NCBI RefSeq assembly: GCF_964188315.1
Contig: NC_135663.1
Coordinates: 35,650,001 to 35,714,000 of the forward strand
Source: Podarcis muralis
Lineage: Eukaryota
Length of the DNA stretch: 64,000 bases
Direction: 5' to 3'
In this document: positions 1-64,000 of the stretch, one piece after another
Layout: the number at the start of each line of letters is the position of its first letter
Position numbering within the stretch: the stretch's first letter is position 1
Program-made: the position numbers and the translations under genes
Notes under the pieces: generated by a model
Seen by the model: the letters and a program-made list of their open reading frames with translations, nothing else
Told to the model about the DNA's origin: nothing
The model's database searches: none

Positions 1-710
1 CTAAAGAAGAAAAGAATGAATGGTGTAATACCCGAGCTTTGGTTGGTGGGTTTAGGGGCAAAGTAAGTTTTTATCACTGATTTTCCATTGCTATTGTGAA
101 CGCCTTCATGTTTCTGCCTTCTGTGCAGTGTGCAGCTTAGTTTACTTGCTTGAATAATCTGTAACAATTTGCTCTACAGAGAGGTCTTACCAGTGAGCAC
201 CTGCTCTCTGCTTCTGGAAACTCTCTATAGCATAAGTGGATCTGTGGATAATTCTGCCGGCGACTGAGGAATGGACTTGACGGTCTGCTAAGTTCATGTC
301 TTCTATGCGAGGTGGGGAAAATACTTTGTCCTTAGATACATTTTTAAAACCGGTGGTTAGCTCCCCTCATGGAAAAGGCACTTTACATACACCCAAAAGA
401 AGCTCTGCCATTAGTGCCAGATTTTGTTGGGAAAAAGGAAAAAAGATACCAATTCTAGTCTCTTTCATCCAAGACAGCCACAGGTGTCACTTGGTTGCCA
501 AATGCCTGCCTGAGGCTCTTCTGACTTTTGCTTCGTTAAGACATGGGCAGCAGACTTCTTAGAGCTTTTGCAGCACATATATAGGTTTGGTTCCCTCCTC
601 CTCAACTTCTTGTATTGTTTTTAAGTTTTAAGGTTATCATATCATTACTGAGGGCTCATCCACATTTACATTTCTCCCACTGCTTCCTCCAGGGGAAACC
701 TGCTCCTTAC

Positions 711-770
711 CTTGAAATTGGAGGAAATGTCAATTGGGTTTTTCACAGATTGACATTCGTTCCAATACAG
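711..770 (-). CDS. Candidate 60-nt internal exon of an unidentified minus-strand gene (LYWNECQSVKNPIDISSNFK)
   Basis: On the minus strand: ctctttacAG acceptor and AAG|GTAAGG donor, length divisible by 3, only phase 0 open. Peptide not recognised; could be chance. Confidence 0.25.
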
Positions 771-3404
771 CTGTAAAGAGTGGATTTTCCTGAGGAAGTG
801 AAACAGAAAACCACTCGAACCTGTTTCTAGAAAGCACAGGAGAAGTGGAAAACCAGTCGGATCCATGCTTTTTCTATGCACAAGACAAGTGAAGTGGGGA
901 CGAGCCTTGAATTTGCTGCTGTTGCTCTGAGGATGATTTCAATGTTTTGTAAATATGTTTTTTTAAAAATTATGTAAGCCACTTTGTGGAAAGTCTTACA
1001 CCCTTGCACTTTACCAGAATCCAGAGACGGCTTTCAAAAATTCCACAGTATTTGATTTATGAGATTCCTCCAATGGAGGCCTGAAAACACTCCAAAGTGC
1101 TAATTTGTTTCAGCAGTAGCTAGCATTCATGGAAAGGGAATCAAGCCCATAAGACTACTACTGAAATTAGGACAAAGAGAGCAGCATCTGCAGTTGCTAA
1201 CATCGAAACTATTGTGACTGTTGAATGCAAACAACTTATTTTGTGCTACAAAGGCCACTGGCTGCTTGGTCTTCCAAGTGCCGTTTTAGAGCAAGCCCCA
1301 GTGAAGCAAATAAGCTGACAAAGCATGTCGAGGATCACAGCCGACAGCCTTTGAAAGAGATGGGGATGCCAAGAGGAAGGGCTTATGTTTGACACTTTTT
1401 CCTGAGGGTATAACAGAAGCTGTGTGCTCCGAGGAGGATAGCTTCAAGAACATGGACCAGAAGGTCAAACTACACCACAGGAAAAAAAAGGCATAAACAC
1501 AGGAGTGGAAGAGACAAGCATATGGAACATCTCATCTGGTATACTGCCACACCACATAACAATAGATCTGGGTCTAAGTATTCCATATGTACAAAAAAAA
1601 AAAAAAAACAACAACACACAACTGGAGGGAAGGACAGCATGACTGCACCATCATCAAATATATACCGTAATAGCTTAAATCTCAAGATCATAGAATCGGT
1701 TTCTTTAAGGTGGAAGGTTATGAGCCACAGTTCTAAATTTCTTACAGTGCCTCACTTTAGCCCTCATTTTATCATCACAACAACACTGTGAAGTTGGTTA
1801 GACTCAGAAATAACAAGTTGGCCAAGGTCGTAACTTTTTATTATGGGAGAGGTCTCCCTGCAACTCTGGAAAAGTGGCCTGTTTTGCCTTTAGAGCAGCA
1901 ATTTTAAGGAGGAAAGTTTGTGGGGATGAGAAGTTACTGTTACGATATGGATGCAATGCAACCGCGAACAGCAGGTGGCTTGAAAGCAAAACATAATGGG
2001 AATGTTGGAACTGTTCCGTGGGAGCAAAATCTTATCTGACTGCCTGGTTTAAATAATTACTTTAACTGTGTAACATTTTATGCATTTTAGTTTGTTTTGT
2101 AACAGCTTTAGCTGCACAAATAAATAATATTTGTATTTGTGTGGCACAGCAGGTCACTGCTCAGGTCACTACTCCTCATTCTTTTCACACATGCATGCCT
2201 CTGTTCCCCCATGATTCACCCATGAAAACAGCAGGGCTGGTATACCACCCCCAAATTTCAGCATTTTATGCCCACAGTTAATGTTAAGGGGTCCGCAAAG
2301 GCATTTTTTTTCTGGAATCAAAAATCGCAGAAAGGAGCACTAAGCATGCATTATATTCCATCAGTTTTCTGAAGTGGCTTCTACATTGTATGGAAGCTCA
2401 AACATAATGTGGAAATTAACAGTTAGGGAAACATGTGAATGTAGCCCCAGATATACCTATAAACCACAGAACATTGCATTTACTGGTTTGCAGAAGGAGC
2501 GAAGCAGAATGCTGTCCCTTTCTTATTCAGTATAGTACAGGCTTTGCAGTATATTCAGAGAATCCAAATTATACAATTGATGTGGCACCACAAGTTGACA
2601 AACTTCTAACGCAGGAAACTGGAGCCCTGAATATGGAGCCAAGTTAGCATTGCTAATGTAAATTTTAATTTTTCTCATTCAAACATTTGACCTCTTTCCA
2701 CTAGCATCAAGGATGCACACCTCTTATCAACTATTGCGAAGTCTAATATCCTTACTTTTCTTTAGAACAAAAGCTAAAAACACATTTTGCTGACAAAGGG
2801 AAATGCAAAAGAAATGTTAATAAAAACACTACCCTAGCAGAATTTCCATAACCTAGAAAAATGAGTTTGCCCACTGGAGGGCTCTAATATTGTTTCAACT
2901 ACCATAGAAACACATCAAAACGTTGAAACGGAAATTATTTCAATGTATGGGAATAGAGCATTCAAATATGTACAATATACCAAACTCCATGGATATGCAT
3001 ACATTTTAATGGAGGTCAGAAGTAATCTGTGTTTTGCACTTCTAATACAATAGAATGGTTTCTCTCTTTCTTCCAGTTCTTATGAATAACTTAATTAAGC
3101 ATCCACCTGTTAACTTTTCTTTTGCACATTATCATAGAATGTTCACACCAGTGTAACAGAAACTAAAATAAATTATTTGTAATATTTATGCAGCAGTACA
3201 CAATTGTAACTTTGGGCTTAGGTCTGCTGTTTCATTTTTCAGAGGTGCCAGGTGTTCGTGAACCTGGTGGCCCATCTCGGTTTATATGGCTGACAGAGTT
3301 GCTCAAGACTGGCTTGTGAACCACATGGCTAGACTTCCCCTTGCAGTGAGCACATGAAGGAAAATATCTGCCTTTACCCATGACACTTTCCTAAACGCCT
3401 AAAG

Positions 3405-3530
3405 CACCCTTTCTCAACCTGTGGGTCCCCAGATGTTGTTGAACTACAACTCCCATCACCCCTAGCTAACAAGGGATGATGGGAGTTGTAGTCCAACAAC
3501 ATCTGGGGACCCACAGGTTGAGAACCACTG
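3405..3530. mobile_element. Palindromic hAT-type MITE with SPIN/Charlie-like end (CAGTGGTTCTCAACCTGTGGGTC)
   Basis: About 52-bp inverted arms (from 3411 and ending 3524) with 2 mismatches; right end intact, left end decayed; no TSD seen. Confidence 0.8.
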
Positions 3531-3668
3531 CAAGAATACAACACACAAATAAAACCAGCACTACCTTTAGATCACAAAATGGGCTCCTCAATCAAACTTG
3601 CATGTGAATAATCATAATCACAGCATTCCATTCCAGGCACATGAAACCAGTCGCAAGGCCTAAATTTA

Positions 3669-3982
3669 GGAATATAGGAAGCTGCCTTATACCAAGTGCG
3701 GTCCATTTATCCATTCAGCTCAATATTGTCTACATTAGTGTTTCCCAAACTTGGACTGCTTTTGGACTACAGTTCCCATCATCACTGACCACTGGTCTTG
3801 CTAGCTAGGGACGATAGGAGCTATAAACCAAAAACAGCTGGAGACCCAAGTTTGGGAAACACTGGTCTACACTGACTGGCCGTGGCTCTCCAGGGTTTCA
3901 GACAGGGATCTGTGTGGAGATACTGCCAGGGATCTTTCGCATGCAAAGCAAATGCCCAACCACAGAGCTAAGGCCCTTTCCC
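3669..3982 (-). mobile_element. tRNA-derived SINE (Squam2-like), interrupted by a MITE
   Basis: Reverse complement shows a tRNA-like head (…TTTGCATGC…), the CTGGAGAGCC…CAGTCAGTGTAGACAATATTGAGCT body and an AAGGCAGCTTCCTAT tail; split at 3736-3864. Confidence 0.75.
3736..3864. mobile_element. Non-autonomous hAT (Charlie-like) MITE
   Basis: TIR (C/T)AGTGTTTCCCAAAC; TSD gtctacat (3728-3735) / gtctacac (3865-3872). Confidence 0.85.
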
Positions 3983-4737
3983 TGTTCATGCAACTTCTTC
4001 CTTAACAGCCACCTTGAGAAGGGAGGGTGGACTAAGCGAGTAAACACTTCAACCCTCACCCCTTGACATGGTCTGTCCACAAGTTTTGTTGTTGCTCCAG
4101 CATTTTCTGAGGGAGACAGAGGTACAGCTCCCAGAGGCTTTCAGGGTGGCCCCCGGCTTATTCCAAGCAGCACATAGCATCAGGATACAATTATTCAAAT
4201 AATTCCTGTGCCTTAAGGCTTGACAGGAAACACTTTCCTCTCCCAGTACCATGCAATTGCTGTCCCCAAATCCTGCCACTGGTGCCTCAATAGCAGCATG
4301 AAATGTAACCTAGGGCAAAGTAACACCTTCTCTGGGAGAAAAGGCCTGTTTCATCCTCCATTTGCCAGGACAGGGAGTGGACTGGGCTGAAACGAGTGGG
4401 ATACAAGTTCACAAATTTGTGAAAGAAGGATCTTAACATGTCAGGACTTTGCTGCAGGAAAGTGCCCTTGCCTGTTCGTTTTTCAGAGTGTCACATGAGC
4501 GTTCATGCAGTTCAGTGGATAAGTGTCGATTCCTTTACAATACAGAGTGTGCTGATTATTTTCAATAGAACCAAGTAAAAATATTTTAAACAGTTCCAGA
4601 AACTGCACCAGGCATGATGCAGCAGAGTGGAATTCACACTTCTCTGAACTTTGCAATACAGTTCCTCAGTGGATCCTGGAGGGTATTCTCCAGCTTCGGA
4701 TGGTGCCTCCCATTGGCTCAACGGGCAGGGTCTAAAC

Positions 4738-4982
4738 CAGGGGTCAGCAAACTTTTTCAGCAGGGGGCCGGTCCACTGTCCCTCAGACCTTGTGGGGGGG
4801 GCTATTTTTTTTGGGGGGGTGACCGAATTCCTATGCCCCACAAATAACCCAGAGACGCATTTTAAATAAAAGAACACACTCTACTCATGTAAAAACATGC
4901 TGATTCCTGGACCATCTGCGGGCCGGATTTAGAAGGCGACTGGGCCAGATCTGGCCCCCGGGCCTTAGTTTGCCTACCCCTG
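4738..4982 (+). mobile_element. Non-autonomous hAT MITE (CAGGGG ends), family also at 15528
   Basis: CAGGGGT…ACCCCTG termini; perfect 8-bp TSD gtctaaac (4730-4737 / 4983-4990); clearly alignable to 15528-15778. Confidence 0.9.
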
Positions 4983-6443
4983 GTCTAAACCTTCTGACCA
5001 CCTCCCCCAGGGCAAAGGGCCATCCTGTCTGCCCAGATCAACCTTGCCTCTTGTTACCTTTCAAGCCTCACCTTTCCTCACTTTTCTTCCAAAAGGCAGC
5101 CAAGGAGGGAGAATCTGGAAGGGACAAGATGGCTCTTGCTCCTGGGTGAGGTGGTCTTAATGTTTAGAACTTGCCTGTTGAGCAAGTGGGAGCTGCCATC
5201 CCCAGCTGGAATATGGCCTCCAGCAAGCGCTAAGAATAGGAATTCATGGTAAGTGTTTCCACTTGTTCTATAACCAAAAAATGCATATTTTAGTGAAAAA
5301 GGCATTCTATTAGGGAAAATTGCCTGCAAAAACATGAACATTAGTCAAAACTGCATACAAAAATAGAGAACTAAAACGCTAATGAATTTTCATGAGGATT
5401 TTAAAAAATAAGAATTTGCAAGTTGCTGCAGAAATCATAAAAGCATAGAATTGTAATTTGGATAAATAAGGAAGTGGGAGAACCATCCATAATTTCAACA
5501 GTTCTGAAATTATCATTGGCCATATATACCCTTTACTAAATGCAATGCAGCTTACTTTAAGAATATACAAAATGTGAAATCTTCCTTATGTTCGGTATCT
5601 GGCCTTCTCATACATTAAAATAAATTTCACTTGTGTATATGGCCTTAAACTGCCTTCCTGTTTTTTTCAGGACTGGGGGAAGGGGAGAGGAAGAGAAATC
5701 TTGGTATGAAATCATTTCACAACAAACCAAATTTTATAACCTTCCTGAAAGATTAAAGGAAATTTATTAGAAAGTTGGACGTGCTAGTTGGTGCTGCTTT
5801 GAGAAACCCAACATGACATTCTTCAGGGTTTTCCTTTTAATTTAAAGTACTATATCAGGCTGATATAGGAAACATTATGGCCTTTTGGCTTCTTGCCTGA
5901 GCAAATAATTATTTCTGCTGCTTAGGAAAAACACCTCCTCTCGCTCCACTTGGTAGCAAAGGGAGATATCAAGGATCTCACTTAAAAACATCCAGGCTGC
6001 TCTTTTGGAGCCCTTCATCCAGTACATGCTAACGCCGTTCTGCTGGGAGATTGCTATTCTAACATAATGAGATATTAATGAGCTTTGCACATGTTCCAAC
6101 CCGCAACAGCCTCCCCCCCTCTTTCCCACAAAACTAGAGATTCTCGTCCTGTTTTTTTCTGACACTGCAGTTGTGCTTCTCTCCCCTTTCTCTCCCCATC
6201 CCCGTCCTCCGCCCTCCCTGCCTCCCAGCACTGCTGCACAGTTTGCCTTAAGCTGCCAGCACTAAACAGCACCAAATGGGCTGGCACCGTCTTGTTTCCT
6301 GGCCTAATGGATGCTTGTTTAAACACTGGGGCTGTTTGCATTGCTGCAGCTCACTGCATGTTAAACACAGTCCTCTGAAACCCTACGCCAATCCAATAAA
6401 GGTATCAGCAAGTACAGCGTGGGGAGGCAATTACTATAAGGTC

Positions 6444-6583
6444 NNNNNNNNNNNNNNNNNNNNNNNNNNNNNNNNNNNNNNNNNNNNNNNNNNNNNNNNN
6501 NNNNNNNNNNNNNNNNNNNNNNNNNNNNNNNNNNNNNNNNNNNNNNNNNNNNNNNNNNNNNNNNNNNNNNNNNNNNNNNNNNN
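6444..6583. other. Assembly gap (140 N)
   Basis: Run of N. Confidence 1.
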
Positions 6584-9500
6584 GAGCTAGTGAGAGCAAA
6601 TGCACATTGTTAAGAGGGGCTTTAAGCATTTGCCTGTTAGAAATGCCATCTGCTGCATATACCAAGAGATCGGCTCCCTTCTCTCTCTTTCCTTTGAAAT
6701 CCTAAAAGATGCGGAGGCTTTTATTTTTTTAAATTTTATACCGTGCAGCTTCCCCTGCAGGCCTCTCATCAATCTTTAAAACAATTCTCTTCTGATAAAG
6801 GTCCCTTTTCCAGTGCAATATCATTGTAATATCAAAGGGATGAGGTAAAGAGATAAAAACCAGAATGACAAAGGACTCGTTATAGATATAGATATATATA
6901 TCTATATCTCCACCGGCCTATTTTTCAAAGAATCTCACCCTAATGATAGTCAATATTTGAAGGAATCGGCTCTCCACCTTTGCAGGGCCAGAAATCCAGG
7001 AAGGGGGAGAAAAAGCTGCATATCAATTCGTTTTAGCTGAGAAACAAAGACATTTCCAATGCAGGAGGGGGGGGACCCCACTTCCTCTGTTTGAAATAGA
7101 TAATAGAAAAGTGCGGAAACTGTTGCTTCTTAGTTCCGACTTACTTTAACAGCTTCTAAACCAGGGCTTGCTCCAAAAAGCACCTTTGCTGATGAGATGG
7201 AAAGTTTCCCCAAGTGCCTCTCATGGATACATTCATTATGAAGGATTTAGGAGCATAAGACATGCCACACAGAACCAAACCAACAGTCCATCTAATTTGA
7301 TTTCCTGCCTCCAGCAATAGATCCCTCCACCAATACTGGCAAGCAAAAGGCAAAATCCCCTCGCCTGCTTCAAATGCAGCCAGCTGGTTTTTACTGTCTT
7401 GGTTGATTTCTGCTTTCAAACTGCAGTAGTGATTAGTGGATGTGCCTCATCTGGCAATGGCAGTTCATTTTTGCCCTGGGAAACTGGCAGACCTTTGTGC
7501 TGACCAGCAGCACCCTGGCTAGCGGGTTCAAACTTTGACTTAAACCAAGTGAAGTACCTCTCACAGCATCGTAAATCCAGTGTGATCCAGAGCAGAGGAT
7601 GATGCCAAGTTAACTATTGAACTCAAGCATGGGGCAGCTTTCTGGAATGCAGGAAGCAGCCCTTTTTGAAAATATTGCTAAGAAGTGCATATATTTTCAG
7701 GAGTCTGAATCCCTGGTAAAGTAACAGGAAAAAGCCTGCCTGACAGTCATACCTAACTTCATATCTTAGGCTCACTCAACTTCTAAAGTTTAGCACTTAA
7801 AATAGAGGATTAAAATAATATACAATGGAACATGATGTACTTGGGATGCCACTGCTGCAAAGTAGATGGAGAAGCAGCTGAGATGCATTGGAGAGCGAAC
7901 AGAGAGAAAATGTATCCGTGTCCCATCAGCAAAGAATACAAACTTCTGCTTAAGTACTAACAAGAGGAGAAAGACAAGAAAACAAAATGAAATATCAATG
8001 TCAGATCAAAGCAAAGGCATGGAACACAGAGGCCCAACTCTGCAAGGGGTTAGATTTTCCAACACAGATTTGCTTGTCCATCCATGCTGATGAAAGTGTG
8101 CTGAATTTCCCCACACACATCATGCATTCTAATATAAAGGCTGGGGAAATAGGGGACTTATTAAGCATTAACACATTAACCACTCAATGCATTGGTGATC
8201 TGTAGCAGTAATCCTTGGCAGGCAACTCTGATTAGGGAAGGTGCTGCCTTGAGCTACAGTCTCATGGCCAGAGTAATTTCTTAAGGAATAACTCATCTTC
8301 CCTGCTTTTCCTTCATGATTCTCACTGTGTAACCTGTGTACATGGGAAATACACATTTTCCTATTTTACAACATGTATACATCCTGAAATATGCACATGA
8401 ACAGGTGTAATTCCCAAGGAATAAAAGTATCATATGGATGTTTGAAGTCAAGTAAGGCGGATGATATTTTCCCAGCTATTTAATTTTGCTGATTTGGTAC
8501 TTTTTGAGCAGAAAGTAATACAGTAAATTAGCCTTACTCCTTTGCCTGTGAAAAGGTATGGATAATGAAAGGAAATCATGAGATGTTCCTGATAGGTATT
8601 AGCTTTCTGATCTGCATTCACTGCATGTGTTCGTGTGTGTTTAACGTCTGTTTGCCAAGTTGGGTTATGCAAAAGTCATGCCAAAGACATTAAAAAGAAG
8701 ATGGGAAACATTGCTTGTCTTGCCACTTTTACAGGTGTGTATAACACACCAGCATGTGGGTGAGACAAGCACATACATTGTTAAGAGTATATGAGACATT
8801 TGGAAATACATAAATGGCCTGACTTCCACTGAAACTGCCCTTGGCAGACCCACCTCTGTTGCTGCAGGTCTGTTCTAATCATGTATAAGATATGTGTGGC
8901 AGGGCAGAAGGAGAGTATCCAAGTTTAAAGTGCAAAGTGGGTGTGCTCATGGTGATTCTTGAATCTTCCTCCCTTTCGTAGCTTGATGCCTTTGAAGTCT
9001 GTCATGCAAGTTAAAAAAATATTCAGACCCAGCCAGGTTACAACAAGAGGGACAAGCCCAGCTGGGAGAACATTACCTTGAGGACTACACTGAACAGAGA
9101 AATGCCCCTCTTACTTTTTAAATTCCCCCCCCCCCCCGTCCAACCTCACACTTAATATGTGATTGGGCAGACTTCTGTTTGAAGAAATGTGTCTGCTGCT
9201 ATCATACCTGGTTTGGCTCTAAATAGTTTCTCATTTGCTACTATGTTGAAGACCTGTTTTGTGGTTGTATGTGTTTATGTCTACATGAAGCACTATGAAG
9301 GCTTTAACAGGGTTCCTGCACCATTAATTAAAATTTCCTGTTGAAAGGGCTTGCCCATTTTACTGCTTCCATTGGAAAGAAGCACATCTACATCTAACCA
9401 TGTCACTTCTGTCAGAGCCTGTCCAGAAAGATTGCAAACATTAGGAGGAAAACTTTGTCCTATCAATGGTCTAATTAGAAGTTAGGAAAAACGTAGACTC

Positions 9501-10769
9501 AAAAAGATGAGGCACAGAGTTGCAGTGGTTGGCTTTAAAGAAGAGGAGATGCTAGGAGAAAGCACCCTCTTGTCTCCTGGGCTGCCTCTTTATGACACAG
9601 TGGGACAGCTAATCAGCAAATGCTCAAGGCCAAGGAAGAAAAAATGTGGACACTCCTTTCATTTAAGCAAGAGACTGGAGTATCATTAGCTAGGACACAA
9701 AACCAGAGCCCTAAAGACTCAGCATGTGGACTCCAGCAACTTCTATTCTTCATTTCAGGTTTCCTCCAATTTTGCAGATGCTTTGAATTCAGTGGGTTCT
9801 CTCTCCCTCCCTCCCTCCCTCCCACACATTATGAGACATACGCACAAATACATGAGTCTCCTGCGAGGCTGGGGCCGTGCCAAGTAAGGAAGGTCCCAGG
9901 AGCAGCAACATGTGGGCTTTTTGCCAAGCTATTCTGATGGTTGAGACTGTCATGATCCCATCAGGACAGCCCATGCCTGCTAAATATTTGCCTAATCCAA
10001 CATGGCCACTGATACTTTGGGTCTTATAATAATAAATATTATTATAACAGGCAGCTCTTGACGCTCAGTGCTATTCAGCTTCTTGAGATCAGCCTCAGAT
10101 TTTGTTTGAAAACAAGGAGTTCAGGCATGTGTGTTGTAGGGTGCTCAGAGAGAGAGAGAGAGAGAAAGAAAGAGAGAAATGGATCACCCAACTCCCTTTC
10201 CCCACAGAGGCTCACAATTCCTGTCCCTGCTGGAAATACTTTTGTAAGAAAACAAACAAACATTGGGTTCCCACAGCTCCTTCTCACAGAAAGACAGCAC
10301 ATCACTCACTGATCCTTCTGCTCCCTGTTCTTCCTCCAGAGATTCATATGTTCCTCAAGTAGTAGTGGACACTTCAGTAATATCTTTTTTCCCTCTTGTC
10401 ATCCAAACACTGTTATAACATTACACAGCCAAATAGCAAATAAAGTAAAAATGGACTAGGCAGAGGGAGAATAACCCTTCAGAACAAAACTGAAGAACCA
10501 CTTTCTGAAATAAGAATCAGAGAAATCAGAGAACCGAATGACATATTGTAGTCTACTCCCAACCACTATACTCAACCGAAGAGTGGAAAGTTCGTTTCAT
10601 AAAAAAAGGAAATAGTTGTCAGTTGAAGTTCAACACTTCAAAAAGGGAACTAAGTTCACTTCACATTCGCCCCTTCACAGAACAAACCAGTTCAGTCCAT
10701 GGTTCAATTCAAGTTCATCCAAATGTTCCCCAACAATTCCACCCATCCCCCAAGAATTTGGAACATTAT

Positions 10770-11210
10770 TATTATTCATATATGTGATTTATTAACCACC
10801 TGCAAAACCACCATCTCAAAGCAACTTCTATATAAGATCATTAAAAACACAAAAATGGCAAATACATTTAAAACAAGACAAAAAAACCTAACCGATAGAC
10901 ATTCATAGTAAAGACTCATTTATCCAGCTGGGAAACCCTGTCAGAACAAAAATGTCTTCAGGTGTTTCCAGAATATTCAGGCCATAGCTGTCAACCTTCC
11001 CTTTTTTTTGTGGGAAATTCCCTTATTCCAGCGCCGTTTCCTGCTGCTTCCCACTGCTATCCCGGATTGTAGACTGTCCCCGGGACAGGTGAGGCTGCTG
11101 ATCCCTTATTTTTGAGGCTGCTGATACCTTATTTTCAAATCTGAAAGTTGACAGCTATGATTCAGACAGAAGGCACCTGTCTTATCTTGATAGGAGTAGC
11201 TGCACTAAAA
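10770..11210 (-). mobile_element. Old L2-like LINE 3' fragment, interrupted by a MITE
   Basis: Minus-strand remnant reads IKIRQVPSV..FWKHLKTFLF, resembling the L2 C-terminal IRQAPS..FRK.LKT.LF motif, followed by an AT-rich 3' UTR. Confidence 0.6.
10983..11159. mobile_element. hAT MITE with CATAGCTGTCAAC TIRs
   Basis: 13-bp perfect TIR; TSD attcaggc / attcagac; internal 23-bp tandem duplication at 11091-11136. Confidence 0.88.
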
Positions 11211-11283
11211 GGGGGTGTCTTCACACATTACAAAATGTCACATGTCATGGCTGTATTCCATGTGCGCCTAAAAGGTGCAACAC

Positions 11284-11750
11284 TCTCAGATGCTGGTGGT
11301 GGTTGCTCATGAGTAACCAGGCAGGACTCCGACCTGTCTTTTACAGGTTTTATTGTGCAAACTATTTACAGTGCAGATCCAAAAAGTTCATGTCTGTCTT
11401 AGTCACTTGCAGAATCCGGGAGTGGCCCCTTCCGGCTTCTCCCCCAACATAGGAACTTCAGCACCCCAAGCCTCCTCCTCCCCTCCTTGTGTTTCACCCC
11501 TCTGCTCAAGCTGGGCGACGGAAGTGACGTGCGTCCCTCCTGGCCAGCCTGGTGAGGTGAGGCGCTGGGGCTCTCAGCAGCATCCTCAAGCCCTTTCCTC
11601 GCTTGGCTGGCCCCTTCCCTCTCTTCTCCACTGGAGGTGTGGCTTTCCCCACTGCTGGATGAGGAGCTGCTCCTCAGGAGTTTCAGAGGCTCTCTGTATC
11701 CTAACGGCCCCCCTGACTCCTTCCCCTGTTCCGATGGCAGTCCCCTGACA
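11284..11750 (-). mobile_element. Solo LTR (ERV/Gypsy-type), 467 bp
   Basis: 5-bp TSD aacac (11279-11283 / 11751-11755); minus strand begins TGTCA; other end degenerate (plus-strand tctca); AATAAA on the minus strand near 11350. Confidence 0.65.
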
Positions 11751-11855
11751 AACACTTTCCCCCCTCTTTTTAAATGTAACATATATGCTACTATAAGGTC
11801 TCCACAACAGATGTATAAACAGTGTGCATTTAGTAGGTAGGTATGTGGCCACATT

Positions 11856-12215
11856 GGGACGCGGGTGGCGCTGTGGGTAAAAGCCTCAGCGCCTAGGGCT
11901 TGCCAATCGAAAGGTCGGCGGTTCGAATCCCCGTGGCAGGGTGCGCTCCTGCTGCTCGGTCCCAGCGCCTGCCAACCTAGCAGTTCGAAAGCACCCCCGG
12001 GTGCAAGTAGATAAATAGGGACCGCTTACTAGCGGGAAGGTAAACGGCGTTTCCGTGTGTGGCTCTGGCTCGCCAGAGCAGCGATGTCACGCTGGCCACG
12101 TGACCCGGAAGTGTCTCCGGACAGCGCTGGCCCTCGGCCTCTTGAGTGAGATGGGCGCACAACCCTAGAGTCTGTCAAGACTGGCCCGTACGGGCAGGGG
12201 TACCTTTACCTTTTT
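11856..12215 (+). mobile_element. Full-length Sauria SINE (Squam1), young copy
   Basis: GGGACGCGGGTGGCGCTGTGG head, B-box-like GGTTCGAATCC, TACCTTTACCTTT tail; 12-bp TSD tatgtggccaca (11842-11853 / 12216-12227); CpGs retained. Confidence 0.92.
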
Positions 12216-14338
12216 TATGTGGCCACAAGCATTGTGACGTGTGAAGCAGCTCTGATTTTCAAACTTCAGTGAACTTCTCTCAAGACACACTTTTCAGCAT
12301 CAACCATCTGATGTATAAGAGAGCTACCATTATGCAACTGAACCAATGCTTAGAGAAGCATCTCTTGGCTTTGCTAAGTACTTAAGGCCCAAGGCTGTAC
12401 ATTAATGTGAACATCTGTTTGATTTTCATTATTAATCATGCGTTTTCACTTATGTCCATCCTCCTTAGCAAGCCACTGCCCTTCCCTACACAGCACATCA
12501 CTATTCACAGACATATGAACCAAAGCAAATCAAGCCCTTTTCTCCAAACAAAGCCCTATGAATACTCAGGAGTTTATTAGTAATGACTCCAAGCAAGGGG
12601 ATGCTTTAACAAAGCAAATGCACAGAAGGAAGCAACCATGCAAAGTTCACTGGAAGAGAAATATTTTGCCCCTTATTAATGCCATCTTGCTTTGTTTGCA
12701 CCAAGAGGAGGGAAACTTTTCCAGCCCAGGGGCCAAATTCCCTCAGGGGCAACCTCCCAAGGGCCACATACCACAGCAAATGGACAGAGCCAGAGGCAAA
12801 AGTGGGTGAAACGATGGATAGGACTCTTATCTCTGTAGGTCATATTCCAGCTACACACAACCAAAGGTTTCTACATCCAGTCAAGCAAGCAGCAGCATCA
12901 CAACCCAATGTTTTTGCCAGGCAAACACACTCTAGGAGGCCACAGAGAATTGGTGAAGGGAAAGCTCCAAGGGCCAGAGGGCTGCATTTTCCTCTGGGCC
13001 TGAGGTTCCAGACTCCTGACTTACACTAAGGAAGGCCTTCTGTATTCCTGGGCAGGGTGGGGGACCACTCTCTCTTTGTGAGATAGGCGAAAGGTTTATT
13101 TTACCACTCAAACCACATTCAGAGCATTTGAACTCAGGTCTAGCTGGGGTAATACCAGGCAGATGCAGGATATGTGCATGTTATTATGTTAAAAGGGCAG
13201 CATGTGGAACATGTGCCAGAGATACCTGGCACATGTAAACCTAGCACATGACCTACAGTAAAGTGTAAGTACAGACACGGCCTTTAGATAGTGGGCCAAA
13301 TGGCATGACTGATTCAGAATGATAAAGCTTGCACGTGAAGACATGCTTTTACTCAAGAACTAGTTTTCTAAGCTTGTCCAAAGCAAGTGTGCTTTTGACA
13401 ACATGTCAATGCTTTGGCATAATCCAATTATTTAACACAGGTGAATAGCTTCATGTTAAGCTCACATACTCTTCATTGTACAGTAGAGCGTGGATCAAAT
13501 GATTTTGAGCCACTTTTGTTAGCTACATCTTATCGAAGGTATATTAATTCCAAGATGCATGTACATGTATATATCTATCTATATCTATATCCTACTACCT
13601 TTAAAATCATTTTTCATGTCCAGGTGGCTTAAAATCTACACTTCTTTTTTGTTACCTATTCCTAAGCTCCATGCAAGCAAAATACGTACAGCTGAAACAT
13701 AAATTCTGTTCCAAAATATGGTCCATAACCAGAAAACAGAAAGCAAATATTTTAAATAGGAGCAGTCCAAGAATATACTAGAATACTCTACTAAAAACCC
13801 CCCAGCAAGCTAAGATGGCCACTTTATTATTAGTATTATTGCATTACAGATTTTAGCCGTTCTTAATAGCCCATGTGTCAGGCCATGGCCTCCTCTGCAT
13901 TTAAAACACATTATAAATTATTGTTTGCAGCTCAAATTTTATTCTGCAGGGACTGTGGCAAATGCCACTTATGCAGCTCTTCTGCCCATAAGGTAAACAG
14001 CCTGGATAAGATCGCTGCACCATGCTAATGGGAGTAATCTTCCAATCCCATAGGGCCAGTTTAAATGGTTTACCTTAGACATGTGAATTTATGTTGTTCT
14101 ATTATGAGAACTTTGGGGGGGAAGAGGGGAGTTTTCACCAGGTGACAGACTGCCCTACCACATAATATATCATTAAAAAGGAAAACATCTGGCTGCTTTT
14201 TTATGCCAATAACCAGGAAAATTAGTGAGAGAATAAGTTTAAAATCTATACTGTGGGAAGTATTATTGCTCCTATTTTGACATCCTACCTAATTTTCAAT
14301 TGTCCTTGACTAACGTAAGCTCACACTGAATTTTGTCA

Positions 14339-14340
<2 letters not shown>

Positions 14341-14380
<40 letters not shown>
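14341..14380. repeat. (TG)20 microsatellite
   Basis: Direct reading. Confidence 0.98.
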
Positions 14381-14381
<1 letters not shown>

Positions 14382-15199
14382 TTTAAGAAAAAATAAAATA
14401 GATATAATTTTGATTTAGTTGGATTGCTCTTTAAGGCACTGACTCTCCTATGGATATCACAATAATAAGCTGCAGCAAGCCCCCAGGCTTGCATGTCTAC
14501 AGTTTCTCCTGCATAAACAAGAGGAAAACTTCAGAAGCTTATACTTTTGCTTTTATTTCCAGGTGGTTAGCATCATGAAGCTGCTTATGAAGCCTGCCTA
14601 TGTAAGCTAACCATGTTTAGTGCAACCATGGGCAGCCCTGTTGAGTGCGCAAGCGGACCAGGGTTTCTTCATGGCCCTGTCTCAGTTCAAACTTCCCTAT
14701 AAATGTGAGGATGGTCTTGACCTGGATGGGCTTCTGACACATGGTGAAGACTTCCTTACTCTCCCAAGCTTGCAGAGGCCACATTTAGTTCAACTTAACT
14801 TTCTTCTACTTTCTAGCCCTCCTGTTAGACTGTTATGATTCCATTGATCATTTAATTGTACTTTAATCAGTTTCTGTAATTCCCACTGGAATGTATGGTT
14901 TTGACACAAACCACTCTTTGATATAAACTGTATTTTAAAAAAAAATATGAAAAGCAGTATACAATAATACAAAATAAATGAATAAACAAATCATGCACAC
15001 CCCTCGGTTTGGACAAAAGGGAAAGCCATTGTTTATTGTTTCGGACAAAGCAGAAAACCACAGTTTATATAATTGAAAGTAACTTTTCTGCCATGCTCTT
15101 TGAGACTGTGTGTGGGGAGGAGACGGGAGGGGAAACGCATGCAAACCTGAGGCTCACAGTAGTTCATGTGAATCACAATAAACATGTCTGTTTATCACT

Positions 15200-15288
15200 A
15201 AAGGTTAAAAAAAAAAAGGTAAAGGACCCCTGGACAGTTAAGTCCAGTCAAAGGTGACTATGGGGTTGCAGCGCTCATCTCGCTTTTA
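15200..15288 (-). mobile_element. Sauria SINE 3' fragment
   Basis: AAAGGTAAAGGACCCCTGGACAGTTAAGTCCAGTC…GCGCTCATCTCGC is the reverse complement of the Sauria SINE tail. Confidence 0.8.
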
Positions 15289-15527
15289 TCAGTAACACCC
15301 TCCCACCTTTCATGTGTCCCTTAAAAGGAAAACATTTGCTAAAGATATACAGATGCACACATTCAACAACAATATAGGATTTATACAAAGCTGCCTTTAC
15401 AAAGATGTGTGTTGGAGGGGAGGAATGTAAGAAACAAATACAGGCTGCCATTGGTAAAGAGAACATGAATCACTCCCTAAATGTGACTAGATTCCCTGTT
15501 CTTGATGGTGCCCATATTAACATAAAG

Positions 15528-15778
15528 CAGGGGTCAGCAACCTTTTTCAGCTGTGGGCCGGTCCACTGTCCCTCAGACCATGTGGTGGGCCGGACTATAT
15601 TTTGGGGGATAAAAATGAACGAATTCCTATGCCCCACAAAGAACCCAGAGATGCATTTTAAATAAAAGGACACATTCTACTCATTTAAAAACACACTGAT
15701 TCTGGGACCGTCCTCTGGCCTGATTGAGAAGGCGATTGGGGCGGATCTGGGCCCTGGGCCTTAGTTTGCCTACCCCTG
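15528..15778 (+). mobile_element. hAT MITE, same family as 4738-4982
   Basis: Same termini and internal sequence; flanks (acataaag / ccctagtg) no longer match as a TSD. Confidence 0.88.
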
Positions 15779-16789
15779 CCCTAGTGCCTCTGTCCAGAAA
15801 AGCCTGTATGATTTAAAAGGATAGTTGTGGCCAAACCACAGGGGGAGCCAAAGCAGAGCTGACTTGCAGCTAGCTAATCTTCCTCACATTCAAGGAGGCT
15901 TCCTCTGAAAGGCTTGTGACTAAAATTCAGGGTAGATAACAGAAGTTATCAGAGCACTACAGCCAGAGAACTAAATTTCAAACTAGCACTTTAAACTAAC
16001 ATTACCAGTTTACACACACAATGTTTATTTCAGTGAGCGGAAGGCTGGGAGAAGACTGTAAAACCACAAGGCTGCTATCATTGGCCCTTGAAGGAATCCT
16101 TTTTCAAATTGCACAAAATCCATGTGTGTCGGAGCTTTGCTGCTGTTACAAAACCATCGCAAAAATAGCAGCCAAATTCTGTTAAACAAAGTGAGAGAGA
16201 GAGAGAGAGAGAGAACCTTTACAAAAGCAAAGTTTATAGCATGCTATAATTAAGCTCACATCCTGATAGAGGGAGCATGAAGTTTTATTCTAAATATAGC
16301 AGAAGTCCTCTTTATTGCACAAGTCTCCCCTCCTCCCTCTTTTAAAGTGAAATGTAAAAAATGAGTCACTGATATTGTCAGTGGCCTCCTTACCATTTAG
16401 ATTTACAAAACAAATCAAGAAAAAAACTAACTAAAACAGAAGGCTTTTGTTTCCTCTCTTTTCTTTTTAGCAAAGTGTTACTTTGAGTTTTTTAAAGGGA
16501 CAGGCAGATAAGAGATTATGCAGCAGCAGTGCTCAGTGGATCAAACCCATATATAAATAGCTGAGAATAAATAAATAATAAATAATAATAATAAATGTCA
16601 TCCAAGGCAGACAACTAATCTTGTGCTATAATACTGACACTTTTAGCAGCTGTTTTGTTTGCTGCAATATACTTTCTATGTGGATGCTCAGATGTTCACC
16701 ATTAATACAGGAAAAATCTTCCATGTGGATTTCCTAAGACTGAAACTTGTCAAAGGGATGAGCTGCTCTGTGATGATCTGGAAACATTT

Positions 16790-17645
16790 TCTAGAATGGT
16801 GGCTATTGCTAATGCACTAATTGGGCTCAAAGCACAGAAAATGGAAGTGACAAAAGAGAGCAGCATTCAGGACATGGAGCCTGTTATTGCTGCAAAGTGC
16901 AAGGTTCTTGTGAACCACAAGGGTGGGCCATGCAAGAAGACGCTTTCTGCACTGAGAAAGGCACAGAGCGATGCCTAGCTGGTTGCTAGACGATGTACCA
17001 GAGCATTCAACTCATTGCTGACAGTAGCAACACTTGCAAAATGTACAAAGGCACGAAGACAACCTTTGGACCAACAGTCAGGAAAAACTGCACTGCTGTA
17101 ATCTTTGACAGGAGAGATCATCGCAGACCGCAGCAAGCAGATGGCGTGATGGGGCAGGACAGAATCCCAACAGAAGTGCTAAAAGCCAGCTTCAATTCCC
17201 CTCTCATGACACACCTCCACGGCTTTCTCTTGCCCTGTTGAAAAAAGGATCTGTGCCACAAGACATGTGTCTCCGCAGCATTGTGACCCTCAAAGAACAA
17301 AGACGACTGCCATGATTGTAACAACTGCCACGGAATCTCCATGCTGTGGGGAAAGCCTATGCCCATGAAGGTCTCAACAGATTACAGTCACTCACGGACA
17401 GGGTCTATCCCGCGCCTGAGCTTTAGAACTCTAGAGGTCAACAGTCAGCATAATTTTCTCACTGCACCAGCTACAGAAGAAATGTCAACAGCATAGACAC
17501 CCCTTGTACATATTGTCTTCATAAACCGGATGAAGACCTTTGACCTTCTCAGCCACTGCTCAACCAGACAGGGTGCCCACCTAAGCTCCACAAAATGATG
17601 GTGTCCTTCCATGAGAACATGCACTGTACTGTCCATCCTTGGATG
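16790..17645 (+). mobile_element. Degenerate RTE-clade LINE ORF fragment (reverse transcriptase region), not BovB
   Basis: Frameshifted translation gives DRIPTEVLK…, CNNCHGISM…GKAYA…, STVSIIFSLHQLQKKCQQHRHPLYI.FI…KTFDLL…GCPPKLHKMMVSFHENMHCTV, matching RTE RT motifs (YRGISLL…RST.DMIF.LRQLQEKC…GCPPKL…SFH..M.GTV). Confidence 0.85.
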
Positions 17646-17748
17646 CCTTACCTATAAAGAGTGATGTGAAACAGGGCTGAGTTCTCGCCCCAACTCTCTT
17701 TGGCATATTTGTCTCCATGTCACTCTCCTAAGCCTTTAGCTCAACTGT

Positions 17749-17760
17749 ATTATTATTATT

Positions 17761-17799
<39 letters not shown>

Positions 17800-17930
17800 A
17801 TTATATACTGCCCATCTGACTGGATTACCTCAGCCACTCTGGGTGGCTTCCAGCAAAACGTTCAAACACGAAAGATCATGTGTACTTCCGTTCAAGGAAC
17901 AGCAGGGGTCTGTTCAACCTGGCCTATCTT
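17749..17930 (-). mobile_element. L2-like LINE 3' end with compound (TAA)n/(CAA)n tail
   Basis: Reverse complement GGAAGCCACCCAGAGTGGCTG…CAGATGGGCAGTATA plus tail; same family as 26238-26395. Confidence 0.7.
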
Positions 17931-18204
17931 CACACACAAAAGCACAGTGGGCTCTTATCAATTCCAAAATATAAGGTTCCAGTCAGATGAGAGATCACAT
18001 TGCGCCAAGTATTCTAGAACAATCTTGTTTCTATGGAGAAAGGCAGAGTAATTCGTGAAGTGAGACTACTGTGCTACCTGAACAAAAGGCAAGTCTCAAC
18101 TGGCATAAGTATTGTGTCATCTTCACTAGATTCTAGTTTGTGCCTGAGTTAAGTTCAAAGTGTTGGTGTTGGGCTTTAAAGCCACAAATGGCCTAGGATT
18201 AGGG

Positions 18205-18504
18205 CAGGGGTCAGCAAAGTTTTTGTGGCTTGGGCAGGTTCACGGTCCTGCAGACGCTGCAGTGGGCCAGAGTGTGAGTGCAGGCATGCACAAACGCTAT
18301 TTTTGGTGCTCCTTCCAGTGTGGAGGAGGCATGCACAGCTTCCCATTGGCTGCAGGAGCTTCCTGCAGCCAATGGGAAGCCGGCCAGTGTCGCAGAAGGC
18401 GGTCCCCGCTCTGCTCCACGCTGGTTTAGCGTGGCGCACGGGAACCGACTGAGCAGGTGGCGGGGGTCCCCGAGTGGGTGGTGGGGATCAATTGCAAACC
18501 CCTG
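18205..18504 (+). mobile_element. hAT MITE (CAGGGG ends), related to 51879-52130
   Basis: CAGGGGT…ACCCCTG; TSD gattaggg / aattaggg; internal hairpin GCTTCCCATTGGCTGCAGGA…TCCTGCAGCCAATGGGAAGC. Confidence 0.85.
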
Positions 18505-19045
18505 AATTAGGGTCATAGCAACCCCATATATTTAAAGCACTCTTATAGCACTTTAACAGCCATAGCTTACCCCCAAAGTATCCTGGGAACTGTAGCTTGT
18601 TAAGGATGCTGAGAGTTGATAGGAGACCCCTTAAACTATCAGACCACTGCACTATTCTGGGTCAAAATCAAAGTATCCCAGATTTTGCATAGCTTCACCC
18701 AAATTTATTTGCCAACAGGGAGTGGCAAAATCAGCAGAAAGCAATAAATGCTATTCATTCGTTTTTTCTCCAGTCCCCCCCTTTGGAAACAGTAACCCAG
18801 TCAGGAAAGCAACAGCCAAATTTCAGAAGGCATCTCAAAATTGTCAATTTCATCTCTGTGATAGTAGCATGCATAGCATAAGGTCCAAGGCATGGCATAA
18901 AACAATTCACAAACCACTTTTATGAAGGTTGCTGGTTCTTGTACTGCTGAGAATGCCAGATTCCATTAAAGTAGGCTTCTAGGCCTCATGACTGCTGTGA
19001 AATACTTTTCTTTTTCTTTCTGAAACATCAATAGCAAAATACTGG

Positions 19046-19206
19046 ATCATAGAATCATAGAATTCTTGAGTTGAATGGGACCCTGAGGATCCTCAGTCTA
19101 ATGCAACCCACCGCAGTGCTGCAATATGCAGCTGTCCCATACAAGGATGGAACCTGCAACCTTGGTGTTATCAGCACCAGGTTCTAACCAACTGAGCTAA
19201 CCAGGC
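19046..19206 (-). mobile_element. tRNA-Ile-derived SINE with CR1-type (ATTCTATG)n tail
   Basis: Reverse complement GGTTAGCTCAGTTGGTTAGAACCTGGTGCTGATAACACCAAGGTTGCAGGTTC is tRNA-Ile-like; ends …CAACTCAAGAATTCTATGATTCTATGAT. Confidence 0.8.
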
Positions 19207-20273
19207 TCCAGTGTAATAAAAATAAAATAAATAAAACAACCCATCATTTTTAGTCCATTCATCAACATACCTATCAAATCAAATTCTTCACGTTTGAAGC
19301 TTATAGTTTTGATATATGAATGCTGTATGCTCTGCCCACCGGCTGAGGTGTGACTATATTAGCCACATGTTACTAACGTATTCATACTGTAGCCTTCTTG
19401 TTCATAACGTATATTCCAATTTGCCTGTCAATCACAACAGAAATATAAAGAAGAAAGATATATGTGTGGGTAATTGGGTAATTCAAGAGGCTCAAAATGT
19501 ATCTTGCTTAAGGCTGCTCCTCTCCCCTCCAGTTTCTTAGATTCCAATTAACACTTCTAGTAAAGAAAAGCAAACTAGAAACTTCTGTATTATACTGTCA
19601 ACGCCACCCCCCCCCCCGCATCTAGTATTTTCCAGAAGTCTTCACAAAAAAGCCGGGATAGCATGAATATGTCACAATGAGAAAGTTTACCATTTCTCTC
19701 CCCGCCCCCGCCCCCAGGCAATATTCTTTGTGGTTTCTCCAGTACTGTGAATGCATACCTCTGGTGTTTACCATCAGCAATTTTCAACATGCTGACATGG
19801 CTAAAAGTGACCACAGAGCCGACGCAAGCAAGCTAGAAGGAGAAAGACAAGCGGAAACACTATGATCTTTCGACTCAAACTTTGCACTTTTTCGACAGGA
19901 ACTTAACAAGGTGGCCTGGTTATCATGGGAGAGGATTCGATTAGTGCAACTTGGAGTAGACACACACTCTCTCTCTCTCTTCTCGCCTTCTTTTTCATTA
20001 ACCGACAGAGCTTTGTTCCTGATGTTGCTATTTTTGTGGCTGACGCATGCAAAGCTGTTGGAGGAGGGAGCCATTCCCACTACAAAGGTTAAATTTCTTT
20101 CCCTGCTGTTGGGGCTCGCAGAAGGGATTTCTTCTCCTTTCCCAACAATCTACCTTCTCACGCTTTAGATCAGGTGGTTCATCCTGGCACTGTCCTGTTC
20201 CTCCCCCCAAATTGTTTTAAAACAGTATCTTAAAGTCACCTGAAAACTGCTTGTAAACAGAAAGAGCAATTAA

Positions 20274-20358
20274 GGCTGCAATCCTATATCCACTTACTCC
20301 CCAGCAAGTCCTTGCAAAATCAGCGAGACTTTGTTTTAAATAGACATATATAGGATTG
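20274..20358. mobile_element. Short palindromic MITE (GCAATCCTAT…ATAGGATTGC); decayed relatives near 22310, 50280 and 54040
   Basis: 10-bp perfect inverted ends; recurring ACTTAC…CAAGTAAG core. Confidence 0.6.
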
Positions 20359-21176
20359 CTTTGAATATTTCAGAAATATTGATCAGATATCATTATTTTC
20401 TGATTTGTAGTTTAAATGTATAGAGCTGGGTGATGTTTATAAAACCTATTCCTTCAACAAAAGTCTAAATGTAAATGTAATTTACATTAAATGTAACTAG
20501 TAATTTAAGTATTAAAAGTTTGTGCAAGGCATATGAGAAAGAAATCCATAACCAACTCCTTTTGGTTTGTGTTGTTCAAAGACTCTAAAGTTTCAAATGC
20601 TCAAAAGGCAGTCATTATCATTTACTAAGGCATACAGTACAAGAGAAAGTTTACATACATGAGGGATTTGGAACCTGAGACCAGAAGTGTAGTAGTCTGG
20701 GGTTGAGAGTGGTTGAGGACCCATTACTGTACTATTTCTGCAGGAGGGGCCCAACAGGGCCCTGTCTCCAGCATCCTAGAGCCCCACAATCAGCATGGAA
20801 AGAGAGTTCCTTAGCCACTGAGAGGAAGTATTCTCACCCTTCGCACTGACTGAAACCAATCAGAATGAAAGGAGGGGAGTCAGCCACTGAGGATCGGCTC
20901 CTAGGGTCACTCTGGAAAAGCAGGAATACCACCCAGGAGAAGTTGCTCTGTATGTTCCAAAGCTAAACATTTAGGAAGCACAAGTCACTTCAGTTTCAAG
21001 AGAATGGTGTGCAAGTTCTGCTACGTACAATAGAACTACAAGGAAAGCACAACTTAAGCAACACTGAAAAAGATACTGGAGCACTCCAAATCATTTGCCC
21101 ATGTGTATGCACAGAAAATAGTAAATCTAGCTGAAAGGCAAAGCATGAACATCTGCAGTGATGGATGCATTACATC

Positions 21177-21222
<46 letters not shown>
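21177..21222. repeat. (ATT)n microsatellite
   Basis: Direct reading. Confidence 0.98.
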
Positions 21223-21224
<2 letters not shown>

Positions 21225-21662
21225 GCTATTGTATAATCTCATAAAAGTGTGTCTTCTTAGAAGGGTGTGTGGCTGTGGGCATCATAAAGGGACCCTGCAA
21301 CTTCTGGATTTGCCACTACATTACTATGATACCCATCATCCTTGACCACTGGCTCACGCTGGCTGGGGCTGGTGGGAATTGGAGCCCAACAACATATGAG
21401 GGTGACATGTTCCCCATCACTCATATATGTCCCCCCCCCCCACAGATGGCCATGCATCTTCCATCTTCTACCAGGAGGAGCCACAAGAGACAGTAGCCCT
21501 TTCCTCTGAGGGGCTCTGCTATCCTGATTGTCAGATTTCTTGTATGTAAAATTTACTGCAAGCTATCCCAAGAGCTCAGTTCAAAGGTGGGGCATAAACG
21601 TCTCCAAATGAATGTGCTGCTTTATTCTGAGAACAGATCCTATTATGTCAAGGGCACATGAC

Positions 21663-22235
21663 TAGGGTTACCAGATGTCCCCGTTTCCCAGGGACAGTCC
21701 CCAGATTTACGATTAAGTCCCCGGACAAATTCCATCCCCGGAATGTCCCCAGATTTCATCTAATGTCCCTGGGAAATGCAGCAGCGGCAGTCTCAGCAGC
21801 CTGGAGCAGTTGGCTCTGGCTGGCTTCAGGAGCTGCTCGGAAGCCCCCATATGATGGTGGGGCAGGGGCTCTAAGATGCAGCTTCCGGGCTGCCTCCACC
21901 TTCCTTGACCCCAGCAACTAAGCTGTGAAGGGAGGCTTCATGCTGCCTATCAGAGCAGCTTCCCAACTCCTACTTGCGTGCAAGCAGGAGCAGGTGGGGA
22001 TATCTCAGCTGTGAATAGAGGCTTCACACTGCCTATCAGAGCTTGTGTGCAAGCAGGAGGCGGCAGGGATCTCTCAGTTAGGCAATGGGAAGCCTCCCTT
22101 CCCAGCTGAGGGATCCTTGCCCCCTCCTGCTTGCACGCAAGTAGGAGTTGGGATGGGGATGCTCCTCAACAGAGACCCTTGGGACCTTCCAGGCTGATGC
22201 ATTTATTGAGGCATGGGCATCTGTAGGCAACAGTC
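21663..22235 (+). mobile_element. hAT (Tip100-like, TAGGGTTACCAGATGTCCC end) non-autonomous element with internal direct and inverted repeats
   Basis: Left end followed by repeated TCCCC subterminal motifs; right end decayed (…GGCATCTGTAGGCAAC); internal perfect 30-bp inverted repeat. Confidence 0.65.
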
Positions 22236-22963
22236 CCCAAATGCAGGCATAAGACACCCAACTCCTTTCTAGAACCAGATTCAACTGTATTAATACAGCA
22301 TGCTTTGCTGCATGATCCTATGCATATTTATGCAGAAGTAATTCACACCAATTTAGATGGGATTTATTCCCAAGTAAGTGGTAATAGCAATGCAACCATA
22401 TTTTTTACTATAGTTGCCAGGGTTTAGGAGCACAAAGCAGATTGCCAACAAAATAACCCCAATATGCTTCCCAACAGATAAAAACAGTTACCGGCAATAT
22501 CCAAATATCACCAGCCAAATTTAAAAACAAGCATGAATAGCAGGATTATACGTCCTGATAGACTTGCTATAAGAGAAACATGTTTTGCAGGCTTCTGAAA
22601 TTATACAACAAGGCTGCCTGCCTAATATTAATAGGCAGGTGCTGTCACACTGAAACTCTGACTCCTCTCAAATGTTTGTTTTACAGTTTAACAATCACTG
22701 CTTTACAATGCATGCTTCAGGGTATGATTGCATGTTGGCTGCATGCTGCACTTAAAACTATCACCCATGTTATCTTTGCAGGGAGGTGAACTTCATATGG
22801 CTCCTAATGATGCTTCAGTTGGGGCTGGGCTATTTGGCTCTCACATTATGGTGATGATATTTATTAGCATAGAAATGAGGATCTGGCTAACTCCCTACTC
22901 TGAAAACTATGTTAATAGGTCATCCCAAGACGTTTTACTACTAGAGCAGAATACTGCACCATT

Positions 22964-22965
<2 letters not shown>

Positions 22966-23009
<44 letters not shown>
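22966..23009. repeat. (CA)n microsatellite
   Basis: Direct reading. Confidence 0.98.
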
Positions 23010-23011
<2 letters not shown>

Positions 23012-23422
23012 TCCCTTGCTTTTCTCTGCATGGTAGAGACCTCTTTATCAGATCTCCACAATAAACACTGGTGTGTGTATACTCTCTCACTATGGTGTGG
23101 GGCATCTAACTTGTAATAGTGATTGTGAATACAGCTGAGGGTTGGATATGCAGTATTGGTGGATAGAAACCACTGCATAATTGGCAGTAGATTTTTATGT
23201 GGTGAAGCGCCCTGAAATCTACAGGTTGGTATACAAATTTAATAAACAATATATTAGGATGGTATACAAATTTAATAAACACTATATTATTTATTTATAT
23301 TTAGATTTATATGGACAGCTTACGAATATATATACATATTTAAAGCTCCGTAAACTCCATAAAAGCAGCATCCAATAAACAGATCAGCAAAGGTTAAAAT
23401 GACTGGGAGTGACTCTCTAGGG

Positions 23423-23756
23423 CAGGGGTCTGCAACCCGCGGCTCCGGAGCCGCATGTGGCTCTTTTACATCTTTGCCGCGGCTCTGGAGCGGATACTAG
23501 CGAGGAGAGGAGGCGCATTGTGCGCACCGACACTCCTCACTGTGGCGGGCGCTGTACTGGCTGTGACGTCGCATGGGGGCGGTGCATGCATTAGTCACGC
23601 ACCGTCCCGACGTCACCTTCCCGCCCGCTGTCAGATCGCGGCTCCGGAGATATATTTGTTTTAAATGTTGCAATGGTTTTGCGGCTCCCAGTTGTTGTTT
23701 TTTCTTCGGAAACGGGTCCAAGTGGCTCTTTTTGTCTTAAAGGTTGCATACCCCTG
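23423..23756 (+). mobile_element. Young hAT-Charlie MITE with CpG-rich interior
   Basis: TIR CAGGGGT(C/A)TGCAACC; perfect TSD ctctaggg (23415-23422 / 23757-23764); repeated GCGGCTC subterminal motifs. Confidence 0.92.
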
Positions 23757-23974
23757 CTCTAGGGTCTTAGGCAAAGAATCTTTCCCTGCTATCTCACTGT
23801 AGATGCCCATGACTGAATCTGAGACCTTCTGCGCACAAAGCATGCCTACTGCTACTGAGGTTGTAATATTGGCGAAATGGTGGAAATGAACTGATAGTAG
23901 GCACAACAAACACGTTTCCCTTCGTCCGGGAGAAATCTAGCAGGGAAACAAGCTAACATTCAGCCAAGCGTTGT

Positions 23975-24226
23975 GGGAGCCAGTGTGGTGTAGTGGTTAA
24001 GAGCGGTGGACTCGTAATCTGATGAACTGGGTTCACATCTCTGCTCCTCCACATGCAGCTGCTGGGTGACCTTGGGCTAGTCACATTTCTCTCAGCCTCA
24101 CTCACCTCACAGAGTGTTTGTTGTGAGGGAGGAAGGAAAAGGAGATTGTTAGCCGCTTTGAGACTCCTTAGGGTAGTGATAAAGCGGGATATCAAATCCA
24201 AACTCTTCTTCTTATTATTATTATTA
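23975..24226 (+). mobile_element. Squam3-like (MIR/Ther1-derived CORE) SINE
   Basis: GGGAGCCAGTGTGGTGTAGTGGTTAAGAGC head, GGGTGACCTTGGGCTAGTCAC…CTCAGCCTC core, (CTT)/(ATT) tail. Confidence 0.85.
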
Positions 24227-26237
24227 TCCAGAGACCATTTAGCACTTCTACCCAGGCCCTTATAAGCTTTGGCCAAGGGATCACCTCCATCCTTATTTTG
24301 CACCACAACTTCTGAAATCAGTCCTGGACACCCTCTTAATAAAACCTTGGGGGGGGGGGCAAACTGGAATATCTTGCTGCCAGTCGCTAGCATAGCTCCA
24401 AAGTTCTCGCCCCTGAACCAATGCTGCATCTCCCAGCATACTCCATGCTTGATAGTTTGTGAGAGGCTGAAAATAGTAACCTCTTCTCAGAGACAATGAT
24501 AATCCAGTGCTTATTAGTGGAGCTTCTAGTAGTCACACAACTTCACAAATTTCAAAGGTACACAATCTCTGATGTTTCATCAAGTAGGTAAGGTGTGTTG
24601 TTGCTTTTAAACATCCTTTCTTTCACAACTACACTTTAAATTCCCCCCAAATTTAAGACAAATAAGGGCAATGCAATAATGATAGAGTCACGAAAGATAA
24701 TGATTTGCATCTCTGTGAGTGGCACAGAAAATCATTAATTAGGCATTCAGAGTGTAAGTATATATGTATAAATTAGCATCTATTCATCATTGAAACTGCA
24801 ATAGATTTTTCATAACGGAATATTAACTATGTGAAGAGATTACTAAGGTTTCTGGATGAAGGCATCAGGCAACTGCAACACAAAAGTAATGGGAAATTTA
24901 AAAATGTAAATACTGAAATGTCATACCTAAGTGGCTGTCATAACACCATAGTTTAATACCATTTGCTACAGCCTTGCTTGCTGGAAGAGGTTGTTCCTTT
25001 TCTCTCTCTTTTGTATCTCCTGATAAGCATAAGAAATATCAGACATTCATGCCTGCTCATTAAGGAGCAGAACAAATCACAATTAGTATTTTAACTTGAT
25101 AGAGAATACTCAGTCTCTCAGGCCTTTACATACTTGTCTGAAAGCAAGGCAGATCTGGAAAGTGGCTGGAGAGAGGGGAATTCAAAGAGACCGCTGGGCT
25201 GCAAACCAGAATGAGTACCGTGCGGCATGTTTTTTTTATTTATTTAGCCCTAGAAATCCAATCTTGATAATTCAACTGTCACATTGCAACTGCATCAGGT
25301 ACATAGAGGACAGAATAATCTATCAATTGCAGGAGAAGACAGAATGGGACAGATCAATGTTGTGTTGAAAAGCAACTCATAGAGTGGCCAATTTCAAGAA
25401 CGTAAAAAAGATCTTCACAAGAAAATAAGGCAAGCTGGAGACTAATCAAATCCTAGTTACTCCTTCAGTAATCAAAAGTTTCAAGAATAACTGAGAACTA
25501 TACTTGACTCTTGGTCCTTCCTAATTAATAACATACAGGCAGATGCCCACATTCGGTAACCTAATCTATTCACAATGGAGACAATGGGGATGTGGATTTA
25601 TTCTGCTTTCACTCACACGCTGTCACCAATATCAAGGAACAGAGGAAATACCTGGGTTACTTTTTCACTAGGATGCTCTAGTTAGGAACATCTGGACAGA
25701 ATCTCACACTTTGCCTAAAACCAAACCAGGGCCACATGGGATCCCTCATCATAAGATCCCACAGTGCACAAGTAGTAAAATAATCCCACGAGGATTGGCA
25801 GAGTCAGTCAGCTTCCACACATGCTAAGTGCATGGAGAAATGAGCTGTAGAGAAAATGTAATGCAAACAGTCGAACTGTCCTTATGGACTGACTGCCTGT
25901 GCATTAGGAGATACTAAGGTGTGACCAATCTACCCATAAATATCCCAGGTGTTACCTCAGAGCATTGTTAGCCATCAATCAACCTTCTAATGCCACTGTA
26001 TGGTTTATCAATCTGGTCCAAAAATTATTTAACCCCAATTTTATACATATATGTATGTATGTAATAACATATGTTACTTAAAATGACCCTGTGTGGCTAT
26101 TTCTCCCCAAAAATTCCTCTGCTGAAGAGCAAAATTATTAACATTTTGTGCAAACTACAGTGGTACCTCGGGTTACATACGCTTCAGGTCACATATGCTT
26201 CAGGTTACAGACTCCGCTAACGCAGAAATAGTACATC

Positions 26238-26352
26238 TGAAGGCAGCCCTGTTCAGGGAAGTTTTTAATATGTGACATTTTAGTTTATTTTTCATCTTTG
26301 TTGGAAGAGTGGCTGGGGAAACCCAGCCAGATGGGCGGGGTACAAATAATAA

Positions 26353-26395
<43 letters not shown>
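26238..26395 (+). mobile_element. L2-like LINE 3' end with (TTA)n tail, inserted in the Tigger-like MITE
   Basis: …GAGTGGCTGGGGAAACCCAGCCAGATGGGCGGGGTACAAATAATAAA(TTA)n; interrupts the MITE after …AATAGTAC. Confidence 0.75.
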
Positions 26396-26397
<2 letters not shown>

Positions 26398-26438
26398 TTA
26401 GTTAAGAACTTTGCTTCAGGATGAGAACAGAAATTGTG

Positions 26439-28349
26439 GGTGCGACTTCCGGGTTGACGCGATCGGCTAATGGCGGATTCCCTCCGAGCTCCGGAGGGAA
26501 TCGGCTCTGCTGAGGACGGGTCTCACCGTGCCGGCGACACGGGGACCCTCAGAAACCACAGGCGCGGATGCCTGTGGACTTGGTGACTCGGTGGGCACCT
26601 TAAACGCCCTCCTTGACAGTCGAAGAGCCTTTTTAAAGGCTGCGGAGAAGGTACGAGGAGTGGCGTGGTGCTGAGAGTAGACCGCTACCTCAGCGGAGCG
26701 AAGCCGCAAGCCATTACCGGAGAGCGTCAACTTTTTTCCCGACAATTGGACTGGAAACAAATACCCCGTAAGTAGAACGAAATTCGGACTTTAGAAGAAA
26801 TTAATATCCTTAATCTGGAACGAACGGGGGGGTAGTGCTAAAGGGAAGTCCGCACCCCCCCTTTTTCATGCAGATAATTGGAAGCAAGGAACGAAAACCT
26901 AAGATCGGATTAAAAAATCTTTTTGTGTCTTTTTGGACTGACATGAGATTCCATAAATTTGTGAGAATAAGCTTTTACTTTTTATTTCAAAGCGGTGCTG
27001 GAGAGAAGAGGTGTTTTTTTTTTCTTTTTTGGAAAGTTTTTACGGACCCCCCCCCCCTCCGGGACCCTGGTGTGTCCTGTATTAACTTAGCGTGAAAGAA
27101 CGGGAGTTTGACAGCTGTCAACTGAGCTGTCAAACGGCTAGATCAAGATAAGAACTGTATCCTTATATCTCTCTGACACAGAGGTGTTACATTTAACTAG
27201 AAGGGATTGGAAATAAAGTAACAACAAGTAACAATAAAGTACAGGACTGTTGGTGAGGAACTTTGAAAAATGGAAATCCCCCTAGGGGAAACCAGTGATA
27301 TTACAATGGTTGCGGAAGGAAAACTACTAGCAGAAATAGAAAGAACTCTTTGTCTTGTGGGAACTCTACAAGAGCAAGAGATGGTTATGGAAAAGCAGCT
27401 GATGACCTTGATCTCTAAAATAAACAACCCTGCGGATGGGAGTGAGGACTTGACCTTGAAAGATTTTACAACTGAACCAGAAAAAACATCTTTGGAGTTG
27501 GTGGAAAAGGAGTCTGGAGGGGAAAAAGTGCAGGAATACGAACTTGTGCAGCCAGGGAACAGAGAACTCTTTTGGATTACAAGTTACAAGAGAAGAAAAG
27601 CAAAGGAGAAAGCCCACGGATATCATGGAGTTAAAGTCAAAGGAATAAAGAAACACAACTGGGACTTTCTCCTTTTTTCTGGCCTTGTTGACTGTGATTT
27701 CGAGGAACTTTTGTTAGAACTCTGGCAGCAAACCCGATTGGAAGGTGATTGGAGAGAAGGTGAAGAGATTGTGTTTAACATCCCTCGAGACTTGGATATC
27801 TACAAGAAGGACTACCAACAGAACAGGCGGAGAGAGACTCAAAGGGACTTAAAAGCCTCTGATGTGAGAAATCCGGGCTAAGAGTGCTACAAGAGGACAG
27901 GGATCTGGGAAGGGACAGATACCAGGGCGGGGAGGAGGGGGGGGAAATCTCACTTCATCTTATGATTTTTGGGTTTTATTATCTTAATTTAGATTCTAAA
28001 TATGAAAAAGTGGAATTTATGATATAAGAACCTGGATCGATCTTAGAAAATGGATTTAATGTATATAAGAGAACTAGATAATTAAATTGGGCCTAGCAAA
28101 GGGAATTAAGTTTAAGTATAACAAGAACAGGTTGAAGGAGTGAAATAAGAACTTGCTGAATTATACAGGAGAATTGGGATGCATGGGGTGGGGTGGGGGG
28201 AAGTCAAGAAAGAGGGTGATGAAAGAATCTATTTGTATTCTTTTTATTTTTTTTTCTTTTCTTTTTCTGTTCTTTTTGTTTTTGTTTTGCTCTTTTTGTT
28301 GTTATAAAACTCTGAAAACTCAATAAAAATTTATATATATAAAAAAAAA
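26439..28349 (+). mobile_element. Full-length 1.9-kb L1-type non-autonomous retroelement (HAL1/'half-L1'-like) with a single ORF
   Basis: 16-bp perfect TSD gagaacagaaattgtg (26423-26438 / 28350-28365); CpG-rich 5' end; G-rich and T-rich 3' UTR; AATAAA 28322-28327; A-tail; no ORF2. Confidence 0.8.
27270..27881 (+). CDS. Intact 203-aa ORF of the retroelement; putative diverged L1 ORF1p-like protein
   Basis: ATG in good Kozak context (AAAATGG); uninterrupted; N-terminal heptad-like segment and C-terminal FNIPRDL…QNRRRE reminiscent of the L1 ORF1p CTD. The homology is my inference. Confidence 0.55.
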   Translation: MEIPLGETSDITMVAEGKLLAEIERTLCLVGTLQEQEMVMEKQLMTLISKINNPADGSEDLTLKDFTTEPEKTSLELVEKESGGEKVQEYELVQPGNRELFWITSYKRRKAKEKAHGYHGVKVKGIKKHNWDFLLFSGLVDCDFEELLLELWQQTRLEGDWREGEEIVFNIPRDLDIYKKDYQQNRRRETQRDLKASDVRNPG

Positions 28350-29479
28350 GAGAACAGAAATTGTGCTCTGGCGACGTGGCAGCAGCAGATGGCCCCATTA
28401 GCTAAAATGGTGCTTCAGGTTAAGAACAGTTTCAGGTTAAGAAGGACCTCCGGAACGAATTAAGTACTTAACCCGAGGTACCACTGTATTGTCTTTCTTT
28501 AAAGTTGGATAATTTAATGGCCTCTATGTTCTGACATGTTCCATATTTCATAAGCATTCAGTAGTAGCAGAACTTTTTGTTCTTCAGCTGGCCAATTTTA
28601 TATTATATGTTTAACTGCAAGAGTTGCTGGACTTTTTTGTTGCATACATTTGGGCATTTGAGGTTTTAAAAAGAAGTCTGTGAATTGGGCATTTACCGTA
28701 TGAACAACCCACACCTAACACCAGCATAGAAAATGGCTTGCCCTGGGAGCATTCTGATGCAAACTTGCCTTTCCTGAGAAAATATAATAAGGAATAGAAA
28801 TAGTTATGTTTAAAATAAGGGCAACTTAACCTTGTGTACAGAATGAGCAGGACTCTTCAAAGACTGTGCCACTGAAGGCTAAGAAAAAATAAAGATTTAT
28901 GGAAATGTACAAAACATGTGAAGAATAATAGCTCCCTTGTTGGGACAGAAATCAGCAACAGGAATGTTGAAATAATGTGATCAACAAAACAGAGCTGGCA
29001 ATTTCAGCGATTGTTAGCATATATCAGCTTTACATAGAAAAATACCAATATTTATTCCAGACATAGGGACAGAATCTAGCTGCTGCTAACGCTCAGGGAG
29101 CAAACAACCACGCTTGTCCAGCAGTTGTGGTAACAGTAGGGCCTATTCATGCACCAGAAGTGGTTGCATGGGTGTGCAGCATGAACCTGAAGGTATAATT
29201 ACTCTAAAATGCAGCATTTTAGTGATGAATCCTGAAAAGACACCTGCTGGCTGCATAGCTGATGGCCCAGAAGCTCCTGCCTAGTTTGTCACTTCTTCTA
29301 CTCCTGTGGCTCTGTGCTAATGGGAGGGAAGGTAGCTTGAGAGAGGCGGCTAGGAACCCAGGTAACTGATGTGGAGACATCCAGTCCTGGGTCAGGGATC
29401 TCTGGATCTGATGGTGCTATGGTGGAGGTTTTCTCACTGTATTCCTCTTCTTCCTCTGAGACAGCAGGCCACAGGTATG

Positions 29480-29610
29480 AGTAGGGCTGGACACTGAGAT
29501 GTATCTGAAGTATTTTCCACCACCTGCTACCTGCTCTTTTTAACTGGAGATGTCAAGGATTGAACTTGTGCCTTCTGCATGCAACGCGCAAGTTGAGCTA
29601 TGGTCCCTCC
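29480..29610 (-). mobile_element. Squam2-like SINE fragment (tRNA head)
   Basis: Reverse complement of CTGGAGATGTCAAGGATTGAAC…CCTTCTGCATGCAA…GAGCTATGG. Confidence 0.6.
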
Positions 29611-30619
29611 TGTGATCTTATGATGGTCAGGAACTACAGTGAAGGAGGAGTGGATCCTCTTGCCATTTAGGGCTCATCCACCTTTAAAGTGCCATGTCCA
29701 AGTACTGTACTTCCCCCGCCCCCAGCGCTTTCACCATGAAAACCCACTCTTTAGTGCTTTATATGAACAAATGGCAATTGAGGTTTTCCATGGATTGCTT
29801 GGACAAGCACAGAAATGTGCTAGAAATGTGGCACAAAAGGGAGTCTGGATGAGCCCTTAGCAAAAGGAGGCAAATTTTCCCCACAGATCTCACTCAGCAT
29901 GCTGATGCCACGGCAGCTAGAGCTGTGGATGTGATTTTGCTGCAAGTCTCATGGATTTCAATGGAACTCGCTTCCAAAAAACATGTGCCTGGATGAACCT
30001 GCGATATAATAAAGTGTGAGAAGGCACCATTCTGTAGTATCATTGTCGAGATTTAATGAGCAAGGTTAATTGGGAACTGATACGCCCCAACAGGAGAAAA
30101 GCTTTGTGAAAGTTCTTCAAGGGTGTATTTTTTTTTATTTGAAGAAAGGTAATTATAATATAAAAGAATCGCACAAGATGTTCTTTAAATTCCTATGGTG
30201 GGGGGGGGTGCATCTGAATGAGCTGCTGCATCTATCCTGAGTGGATGGGAGAGAAAGAGAACAGGAGGCCAAGGGGATTGTGTCACAAGAATATGCTCTA
30301 TGTCTTCTGTAGCTGGTAATGGCTTGATCAAATAGCCATTAAACCCCTGAGAAAAAATGCCTTCAAAGATGAAATGAGGTTCTTTGATAGAAGCTTTGAT
30401 CAGGATGGAGAAAGTTTAGATATTCAAGGACAAATCCTGCTTTTCAGCAGTGGCGTAAGGAACATAATGTCAAGTCTGCCTGGAGAAAAGAAATAGTGGT
30501 TTGGTGGAGGGCAGTTGTTTCTCAAAGGCATTTGAATCTGAACACAAGTGCATCCCAGTGCCCCCCCCCCCATATTACTATTGTATTTGAAGGTGGTGTG
30601 CACACATTCCTCCATGCTA

Positions 30620-30752
30620 TTTACTACCCTGTGAGGTAGTTTAGGCTGAGAGATAGTGACTAGCCCAAAGTCACCCAGTGAGCTTCATGGCCCAGTGGGG
30701 ATCTGAACCCTGCTCTCCCAGGCCTGGTCCAACACACTTACCACTACACCAA
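30620..30752 (-). mobile_element. Squam3/MIR-like SINE
   Basis: CCCTGTGAGGTAG…GGCTGAGAGATAGTGACTAGCCCAAAGTCACCCAGTGAGCTTCATGGC…ACCACTACACCA is the reverse complement of the CORE-SINE 5' part. Confidence 0.8.
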
Positions 30753-32134
30753 ACGAAGATTTTGCATTGGGGTTACCTCATGGAAACAAGTTTGCCCCAC
30801 AAGATTGTCGGTTGTGTTTTCTGACAACTATCCTCCTCTTTAGATCCACATTTAATTTTCAGTAACTCTGGTGAGACAGTCAAAAAAATTTGTTCCAAGT
30901 TGTAATTATGCCTAATCCTCTTCCATTTTGTTTTGTGGGAGACTAATGGGAGTTGAAATTGTGCAACCAAATATGTAAAATCAAGTGGAAGACACAAATC
31001 TCACCCTTGTGATTAGTAGGGGTGGGCAATGCTAACAGGACTAAGGTAAGGGTCCTGGCGTCAAGATTTGACGATCTTAAAAATATCCCTGAATATTGCT
31101 TGGCCTAGAGAAGGTTGCTTTGATGAGAAAAGCTTCAAGGCCCAGCCGGCTATCACAAGTCCTCCTTTGTGAGCTTCAGAACTTCTTCTGAACTGTTCCA
31201 ACCACAGAAAAAGGAGTTACACAACCTGGTCTTAATTGAAATATTTGGTGCCTGCTGATATGTTCAAACACATCCACCAGATCTTGATTATTCACTGGCA
31301 ATTAAAGCTATTAAGTCAGCAGACAGACAGCAGGTTATTTCATTGTGATTTGACAAAGCCAGCCGTCTTGCTCTCCCCTTCTATATGACAGCACTATAAT
31401 TAGCGGTAATCAAATATGATTTGGACTAGGTGTTGCACGCCTGCTTTCTTAGCCAGAAAGGTATCCTGCCGGTTGCATAATCTGGAAACGCACAATTCTC
31501 TGGACAGAAAAGTAGCACAATGAAAACACGAAGACTCAGGGGGAGGGGGAAGCTGAAGTTTTTTCCCTTCCTCGCTGTGAGTTTACCAGGCAGGTTGCAT
31601 CTTGCATGTTAGACGATTCAGAATTAACCATAAGTTTAATTTCGGTAAGTTATATTTAAGGAAAAACAATTAAGTTAAATTACAAAAGTCTGATCAAAAA
31701 ATATTGTGAAATGCACTAATAAGTATAATTATTCTCCGCACAGATATTCTCCGCTTGAGAAGCGCCTGTAACCTCCATTAACATTAATGGGAGCTCTGCT
31801 TGTGCATCAGGCGCAGACTAGAACCTAATAGGGCATTACAGCTTCAAAGTGCTGTACAAACATTAACTAATTACTACTCATAACCATATTGGATGGTAGG
31901 TGAGGAAGGATTAATAAAACTTGATTCCAGGTGGTATTGGAAATGTACTCTTCAAGAAAACCAGGGATTCACTGTGCTACCACTGCAGCCAGAGCAAGAT
32001 GTACTTTACAGGGTGAAAGTGAAAAACACCAAGGCAAGTTGAATGAAAATAATGGTGTTCCTGCCCTAGCTAAGTGGGACCTTTCATGTCCCAAAGCAGA
32101 GCTTTCTGTCATTCTGAATGTTTAAAGCTAAATC

Positions 32135-32317
32135 CAGCATAGGCTCATAGCTTAGTGGTAGACTATCTGCTTTGCATGCAGGACGTCTCAGTTTCAAATC
32201 CCAGCATCTCCAGGTATATGGTGGTGAAGGTGTTTTTTGGGGTTGTTAGTGGTTAAGTTACTCAAAGGTCTCTGAGCAACTTGAATTAAAAACATCAACA
32301 CAGATTCATAATACTTT

Positions 32318-32364
<47 letters not shown>

Positions 32365-32485
32365 AAAAGGGCAGGGTTGGAAAAGACTCCAGTCTGAAAT
32401 CCTGGACAGCTGCTACCAGTCAGTGTAGACAGTACTAAGCTAAATGGACCAGGGACCTGACTCAGTGTTAAGACAGTATCCTTTT
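32135..32485 (+). mobile_element. Squam2-like SINE split by an ~150-bp insert containing (TTG)n (32318-32364)
   Basis: tRNA head TAGCTTAGTGGTAGACTATCTGCTTTGCATGCAG…; body resumes at GGGTTGGAAAAGACTCCAGTCTGAAATCCTGG…CAGTCAGTGTAGAC. Confidence 0.75.
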
Positions 32486-32550
32486 TCAGAAGAAACCACA
32501 CAGTCCAACTCAATCCCAATGTATACTGAGAAATTAGCTCAAGATTTCTG

Positions 32551-32551
<1 letters not shown>

Positions 32552-32618
<67 letters not shown>

Positions 32619-32622
32619 TGTG
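32552..32622. repeat. Compound (CT)n(GT)n microsatellite
   Basis: Direct reading. Confidence 0.98.
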
Positions 32623-34884
32623 TTGACCAGAACCGTATTCAAAAGTTAAGAGCACAACATTTTCAAATGAAAACTAGACATCAACTGTAGCAAGTAGTAT
32701 TAGGAAATAGCAGATTCATAACCTTCTGATGCTAGTGACAAAATAATTCATTGGCTTCCAGTCTGTTTCTATATGCAATTTGAAATGCAATTATCACCTT
32801 TAAAATCATAAATGACTTGGGTAGAATACACTTGTGTATTTGGATGATTATAGTGTTGCTATTGTTCCTAACAATGTTTACTTGGAAATAATAATCAATA
32901 TTTTTTAAGATCCCCATGACATGTGAGTGCAATTTTTATTCCCTATTATTATGCATATATGTTAATGCCCAAAAACCTGTGCGTTAAATGTAATTTATAC
33001 ATAGTGGTGTTAACTTAATGCTATTTGTCTGAAATATTCAGGATATATTATGTCCTCCTCCTGGCAAAGATTTCTTCAAGTTCAAGATGTCTTAACACAT
33101 TAAAGAGTATTAGAAAAGCATTTCAATTAGTTGGCAACCTGATCTTTTTAGAGACGTACCTTATTGTCTCATGCCCTGATTTTTTTTTCTTCCCCCTCCC
33201 CCCCTCATCCTAATACTTTAGTCTTAGAGCAGGCAGACAACACATTTGTGAAAACAAAACAGCCTGAACTCAAATCAAGAGTGAAATTAAATGCTGGCAA
33301 CCTTAACTGCCAAGGTCTACTAAGGTGGCAACCTCAGGGAAGGATTGTCATCATTTATGATGTTCAAGTAGCCAACATACTCCATTCTAAGCACTTGTTT
33401 ACCACAGCAAGTTTCATGATCAAATTACCTATTATAGCAGGCTCTGATCCCTTGGTGTGAGGGATGAATTCAGACAACAGTCCCCCCCCCCCCCCACCAA
33501 GAAGCATTGATTTTGGCAGTAGTGAAAATGAAGGTGGCACTAGATTGCCTACAGGGGTCCAGTGAATGGAGGGCTTTGTAGCAATCAAGCATGCAGGGAG
33601 GAAAGCTGCACTAATTCACCTTGTCAAAAAGTAGGCAGCCTTTACAAATGTTGACCAAGTTTGTCCTAGATCTCCTTTCCCCATCACTTTTACAGAAATC
33701 CAACATAACTACTTACATACCATCCAGAACAATAATCAAAATGTAAGCTGTTAAATGGACAAGAATACAGCAGAGTAACCTGTGAGCCATGTGATCTTTC
33801 TGTTTTAAAAAAAACAACCTGATGAGAAACACACAGAATGCATCTGAAGGAAAATGTGTAGCTTTCAAGCTGTTACTTGCCCACTCTGCTTTTTGTAAAT
33901 ATTATGTCATAATGTGACAAGCAAAGACTTCAGATCTGGGAGCAAGGGTCTTTTGATTGTGCTGCACTAATACTGTGGTATTTCAGTTGACCTGTAAGAC
34001 ATAACGATCAGCTTAAAACAGTCCACTGGTAGTAGTAAAAATTCCTGTTCGTTTTCTAATGGAAATAATTCCTGTCCTTTTTCTAGTGACGATGGGAATT
34101 TGTCTGTTTCAGGTTAGGATGTTTTGGAGGAGAGACAGCTAAAACTAAAACAGTGGTTCTTTTAATGTTCACAAACCAAAGCTAACTTGATTCATGGAAG
34201 ACTTCTGCAACGTTGCAAAGGGTTTGTCTGAAGAGTTTCCTGCAGACTGAGAAGGCTACTATTGTGTTTTTTTGTCACCATAAAGGCTAAGCAGTAATTA
34301 GCACAAACATGCTTAAGTGATTCATCCCATCACTATTTCTGCATCCAGCCTAGTTGTGCATAATTTAATACAAAACTACTCTTATTTCACCCTAAATGAA
34401 TGGAAGATCACGAAGAGTCAGCATTTCCATGCCTGCATGCTTCCCTGAACAAAACCACCTAACTTCCACCCATCCTCACAATATTGCATCAAGGAATTAG
34501 AACTGCTGGAAGCATTTGAACTGTAGAAGCTCATCTCAGCAAGTACTGTATGTAGAGTCTTTCCATCTTCCAGCACAAGGCCTTTCAAAATTAGCCTGAA
34601 TGAGACTTCCAGTCCCCAACAAACAGAGCCCCCTAAGAAAGCTGAATTGGCTGCCATCACTCAATTGTGGCAAAGGGCCAGCTACAAGAACACACACATA
34701 TTGGCACATGCCTTCTCTTCAGATGCCCAATGGAATACCACCTGGGAAGCAAAAAAAAAAAAAAGACCCTCTTGCAACAGTAGGAAATATGTCTACCCAC
34801 TACTCTTGCTTAATCCAAATAGGGGGGTTGCCTCTATTATACTGTCTGTTTGGTCCAGGCATTATGAAAAAAGTGAGCTGAGAG

Positions 34885-35029
34885 CATAGGAGCCAACTCC
34901 TAGGGGCTGAGGGGGCTGCCCCCAAAGCTGATAAGCATTGCCATTCAGATGGTGTGCATGCATCATATGATCAATTATAAGTTTTGCAGCTTCCCCCCCC
35001 CCCATATTTTATTCAAGTTGGCACCCCTG
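34885..35029. mobile_element. Short hAT MITE
   Basis: Ends CATAGGAGCCAACT / AGTTGGCACCCCTG; perfect TSD gctgagag (34877-34884 / 35030-35037). Confidence 0.85.
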
Positions 35030-35696
35030 GCTGAGAGGAAATAGAGACTAACAACTACTCTTGGCTCTAGCTATGTCTGCTCGTGCACCTTCAAAATCTT
35101 GTCCCTGGCACATTTCTCTGAATAGTGCTAAATTAATGCAATATGCAACTTTTATCACCCCCTCATTCCTATTCTTTCCAAGGATGCTATGGAGATGAAT
35201 TGAGAAAAGTACAAGGCAACAGAAAGCAAAAAATGTATTCGTCTGCGATTCTTAGCATATCCCATCAGGAAAAATGCCTAGGTGTTAGTAACTGAGAGCT
35301 GAAATTGGGAGTCGAACTTGGAGATCTAAGGCTGCATTAAAGAAGAGGGTGGATCTAAAATATTGTTTATAATTTGCAATATTTACAAATGATCAGGTTT
35401 TAAAATAGATACTCTCATAATTGAGCCCAGTACTGCCTAGCTCATATCAAAAAATATACTTCTGAATGAAAAGCCAGGGTAATTTCCTCTATCATAGATT
35501 ATGCTATGGAGACATAAAATTGCATAGAAATTGTATCAGGGTATTTTTATTTGTGTGGTTTTTTAGTTAATGAAACTCTTAAACTACATACAAACAGAAA
35601 AAGCTCTGAGAGAGCACAATACTGACTCCAGAATACTACAAAAGCAAATATGCCCTCTTTCCAGGATCTGAAGTAGGGTGTTGTGGGAGTGCGCAT

Positions 35697-35740
<44 letters not shown>

Positions 35741-36510
35741 TTTCATATCCATAGTGTTGCAAACACACTGCTCCACAAGCAACTTCTCAGCTTATTTCAA
35801 GAGCTGGAGATGCATGCAGAGCAGTGTTTTAAAAAATGAAACTCCTGCAAATGTTGAACAAAGCTGTTCAGAATAGAACTGTTCTTCAGTTAAAGAGTTG
35901 AATATGAGTTGATTTATAGAACAAAAATGGTTTTAAAAGTGTAATTGACCCTCAGGGTTTTTCAAGGAAAAGCAGTTTGAGAACTGCTGCCACAGAGCAA
36001 CATGTCATACTATCTGTGATTTGGCTTGTTCCATTTTGACCACTGGCACTGTTATGATTCAGACTTCTTATTTTAAGTTTTGAGGGAGTAAAGTATCAGG
36101 TTCTCAGGTGTTTTCTAACAATCAGGATCAATCTGTTGGAATACATCTGTACCAAGCTTCCACTTTCCATCTACTGTGGAAGTACCTTAACAGTTTTGAT
36201 ATCAGTGTGTCAACTGGGAACTAAGCAGAGATAAAACAGAGATACAAATACAAATATTAACATCAAATTCCTTGGTGATTATGAAGGAGACGGAAGTAAA
36301 CCAGTAATGCTAAAATGCTGCTATAGAAACAAAAGTATTCAAATTCCAAGAGGAAATTCATAGAACACCCTGGAGATGTGAAAGATGGATACTGCCGAAA
36401 GATGTTTTGCTCTTCCTTGAAATGAGAGAATATTGCAAAGGTGGGGCTTCCACTAGCTAGAAAACATGGGGCTTGGTTCCAGTATATTATTTAACTGTAA
36501 CACAAATTCT

Positions 36511-36943
36511 CAGGGCCAGCCCAAGATATTTTGGCATCTGAGGTGAACCACAAAATGGTGTGTGTGTCCCTGCACTCCCCACCAGGGAAGAAGGGGTGAG
36601 TGAAGAGCCAAATCAACCTTACTCAGCAGCTGAAGTGGGAGTCAAAGGCTGCTGTGGGGGGGAAAGGAGCATGTTCTAAATCATGCTGGGCAGGTGCAGA
36701 ACCCAGAACACCTGAGGGGGCAGCACCTGCCATTTCCTACCTAATGATCGGAGAGCAGCATTATACCTTCTATTCACCAAGAGGCCGTTATAGATGTGGC
36801 ATGGCGGAGGGAAGGGGGCTGTTGAGGAGATGGCAGATGCAGCCGCCAAAGACGCAGTCGACAATGCTGGAAATGCTGCCCATTTGAATCCTGCTGCCTG
36901 AGGCAGTCACCTTGCCTTGCCTCATGGGAGGGCCGGCCCCATG
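36511..36943. mobile_element. hAT-like MITE with CAGGGCC(A/G)GCCC ends
   Basis: Left CAGGGCCAGCCC, right GGGCCGGCCC; subterminal …GCCTGAGGCAG…TGCCTCATGG; TSD not clear. Confidence 0.6.
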
Positions 36944-37594
36944 AAAATTAGAGGTAATTTTGCTCTGAAAATGTGCTTAGGGAATGGGGAGGTGAGAAAA
37001 GAGAAGGGAAAGTGTAGTAAGAAATAGGATTTCTATTCCGGGGAAATCATGCACTTACAAACAGCTTTCCTTCCCCCACCACCTTAGTTAACTTAGCCAG
37101 CATAGTGCCATTAAGGCCAGTTAGCAGATCTTTAGCAGTCACCACACCTGCTTATTACAGCACACTGAATGTGAGTCAGAGCTGGAAAACTTACAGCTCA
37201 AAGGGTAGGAGGTGGAGCAGTGTGTGAAATATGTCTGGCAAAGTAATGTGATCAGCCTGAGCAATGCCGCCTGCATCAAGACATTGCTAGTATCTTTTTG
37301 TCACTAATATCAGCTAAAAACAATAAACCAAAGGACAAACAATGGCTTCTCCACCTCCCCAGGTCCCCTTCCACAAATTATAGTAATTGATTTAGTCAAA
37401 GCAGGGGTAGAAAGTTGGGATAGATTACTTTCAATACAGCTTGGCAAAATTGTACTCACCCACTCAATAAGTATATTCCACCACTAGCACAACTGCCACC
37501 CATGGATGATCAGAGCTGTATCTCAACCACCCCCACAACCCACACCAATTGCAATGATTCGGATGCTTTTGTTAAAATGAGCAGGGCAATATGA

Positions 37595-37760
37595 GAACAT
37601 AGGAAGGTGCCTTATAATGAGTCAGGCAATTGGTCCGTCCAGCTTAATGCCGACTACAGTGAATAACAGTATCACTTCAGGGTTTCCCAGCCCTACCTGG
37701 AGATGTCAGGATTGAAACCATTACCTTCTATGTGCAAAGCATGTTCTCAACCACTCAGCT
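37595..37760 (-). mobile_element. Squam2-like SINE
   Basis: AACATAGGAAGGTGCCTTATAATGAGTCAG…CCCAGCCCTACCTGGAGATGTCAGGATTGAA…GCAAAGCATG. Confidence 0.7.
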
Positions 37761-38589
37761 TCCCCTAATTTAGTGCATGATATGATACATTTGGCTACAA
37801 ATCACTTGCCCCTTGGACAAGTCACTTCCCAACCCTGCAAACAAAAGTATTACCGTAATTTATGCAACAACTTTGCAAAACAGGGAAGAATACACAATGC
37901 AATGATCCTCTGGTCACTTCTGAAAGAACACAAGTGAAGGAAGCCAAGCTTTTATGCCTATTTTCCACAACATGAATTAACATCACCATGTTTAGGCAAA
38001 GGAAGCCTCAAAGTAACTAGAAATGTGTCTGGGAGGACACACCTTCTTGATATATTGCATTAGCCTAGCAACAAGAGCACAAGAACAAAATAATTCTGGG
38101 TGTCCATCAAGCTGTGTTGGCAAATATGTGTGTTACTAAGGCAAAGCTGCTCCATCACTTTTGCCTTCGGTCGTGACCTACAAAACAAATGAAAGAAGGC
38201 AAGAAGAAGGCCTGACCATTTTGCTCAATACTAAGGCAAGAATTTCAGACAACTCTCAACTGAAAGCAACACCATGTTCACTGCTGAATCTGTGGCAGAG
38301 TGGAGGGTGGTCTGCATATAGGATGGAGCTGCATTTCCTTGGTAGGCCTACTGTAGGAGGACTACTGAAGAGGGAATGCAGTTTGTTTGGTTGACTTTCA
38401 GTTGTCCTTGAAACAAGCATTTAGGTGCTGATTAAGTACTTTCCTACCTGCCTGCTATATCTTACCCCATCTTATTATTTTGTTTGCATAACAATCTTAT
38501 CATGGGAGGATTCTTGTATGCATGTTTTGTGGTTGGGAGCACTGTGTTAGGCAATGAAGATATGTCAGCCTACCATCAATTAAATGGCT

Positions 38590-38960
38590 TTTCCCAGAAG
38601 TAGTGATCCAGACATGGATCTTACAGCCCAGGAATTCTCCAGAGGGGGCCTTTTTGGAGATAGTGGCCTGATTATGGAACGCCATCCCCAAGGAAGGTCA
38701 CCAGGCACCAACATTTAAAAACTTTCAGTACCAATAGAATACATTTTTATTTACGTTGGGGGGTTTTTTGCCCTTGGAATGGGTTTTAACTGCTTCTATG
38801 CTGGTTGTAGTGGTTTTAAACCAGTCAAATGGTTTTTAACACTTTGCTTCTTTTAAATTAATGGTTTAATTGTATATTGACCTCTACAGGAACTGTCCAG
38901 AGAACTGTGGTGATTGGGTGGCCAGCAAATGTTCTACATTTAAAAAATAGTTTGGGTTGT
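38590..38960 (+). mobile_element. Old L2-like 3' fragment
   Basis: Remnant LWNAIPKEGHQAPTFKNF resembles the L2 LWN.LP.EVR.AP.L..F motif. Confidence 0.6.
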
Positions 38961-39339
38961 GATTGTTGTTTTTGGTCTTTCCCAAATATGGTTATAGTCC
39001 AACCAACTTGTGTCTGCCTTGTGCCCTCTCTTCAGCTGCCTTTTCCTACACAAACGTCTTTTTTGTTTTTACAGGGGCCAATCAGCTTTAACTGACCAGC
39101 ACCTGGATCGTAAAATGTCTCTGAAGGAGTGTGGGGGGACGACTGAGGAGAAAAGGCAAAACAAGATGAAGTCAGAAAGCAACCCAAAACCAGAGGGACT
39201 TTTTGTTGGGAGACTGGTGGGGGAAGGGAAGAGACCATTCAAAACAGTGGTGTCTCCATGGCAATATCCTCAGGAGCTAAAGAATGCACACTAGGCCAAA
39301 GCCTCTCTTTGGCGCAGAATCCACAAAGTGCATCTCCCA

Positions 39340-39620
39340 ATAAACAGTACAAAGAAGAGGAGGGGAGAAGGCGAGCCCAGAGAGCTGCTGAAAAGAGGCT
39401 GAGCTGGAGACCCGGGAGCTGAGTCAGCCGCAGACAGCAGGCTCTGAGCTCTTTAGCTGAGTAAATGAGAGGCTGCGGGAGGGTTCTCCCTGGGCCCTGG
39501 CGTGATTGATTCCGCTAATGACAGGGCTTTGTGACTTTTCACTAGCTAGTAATAGCTGCCTGAATGGGCAGAGGAAGGAGCTTGCTGCGCAAATAAATGA
39601 GTAATGATCTGCAAAGCCCT
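39340..39620. promoter_or_regulatory. Candidate enhancer (AP-1, PBX/HOX, MEIS, SOX/TCF motif cluster)
   Basis: TGAGTCA 39420-39426; TGATTGAT 39503-39510; TGACAG 39519-39524; CTTTGT 39527-39532, in non-repetitive, GC-elevated sequence. Confidence 0.4.
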
Positions 39621-42600
39621 CTCCCCTCCCCCTCCCCCTCCTTGATGCAGGACAATGCCAGCTCTGGTCTCCCTCTGCTCAACACTCTTTTTACACATCC
39701 ATGCCATCATGATGAGTGGGAAGAAGAAGAAGAAAAAGCTGCGTGTTTAAAGACAGCCCTTTCCTGCAGGAATAAACCTGCTCCCTCTGGTATCCATTAA
39801 CCTGCTCAGTGCAAGAGAAGCACAACTGATACGAGGCCCCAGTTGGCTTTCGGTGACCCTTTCCAGGCATGGAGAATTTTGCCAAGCTTGGCAACCAATA
39901 AGTGGTCAAAAGTCTTTAGGTTTCTTGACTTCTTCTGCAGTCCAGAGTTGGGCGGATTGTTTTCATGGTCCTTCTAACTGTGTGGCCTCCACTTTTTATT
40001 TTATGTATATGCTTTGTGTCCTTAAAAGATTTGTGTGCTTTCCTGCTTACAAAGCACACAATATGCTCTTCCATAAATTAATAACAATAAGCAAACAAAC
40101 AAACCTCCATATTTCTTGCTAGATGTACTTTTGGAAGTTGATCTGTAATAGTAAAGTTCTCCACATATACCGTTAGTGGCTGCAACTAACTGCCAGCTTC
40201 CCTAAACAGTGGATCTTATACCATCACCTGTTAGCATAAACAGAAAATAAATGGCACTGCTGCCATGTGCTGCTGATGTGCTAAAGCTGCATATGATTGG
40301 ACCACCACATAGGGAGAGTTAAATGCAATTCTCTTTCTCACTGGATCATCACCAGCACTGGTAATGGCTTTTTGGTGGCAACCAAAGATTGGTGTATATT
40401 TAAGGTCATTCAGTCCCACAGCTACTCTCTGAAAGAAGCCTCCATGGTTCCTTTTTTAAAGGTGGGGACTGAGGCCAAGGGGAAATCTGACTTGCCATCA
40501 GTTACTCAGTGTATTTAAATTATTTGAATTTAATCAGAAAACCCTGTTAGTCCACAAATCTCTTGGGAATATATCAAACTCTCACATTGCAAGGGTACAC
40601 AGGTTATCAAATTCTGATGGGTATGTATTCAACTCTTTTCAGAGCAAAGCTTTGGAAATATTGTCTACAAAAGATAAGTATTAGTTGATAAAGATAGTAG
40701 GGCTGTAGAGCAGAAATGGGGGATCTGCAGCTCTCCAGACACTGCTGACCACAACTTTCATCGTTCTTGACCATTTGAAGGACCACAACTTGCTCATTCC
40801 TGCTCTAGAGATTAGGTTGGTGATTGTTAAATCCTAAATTTCTAAGATGTTATATGAAACTGAGAAAAACTATTTTAAATAATAATGATGATAAAACATT
40901 TTTATACCGTCCTTTCTCAAAATTGTTTTCAGGGTAGGTTATAGTGTTTAAAAAGCATACAAATACACAAAACTACAAAACTCAGAACCTGTAATGAAGC
41001 TAGTTTAACAACTTTTTGTTCCATCTGTTTCCAATGGCAAACGCTAGAGAGAAATAATACCAAAAAAAACCTTACAAATTTGTAAATTAGAAAGGGTCAA
41101 TCCACCATGCCTAACTGATTTCTATAAAGTGCCACCCCTAATAAAAACACTGAGTAATGACTACCACTTGGTTCTTCTTGTTTACAAATATAAATAAGGA
41201 TTAGAACAGAAAAATAAATTATGGCAAATACTGTTATCTGGGTGCTAGCTATTTGTGTTAGTCACTCAAAAATTCTTTGTAGACCACTGCTGCAGGCCTT
41301 TGTAGCAAAAAGGGGGAGAGTAACTGAGGTTTCCCCTCTGAAGTTATTCAAATTAAATATAGATTCCCAAGTGCATGCAACGTTTGTTTATTGGATAAAC
41401 TTTATCCCAAGGGAATTAAAAGGGAAACTGCAATGTCTGCTAAATATAGGCTAGTAAACTGATGTTAATTACCTCAGATTTGGAGTAATTGGCCTTATAG
41501 CCAGATATTGATCCCAAACTGTCAAGCTTGTTCATGAGCAGTATAGTATAGCAGAAAGAAAATTCTCATGACATACAAGACCAAGATCCATGTGAATACC
41601 AAGCTTGTGCCCAGTGTCAATACTATAAAAATCCTTAATAACAAGGTTGCTCCCAAGGGTAATGGTTGAAGTGAGACAGGAGATCAGAAGTCTTACCTTG
41701 TGATCTTATAGAGATCATACAGGCAAGGTAGCAAATTAGAAACTATAGTAGGAGTTGTGCAGCTTGCTGCGACAAAAAAAAAAGGTCCAAATCCTATACA
41801 CACACACACACACACACACACTTTTATGTACCACCATTCTATGCAGTCAAAGGCTTTTTCTAGAGCTACCAAAACTATGGTTGATGTTTCAAGACCTTGA
41901 CCATGTGGATTAGATTACAGTGTCTGTTAGTCATCACCCAGGCATAAAACTGGAGTTACTGATTGAATATAACTGCAAATTGTAACAATCTGTTGCTAGG
42001 CTAATATGGAGAAGCCTCTGGGAGGTAGAAGAAATCAATGTACCTTTTTAGAGGGCAAACACCTGATTGGGTGTGGAAATCCCAAATTAAAAATGAATAC
42101 TGGTGTGAAGTTGTCTCCACACCCCTTCAGTCTCAGGTCACTTTCAGTTAAAAAGAAATTATATCACTGAAATGACATTTATACTGAACCAAAAAGTATG
42201 TGGAAAGAACCGAGTCCACTCTCACATTTAACTCTCCTTCTTCCTGCATTGCTATGTGGGCTTCAAAGCCAAAACTCTACAGATTTTTTCAAACTTAGAT
42301 CTTATTCTATTCTCCAAGCTTGAATAACCTTAACATACCTAAGATTTTGCAGGTACCTAGCATCTTGATCATAATAAAGCTGCATGGGATACCGCAATGG
42401 TTCTGGAATCCTGCATAGGATATGTGGTGCATGAGCCATGGCACTGGGACACTGGCAAGTACATATATGGGACAGGCAGAACATATCCACATCTTTAAAG
42501 CATCCATGTACGCATTAAGGTACCTGGTATAATCAATAAAGCCTCATTTAGTTTACTGTGGTTTTCCTCTCACAGATCTAAAATTCCCAGCACCCTTAAA

Positions 42601-42644
42601 CTACAGTTCCCAGGATTATTTGGGGAACTCATGTGCTTCCCCCA

Positions 42645-44150
42645 AAACATGATCCACCTGGAGTAGGAACCAGCAAGCCACTCCCCCATCCCTGCCAAGA
42701 AAACTCCATGGACAAAGACAACAGGCATATAAAAGTTATGACGCTGGAAGATGAGCCCCTCAGGTCAGAAGGCGTCCAACATGCTACTGAGGAAGAGCGG
42801 AGGACAAGTACAAGTAGATTCAGAGCTGATGAAGCCACTGGGCCAAAGCCGAAAGGTCGCTCAGTTGCGGATATGCCTGGAAGTGAAAGGAAAGTCCAAT
42901 GCTGTAAAGAAAAATATTGCATAGGAACCTGGAATGTAAGAACCATGAACCTGGGTAAGTTGGATGTGGTCAAAAATGAAATGGCAAGAATAAATATTTA
43001 CATCCTGGGCATCAGTGAACAAAAATGGATGGGAATGGGCAAATTCAGTTCGGATGACCATCATACCTACTACTGCAGGCAAGAATCCCGTAAAAGAAAT
43101 GGAGTGGCCCTCATAGTCAACAAAAGAGTGGCAAAAGCTGTACTGGGATGCAATCTCAAAAATGACAGAATGATCTCAATACGAATCCAAGGCAGACCTT
43201 TTAACATCACAGTAATCCAAGTTTATGCACCAACTACCGGTGCTGAAGAAACTGAAATTGACCAATTCTATGAAGACTTACAACACCTTCTAGAAATGAC
43301 ACCAAAGAAGATGTTCTTCTCATTATAGGGGATTGGAATGCTAAAGTAGGGAGTCAAGAGATAAAAGGAACTGAGAAGTTTGGCCTTGGAGTCCAAAATG
43401 AAGCAGGGCAAAAAGGCTAATAGAGTTCTGTCAAGAGAACAAGCTGGTCATCACAAACACTCTTTTCCAACAACACAAGAGACAACTCTACACATGGACA
43501 TCACCAGATGGGCAGCATCGAAATCAGGTTATATTCTCTGCAGTCAAAGATGGAGAAGCTCTATACAGCAAGCAAAAACAAGACCTGGAGCTGACTGTGG
43601 CTCAGATCATCAGCTTCTTATAGCAAAATTCAAACTTAAACTGAAGAAAGTAGGAAAAACCACTGGGCCAGTAGGATAAAATCTAAATCAAATCCCTTAT
43701 GAATACACAATGGAAGCGAGGAACAGGTTTAAGGATTTAGATTTGGTGGACACAGTGCCTGAAGAACTATGGATGGAGGCTCATAACATTATACAGGAGG
43801 CAGCAACGAAAACCATCCCAATGAAAAGGAAATGCAAGAAAGCAAAGTGGCTGTCCAACGAGGCCTTACAAATAGTAGGGGAGAGAAGGCAAGCAAAATG
43901 CAAGGGAGATAGTGAAAGATACAGGAGATTGAATGTAGATTTAGTCTACATCCCAATCCCAAAGAAGGGCAGTGCCAAAGAATGCTCCAACTAACGCACA
44001 ATTGCACTCATTTCACACGCTAGCAAGGTTATGCTTAAAATTCTACAAGGCAGGCTTAAGCAGTATGTGGACTGAGAACTCCCAAAAGTGCAAGCTGGAT
44101 TTCAAAGGGACAGAGGAACCAGAGACCAAATTGCAAACATGTGCTGGATT
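42645..44150 (+). mobile_element. BovB (RTE clade) LINE 5' portion: endonuclease to start of RT; frameshifted, internally deleted, 3'-truncated
   Basis: Translation KEKYCIGTWNVRTMNLGKLDVVKNEMARINI.ILGISE…RNGVALIVNKRV…NDRMISIRIQGRPFNITVIQVYAPT (APE endonuclease) and later YIPIPKKGSAKECSN..TIALISHASKVMLKILQ; BovB-type 5' leader. Confidence 0.93.
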
Positions 44151-45843
44151 AAACACAAAGTGGCCATTTGCGATCTGCCTAGTGAGATTAAATACCAACT
44201 AGCTGAAAGATAAAGAGAACAATAATATGCAACCTTGCTAAACTGTGTGCCACTTTCTGTAAGCTCACCCTAACTACTTTGCTATGCACAATAATCAATG
44301 GCTAGTAATGATACTGACCAAATGCACTTAACATTTCTGCCAGAGATTTGCAGCATGTATCAGAAGGATGATGGGCCTTCCCAGCTTGCTTTATGGTGGC
44401 TTGTGGAGGTTGATCCAGCAGCTAAGGAATAAACTTGATCTCTGACTCATCCTCTTTAGTGACTAACTTTTATTTCGGAAAAGGTTGCAGCTGCTAAATC
44501 AGAGGAGGCCAGGATAGTTTGCTTCTTCTGCAATAAGCCACAACACTACTCTCTGTGTGTCTAAATGCTCAGTGCCAAATTGGAAAAAGTGCTGGATCCC
44601 AGTGGTATGCTGGAAAATAATGTGGGGTCTTTTTAAATAACTTGACCTCCCGAAGCTTCAGAGTATAGTACAACGACCCCATGCTGCCAGTGAATATTGG
44701 CAGCATAGTCATGAGTCCTCATTCTACTTACATAAAATTCAGAGTTAGGAAGAGGGAAGCTAGTGTCTACAGCACCAAGGACACTAAACAGGGCCCTCAC
44801 TTTCATAAAAGACATTTGGAGTGTAAGTAAAACAAAGAAATCCAATCCAATCAGAAGATAAACAAAGCGATTTCACAGAAGCTGTACATCAGGTTTGGGG
44901 AACATTTAGCCCTCCAGATGTTGTTGAACTCAACTCATATTAGCCCTAGCCAGCATGGCCAATGAATGGCCTTACTAAATAGTCTCCACAGAGACATAAT
45001 AATTTGGGCAGTGGAATTACTGACCTTGTTTCACCATTGCGTGGAAGTCTAAACTTACTGATACAGAATCAAGGCATGATTATTATGTCTAGAGTTGAAC
45101 ATGGTCTTCAGTTGGCACTTTGATCTCTTAAGTAAGTGCAAACTTTTAAAATTATGTTTTTAAAAAATCAAGGAAAGCAATTAGCCTACACTTGAAGACT
45201 GAAAACAGAACACTGGAAGCTACTTTTCCTACAAAATTAAGTGATAGCATATGCGCTGAGCAACTTGCTGTGCTTCCCAAGGGAGCTCTTCCCCATATGT
45301 TAGCTGGTTCTTTAGAGCAGTGTTTCCCAACCACTGTTCCGCGGCACACTAGTGTGCCGCGAGATGTTGCCTGGTGTGCCGCGGGAAAAATTAAAAAATT
45401 GAAAGATTTTTTTTTTTTTAAGTCAAATTTTCGATTGGGGCGCCGTCACTAGATGACCCCTGGGGTTCCCTCCCTCCCTCCCGCTCTGCGCCTCCCTCCT
45501 CCTCCTCCTCCTCCGGGGAGGCCCTTCCTGGCTCTCGGCCAAGGCTTGGCGGCTGCCACTCACTCACTCGCTAGCCCACCCGTCCCTCCATCCCTGCACC
45601 CGGCCTCTCCCCCTCCGTCCCTGGCGCGGGGGCTGCCGGGATCCGTAGTCCCCTCGCCCTTGGGCTCCGCGCCCGCGCGGGGTGCGCAAACTACGTTTCC
45701 CAGCGTGGCCTGGCGGGCCGGGCGTTTTGTTTGAAGCGCTCTTCTCCCGGCCATGGAATGAGCGCGGCGGCCGGGCGGGCAGGGGCTCTTCCGCGCAGAC
45801 CCCGCGCAGCCTGCCTGCGCCCCCGCGGAGATCGGGCGGCAGG

Positions 45844-45900
45844 ATGGAGGCCGGGGATCCCCGCGGAGGCGGAGCGGCGGAGGCTGCGGCTGCCCCCCAG
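45844..45900 (+). pseudogene. Candidate captured first coding exon (MEAGDPRGGGAAEAAAAPQ)
   Basis: Strong Kozak (GCAGGATGG), 19 codons, CAG|GTAGGG donor; parent gene not recognised; no matching downstream exon identified. Confidence 0.4.
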
Positions 45901-46334
45901 GTAGGGCTGCGTCGGGGGTTTTTTATTTTTGCAATGCTGCATCCGCGCCGGAGGGGACGCATCGGACCGCGGGGAGACCTCTTGGCGGGCGTGCAAGGCA
46001 ATGCATGCGTGCAGGCGTTGCATGGAGTGCAGTGCAATGCAATGGCAACACGGCACCCTGCATGCATGCATGCAACTTCCACCGGCGCTCCGGACTTGGC
46101 AGGTGAGGGGGGTCCCCAGTGGGCGGCAGAGAGAGCTGGGAGGGCGAAGGGGAGCCGGGGGGGGAGCAGCGCTGCTCCCCGAGCCGAGTCCAGGGGGAAA
46201 CTTCGGCGCCGTTGCGCCGGGTGTTGGAAGCGGAGGCTGGCGGGGGCCCCTCACCTGCAAAACCTGGTCGCCTCTCATATATTTCGTGCATTGCATTCAT
46301 CGCCCGCTTTCTCCTCCAAGGAGCTCCCGGGGGC

Positions 46335-46475
46335 GCGCGTGGTTCTCCCCGTGTTATCCTCGCAACAACAGCCCTGCGAGGTGGGTCAGGCGAGTGGCCC
46401 AAGGGAGCACCCAGGGATTGTCCTGGCCAGGTGGGGTGATTTGAACCCTGCTCTCTGCCCGGTCTTCGTCCTCAT
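46335..46475 (-). mobile_element. Old Squam3/MIR-like SINE relic within the hAT cargo
   Basis: TTATCCTCGCAACAACAGCCCTGCGAGGTGGGTCAGGC…TGGCCCAAGG…CACCCAG…GATTTGAACCC is the reverse complement of a CORE SINE. Confidence 0.6.
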
Positions 46476-48541
46476 TTAGCCCCCACATGTGCATGACTGT
46501 GCATGCCTGAGGTTTTCCCCCCTCGTCTTGGCTATGGTGTGAGTCTGTGCTGTTAATTAATGGGGTTCTGCCTTCGGAGAAGATGAGCCAGCCCTCAAGG
46601 AGGTGATTATGTAATTTGCTAGCAATTCATGTCCCTCCCGGCGTGACGCTGCGCGCTGACGTCACGGGGCTGTAATGGTGGTGTGCCTCGAGATTTTTTT
46701 CATGAAACAAGTGTGCCTTTGCCCAAAAAAGGTTGGGAAACACTGCTTTAGAGAACATGCTCAAAACACTGCTTGCTTCCAGAGAAACTTGTCACTGCTG
46801 CTACCTTACAATTTGCTCTTGTTTTTCTTAGCTGCTCAAATTCTTGGGCTGTTTTGAGGCAAAGAATGATAACTATAGTGATTTATCTTTTTTAGTTGCA
46901 AAACTCTTAAATAAAGTGCAACGTGGCTGTTATTTTCATCACCCGCCTTCCCTTTTCTCCTGCCTACTCCATATTGCCCATCCACCAAACAACAGGCAAG
47001 TCCAGAAATCTGATTAGCTGCTATAAACAGACATTCAAGCTCAGAGCTGCAGATTTGGTTATAGAAACAATAGAAGTGTTAACTCACAGTGGCATGCAAC
47101 TGATTAACAAAGCCTTAGCTAAAGTTTTCAGCTAGATATGGAGACAGAATTTACGGCTGCAAAAATATGTCGCTAGTTATTTCATGCTTATTAGCCATTT
47201 GTTTACATGGAATCTTTTCAAAATTTTGACTCACTGATTAGGATAAAATGTTCACCTACTGGAGATGTAAAGCTGCCAATTTAGAAAAGCTAAAGGACAT
47301 AGTCCCTGGAATCCATCAAATGTAATTCTTAATAGTCTGAAAGCTTTCGAAATTGCATTAATTCAGTTACCACAATATTTTATACCTCGTCCGGCCCAGC
47401 CTTACCTTGTCTTTGCAATTTCCTGATATTCCATGGAGAATAATTGTGGCCAAGAGTAAATTTTGACAAAGGAAATGCTTTAGGCTTTTGCTTGTTGAGT
47501 TCTGTAAAAGTCTGTGGAATTGGATCTTTAGCTGTGAGCCCAGATACCAAGGTGTTGAAATGGTGTTAAAGCCCCTTGTACTGTATATGATAATGTCTTT
47601 TCATTTCATTCATGTTACCTTGAATGCTCTTACGGGTGGATAATGCAAAAACAGTCAAGATGTTTGTAATAGTTTTGTTTATCATACATTGCAAAATGAA
47701 ATAGAAACATTTTTAAAAGACCCCTGTATATATATTTATATTATGATCCTGACATTCATACTTGTTTCTTAGTTACAACTTAAACCGCAACCACTGTGGT
47801 TTTGGACCCCAAAGAAACTCAACTCCAGTTTGTTTTTAAAAGCACAATTCTAATAATATGTTCAAATAACAATAAGCTTTTAGCTTCACTTATTTTCAAG
47901 CTATTTTATTCAGTGCTTTAGTCATAACTACCATTTAAAATTATTATAATTGAAAGAGATTAGGTAGCAATTTGTTTCACTCACTTTACTCTTTTGTTAG
48001 TGTGTATCTCTGAAAGAACAATGATAAGAAAATAAAAACTGAAGGACTACAAATTGCCTTTTAAAGGTTTATCTAGATATCACACTGAATATGAACACAA
48101 CCATTAGAAGCATCTCTTGCACAAGTTGCCAGGCTTAATATTAAAAGAAGAGCTCCTAGCCCTTAAATGTGCTTCTATAAACTCAGCTCCTGAGCATGCA
48201 AAGTGTTAAGAAAATGCCTTCAAGCTTGCACAGAAGCTTCCCATTACCAATGAGTAACCGCAAATCACCCATCTGGCTGTAGGGGGGAATATCTATATAC
48301 CAGGACACAACTGATGTCTTTGAGGCAAACATCAGTCCCCGTACTAGCACACATCACTGAAATCAATGGGAGTTTTGCAAAAGCCCTTACCATTTTAAGC
48401 AGGATAACTCCAAGAAATCAGTGTAAGTTGCTGCCAGCTGGCCAGAAGGCAGAAAAGTACCCTAGCAACTAGTTAATTACAGCAAGAAATTTCAGAGGCA
48501 ACAACCTACTTCCTCTTTTCTTGATTGTTAATCCACTATGG

Positions 48542-48819
48542 CAGGGATGTCCAACAGGTCGATTGGGATCCACTAGGAGGTTTAGGTAGATCGTGGTAGA
48601 TCGTTGGCCCCTCGCCCCACCCTCCAAATCGCTATCATTAGCGATCTCTTGGTGAGCTCATTTTTCTATTTATTTGATCTTGATCCCTTAATTAACTGAT
48701 ATTTCCTCTCTAAAAAAAGCTCAAGCACTTTGACCTGAACCCTCCCAAAAATGGGTAGAACACTGCCAGATTTTAATTGTGCAAGTAGGTCGCAGTCTAT
48801 TGGAAGTTGGACGTCCCTG
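48542..48819. mobile_element. hAT-Charlie MITE
   Basis: TIR CAGGGA(T/C)GTCCAAC; flanks cactatgg / tgctatgg (6 of 8 match); GTAGATC subterminal repeats. Confidence 0.8.
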
Positions 48820-51044
48820 TGCTATGGGAACTGAAGCTCTGTAAGGGGAACAGGGGCATCCTAACAACTCTCAACACCCTTGTCAGACCACAGTTCCCAG
48901 GGCCATTGAAGTGGTATTAGAGTGCTTTAAAAGTAAGGTGCAGATGTGGCTATGATATATTACACACTTGCTCTTTCTTTCCTAATGCCACAACTTTCCT
49001 GAACTGTAAAGCCCAATGGAGGTCTCGTGGGAGTGGTTGGATGCAGGGATACCAAAGAAGAACATCAAAAACCTTAGTACAGCCAGCTCTAGTGCTTTAT
49101 TTATGAAGGTGTAGACTTACAGCACAGCAGCCTGCCAGGCCTCCTTGCCTTTGCAGACATGGGACGGACATCGCAGCAAGGAGATGGCTTGCCTGCCTCC
49201 AAGCGAATGTGCATATATTCTTTATAATGCAAAGTAGCACACATCATTTCACCTGACTAGATGAGGGCATAGGTGGCAAATACCCAATCTTTACAGACAG
49301 CTCCCCTTTCTGGGCTCAGAGCCCAGCACCCCAAGCCCACAGATAAGAACAACATCAAAGCAAACCAATTAGCTTATATCAAAGCAAGTGAATATAAACA
49401 TATATAAGCTCATTGCTACAACATTACCAATTAATTGCGAGGTTATCTTGACTACCAAGATGGTGTTAGCAAAGCTTCCAGAGTAGTTCACCTTGGGTTC
49501 AACACCTAGGGTCTTTCTTTCGTTCTCCCCCACTTCCCACCCTCCTCATCCTCTTTCAATGGGCATACAAATATGGGGAAGTAAAAGAATATATCAGATA
49601 GCTCTGGGGGCAACATGAAATCAGGCTATGGGCAGCATGTGGCCCCCAAGGCCACAGACGGTTCCACACCTGCTTGACCATTTTCCGATTCCCCTCAGCC
49701 AAACCATATTCCTTCTGCAGCCTCTGTGAGGCATTGTGAGCTTTTGTGGCAGGGGATGTCAATGTCCTTTGTTAATAATTCCTCTGGAAAGGAGGTCCTT
49801 GGCAAGCCCAGTTCTGAATATACTTTGCGAGTGTCCAGTTCAAACTTAAGTAACATAGAGCTGACTGTTTTTAAATGCTTGAGAATGGATTGAAAACAAA
49901 TGAGTTTTGAAAGTTTGGGGGACTCTGCATGGTATCCCAAATCTAAAAATAGTACCTCGACACCAAATCAAAGAAAGGCAAAGGAAATATTAATTAATTA
50001 GTAGTGCATCTACAATCCTCTTCAGGCATTCAGTTTGACCATATGAAGGAACAAACATAAATGCTGCATGTGTGGGGCACACTTCTTTCCCAGCGCATGA
50101 TCCATGTTCATACGAAGGCCTTACTGCAGTCCCCTTCAAAATGATGTTGATCATGCATTAACTAAGGAGTGTGCTTGGCCTGTGCAATATCCCAAAGTGG
50201 AGGAACCTGCCCCACGCATTTGCCCCTTTGTGCATTCAAACGGAATGCCTAAATGCAGCTAATGACTTGCTACAAATGCAACACAATTCTATTCATGGAA
50301 GTAAATTCCACTCATTTCAACTGCACTTATTCCAAGTAAGCATGCGTAGGACTGCAGCCTTAGCCACACAGTAATAATTGGCATACTCAAGATATAGAGA
50401 TTTCAGTCCCTCTAGCATGCCATAAAAATGTGGTGTTCTTCTTCTTCGCTATTTAATGTTCAGGATTCTGCATTCAGGCAACCAGCTCTCACTACACTTT
50501 GCCTTTGGAAATATAATGGGAGCACAGAGGCAGACAATCTGTCCCAAACAGGAAATGCAAAAGGCATGTGGCAGGAGAAATGGCAAGCTCTAAGAATATC
50601 CATCACTTCCTTTGCGTGGGCAGTGACAGAAGTCAGCACAGGAAGTTGCTTGGCTATAGGACAAATAACAAGATGAAGCAGGTGAAGCATTTATCTGCCT
50701 AAATTTCAAAACTGAGTTAAGTGCATCCCTTCTGATATGTTACATTGAAATAGACAGAACTTTGACTCCCAACAGTCACTAGTGCATATGAATATTTTTG
50801 AACTCTTTGCAAGTGTTGGATTTTCCATTATCAGAACTGTTATCAGAGAATGCAAGCAAGTAAGCAGCAGGGACAGCGGCTGTTCCTCCTCCTCAATTAT
50901 GGCAGCTCCATGGAGGACCCTCCTGAAATGCTGTGTGCTTAGGCTTCAGCAGCTGGCCCAAAATATTGGTTCTCTAACCAGAGGGGTCCTAAAATTGTAG
51001 CTTGCTGTAAAACAAAACAATTTACAGTTACATATTGTGAATGT

Positions 51045-51476
51045 TTTTGTCCACGGAGTTTTGTCCAGTGAGAGCTGGACCATAAAGAAGGCTGATCGCC
51101 GAAGAATTGATGCTTTTGAATTATGGTGCTGGAGGAGACTCTTGAGAGTCCCATGGACTGCAAGAAGATCAAACCGATCCATTCTGAAGGAAATCAGCCC
51201 TGAGTGCTCACTGGAAGGGCAGATCATGAAGCTGAGGCTCCAATACTTTGGCCACCTCATGAGAAGAGAAGACTCCCTGGAAAAGACCCTGATGTTGGGG
51301 AGGATTGAGGGCACAAGGAGAAGGGGATGACAGAGGACGAGATGGTTGGACAGTGTTCTCGAAGCTACGAACATGAGTTTGACCAAACTGCGGGAGACAG
51401 GGAGCGCCTGGCATGTTCTGGTCCATGGGGTCATGAAGAGTTGGACACGACTAAACGACTAAACAACAACAACATC
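51045..51476 (+). mobile_element. 5'-truncated BovB 3' end with (CAA)n tail
   Basis: ESWTIKKADRRRIDAFELWCWRRLLRVPWTARRSN.SILKEISPECSLEG…LQYFGHLMRREDSLEKTLMLG; tail GGACACGACTAAACGACTAAACAACAAC; 11-bp TSD attgtgaatgt (51034-51044 / 51477-51487). Confidence 0.95.
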
Positions 51477-51878
51477 ATTGTGAATGTATACCTAAGGTTT
51501 CTTGAACTAGTGAACCAGACTATATACTCCACTTCCTCCCAGACACCCAACAGTTTCCCAGTTTCCCATAGAATGTCTGAGGTAACACCAGAAGAAAAGT
51601 AGTGTTTGCTTAAATAAGCATGCAAAGCAGCAAGAGAGATTCCTGTACCAACCTGCTTGTGGGCTTTGGTGCAATCCAGCCAATCAGGAATTGCTAGTTA
51701 ATTGACAGAACTCACAGAATGGGGGGGAGGAGGGGCCAATTCTAAAATCAAAGGCCAATTCTAATAAACAAGTAACATGCTTCCTTCTGTGAAACCTCTT
51801 AGTTCTACAGTACCTTTTCAATTTACAAGGCAAACCCTTAAGGAGATGTGCATATTTTGGTATCTCCACATCTTAGGG

Positions 51879-52130
51879 AAGGAGGTTGTTTAACTGGCCC
51901 ACAAGCCATCCCCGAACCGAGCCGCCCGCTTGGCGAGTTCCCGCACACTGCGCTAAACCGGCGCAGTGTGGTGCAGGGACTCGCTTTCGCAGCGCCAGAA
52001 ATCATGTCTAAGCAGACACAGGCACCAGAAATCATGGGGGTGTGCGCTCATGCACCCCCCCGATCCGGCCCACTGAGGGATCTCCACTGGAGTGAACCGG
52101 CCCAGGAAAGATAAACCTTGCCGACCCCTG
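51879..52130 (-). mobile_element. hAT MITE related to 18205-18504
   Basis: Right end GCCGACCCCTG; perfect TSD tcttaggg (51871-51878 / 52131-52138); shares the GCGCTAAACC motif (reverse complement GGTTTAGCG). Confidence 0.8.
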
Positions 52131-53589
52131 TCTTAGGGGGTGCTTCCACCCATGGGAGCTTCCCCATCTTCAAGAAGTAGTTGATGAGCCTCTACTTAAA
52201 TTGCAGTTTCTGAGAGCTGTACATCTGGAGAGTACCATATTTCTTCTTAGCAAGGTAGTTGCCCCAAAGCTGCAGATGACCTTTCAAAAATAAGGCTGTT
52301 TATACTCAGGGGTGAAAGTATTTAGCATGGCAGATTTAAACAATCTTGCCGTGATTTTACAGTTCTGTCACTGTGTTTTAGATATGGAGATGTAGTTACA
52401 ATAATTGTTTTATACTGTTTCGTAGCTGATTCTGTTATTTATTTATTTATTTGCATTTTATACTTGAAATGTTTTGTTATTGGTTACTTGAAATGGTACA
52501 AGCTTGAAAAAGTATGTTATTATACTTTGAAAACCCAGATTGTTGGCTTCAGAGATGGGTCAGTCCTGATTCATAGGAGCACCACTGTTGGGTGTATATC
52601 TTTCAGTGAACTAAAGGGAATGGATCTTCCTTCAAAATTATATGAAACGGATGCAGGAAAAAGATTTTGGATTCTCAATAGGCAGGGTTTGGCACAGTCA
52701 GCAGAAGAAGCTTTGGGAAGTAAGGGGTTTTTACTTCCACCCCTGGCCTTGTTAGCTTGCTGAATATCTTGCAACTATGAACATACATTCCAGCAAGTTT
52801 GAGTTTTACTGCATAGAAATGTTGTCTTTTGATCTTATGGCAGAAGTTGATTCAGCCACTGAAATTACATTTTTAATTGAGTCCCGTTCATTCCAGAAAT
52901 AGTTTTAACAGGACACAGTTGTTTCTTATCCAGCTCTACATACATTTCCTACTCTGTCTATCCTTTGATTGTTCAGTTCTTGTTTCACTTAGAAATGGGG
53001 AGTAAGGTTTGTCACAGATGGCCACAGCATAACAAACACCTGAGGGCAAAATCTCAAACCTATGTGGTCAGAGAGTGCAGCAGATTCAGCATCTTTCTTG
53101 TTAAAATCCATCTTTCGCAAACAATGTGAACTATGTGGTATTTTTGAAATATCTACTGCTTCCAGACAGATGCTGAGACATTCGGGCTTGGCCTGCAAAC
53201 CCCTGCAGGAGGGCTGAAGAATTTCTGATGGCAAGCCAGGCCTAATAGACCTTGCCATAGCTACAATTCTGCCTGTGGTCCAGACTTAACATTATAGGGA
53301 GACATGTGGCAAGTACCGACCCCATCTCCCTAGTACATCTCTGTGTCATGATGGCATTCCTTCACCCCCTGATCTGCTTCATTGGCTGTCACTTGTGAGA
53401 AGTGTGGAATGTTAAGGAGCAAACTATCACTTCAGACATCTGGCCCATCTACTCAGAACAGCAATGACTCTCCAGAGTCCCAGGATACAGGTTTGTAACA
53501 TCACTGGCTACCTGTTTATTTTAACTGGAATGCCTGTGATCCAGTCCTGAGTCTTCTGTGTGGAAAACATAAACTCTAGTAGTGAGTTG

Positions 53590-53898
53590 CAGTGGCATGC
53601 AGTCTGTGGACTAGGGGGACTAGGCTAGCAAGCTTCTGCCCGGTATAGGGAGGGAAGCGTGATGCTCCGACAGGTCCAAGAGCCCTCCCACTACCTTCCC
53701 CAAGCCCACCTGGCCTTGGGAAGGAGGCAAGAGGGCTCCAGAGTCCTTTCAGAGGCCTGGCACCCAAAGCCCAAGAAGCTTCTGCCCAGCTTGGGGAGGA
53801 AGGCACAATGCTCACAAATGCGACATCCCCATCGCCCTCGCAAGCTGGTGGGTCTCGCCCTAACTGTTCCCCTACAAAAATTTCACCGCACGCCACTT
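53590..53898. mobile_element. hAT MITE with CAGTGGCRTGC ends
   Basis: CAGTGGCATGC…GCACGCCACT; perfect TSD gtgagttg (53582-53589 / 53899-53906). Confidence 0.85.
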
Positions 53899-54609
53899 GT
53901 GAGTTGTAGCCCCTCACCCCACAATGTCATTGCAACATTTATGGTCTTCAGCTCCATAAAGAGACATGGACAAAAACACAGGTCAGCAGCATCCATAGGT
54001 CTGCCTGTAATACAGTGTTTGGGTCTCAGACTTCCATCCTGATCCTAAATGTATTTACTAAGCAGTCTCATGACTTCAACAGGACTCAGTTCTACATATG
54101 CCTGCTTAGGTCTGCAGCATTGTACCTTCGCTCAGGCTCTTGTGGGCTGCAGAGTATTTAAAATAATTTCACAATTGTTCCAATGTTTCTGAAGATATAT
54201 TTACATACAAGATTTCTGTAGATAAAATTTTGCACCCTGCAGTGTAGTTTCTCATAGCTCAGTGTTGAGCAAATGACAAAAAACAAGTCACTTCAGTGGC
54301 ATCTGTTGTCTGGCATCTGTTGTCATTTAACGAATTTTGGAAACCTTAACTTTCTGCCTACCACCTACGACACACACACTCTCTTGTGCATTTAGATACC
54401 ACAAACCTGTGTGTTTCGCAGCATGCCATACAAATTTAGCTTCCATATGTTCAGAGTTCCCAAGCACACTATAATCTACCAAGAGTTACACCAGTAGCAG
54501 CAAAGCCAGCATTCTACCAACCAAAATCAAAAGTATTCAGGTACAAATTTTAGATAAACATCAATAAGGAGCACACACTGTAAAATAATAGTTAGGCTGT
54601 ACGTTAGAT

Positions 54610-54903
54610 CAGGATGGCTCAACTTTTCATACCTAGAGTGCTGCAAGACTACTTCAACACAGAACTCATGGGCAGCACACTGCCTTGTTGTGGGGGTGGG
54701 GGCAAGGGGAAGGCACTGGGTTTTGGGAAGGAAGTGCAATGCTCTAGCAAGGTCCTAAAGCCCTCCCACCTCCTTCCCAAAGCCCAGCCCCTCACTTACC
54801 CGGCTTTGGGAAGGCAGCGCAAAGGAAGGGCATCAAATGTTTTTGAGGACCACCATAAAAGGCCTTGAGGGCTGCACCTCGGGCCAGGCGTTGGACTACG
54901 CTG
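54610..54903. mobile_element. Older hAT MITE
   Basis: CAGGATGGCTCAAC…GTTGGACTACGCTG; flanks cgttagat / tgtaagat (6 of 8 match). Confidence 0.6.
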
Positions 54904-56454
54904 TGTAAGATCACAAGAGCATGTAACCTCTCTCAACAGTCCTTGGGTCCATCAGCAGAGCCCTACACTGATTTTTGCTCACTATTGTAATCAAAGCAAG
55001 CTCGGTTTCATTTAGGTCTATGCTCCAAGATGAAAATAAGAAATGACTCAAAGACACTCTAGATATGAAATGGGTTCCTGTTTGAATACTTACAAATAGA
55101 TTGAATAAGATTCATTGACAAAAAGTGTGTAGAGCCCCAGTTCTGGTGATTTCTCTAATCCCCTGGTGATTGTATACATAAATAGCATGCTACTAAACCC
55201 AGGTCACTTTAAAAAGATGAAGAAAGCCCCCCACCCAAAAGAAGAAGAACTCTTTATTGCACTGGCTGGTTGTTCCTAGAGTTCCTCTAGATAAGACCAC
55301 CTGCCTGCCCTTCCAGCCGTCCTCTACGCTGCTTTCATCTGTGTTGAAAGGAAACTAGCAAGACACACCTGTTCTGTGCCTGGGGGGAAGCACCCAAGCA
55401 GCTTTGCATTTTGATAGCCTCTTCCTATATCAATTCTCTCTACCTTTGCAAGAGAAGAATCCTGCCACAGCTTGAGAAGCCTGTGACACCACACCAATTT
55501 TAGAGTAACTTTTCTACCGGCTTTGAAGTTCCATATAATTTTGCAGACATGTGACAATCACATCGCACTTCTGATTTTATCATAGGTCCCCATTTGTTAT
55601 GATGTCTACATCCCATATGGCAAATTCACTCCAAATATGGTGGTTGCCAGCTTCACTAGTCAACAAAGATCTCACCAACAAGAAAAGAGATTTCACCAAC
55701 CAGAAAAGCTGAAAGACTAACAGTACAAGCCTAACTATGTCTACTCATCAGAGGGACATACAGGAGAGCCTCTCTGAACAATCTCAGCTCAGGGGCGGGG
55801 AGACGCCTCTTTGGAGACAGACCCTTTTGCAATACTTGTGCATATTATCTAAAAAGGAGGAGAAGGAAGGGGTATATTTGCTTTCCTTTAGCACAACTGG
55901 TGGTTTTTCAATATGCAAATGAGTGCAATCTAATCAATTGGTTAATCAGTTCATTGACAAGATCATGTGATTCACAAGCTAAAGTTTCTTTAATCAGATT
56001 CCTTTTAATCAGGTGACAACGATGGGAAAAGGGTTGCTTCACAATATTCTCTAGGTAGTCAGGCACATGTTAAAAGGCAAAGGAGAAAGACCAGTTAAAA
56101 AGAAGGTGGTGACCTTCATGAAAACCCTAAGAAAACATGGTTAGGATGTAAACAGAGGTGCAATGCAAAGGCTTTTACTTCCAACCAAAGTTGCCACCTT
56201 TTTCTTTTTACATGTCAAAAATGCACAAGAGACATGCATTCTCTGCCCTGGGCACTGGGCCACCAACACATATGCTTGTTTGCTGAAAATCAGTCCTTAG
56301 CTATTCTCCCCACCTGGGTATTTGAACCTGGGAGCCCATGCACCCAATTTGAAAATTATACCCCAGACTGCAATCCAGGTACCATGATGACAAGAGGTCC
56401 CAGGTTCAAAGCCCCAGACTAGTTCTGTCTAGGTGGGGAAAACTGGCCATACCA

Positions 56455-56670
56455 TTTGTGGGGAGAAACAGCTCAATAGAAGAAGGCATGCTTTGCAACT
56501 AGAACTTTCCAGGTTCAGTCCCTGTCATCTCCAGGAAGAAGGATCAAAGGGCAAGAGATACAACTGATCTCTCTCTACCAAGAGTCTAGGGAGCCATTTC
56601 TAGCCAGAGCAGACAATAGTCTAGCCTAGATAGAAAAATAGCCTGGGCTGTCACACGGTAGCTTCTTATG
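56455..56670 (+). mobile_element. Diverged Squam2-like SINE
   Basis: CAGCTCAATAG…GCATGCTTTGCA…CCAGGTTCAGTCCCTGTCATCTCCAGG…GAGCAGACAATA…GTAGCTTCTTATG. Confidence 0.6.
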
Positions 56671-59669
56671 GCTTATGCACAGGTGCAAAGACGTAGCTTA
56701 TGGCCCATGTGTATAATCACTGCCTTGATATTTTATAGGAGTTGGCGGTATATAAATACTTTTATAAAAAAATAAAAATAAATCATGAGCTTTCTTTTCA
56801 TCTCCCATCTAACCTGTATCAGTTCAACAGGAAAGTAAAAGCAAGCCTTTCTATTTTCAGATATAGCTTCGTTTATCCATCATTTCCCCCCTAATTTCTT
56901 CCCATATTGCTAGGTGATTTCAAGACACTTAACCCAGTTCCACACACCCCAGCCCTCCACACACACACCCTCAAGACTTTGCTTACAGCAGGCAGAATGT
57001 GCATTTGCCTGGCAGAATGACATAAATATCCAACCAACCAGCAAATAAACACTGGCACACTCCTAGCTACAATTTCCCCATGCATAGCTTTTGAACAAAC
57101 AAAGCAAGAGCTGGCCACAAGACAAAGGAAGAATTTGTTCTATTCAGTGAATTTTCTGCTCTGTAATATGGAAGCTGATAGGAAGCAACCGGCTTTTCAC
57201 TTCAGCGTCTTGTTCTTGCCCCCACCCCCATTATGATTATCATTATTGTTTTACTGGATCCTTGTCCAGCAAAATGTAATGCCTGCTCCCAGGTGCTTCT
57301 TTGCTGACTGTGATTAATGAGCACAACCCCACAGCCAGCAAAAAAATAAAAATAAAAACATTAAAAAGCAGTACACTCTTCTTAGCAGAAAACAGAAACA
57401 AAGCAAAACTTATTCAAATGGGCAAAGGCAAGCTTGTAACATTGTGATCACAGGAGTTCTCAGCAGGTTCCAAGATCCACCAAAGCTACCGGACATCTGG
57501 CACCATATGCAGAGCAAACCTGGGTTTGCCAAGCATACACTCAACAGGAAACTTTGGTCAGAGGTGCAAGTCTAGCTACAAAGCTCTCCCTGGTAGAACA
57601 GCAGACATCAGCACCAACTTCCCAGCACTGATGGAAGTGTGTAGCAAAACCACCCACAATTTTAGATTTCCCAGGGTGCCCTGATATAGCATTGTGGGAA
57701 ATTCAATATGGCAGTGCCTCACAGCTGCCCAATGCAAAGCAGAACCAGGGGAACGGGCAGATGGGCAAATTGACTCTTAATCCAGCATACGCCCCAGCAA
57801 CAATGGGCTCAAAAGATGCTGGATGCCAACACTGAACCTACAGCCCGGGTCTCCAGTGAGCTTACCTCATCTGCATGGCACGTTTTCATCGCAGCGACTT
57901 GTTGCATTTGTACTTTAATATGCTATGTGCAAACCAGCCACTACTCAAAATCGGAAGCATCTCCACTTAGCACTTCAATTCCCCACAAACATATGTACTG
58001 GCTCAGTAATGTTGAGAGTTCTTCCCTTCAAATGCAACAATCAGACATGGAATTGCACACCCTAAAAATTCCAATTGGGGGTAGTTGTTCTATATTTGGG
58101 GTTGTCCCGCACTGTTCAGATTGGCTCCTGACAACTGCAAGATGTCTATGACAAAAATGTCTCTCACCAAACGTAAACAAACTGTGAAAAATACTATGAA
58201 TTGAAAGAGGAGACAATAGATGTACCGTTCCCTGTTTATCAGGCTTGAAAATGAAGGCTGTCTGTGTGCCCTCCAAATACTATGGAGATACACCCTGGGA
58301 TATTGTCCAAGGTCTGATTTCTGCAGCCCTGCTTAAGAATGTTTCAAGAACTCCAATCAATACAACAAACAGTGTCAGAGTTATTTAGTTGGCATGTGAA
58401 ACTTCTACACGAACACACCCTTTAATTAAAAAGTTTAAATAATGTTGAAAATCACAGACCTCATGTGTGCTCTTACATTCCCCTTAGGGCAAGGAAGATT
58501 TTTTAAAAGGAAGCAAGGAAAATAGAGCACATTATTTTGTTGCTAGGTTATAGAACATCTCACATAAAACATCCAAATGATGCAGCAAGATAAAATCTGG
58601 CATGCAACAAACTTGCTCATCTTAACATTTATATCTTGGCTTCTTCAACAATATGGATGATTGATATCTGCTTTTTACTGATAGTGTAACTAACTTCTTG
58701 TCATTTGTGCATGGGGTCTGAATATGACTGGGGGAAAGGAGATGTGAACCCATTGCCTCCTTTAACTCTTTTCTCATGGGCCTGAACTGTCTCCAGGTGT
58801 CTCCTGCCTGCCAAGTGCGCTGAACACCCAAGGCACAGAGCAATTTGAAAGGGAGAGGAAGGTGATAGATTGCATTTCTTTGTACTTCTTCCCCACCCAA
58901 AAAAGGTGCATAATTGGGATAGGAGCACCATCAGTGTTTATTGTTCTTGAACCCTCAATGAACTGAAAAGGATTAACTGATAAGAACTGAAATGAGAATG
59001 GCACCCAGTCTCAGCCAAAAGGAGTCCCCCTTATTAGACCACACCCACCCAATACGGCCAGCATTTGAGCACCCCAATGTATGTACTCATTTAATAAGAG
59101 TCTACAGCCACAAGGCAGCCAACTAGGCCAAATGACAAACCAGCATTTTTTACTCCAACAATGTTATACTTTGTGCAGGTTCAACTGTATCATGCATCAA
59201 AGTTCAACCAATAGTATATTAAAACAGGACCTATTTCAAAGCCCAACCCTCGCCTAACTTAAGAAATGTTAAGCTCCATCCTGGGAATTGATGCGCATGT
59301 CTGTCATGATTCTTAACTAGGCTGTCATGACTTTTCAGTGTCAGCGCTGAAATTCCATAGAAAAGCTGTGGCAGAATCTTTCCATAGCTGTAGTATGACT
59401 CCTGGCTGTATTGACCTATATAGCATCTGATACGGATGCAGGAAGGGGAGAGGGTGCTGGGCCATTTGAACCAAAAATGTGGAATTATTTATAGCTTGTT
59501 TTCATTATTATGTTCCAAGACGGTGCAAAATGCATTAGAAATACATCACTTGCTGTTATTCTTTCCACCAAAATCAAACAAATGGCTTTCCTGCACTCAC
59601 TGACCTCTATGAAGGGGGTCAGGATATTAAAATGTAAATATTGATAATGACAGGGTAATATTTGTAATT

Positions 59670-59995
59670 GCAAGGATTCAACCCTTTGGTTTGGCAGCAG
59701 CTACTCTTTGGAACTCCCTGCCCATTTTTATTAGGCAGGCACTCTTGCTTTAATGTTTCTGGCTCTTGCTCAATTTTCTTTCAAGCAAGTCTACCCAGAT
59801 ATGCAATTTTTAACATGCATTTTTATTGCATATACTTATTTTAAAACTGCTGGTGTTATTTATATTTTGATGCAAACATGTTTTTCATGTTTGCTTTCAT
59901 CTGTGTTTTTTAATGTATATTTTAGATCATTCTGTGTAAACCCCTTGGAGGCTCTTGTCATCAATTAAGCAGTATATAAAATGTGTGTAATAAAT
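59670..59995 (+). mobile_element. Old L2-like 3' fragment
   Basis: Remnant FGLAAATLWNSLPIFIRQAL followed by an L2-type tail …GCAGTATATAAAATG…AATAAA. Confidence 0.65.
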
Positions 59996-62900
59996 TGTAA
60001 TTAAAGTTCAAAATCTGTACATCTCATTACTCCAAAAAATCACTTCTGTCTTTGGCAGGGCTGCATTCTGGAATTGTCAAAAGATTCCAACAGGCATCAC
60101 TACATTGATTTATCTTTTTAAAAACAGGAAGAGTAAAATGAATGAGAAATTGATTTTTAAAATATAATAAAAATTGATACACAGAACAGCATCCATGGTG
60201 GTAGAGTGGAAGTGAGCTTAAATCTTTCACCACTGTAAATTGTTAATTTATTTCCACCCAGATAATTTGTTTAATTTAATGCCATAACATCTGGAAAGGC
60301 TGCTCATAGCTTTGGTCAAAATGAGCACCAGCTTTGCATGGCAGGAGTTCTCATGTGGAAACCACCAGTACATCTCTAGGTTAAAAGATCTCTGGTTTCA
60401 AGGCTCAGAACAGATCTTTGCCTGAGATTTCAGTGGGCCATTTGCAGCTGCACCAGACCCTAATAAGCCCAGTGGAACAATGGCCTAAGTCAGCTAGCTT
60501 CCCCCAACCTGGTGCCCTCCAAATGTTTTGGACCACCAGATCCCATTATCCCTGACCACTGGTCACGCTGGCTTGCCTGAGGCTGATAGGACTTGAATTC
60601 CAAAGCCTCTGGAGGGCATTGGGTAGTCTAAGCCAAATTATATGTACTACAGTAAAAATCCCAAGGCAAGATGAATTTTATGGTGGTACCCTGAGTAAAT
60701 GCTGATATTGTGGCTTCCAAGTTTGTCCACAACTGTTCTCTGCCATCTACCTTTGACTATTAGGCCTCCAGTTAACGAGGCATTTCCAAACCTAAAATTC
60801 TAGTTACTCCTGCCTGTTTGTTTCAAACCCTGCCCCCCCCCCCCCACCAGAGCACTTGCAAATTGCTGGCAGTCTCAGTTGACCACTTAATAAAAAAAAA
60901 CCTATTCTACAAATCAAAGCTTATTAAAATAGAAGGCTTTCTTTAGCACCGGCATCATTTTGAAAATCAGTACCACATTATGAAAATCACAGGCTGTTGG
61001 ATAGGCTTTAAAGACAGGTGCTTTTAACTTATCCTTTTTTGGTTGGGGGGAGGATTAGTAGACTGCTCCAATGCCATATTATGAAATCACAGGCCTTCGA
61101 CTAGGGTCTTGATAGCCTGCTTAGCAATCTGGTCCCGGACAAAACAGCTTTGATCTCCATCGTGAGGTGGAGAAATACAACCGTGGATATTTTTGACTGT
61201 TCTGCAACTTTGGTGGGAACCATTTGAATGGAGCTAGCAAACCACCAGTGGTCTAAGGACCAGAACCTCTGGTTTAAGAAGTTTCCATGTAGGAGAGGTT
61301 TTCATTTGCTTGTTGGTTAACTTTGGCACATCAGTGCATTTGGATGTAGGTAAGAACAAGGACTGCCTTGTTTATTCAGTGTTAAGTATTAACAGGGCCC
61401 ACACCATTTCATCCACAACAGGATTTTATCTTGCAAGAAGTATGTACATGAGTGGTCTTATGCTAACAAAGGTTCTGCATTTGAGAAAAGAAACTCACTG
61501 AAGTTTGGTTATCTTTTAAAAAAAACATGTGTTCCAGGCTGTTGTTTTTAAAAGGCCACATTTCGAAACAAAGTATTACTGTCTCTGCACCGAAAATTCA
61601 GCCATAGCAAGATGTCTATGTAAAATATAGGTGAAAGTATTTTCTTTTACACAGATGACTACCAGATTTGTCATAAATAAAGGCTTTTTGATAAGCAAAT
61701 GAAACCATCCTCTTTGAGATCCATTCTTTGGTGTGTATTTTTCCTCCAGTTTCTTATATAGCATAGAAATGTAAATTTTGTTATCTCTAGATGTAGAGAG
61801 AGAGAAAGCTGCCGAAAGTTTATTAGAGTGCATTGCCCGGATTTTAAGCAAACCATATCTTATACACACAGTAATGAGTTTTGTTTTAACTGCTTTTGGC
61901 AATTCAATTTCAGTGTCCAGTAAAGCAATTACCAGCTATTCCAACAGAATGAGAAAGCATAACATGACACAGTAAGCATCTTTGTCATTATGTTTTAGAA
62001 AGGCTTGCTCTTAAAACCAGGTGATCGAAAACAAGTGTGGCTGCATATTTGAGGATACAACTGAATATCCTGACTGCTACATATCTGAGGATAGGACCGA
62101 GGGCAGGAGCAGCTATAATGTTTTACATTTAAGAAGATGCACTCATCTCACTCAGCAGCTTATAAATTTGCCCCAAACTGAAATCTCATGTGTGTTAACA
62201 CCAAAACACTTCATTAATAAATCAGTTTAATTGCTTCAAAATGCAACTGACAAAAGGTGCCCCCAATTAATCAGTAACATATTTTAATAATAATACTTAT
62301 TTTAGAATAAGTACTTACACTAACAACTGAAAATCACAAGTGCTATATTAGCATTTCCTCTTGTGTGAGAGTGAAAGGGGGGAAAAGCCCGTAAGGACGC
62401 ATGCATGTATCATCTTAAAAATACAGAGAACCTGTTTCTCACTACAAAACCGCTGTTTTCAGCAATATGCTAATTTATGCAAATATATTTATTAACACAC
62501 TGGTTGATTGATCAGCTAAAACTTGTATGAGTAATTGACAGATTTCTTTAATCATGTGGCAGCCCCCTGTGTTGTTTTTTATGCAACTTTTCATAGTTGG
62601 GATTGTTGGATTTGAAACTTTTATGGGGAGGGGAATGTTTTTAGCTCTCATGGTTGCAGAGGAGGGTTTGACAATACCTTGGCATTAGGTGTCAAAAGCT
62701 CAGAAAATGGGGCAAAAGAAAGGGGGAAAGCACCGGCTGTCATCACTGCTCTAAAGAAGTCCATGCATTCTGCTGCCTTGCCATACAAGAGGTGGCAGAA
62801 AGAGTGTGCAGAGGGAGGAATGGCTGTATGTGGCACATGGAAAGAGCTGCAAAAACTTGAGGGCAATGTGCACAGCTGCAGAGGACTCCATGGCACTGAC

Positions 62901-64000
62901 CTGAGTCATCAGGTCACCTTAGTCACGGCAATTACTGTAGGTAGGATGCCACTTTAGTGCTTGTGGTCACAACACCTAAACCTAAATAATACTGCTAGCT
63001 CAGTATTCCTGCTACTTGTTCTTGACAGCACTTGCAAGGCTTACAGTGCCCATGCCAGAAGAGCAAGCATAAATCAGAAATATAGGAGAGCCTCACAGTA
63101 TCTTAGCAGATAGTTACAGATACAGCGGTGTTTGGGCAAAGAGGTTGGACAGTGAAACTAAAACATGTACCAAAAGGAACTGTAAATTGGAAGAGGAAGA
63201 ACACCCATTATTAGATTAGTTATCCTAAACCATTTACAAACACTGCATCTATCAATCACTTCAATTATGTTTGTAAACAAGACTGGAAGCAAGATACCCA
63301 TAATTATGACCGAAATGTTTTTGGTTTTGGTATTTTTATTTTTTTTAACATTAGCCAAGCAATTGTGTGCATTTAGCTTTGTGAAATGCAATAAGCAACC
63401 TGGCAATTTATTATTTTCTGTAAATTGAAGACAGATTAATCAATCTAGCTACTTTCTTTTGTCACCGATTGCATTTTTAACCCAGAATCTCTGTTTATTT
63501 TGATAACACAAAATGATACAAGGCCCTGAATTAATTTCTGTCTGCTCACTTGTAATATCCAATCTTCGACAATAGTCGGGTTAAGGGAAGAAAAGCACAT
63601 CTAAAATCTTAAAGAATGCCTCTGATTCCTGATTGTTAGTTTATTTTTATATATTTATACACTGGTTTTCTATTCACTTCCATTCATATTTATTTTCTAT
63701 TTCTGTTCAAAGTGGTCAACCACTACATCAGAAAAGTATATGGATCCTTTATCAAATCAGTAAGAATCATAATTTTAAAATGTAGAAAACTAGCACAACA
63801 ACACATTCGTAAGTAACACCAATATATTGGCTAAAAGATCCAGTTCCTTAGTCATCAGAAGTCAAAAGGCCAATTGAAACAGATGGGTCTTATTAAACAC
63901 CTGCTAAATACCAGAAGACCCTGGTGGCTACTCCCAGGAAGAGTGTACAAAAACACAGATATTGTTACAGAAGGTGCCCTATCTCCTTTGCAAACAATAA

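Follow-up and report, generated by a model that had tools for sequence, protein, structure and literature searches.

A probable low-copy, L1-like retroposon family with a single conserved open reading frame and no ORF2 in Podarcis muralis

Introduction

To our knowledge, protein-coding non-autonomous derivatives of LINEs are rare, the main examples being HAL1 in mammals, HeT-A in flies and Ag-Sponge in mosquitoes. Such elements bear on the open question of how much a cis-supplied ORF1p-type protein contributes to the capture of ORF2p. The HAL1 ('half-L1') elements of mammals (Smit, 1999; Bao and Jurka, 2010) are, as far as the accounts given of them in PMC5753468 and PMC5786205 extend, non-autonomous derivatives of the L1 clade of ~2 kb that have a 5'UTR, one ORF at the position of ORF1, and a 3'UTR with poly(A), but no ORF2; they show L1-type insertion hallmarks, are presumed to rely on L1 ORF2p, and encode a recognisable L1 ORF1p. 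HeT-A of Drosophila (Jockey clade) and Ag-Sponge of Anopheles (CR1 clade) are likewise ORF1-only non-autonomous LINEs (PMC5786205), in which a single protein, recognisably of Gag/ORF1 type, is thought to co-operate with the machinery of an autonomous partner, and cis help for ORF2p capture has been proposed for the HAL1, HeT-A and Ag-Sponge proteins.

In lizards, the clade-1 L1s of Anolis carolinensis (L1_AC1-15) begin with GACTTCCGGTG-N8-ATGGCG, and the first ~120 bp are their most conserved part; their 5'UTRs are CpG-rich, 792-1,465 nt long and 45% GC, their ORF1 measures 762-1,125 nt, and their A/T-rich 3'UTRs (194-570 nt, 33% GC) carry a T-rich repeat, AATAAA and poly(A), while G-rich tracts are called unusual or exceptional there (PMC5381506). 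Literature searches returned no description of HAL1-like elements in lizards. Here we describe an element of this general build in the window, by which we mean the whole 64-kb stretch of Podarcis muralis DNA that was analysed.

Insertion anatomy and coding capacity

The element is a 1,911-bp insert on the + strand, flanked in the window sequence by perfect copies of GAGAACAGAAATTGTG (Table 1). The duplication is exactly 16 bp, since the base before the left copy is T and that before the right copy is A. Only one other non-simple 16-mer is repeated at a distance of 500-8000 bp in the whole window, and by our own arithmetic ~0.1 such recurrences per window are expected by chance. Read contigs show that the insertion disrupts a very high-copy repeat and also supply paralogous empty sites, in the form of dozens of contigs in which the repeat, at its other loci, passes directly from 26434/26438 to 28369-28391. 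The L1 endonuclease prefers TTTT/AA, to which the bottom-strand target site, TCTC/AT, is a loose fit. The long duplication, the AATAAA signal and the 3' poly(A) are the L1-type insertion hallmarks of a HAL1-type element.

After the stop codon of the single ORF, 468 nt remain, which leaves no room for ORF2, and the remaining ORFs of the insert had no match to reverse transcriptase or endonuclease. An autonomous L1 was rejected on this ground, the ORF2 with its APE endonuclease and reverse transcriptase being absent from the insert. A SINE (<600 bp, non-coding, with an internal Pol III promoter derived from a small RNA) was rejected because the element is 1.9 kb long and has a conserved 203-aa ORF; an Rfam search found no small-RNA head and returned chance-level matches only. 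The sequence-only reading of this locus had described a perfect duplication, an intact CpG-rich 5' end, a single 203-aa ORF with no room for ORF2, G-rich tracts near 27925 and 28190, and a T-rich 3'UTR with AATAAA and an A-tail, and each of these features recurs in the present analysis at the positions listed.

Table 1. Features of the element and of its insertion site (positions in the window)
Feature	Position	Strand	Remarks
Interrupted high-copy TIR-bearing repeat (MITE-like), left part	26156-26422	.	Defined by reads and TIR
Left TIR, 20 bp, TACAGTGGTACCTCGGGTTA	26156-26175		Flanked by TA
Left target-site duplication, GAGAACAGAAATTGTG	26423-26438	.	Identical to right copy
Insert, 1,911 bp	26439-28349	+	
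5'UTR, 831 nt	26439-27269	+	GC 47.8%, 43 CpG, CpG o/e 0.92
GACTTCCGG	26444-26452	+	L1-type 5' terminus
ATGGCG	26470-26475	+	L1-type 5' terminus
Homopolymer tracts G7/C7	26826-26861	+	Within 5'UTR
Homopolymer tracts T10/C11	27014-27057	+	Within 5'UTR
Single ORF, 203 aa + TAA	27270-27881	+	Only sizeable sense ORF in insert
3'UTR, 468 nt	27882-28349	+	GC 32.9%
G-tract	27925-27944	+	3'UTR; able to form G4
G-tract	28176-28200	+	3'UTR; able to form G4
T-rich tract/repeat	~28227-28300	+	3'UTR
AATAAA	28322-28327	+	3'UTR
Poly(A), A9	28341-28349	+	13 nt past AATAAA
Right target-site duplication, GAGAACAGAAATTGTG	28350-28365	.	Identical to left copy
Interrupted repeat, right part	28366-28488	.	Defined by reads and TIR; right TIR at its end
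Right TIR, reverse complement of left	28469-28488		Flanked by TA

Untranslated regions compared with lizard L1

The element starts with GGTGC-GACTTCCGG-(17 nt)-ATGGCG, and GACTTCCGG followed by ATGGCG is the published signature of Anolis clade-1 L1 (PMC5381506), although the two motifs are 17 nt apart here versus 10 nt (N8 plus 2) in Anolis. There is a single instance of this 9-mer in the window, versus 0.11 expected. The 5'UTR, which contains four upstream ATGs and has an RNA fold z-score of -8.3, falls within the Anolis clade-1 range in length and GC content, and both are long, CpG-rich leaders of ~45-48% GC; the CpG observed/expected ratio of these 831 bp far exceeds that of the window (0.26). 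Summed read depth declines from ~17,000 at 26470-26563 to ~1,700 by 26751 and ~80-130 over the ORF, and by this measure the first ~300 bp also occur in a much more abundant set of repeats, equivalent to hundreds to thousands of copies. The motif, length, GC content and CpG count, together with the shared first ~300 bp, argue that the 5' end comes from an L1 5'UTR. Since the 64-kb window holds no L1, the case for an L1 origin of the ends is made by a short motif, the depth gradient and composition.

Compared by description, the 3'UTR fits that of lizard L1 in its length, GC content, T-rich repeat, AATAAA and A-tail (PMC5381506), but its G-rich tracts make it atypical for a lizard clade-1 element. 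Further differences from the Anolis clade-1 L1s are the lack of ORF2 and the size of the ORF, which is 612 nt and falls short of the ORF1 range given above.

The ORF and its family

The ORF begins at an ATG with A at -3 and G at +4. Its product is predicted to have a long N-terminal helix (approximately residues 8-52) followed by an acidic linker, and contains basic patches at residues 104-131 and 170-203, but it is acidic overall (pI 5.0), which sets it apart from classical nucleic-acid chaperones. In the helix, a simple heptad count placed hydrophobic residues at no more than 64% of a/d positions, too few to establish a coiled coil. The protein ends in ...RASDVRNPG-stop, of which ASDVRNPG is invariant across the family described below. 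A 2A-like reading of the terminal NPG was rejected, since SDVRNPG departs from the D(V/I)ExNPG-P pattern and is followed by a stop instead of proline.

The ORF belongs to an orphan family of ~30 unnamed sequences of 129-215 aa (~16 clusters at 90% identity), with no named relative and none from NCBI/UniRef sources. Length is retained in homologues of 25-69% identity, as are the motifs of the N-terminal helix and the C-terminus, and, judged from these sequences, the ORF is under constraint across diverged relatives. The family includes several subfamilies with ORFs of 196-215 aa, every one on contigs of 0.9-1.9 kb, and intact related ORFs were found in other data sets. Diverged genomic copies in the reads reach 85% likeness only at the coding ends (27270-27376 and ~27786-27879).

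Searches for a relationship to L1 ORF1p returned nothing recognisable. Pfam gave no match, Transposase_22 included, for 14 family members even at E<=10; PDB sequence and ESM Atlas searches with the ORF and one distant member yielded nothing usable; and a profile search of 1.84 billion representatives, like word searches covering 112-376 aa, matched the orphan family alone. A PDB profile search found no L1 ORF1p, its sole match being a weak one between residues 1-41 of neuroguidin and profile positions 1-41 (E 0.48, 14 bits). AlphaFold2, run on 14 and on 23 sequences, gave mean pLDDT values of 45 and 48, with moderate confidence for the N-terminal helix alone, and these low-confidence models contain no RRM-like sheet.

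Copy number and expression

The family is multi-copy in two individuals. In DNA run X1, contig depth is 78.9-89.3 for the element versus 10.0-10.2 for unique flanks, and in DNA run X5 it is 158.6-212.9 versus 15.2-16.3, ratios of 7.8-8.9 and 10-13.5 that serve as rough copy numbers only. A 1,182-bp contig at element depth covers 27049-28226 with five substitutions and one indel relative to the window copy and joins the 5'UTR, ORF and 3'UTR. Because this contig spans the ORF-3'UTR boundary, the ORF2-less junction is common to all collapsed copies, and the depth ratios and the spanning contig together describe a multi-copy family with one deleted structure. We estimate it at roughly 8-13 near-identical copies in a haploid genome, to which more diverged subfamilies are added; the 64-kb window holds no second copy. 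The element is probably transcribed: in X15 and X16, which were only tentatively classed as RNA runs by software, the element is covered and the unique flanks have zero depth.

Origin of the element

We consider it probable that the element belongs, as a recent insertion of full length, to a low-copy family of polyadenylated, non-autonomous retroposons that are L1-like but without ORF2. The element opens with a CpG-rich 5'UTR of the L1 clade-1 type, carries a lone ORF where ORF1 would lie, and closes with a T-rich, L1-like 3'UTR that includes AATAAA. The sequence-only reading had proposed a young, non-autonomous, protein-coding family mobilised in trans by lizard L1; depth and the shared junction bear out the family, and mobilisation by L1 belongs to the mechanism suggested below. 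That reading would have failed if this were an isolated copy of an ordinary L1 with an internal deletion. The presence of a single copy in the window would suit that case, but in both individuals the depth of the element contigs exceeds that of the unique flanks by a factor of 8-13, one of these contigs crosses the ORF-3'UTR junction at that depth, and related ORFs are intact in other data sets, so that an isolated deletion is very improbable. It would also have failed for a processed pseudogene of a host gene, one of many retrocopies of a germline-expressed mRNA for a 200-aa protein that L1 retroposed repeatedly. L1-mediated retrogenes and processed pseudogenes are, like the element, full-length copies of a polyadenylated RNA within a long target-site duplication, and ACTTCCGG and ATGGCG boxes occur at the start sites of housekeeping genes too. 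The ORF family bears no transposon-protein signature and is conserved among diverged relatives, the N-terminal 41 residues have their weak Met1-to-Met1 likeness to neuroguidin, and a 4,261-nt contig of high depth in the probable RNA run X15 has a diverged relative of the ORF ends. However, an 831-nt 5'UTR with four upstream ATGs and the size and GC content of a lizard L1 leader is untypical of a host mRNA, and the clade-1 signature opens a stretch of ~300 bp that is shared with the abundant repeats described above. Moreover, the family is multi-copy and split into subfamilies, its 5' terminus and UTR architecture are of L1 type, no intron-containing parent is known, and none of the 196-215-aa subfamilies is named or present in NCBI/UniRef, where an annotated host gene would probably appear. 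We therefore regard a host-gene origin as unlikely.

The nature of the ORF within an L1-like family is less clear-cut. The element resembles HAL1, as described in the accounts cited above, in its ~2-kb non-autonomous build, its insertion hallmarks and its presumed reliance on L1 ORF2p, but its host is a lizard rather than a mammal, and its ORF lacks detectable ORF1p similarity, has ~60% of the length of lizard ORF1, and encodes an acidic protein with the family-specific invariant end. The likeness to HAL1 would then be one of architecture only, and the earlier description as 'half-L1'-like holds for the layout of the element and not for homology of its ORF to L1 ORF1p, of which none is detectable. 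In a strict counterpart of HAL1, the family would descend from an internal deletion of an autonomous lizard L1, and the ORF would be a shrunken ORF1 that kept the N-terminal/coiled-coil part and lost the RRM and CTD. Consistent with this, the ORF occupies the ORF1 position behind an L1-type 5'UTR and, like ORF1p, opens with a predicted long helix. Pfam models do not cover the N-terminal and coiled-coil parts of ORF1p, which vary too much, so the negative searches are weak evidence, and homology to ORF1p may be confined to this variable N-terminal part. The points on the other side are the failure of 14 family members to match Pfam at E<=10, the lack of ORF1p in the PDB profile search, the restriction of the profile and word matches to the orphan family, the lack of an RRM-like sheet in the low-confidence models, the acidic pI, and an extra depth at the ORF ends of ~5-12 copies versus hundreds over the 5'UTR. 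On balance, we lean against a shrunken ORF1 while regarding it as a possibility to be taken seriously. It is a more tentative suggestion, and a rather doubtful one, that the ORF is a distinct adaptor maintained by selection, with an acidic helix, basic patches and the invariant RASDVRNPG end, captured or arisen de novo, which replaced ORF1 in an L1 chassis and which recruits L1 ORF2p or evades host control by a route other than that of ORF1p.

Proposed mobilisation and significance

For the L1-like family that we favour, a mechanism of propagation may be suggested. Pol II would transcribe the element from a promoter internal to the 5'UTR, at the very start of which ETS-like and YY1-like boxes would lie, and the resulting RNA would be polyadenylated and translated. 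An autonomous lizard L1 would supply ORF2p in trans, and reverse transcription of the element RNA at the nicked target would yield the 16-bp duplication. The ORF protein may act in cis on its own RNA, aiding it in the competition for L1 ORF2p. Mobilisation by ORF2p is an inference, as is any function of the protein.

ORF2p capture could be studied, as in a natural experiment, in a lizard family that is young and transcribed and whose intact, conserved protein is not ORF1p-like; the members of such a family would supply insertion polymorphisms in lacertid genomes. If the ORF did encode a distinct adaptor, it would represent a new class of retroposon-encoded protein, common to several diverged subfamilies. 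Repeat annotation would probably overlook or misassign such an element, and gene annotation could report it as a gene.

The interrupted repeat

The 64-kb window contains no further copy of the MITE-like repeat that received the insertion, the two parts of which are listed in Table 1 with their terminal inverted repeats. Nested inside its left part are a SINE-like tail and an (ATT)14 microsatellite.

Structure and copy number of the element

The reading frame of the insert is its one sizeable sense ORF, and each structural feature described in the sequence-only reading (a perfect 16-bp target-site duplication, a CpG-rich 5' end, a single 203-aa ORF, two G-rich tracts, a T-rich 3'UTR, AATAAA and an A-tail) was recovered at the positions listed in the table. 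Its claim that ORF2 is absent also held, as the ORF is followed by 468 nt and no reverse transcriptase or endonuclease match was found among the ORFs of the insert. The CpG observed/expected ratio of the 5'UTR compares with 0.26 in the whole window, and RNA folding of this region gave -292.9 kcal/mol (z = -8.3, far more stable than shuffled sequences), with a G7...C7 hairpin at 26826-26861 and a near-palindrome at 27110-27133.

Anatomy of the retroposon copy, in window positions
Feature	Position	Strand	Description
Target-site duplication	26423-26438 and 28350-28365		identical copies of GAGAACAGAAATTGTG bracketing the insert
Insert	26439-28349	+	1,911 bp within the stretch 26423-28365
5'UTR	26439-27269	+	831 nt, GC 47.8%, 43 CpG, CpG observed/expected 0.92
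ORF	27270-27881	+	203 aa; favourable start context, with A at -3 and G at +4
3'UTR	27882-28349	+	468 nt, GC 32.9%, T-rich repeat
G-tracts in 3'UTR	27925-27944 and 28176-28200	+	two tracts
3' terminus	28322-28327	+	AATAAA, then a 13-nt spacer, then nine A's at the insert's end

The element is a multi-copy family, and contig depths exclude a single copy. Single-copy flank contigs had depths of 10.2 and 10.0 in one DNA sequencing run of the same organism (X1) and of 15.2 and 16.3 in another (X5), against 78.9, 79.3 and 89.3 (ratio 7.8-8.9) and 158.6-212.9 (ratio 10-13.5), respectively, for element contigs; such depths are a rough measure of copy number, yet sufficient against a single copy. A one-off deleted L1 is contradicted by element contigs at 7.8-13.5 times flank depth. 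One of these, a 1,182-bp contig at raised depth, covers 27049-28226 (the end of the 5'UTR, the entire ORF and most of the 3'UTR), so the junction between ORF and 3'UTR is common to all collapsed copies. This contig differs from the window copy by 5 substitutions and 1 indel, and because no indel was reported within the ORF, the majority sequence of the collapsed copies retains an open frame. The window copy is ~0.5% off this majority, and all three differences within the ORF are missense in our own reading of the variant table.

Diverged relatives are also present, including a 3'UTR contig of ~85% likeness at ~11 times flank depth, and over the ORF contigs of 85% likeness are limited to its two ends (27270-27376 and ~27786-27879). 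Variant contigs that replace 27138-27274, joining 27137 to 27275 at depths of 121 (X1) and 243 (X5), suggest a subfamily that lacks, or has other sequence in place of, the final ~130 nt of the 5'UTR and the first ATG; with this ATG gone, the ORF would start at Met13, as in more distant family members. The element-to-flank depth ratio differs between the two individuals (~8 in X1, ~11-13 in X5), which may stem from polymorphic insertions of the family or from mere coverage noise.

Insertion into an abundant repeat

On either side of the element (26156-26438 and 28366-28488) lies one half of a very abundant MITE-like repeat, bounded by terminal inverted repeats of 20 bp (TACAGTGGTACCTCGGGTTA and its reverse complement) and by TA at both sides, with internal CTTCAGGTTA-type sub-repeats and a summed read depth that reaches millions; no second copy was found in the 64-kb window. 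Other copies of this repeat, represented by dozens of contigs across four public runs of the organism, join 26434/26438 straight to 28369-28391, and this continuity across the site indicates that 1.9 kb was inserted into a formerly uninterrupted repeat. The nick site on the bottom strand, TCTC/AT, resembles only loosely the TTTT/AA that the L1 endonuclease prefers.

Across the whole window, only one other non-simple 16-mer has a second copy 500-8000 bp away, where our own arithmetic puts the chance expectation at ~0.1 such pairs. This pair (TGCTTTCATCTGTGTT at 55330-55345 and 59892-59907, 4,562 bp apart, the second copy without a preceding A-tail) may be due to chance or may be the duplication of another insertion. 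The flanking repeat also carries a nested SINE-like tail (...GGCTGGGGAAACCCAGCCAGATGGGCGGGGTACAAATAATAAA) at 26269-26396, with a perfect (ATT)14 microsatellite at 26353-26395; its borders are marked by loose read ends at 26233/26269/26306.

Relationship to L1

The evidence that links the element to L1 is indirect, consisting of a 5' motif, a depth gradient and likeness of the 3'UTR to published lizard L1s, and no L1 was found in the 64-kb window. The 5' terminus reads GGTGC-GACTTCCGG-(17 nt)-ATGGCG, and Anolis clade-1 L1s begin GACTTCCGGTG-N8-ATGGCG (Boissinot & Sookdeo 2016; PMC5381506); the 9-mer GACTTCCGG occurs once in the window, with 0.11 occurrences expected. The 5'UTR of these Anolis elements is 792-1,465 bp long, with ~45% GC and ~56 CpG, and is most conserved in its first ~120 bp (PMC5381506). 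At 85% likeness, summed depth in X1 was ~17,000 at 26470-26563, ~4,200 in the next bin, ~1,700 at 26658-26751 and ~280 beyond it, then ~80-130 over the ORF (flank depth 10). Since depth falls from the 5' end toward the ORF, this end is present in far more elements than the rest of the sequence, which would be expected if many L1 families have the promoter region in common. The description of lizard L1 3'UTRs matches the element's in length, low GC, T-rich repeat, AATAAA and A-tail, and G-rich tracts such as those in the element are termed exceptional for lizard L1 (PMC5381506).

The encoded protein and comparison with HAL1

No match to the ORF was found in Pfam, PDB or Atlas. Word searches, which took in proteins of up to 376 aa, and a profile search free of any length limit, run over 5.8 billion and 1.84 billion proteins, returned only ~30 unnamed homologues (~16 clusters at 90% identity). 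These are 129-215 aa long and 25-69% identical to the window ORF, and all derive from contigs of 0.9-1.9 kb in run assemblies; one further match, to an fn3-repeat protein, was spurious. All members have the N-terminal helix motif MAAxGKLxAEIER..LVG.LQEQ and end in ...KDYQQNRRR.TERDLRASDVRNPG directly before the stop, with a variable middle. Because length and termini are conserved while the UTRs and the middle have diverged, selection probably acts on the protein. The window product is acidic (pI 5.0; family mostly 4.5-6.4), with basic patches at residues 104-131 and 170-203, and AlphaFold2 predicts a helix at residues ~8-52 with moderate confidence, the remainder having pLDDT <50 and no consistent sheet.

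L1 ORF1p was not found among the homologues at E<=10 in one search or E<=0.001 in another, and 0 of 14 family members matched a Transposase_22-type model, so the ORF does not qualify as ORF1p. It may nevertheless descend from the N-terminal, variable part of ORF1, which we judge rather less likely than not. The proposed likeness to HAL1, the mammalian ORF1-only 'half-L1', stands in part: the element would work in the same way (HAL1 as described in PMC5753468), but its ORF does not qualify as the ORF1p that defines HAL1, which sets the element apart as a variant from HAL1 proper. Searches of the full-text literature found no description of HAL1-like elements in lizards. The N-terminal 41 residues of the family (entered as 27270-27392; ORF residues 13-53) gave a Met1-to-Met1 alignment with human neuroguidin (PDB 7mq8 chain NC); though not significant (E 0.48, 14 bits), it may be a clue to a host origin of the N-terminus.

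Probable expression and proposed mobilization

In two runs whose RNA nature is a software guess (X15 and X16), contigs cover 26484-27056, 27047-27881 and 27869-28226, and unique flanks are at zero depth. Element transcripts are probably present: depth in X16 is 18-30, ~10 times the expected DNA carry-over by rough scaling to the flanking repeat, and for X15 background would suffice to explain the coverage. The latter run also contains a 4,261-nt contig (depth 134) whose match, at 80% likeness, is confined to the first 107 nt of the ORF (27270-27376); depth over the last ~94 nt (~27786-27879) rises by the same amount as this contig gives, and the rise probably has the same source. The ORF relative on this contig is preceded by ~520 nt and followed by ~3.1 kb, and the contig may represent an autonomous partner, a longer relative or a copy within a host transcript.

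Beyond the observed insert structure, multiple copies, L1-type 5' terminus and conserved ORF, and the probable transcripts, a cycle can be proposed in which the element would be transcribed from an internal promoter in the 5'UTR and polyadenylated at 28340, the 203-aa protein would be translated from this RNA, and target-primed reverse transcription by the ORF2p of an autonomous L1 would yield the 16-bp duplication. By analogy with HAL1 and with HeT-A of flies and Ag-Sponge of mosquitoes, whose proteins have been suggested to act in cis on their own RNA and ease access to ORF2p (PMC5786205), the protein may act in cis to better this access.

Other features of the window

Numerous overlapping GC-rich ORFs occur at 45310-46753, and a run of N occupies 6444-6583. 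Open-frame fragments at 42600-44200 (+) and 50950-51460 resemble by eye what we take to be Bov-B/RTE LINE ORF2 (e.g. ...ELWCWRRLLRVPWTARRSNRSILKEI...).
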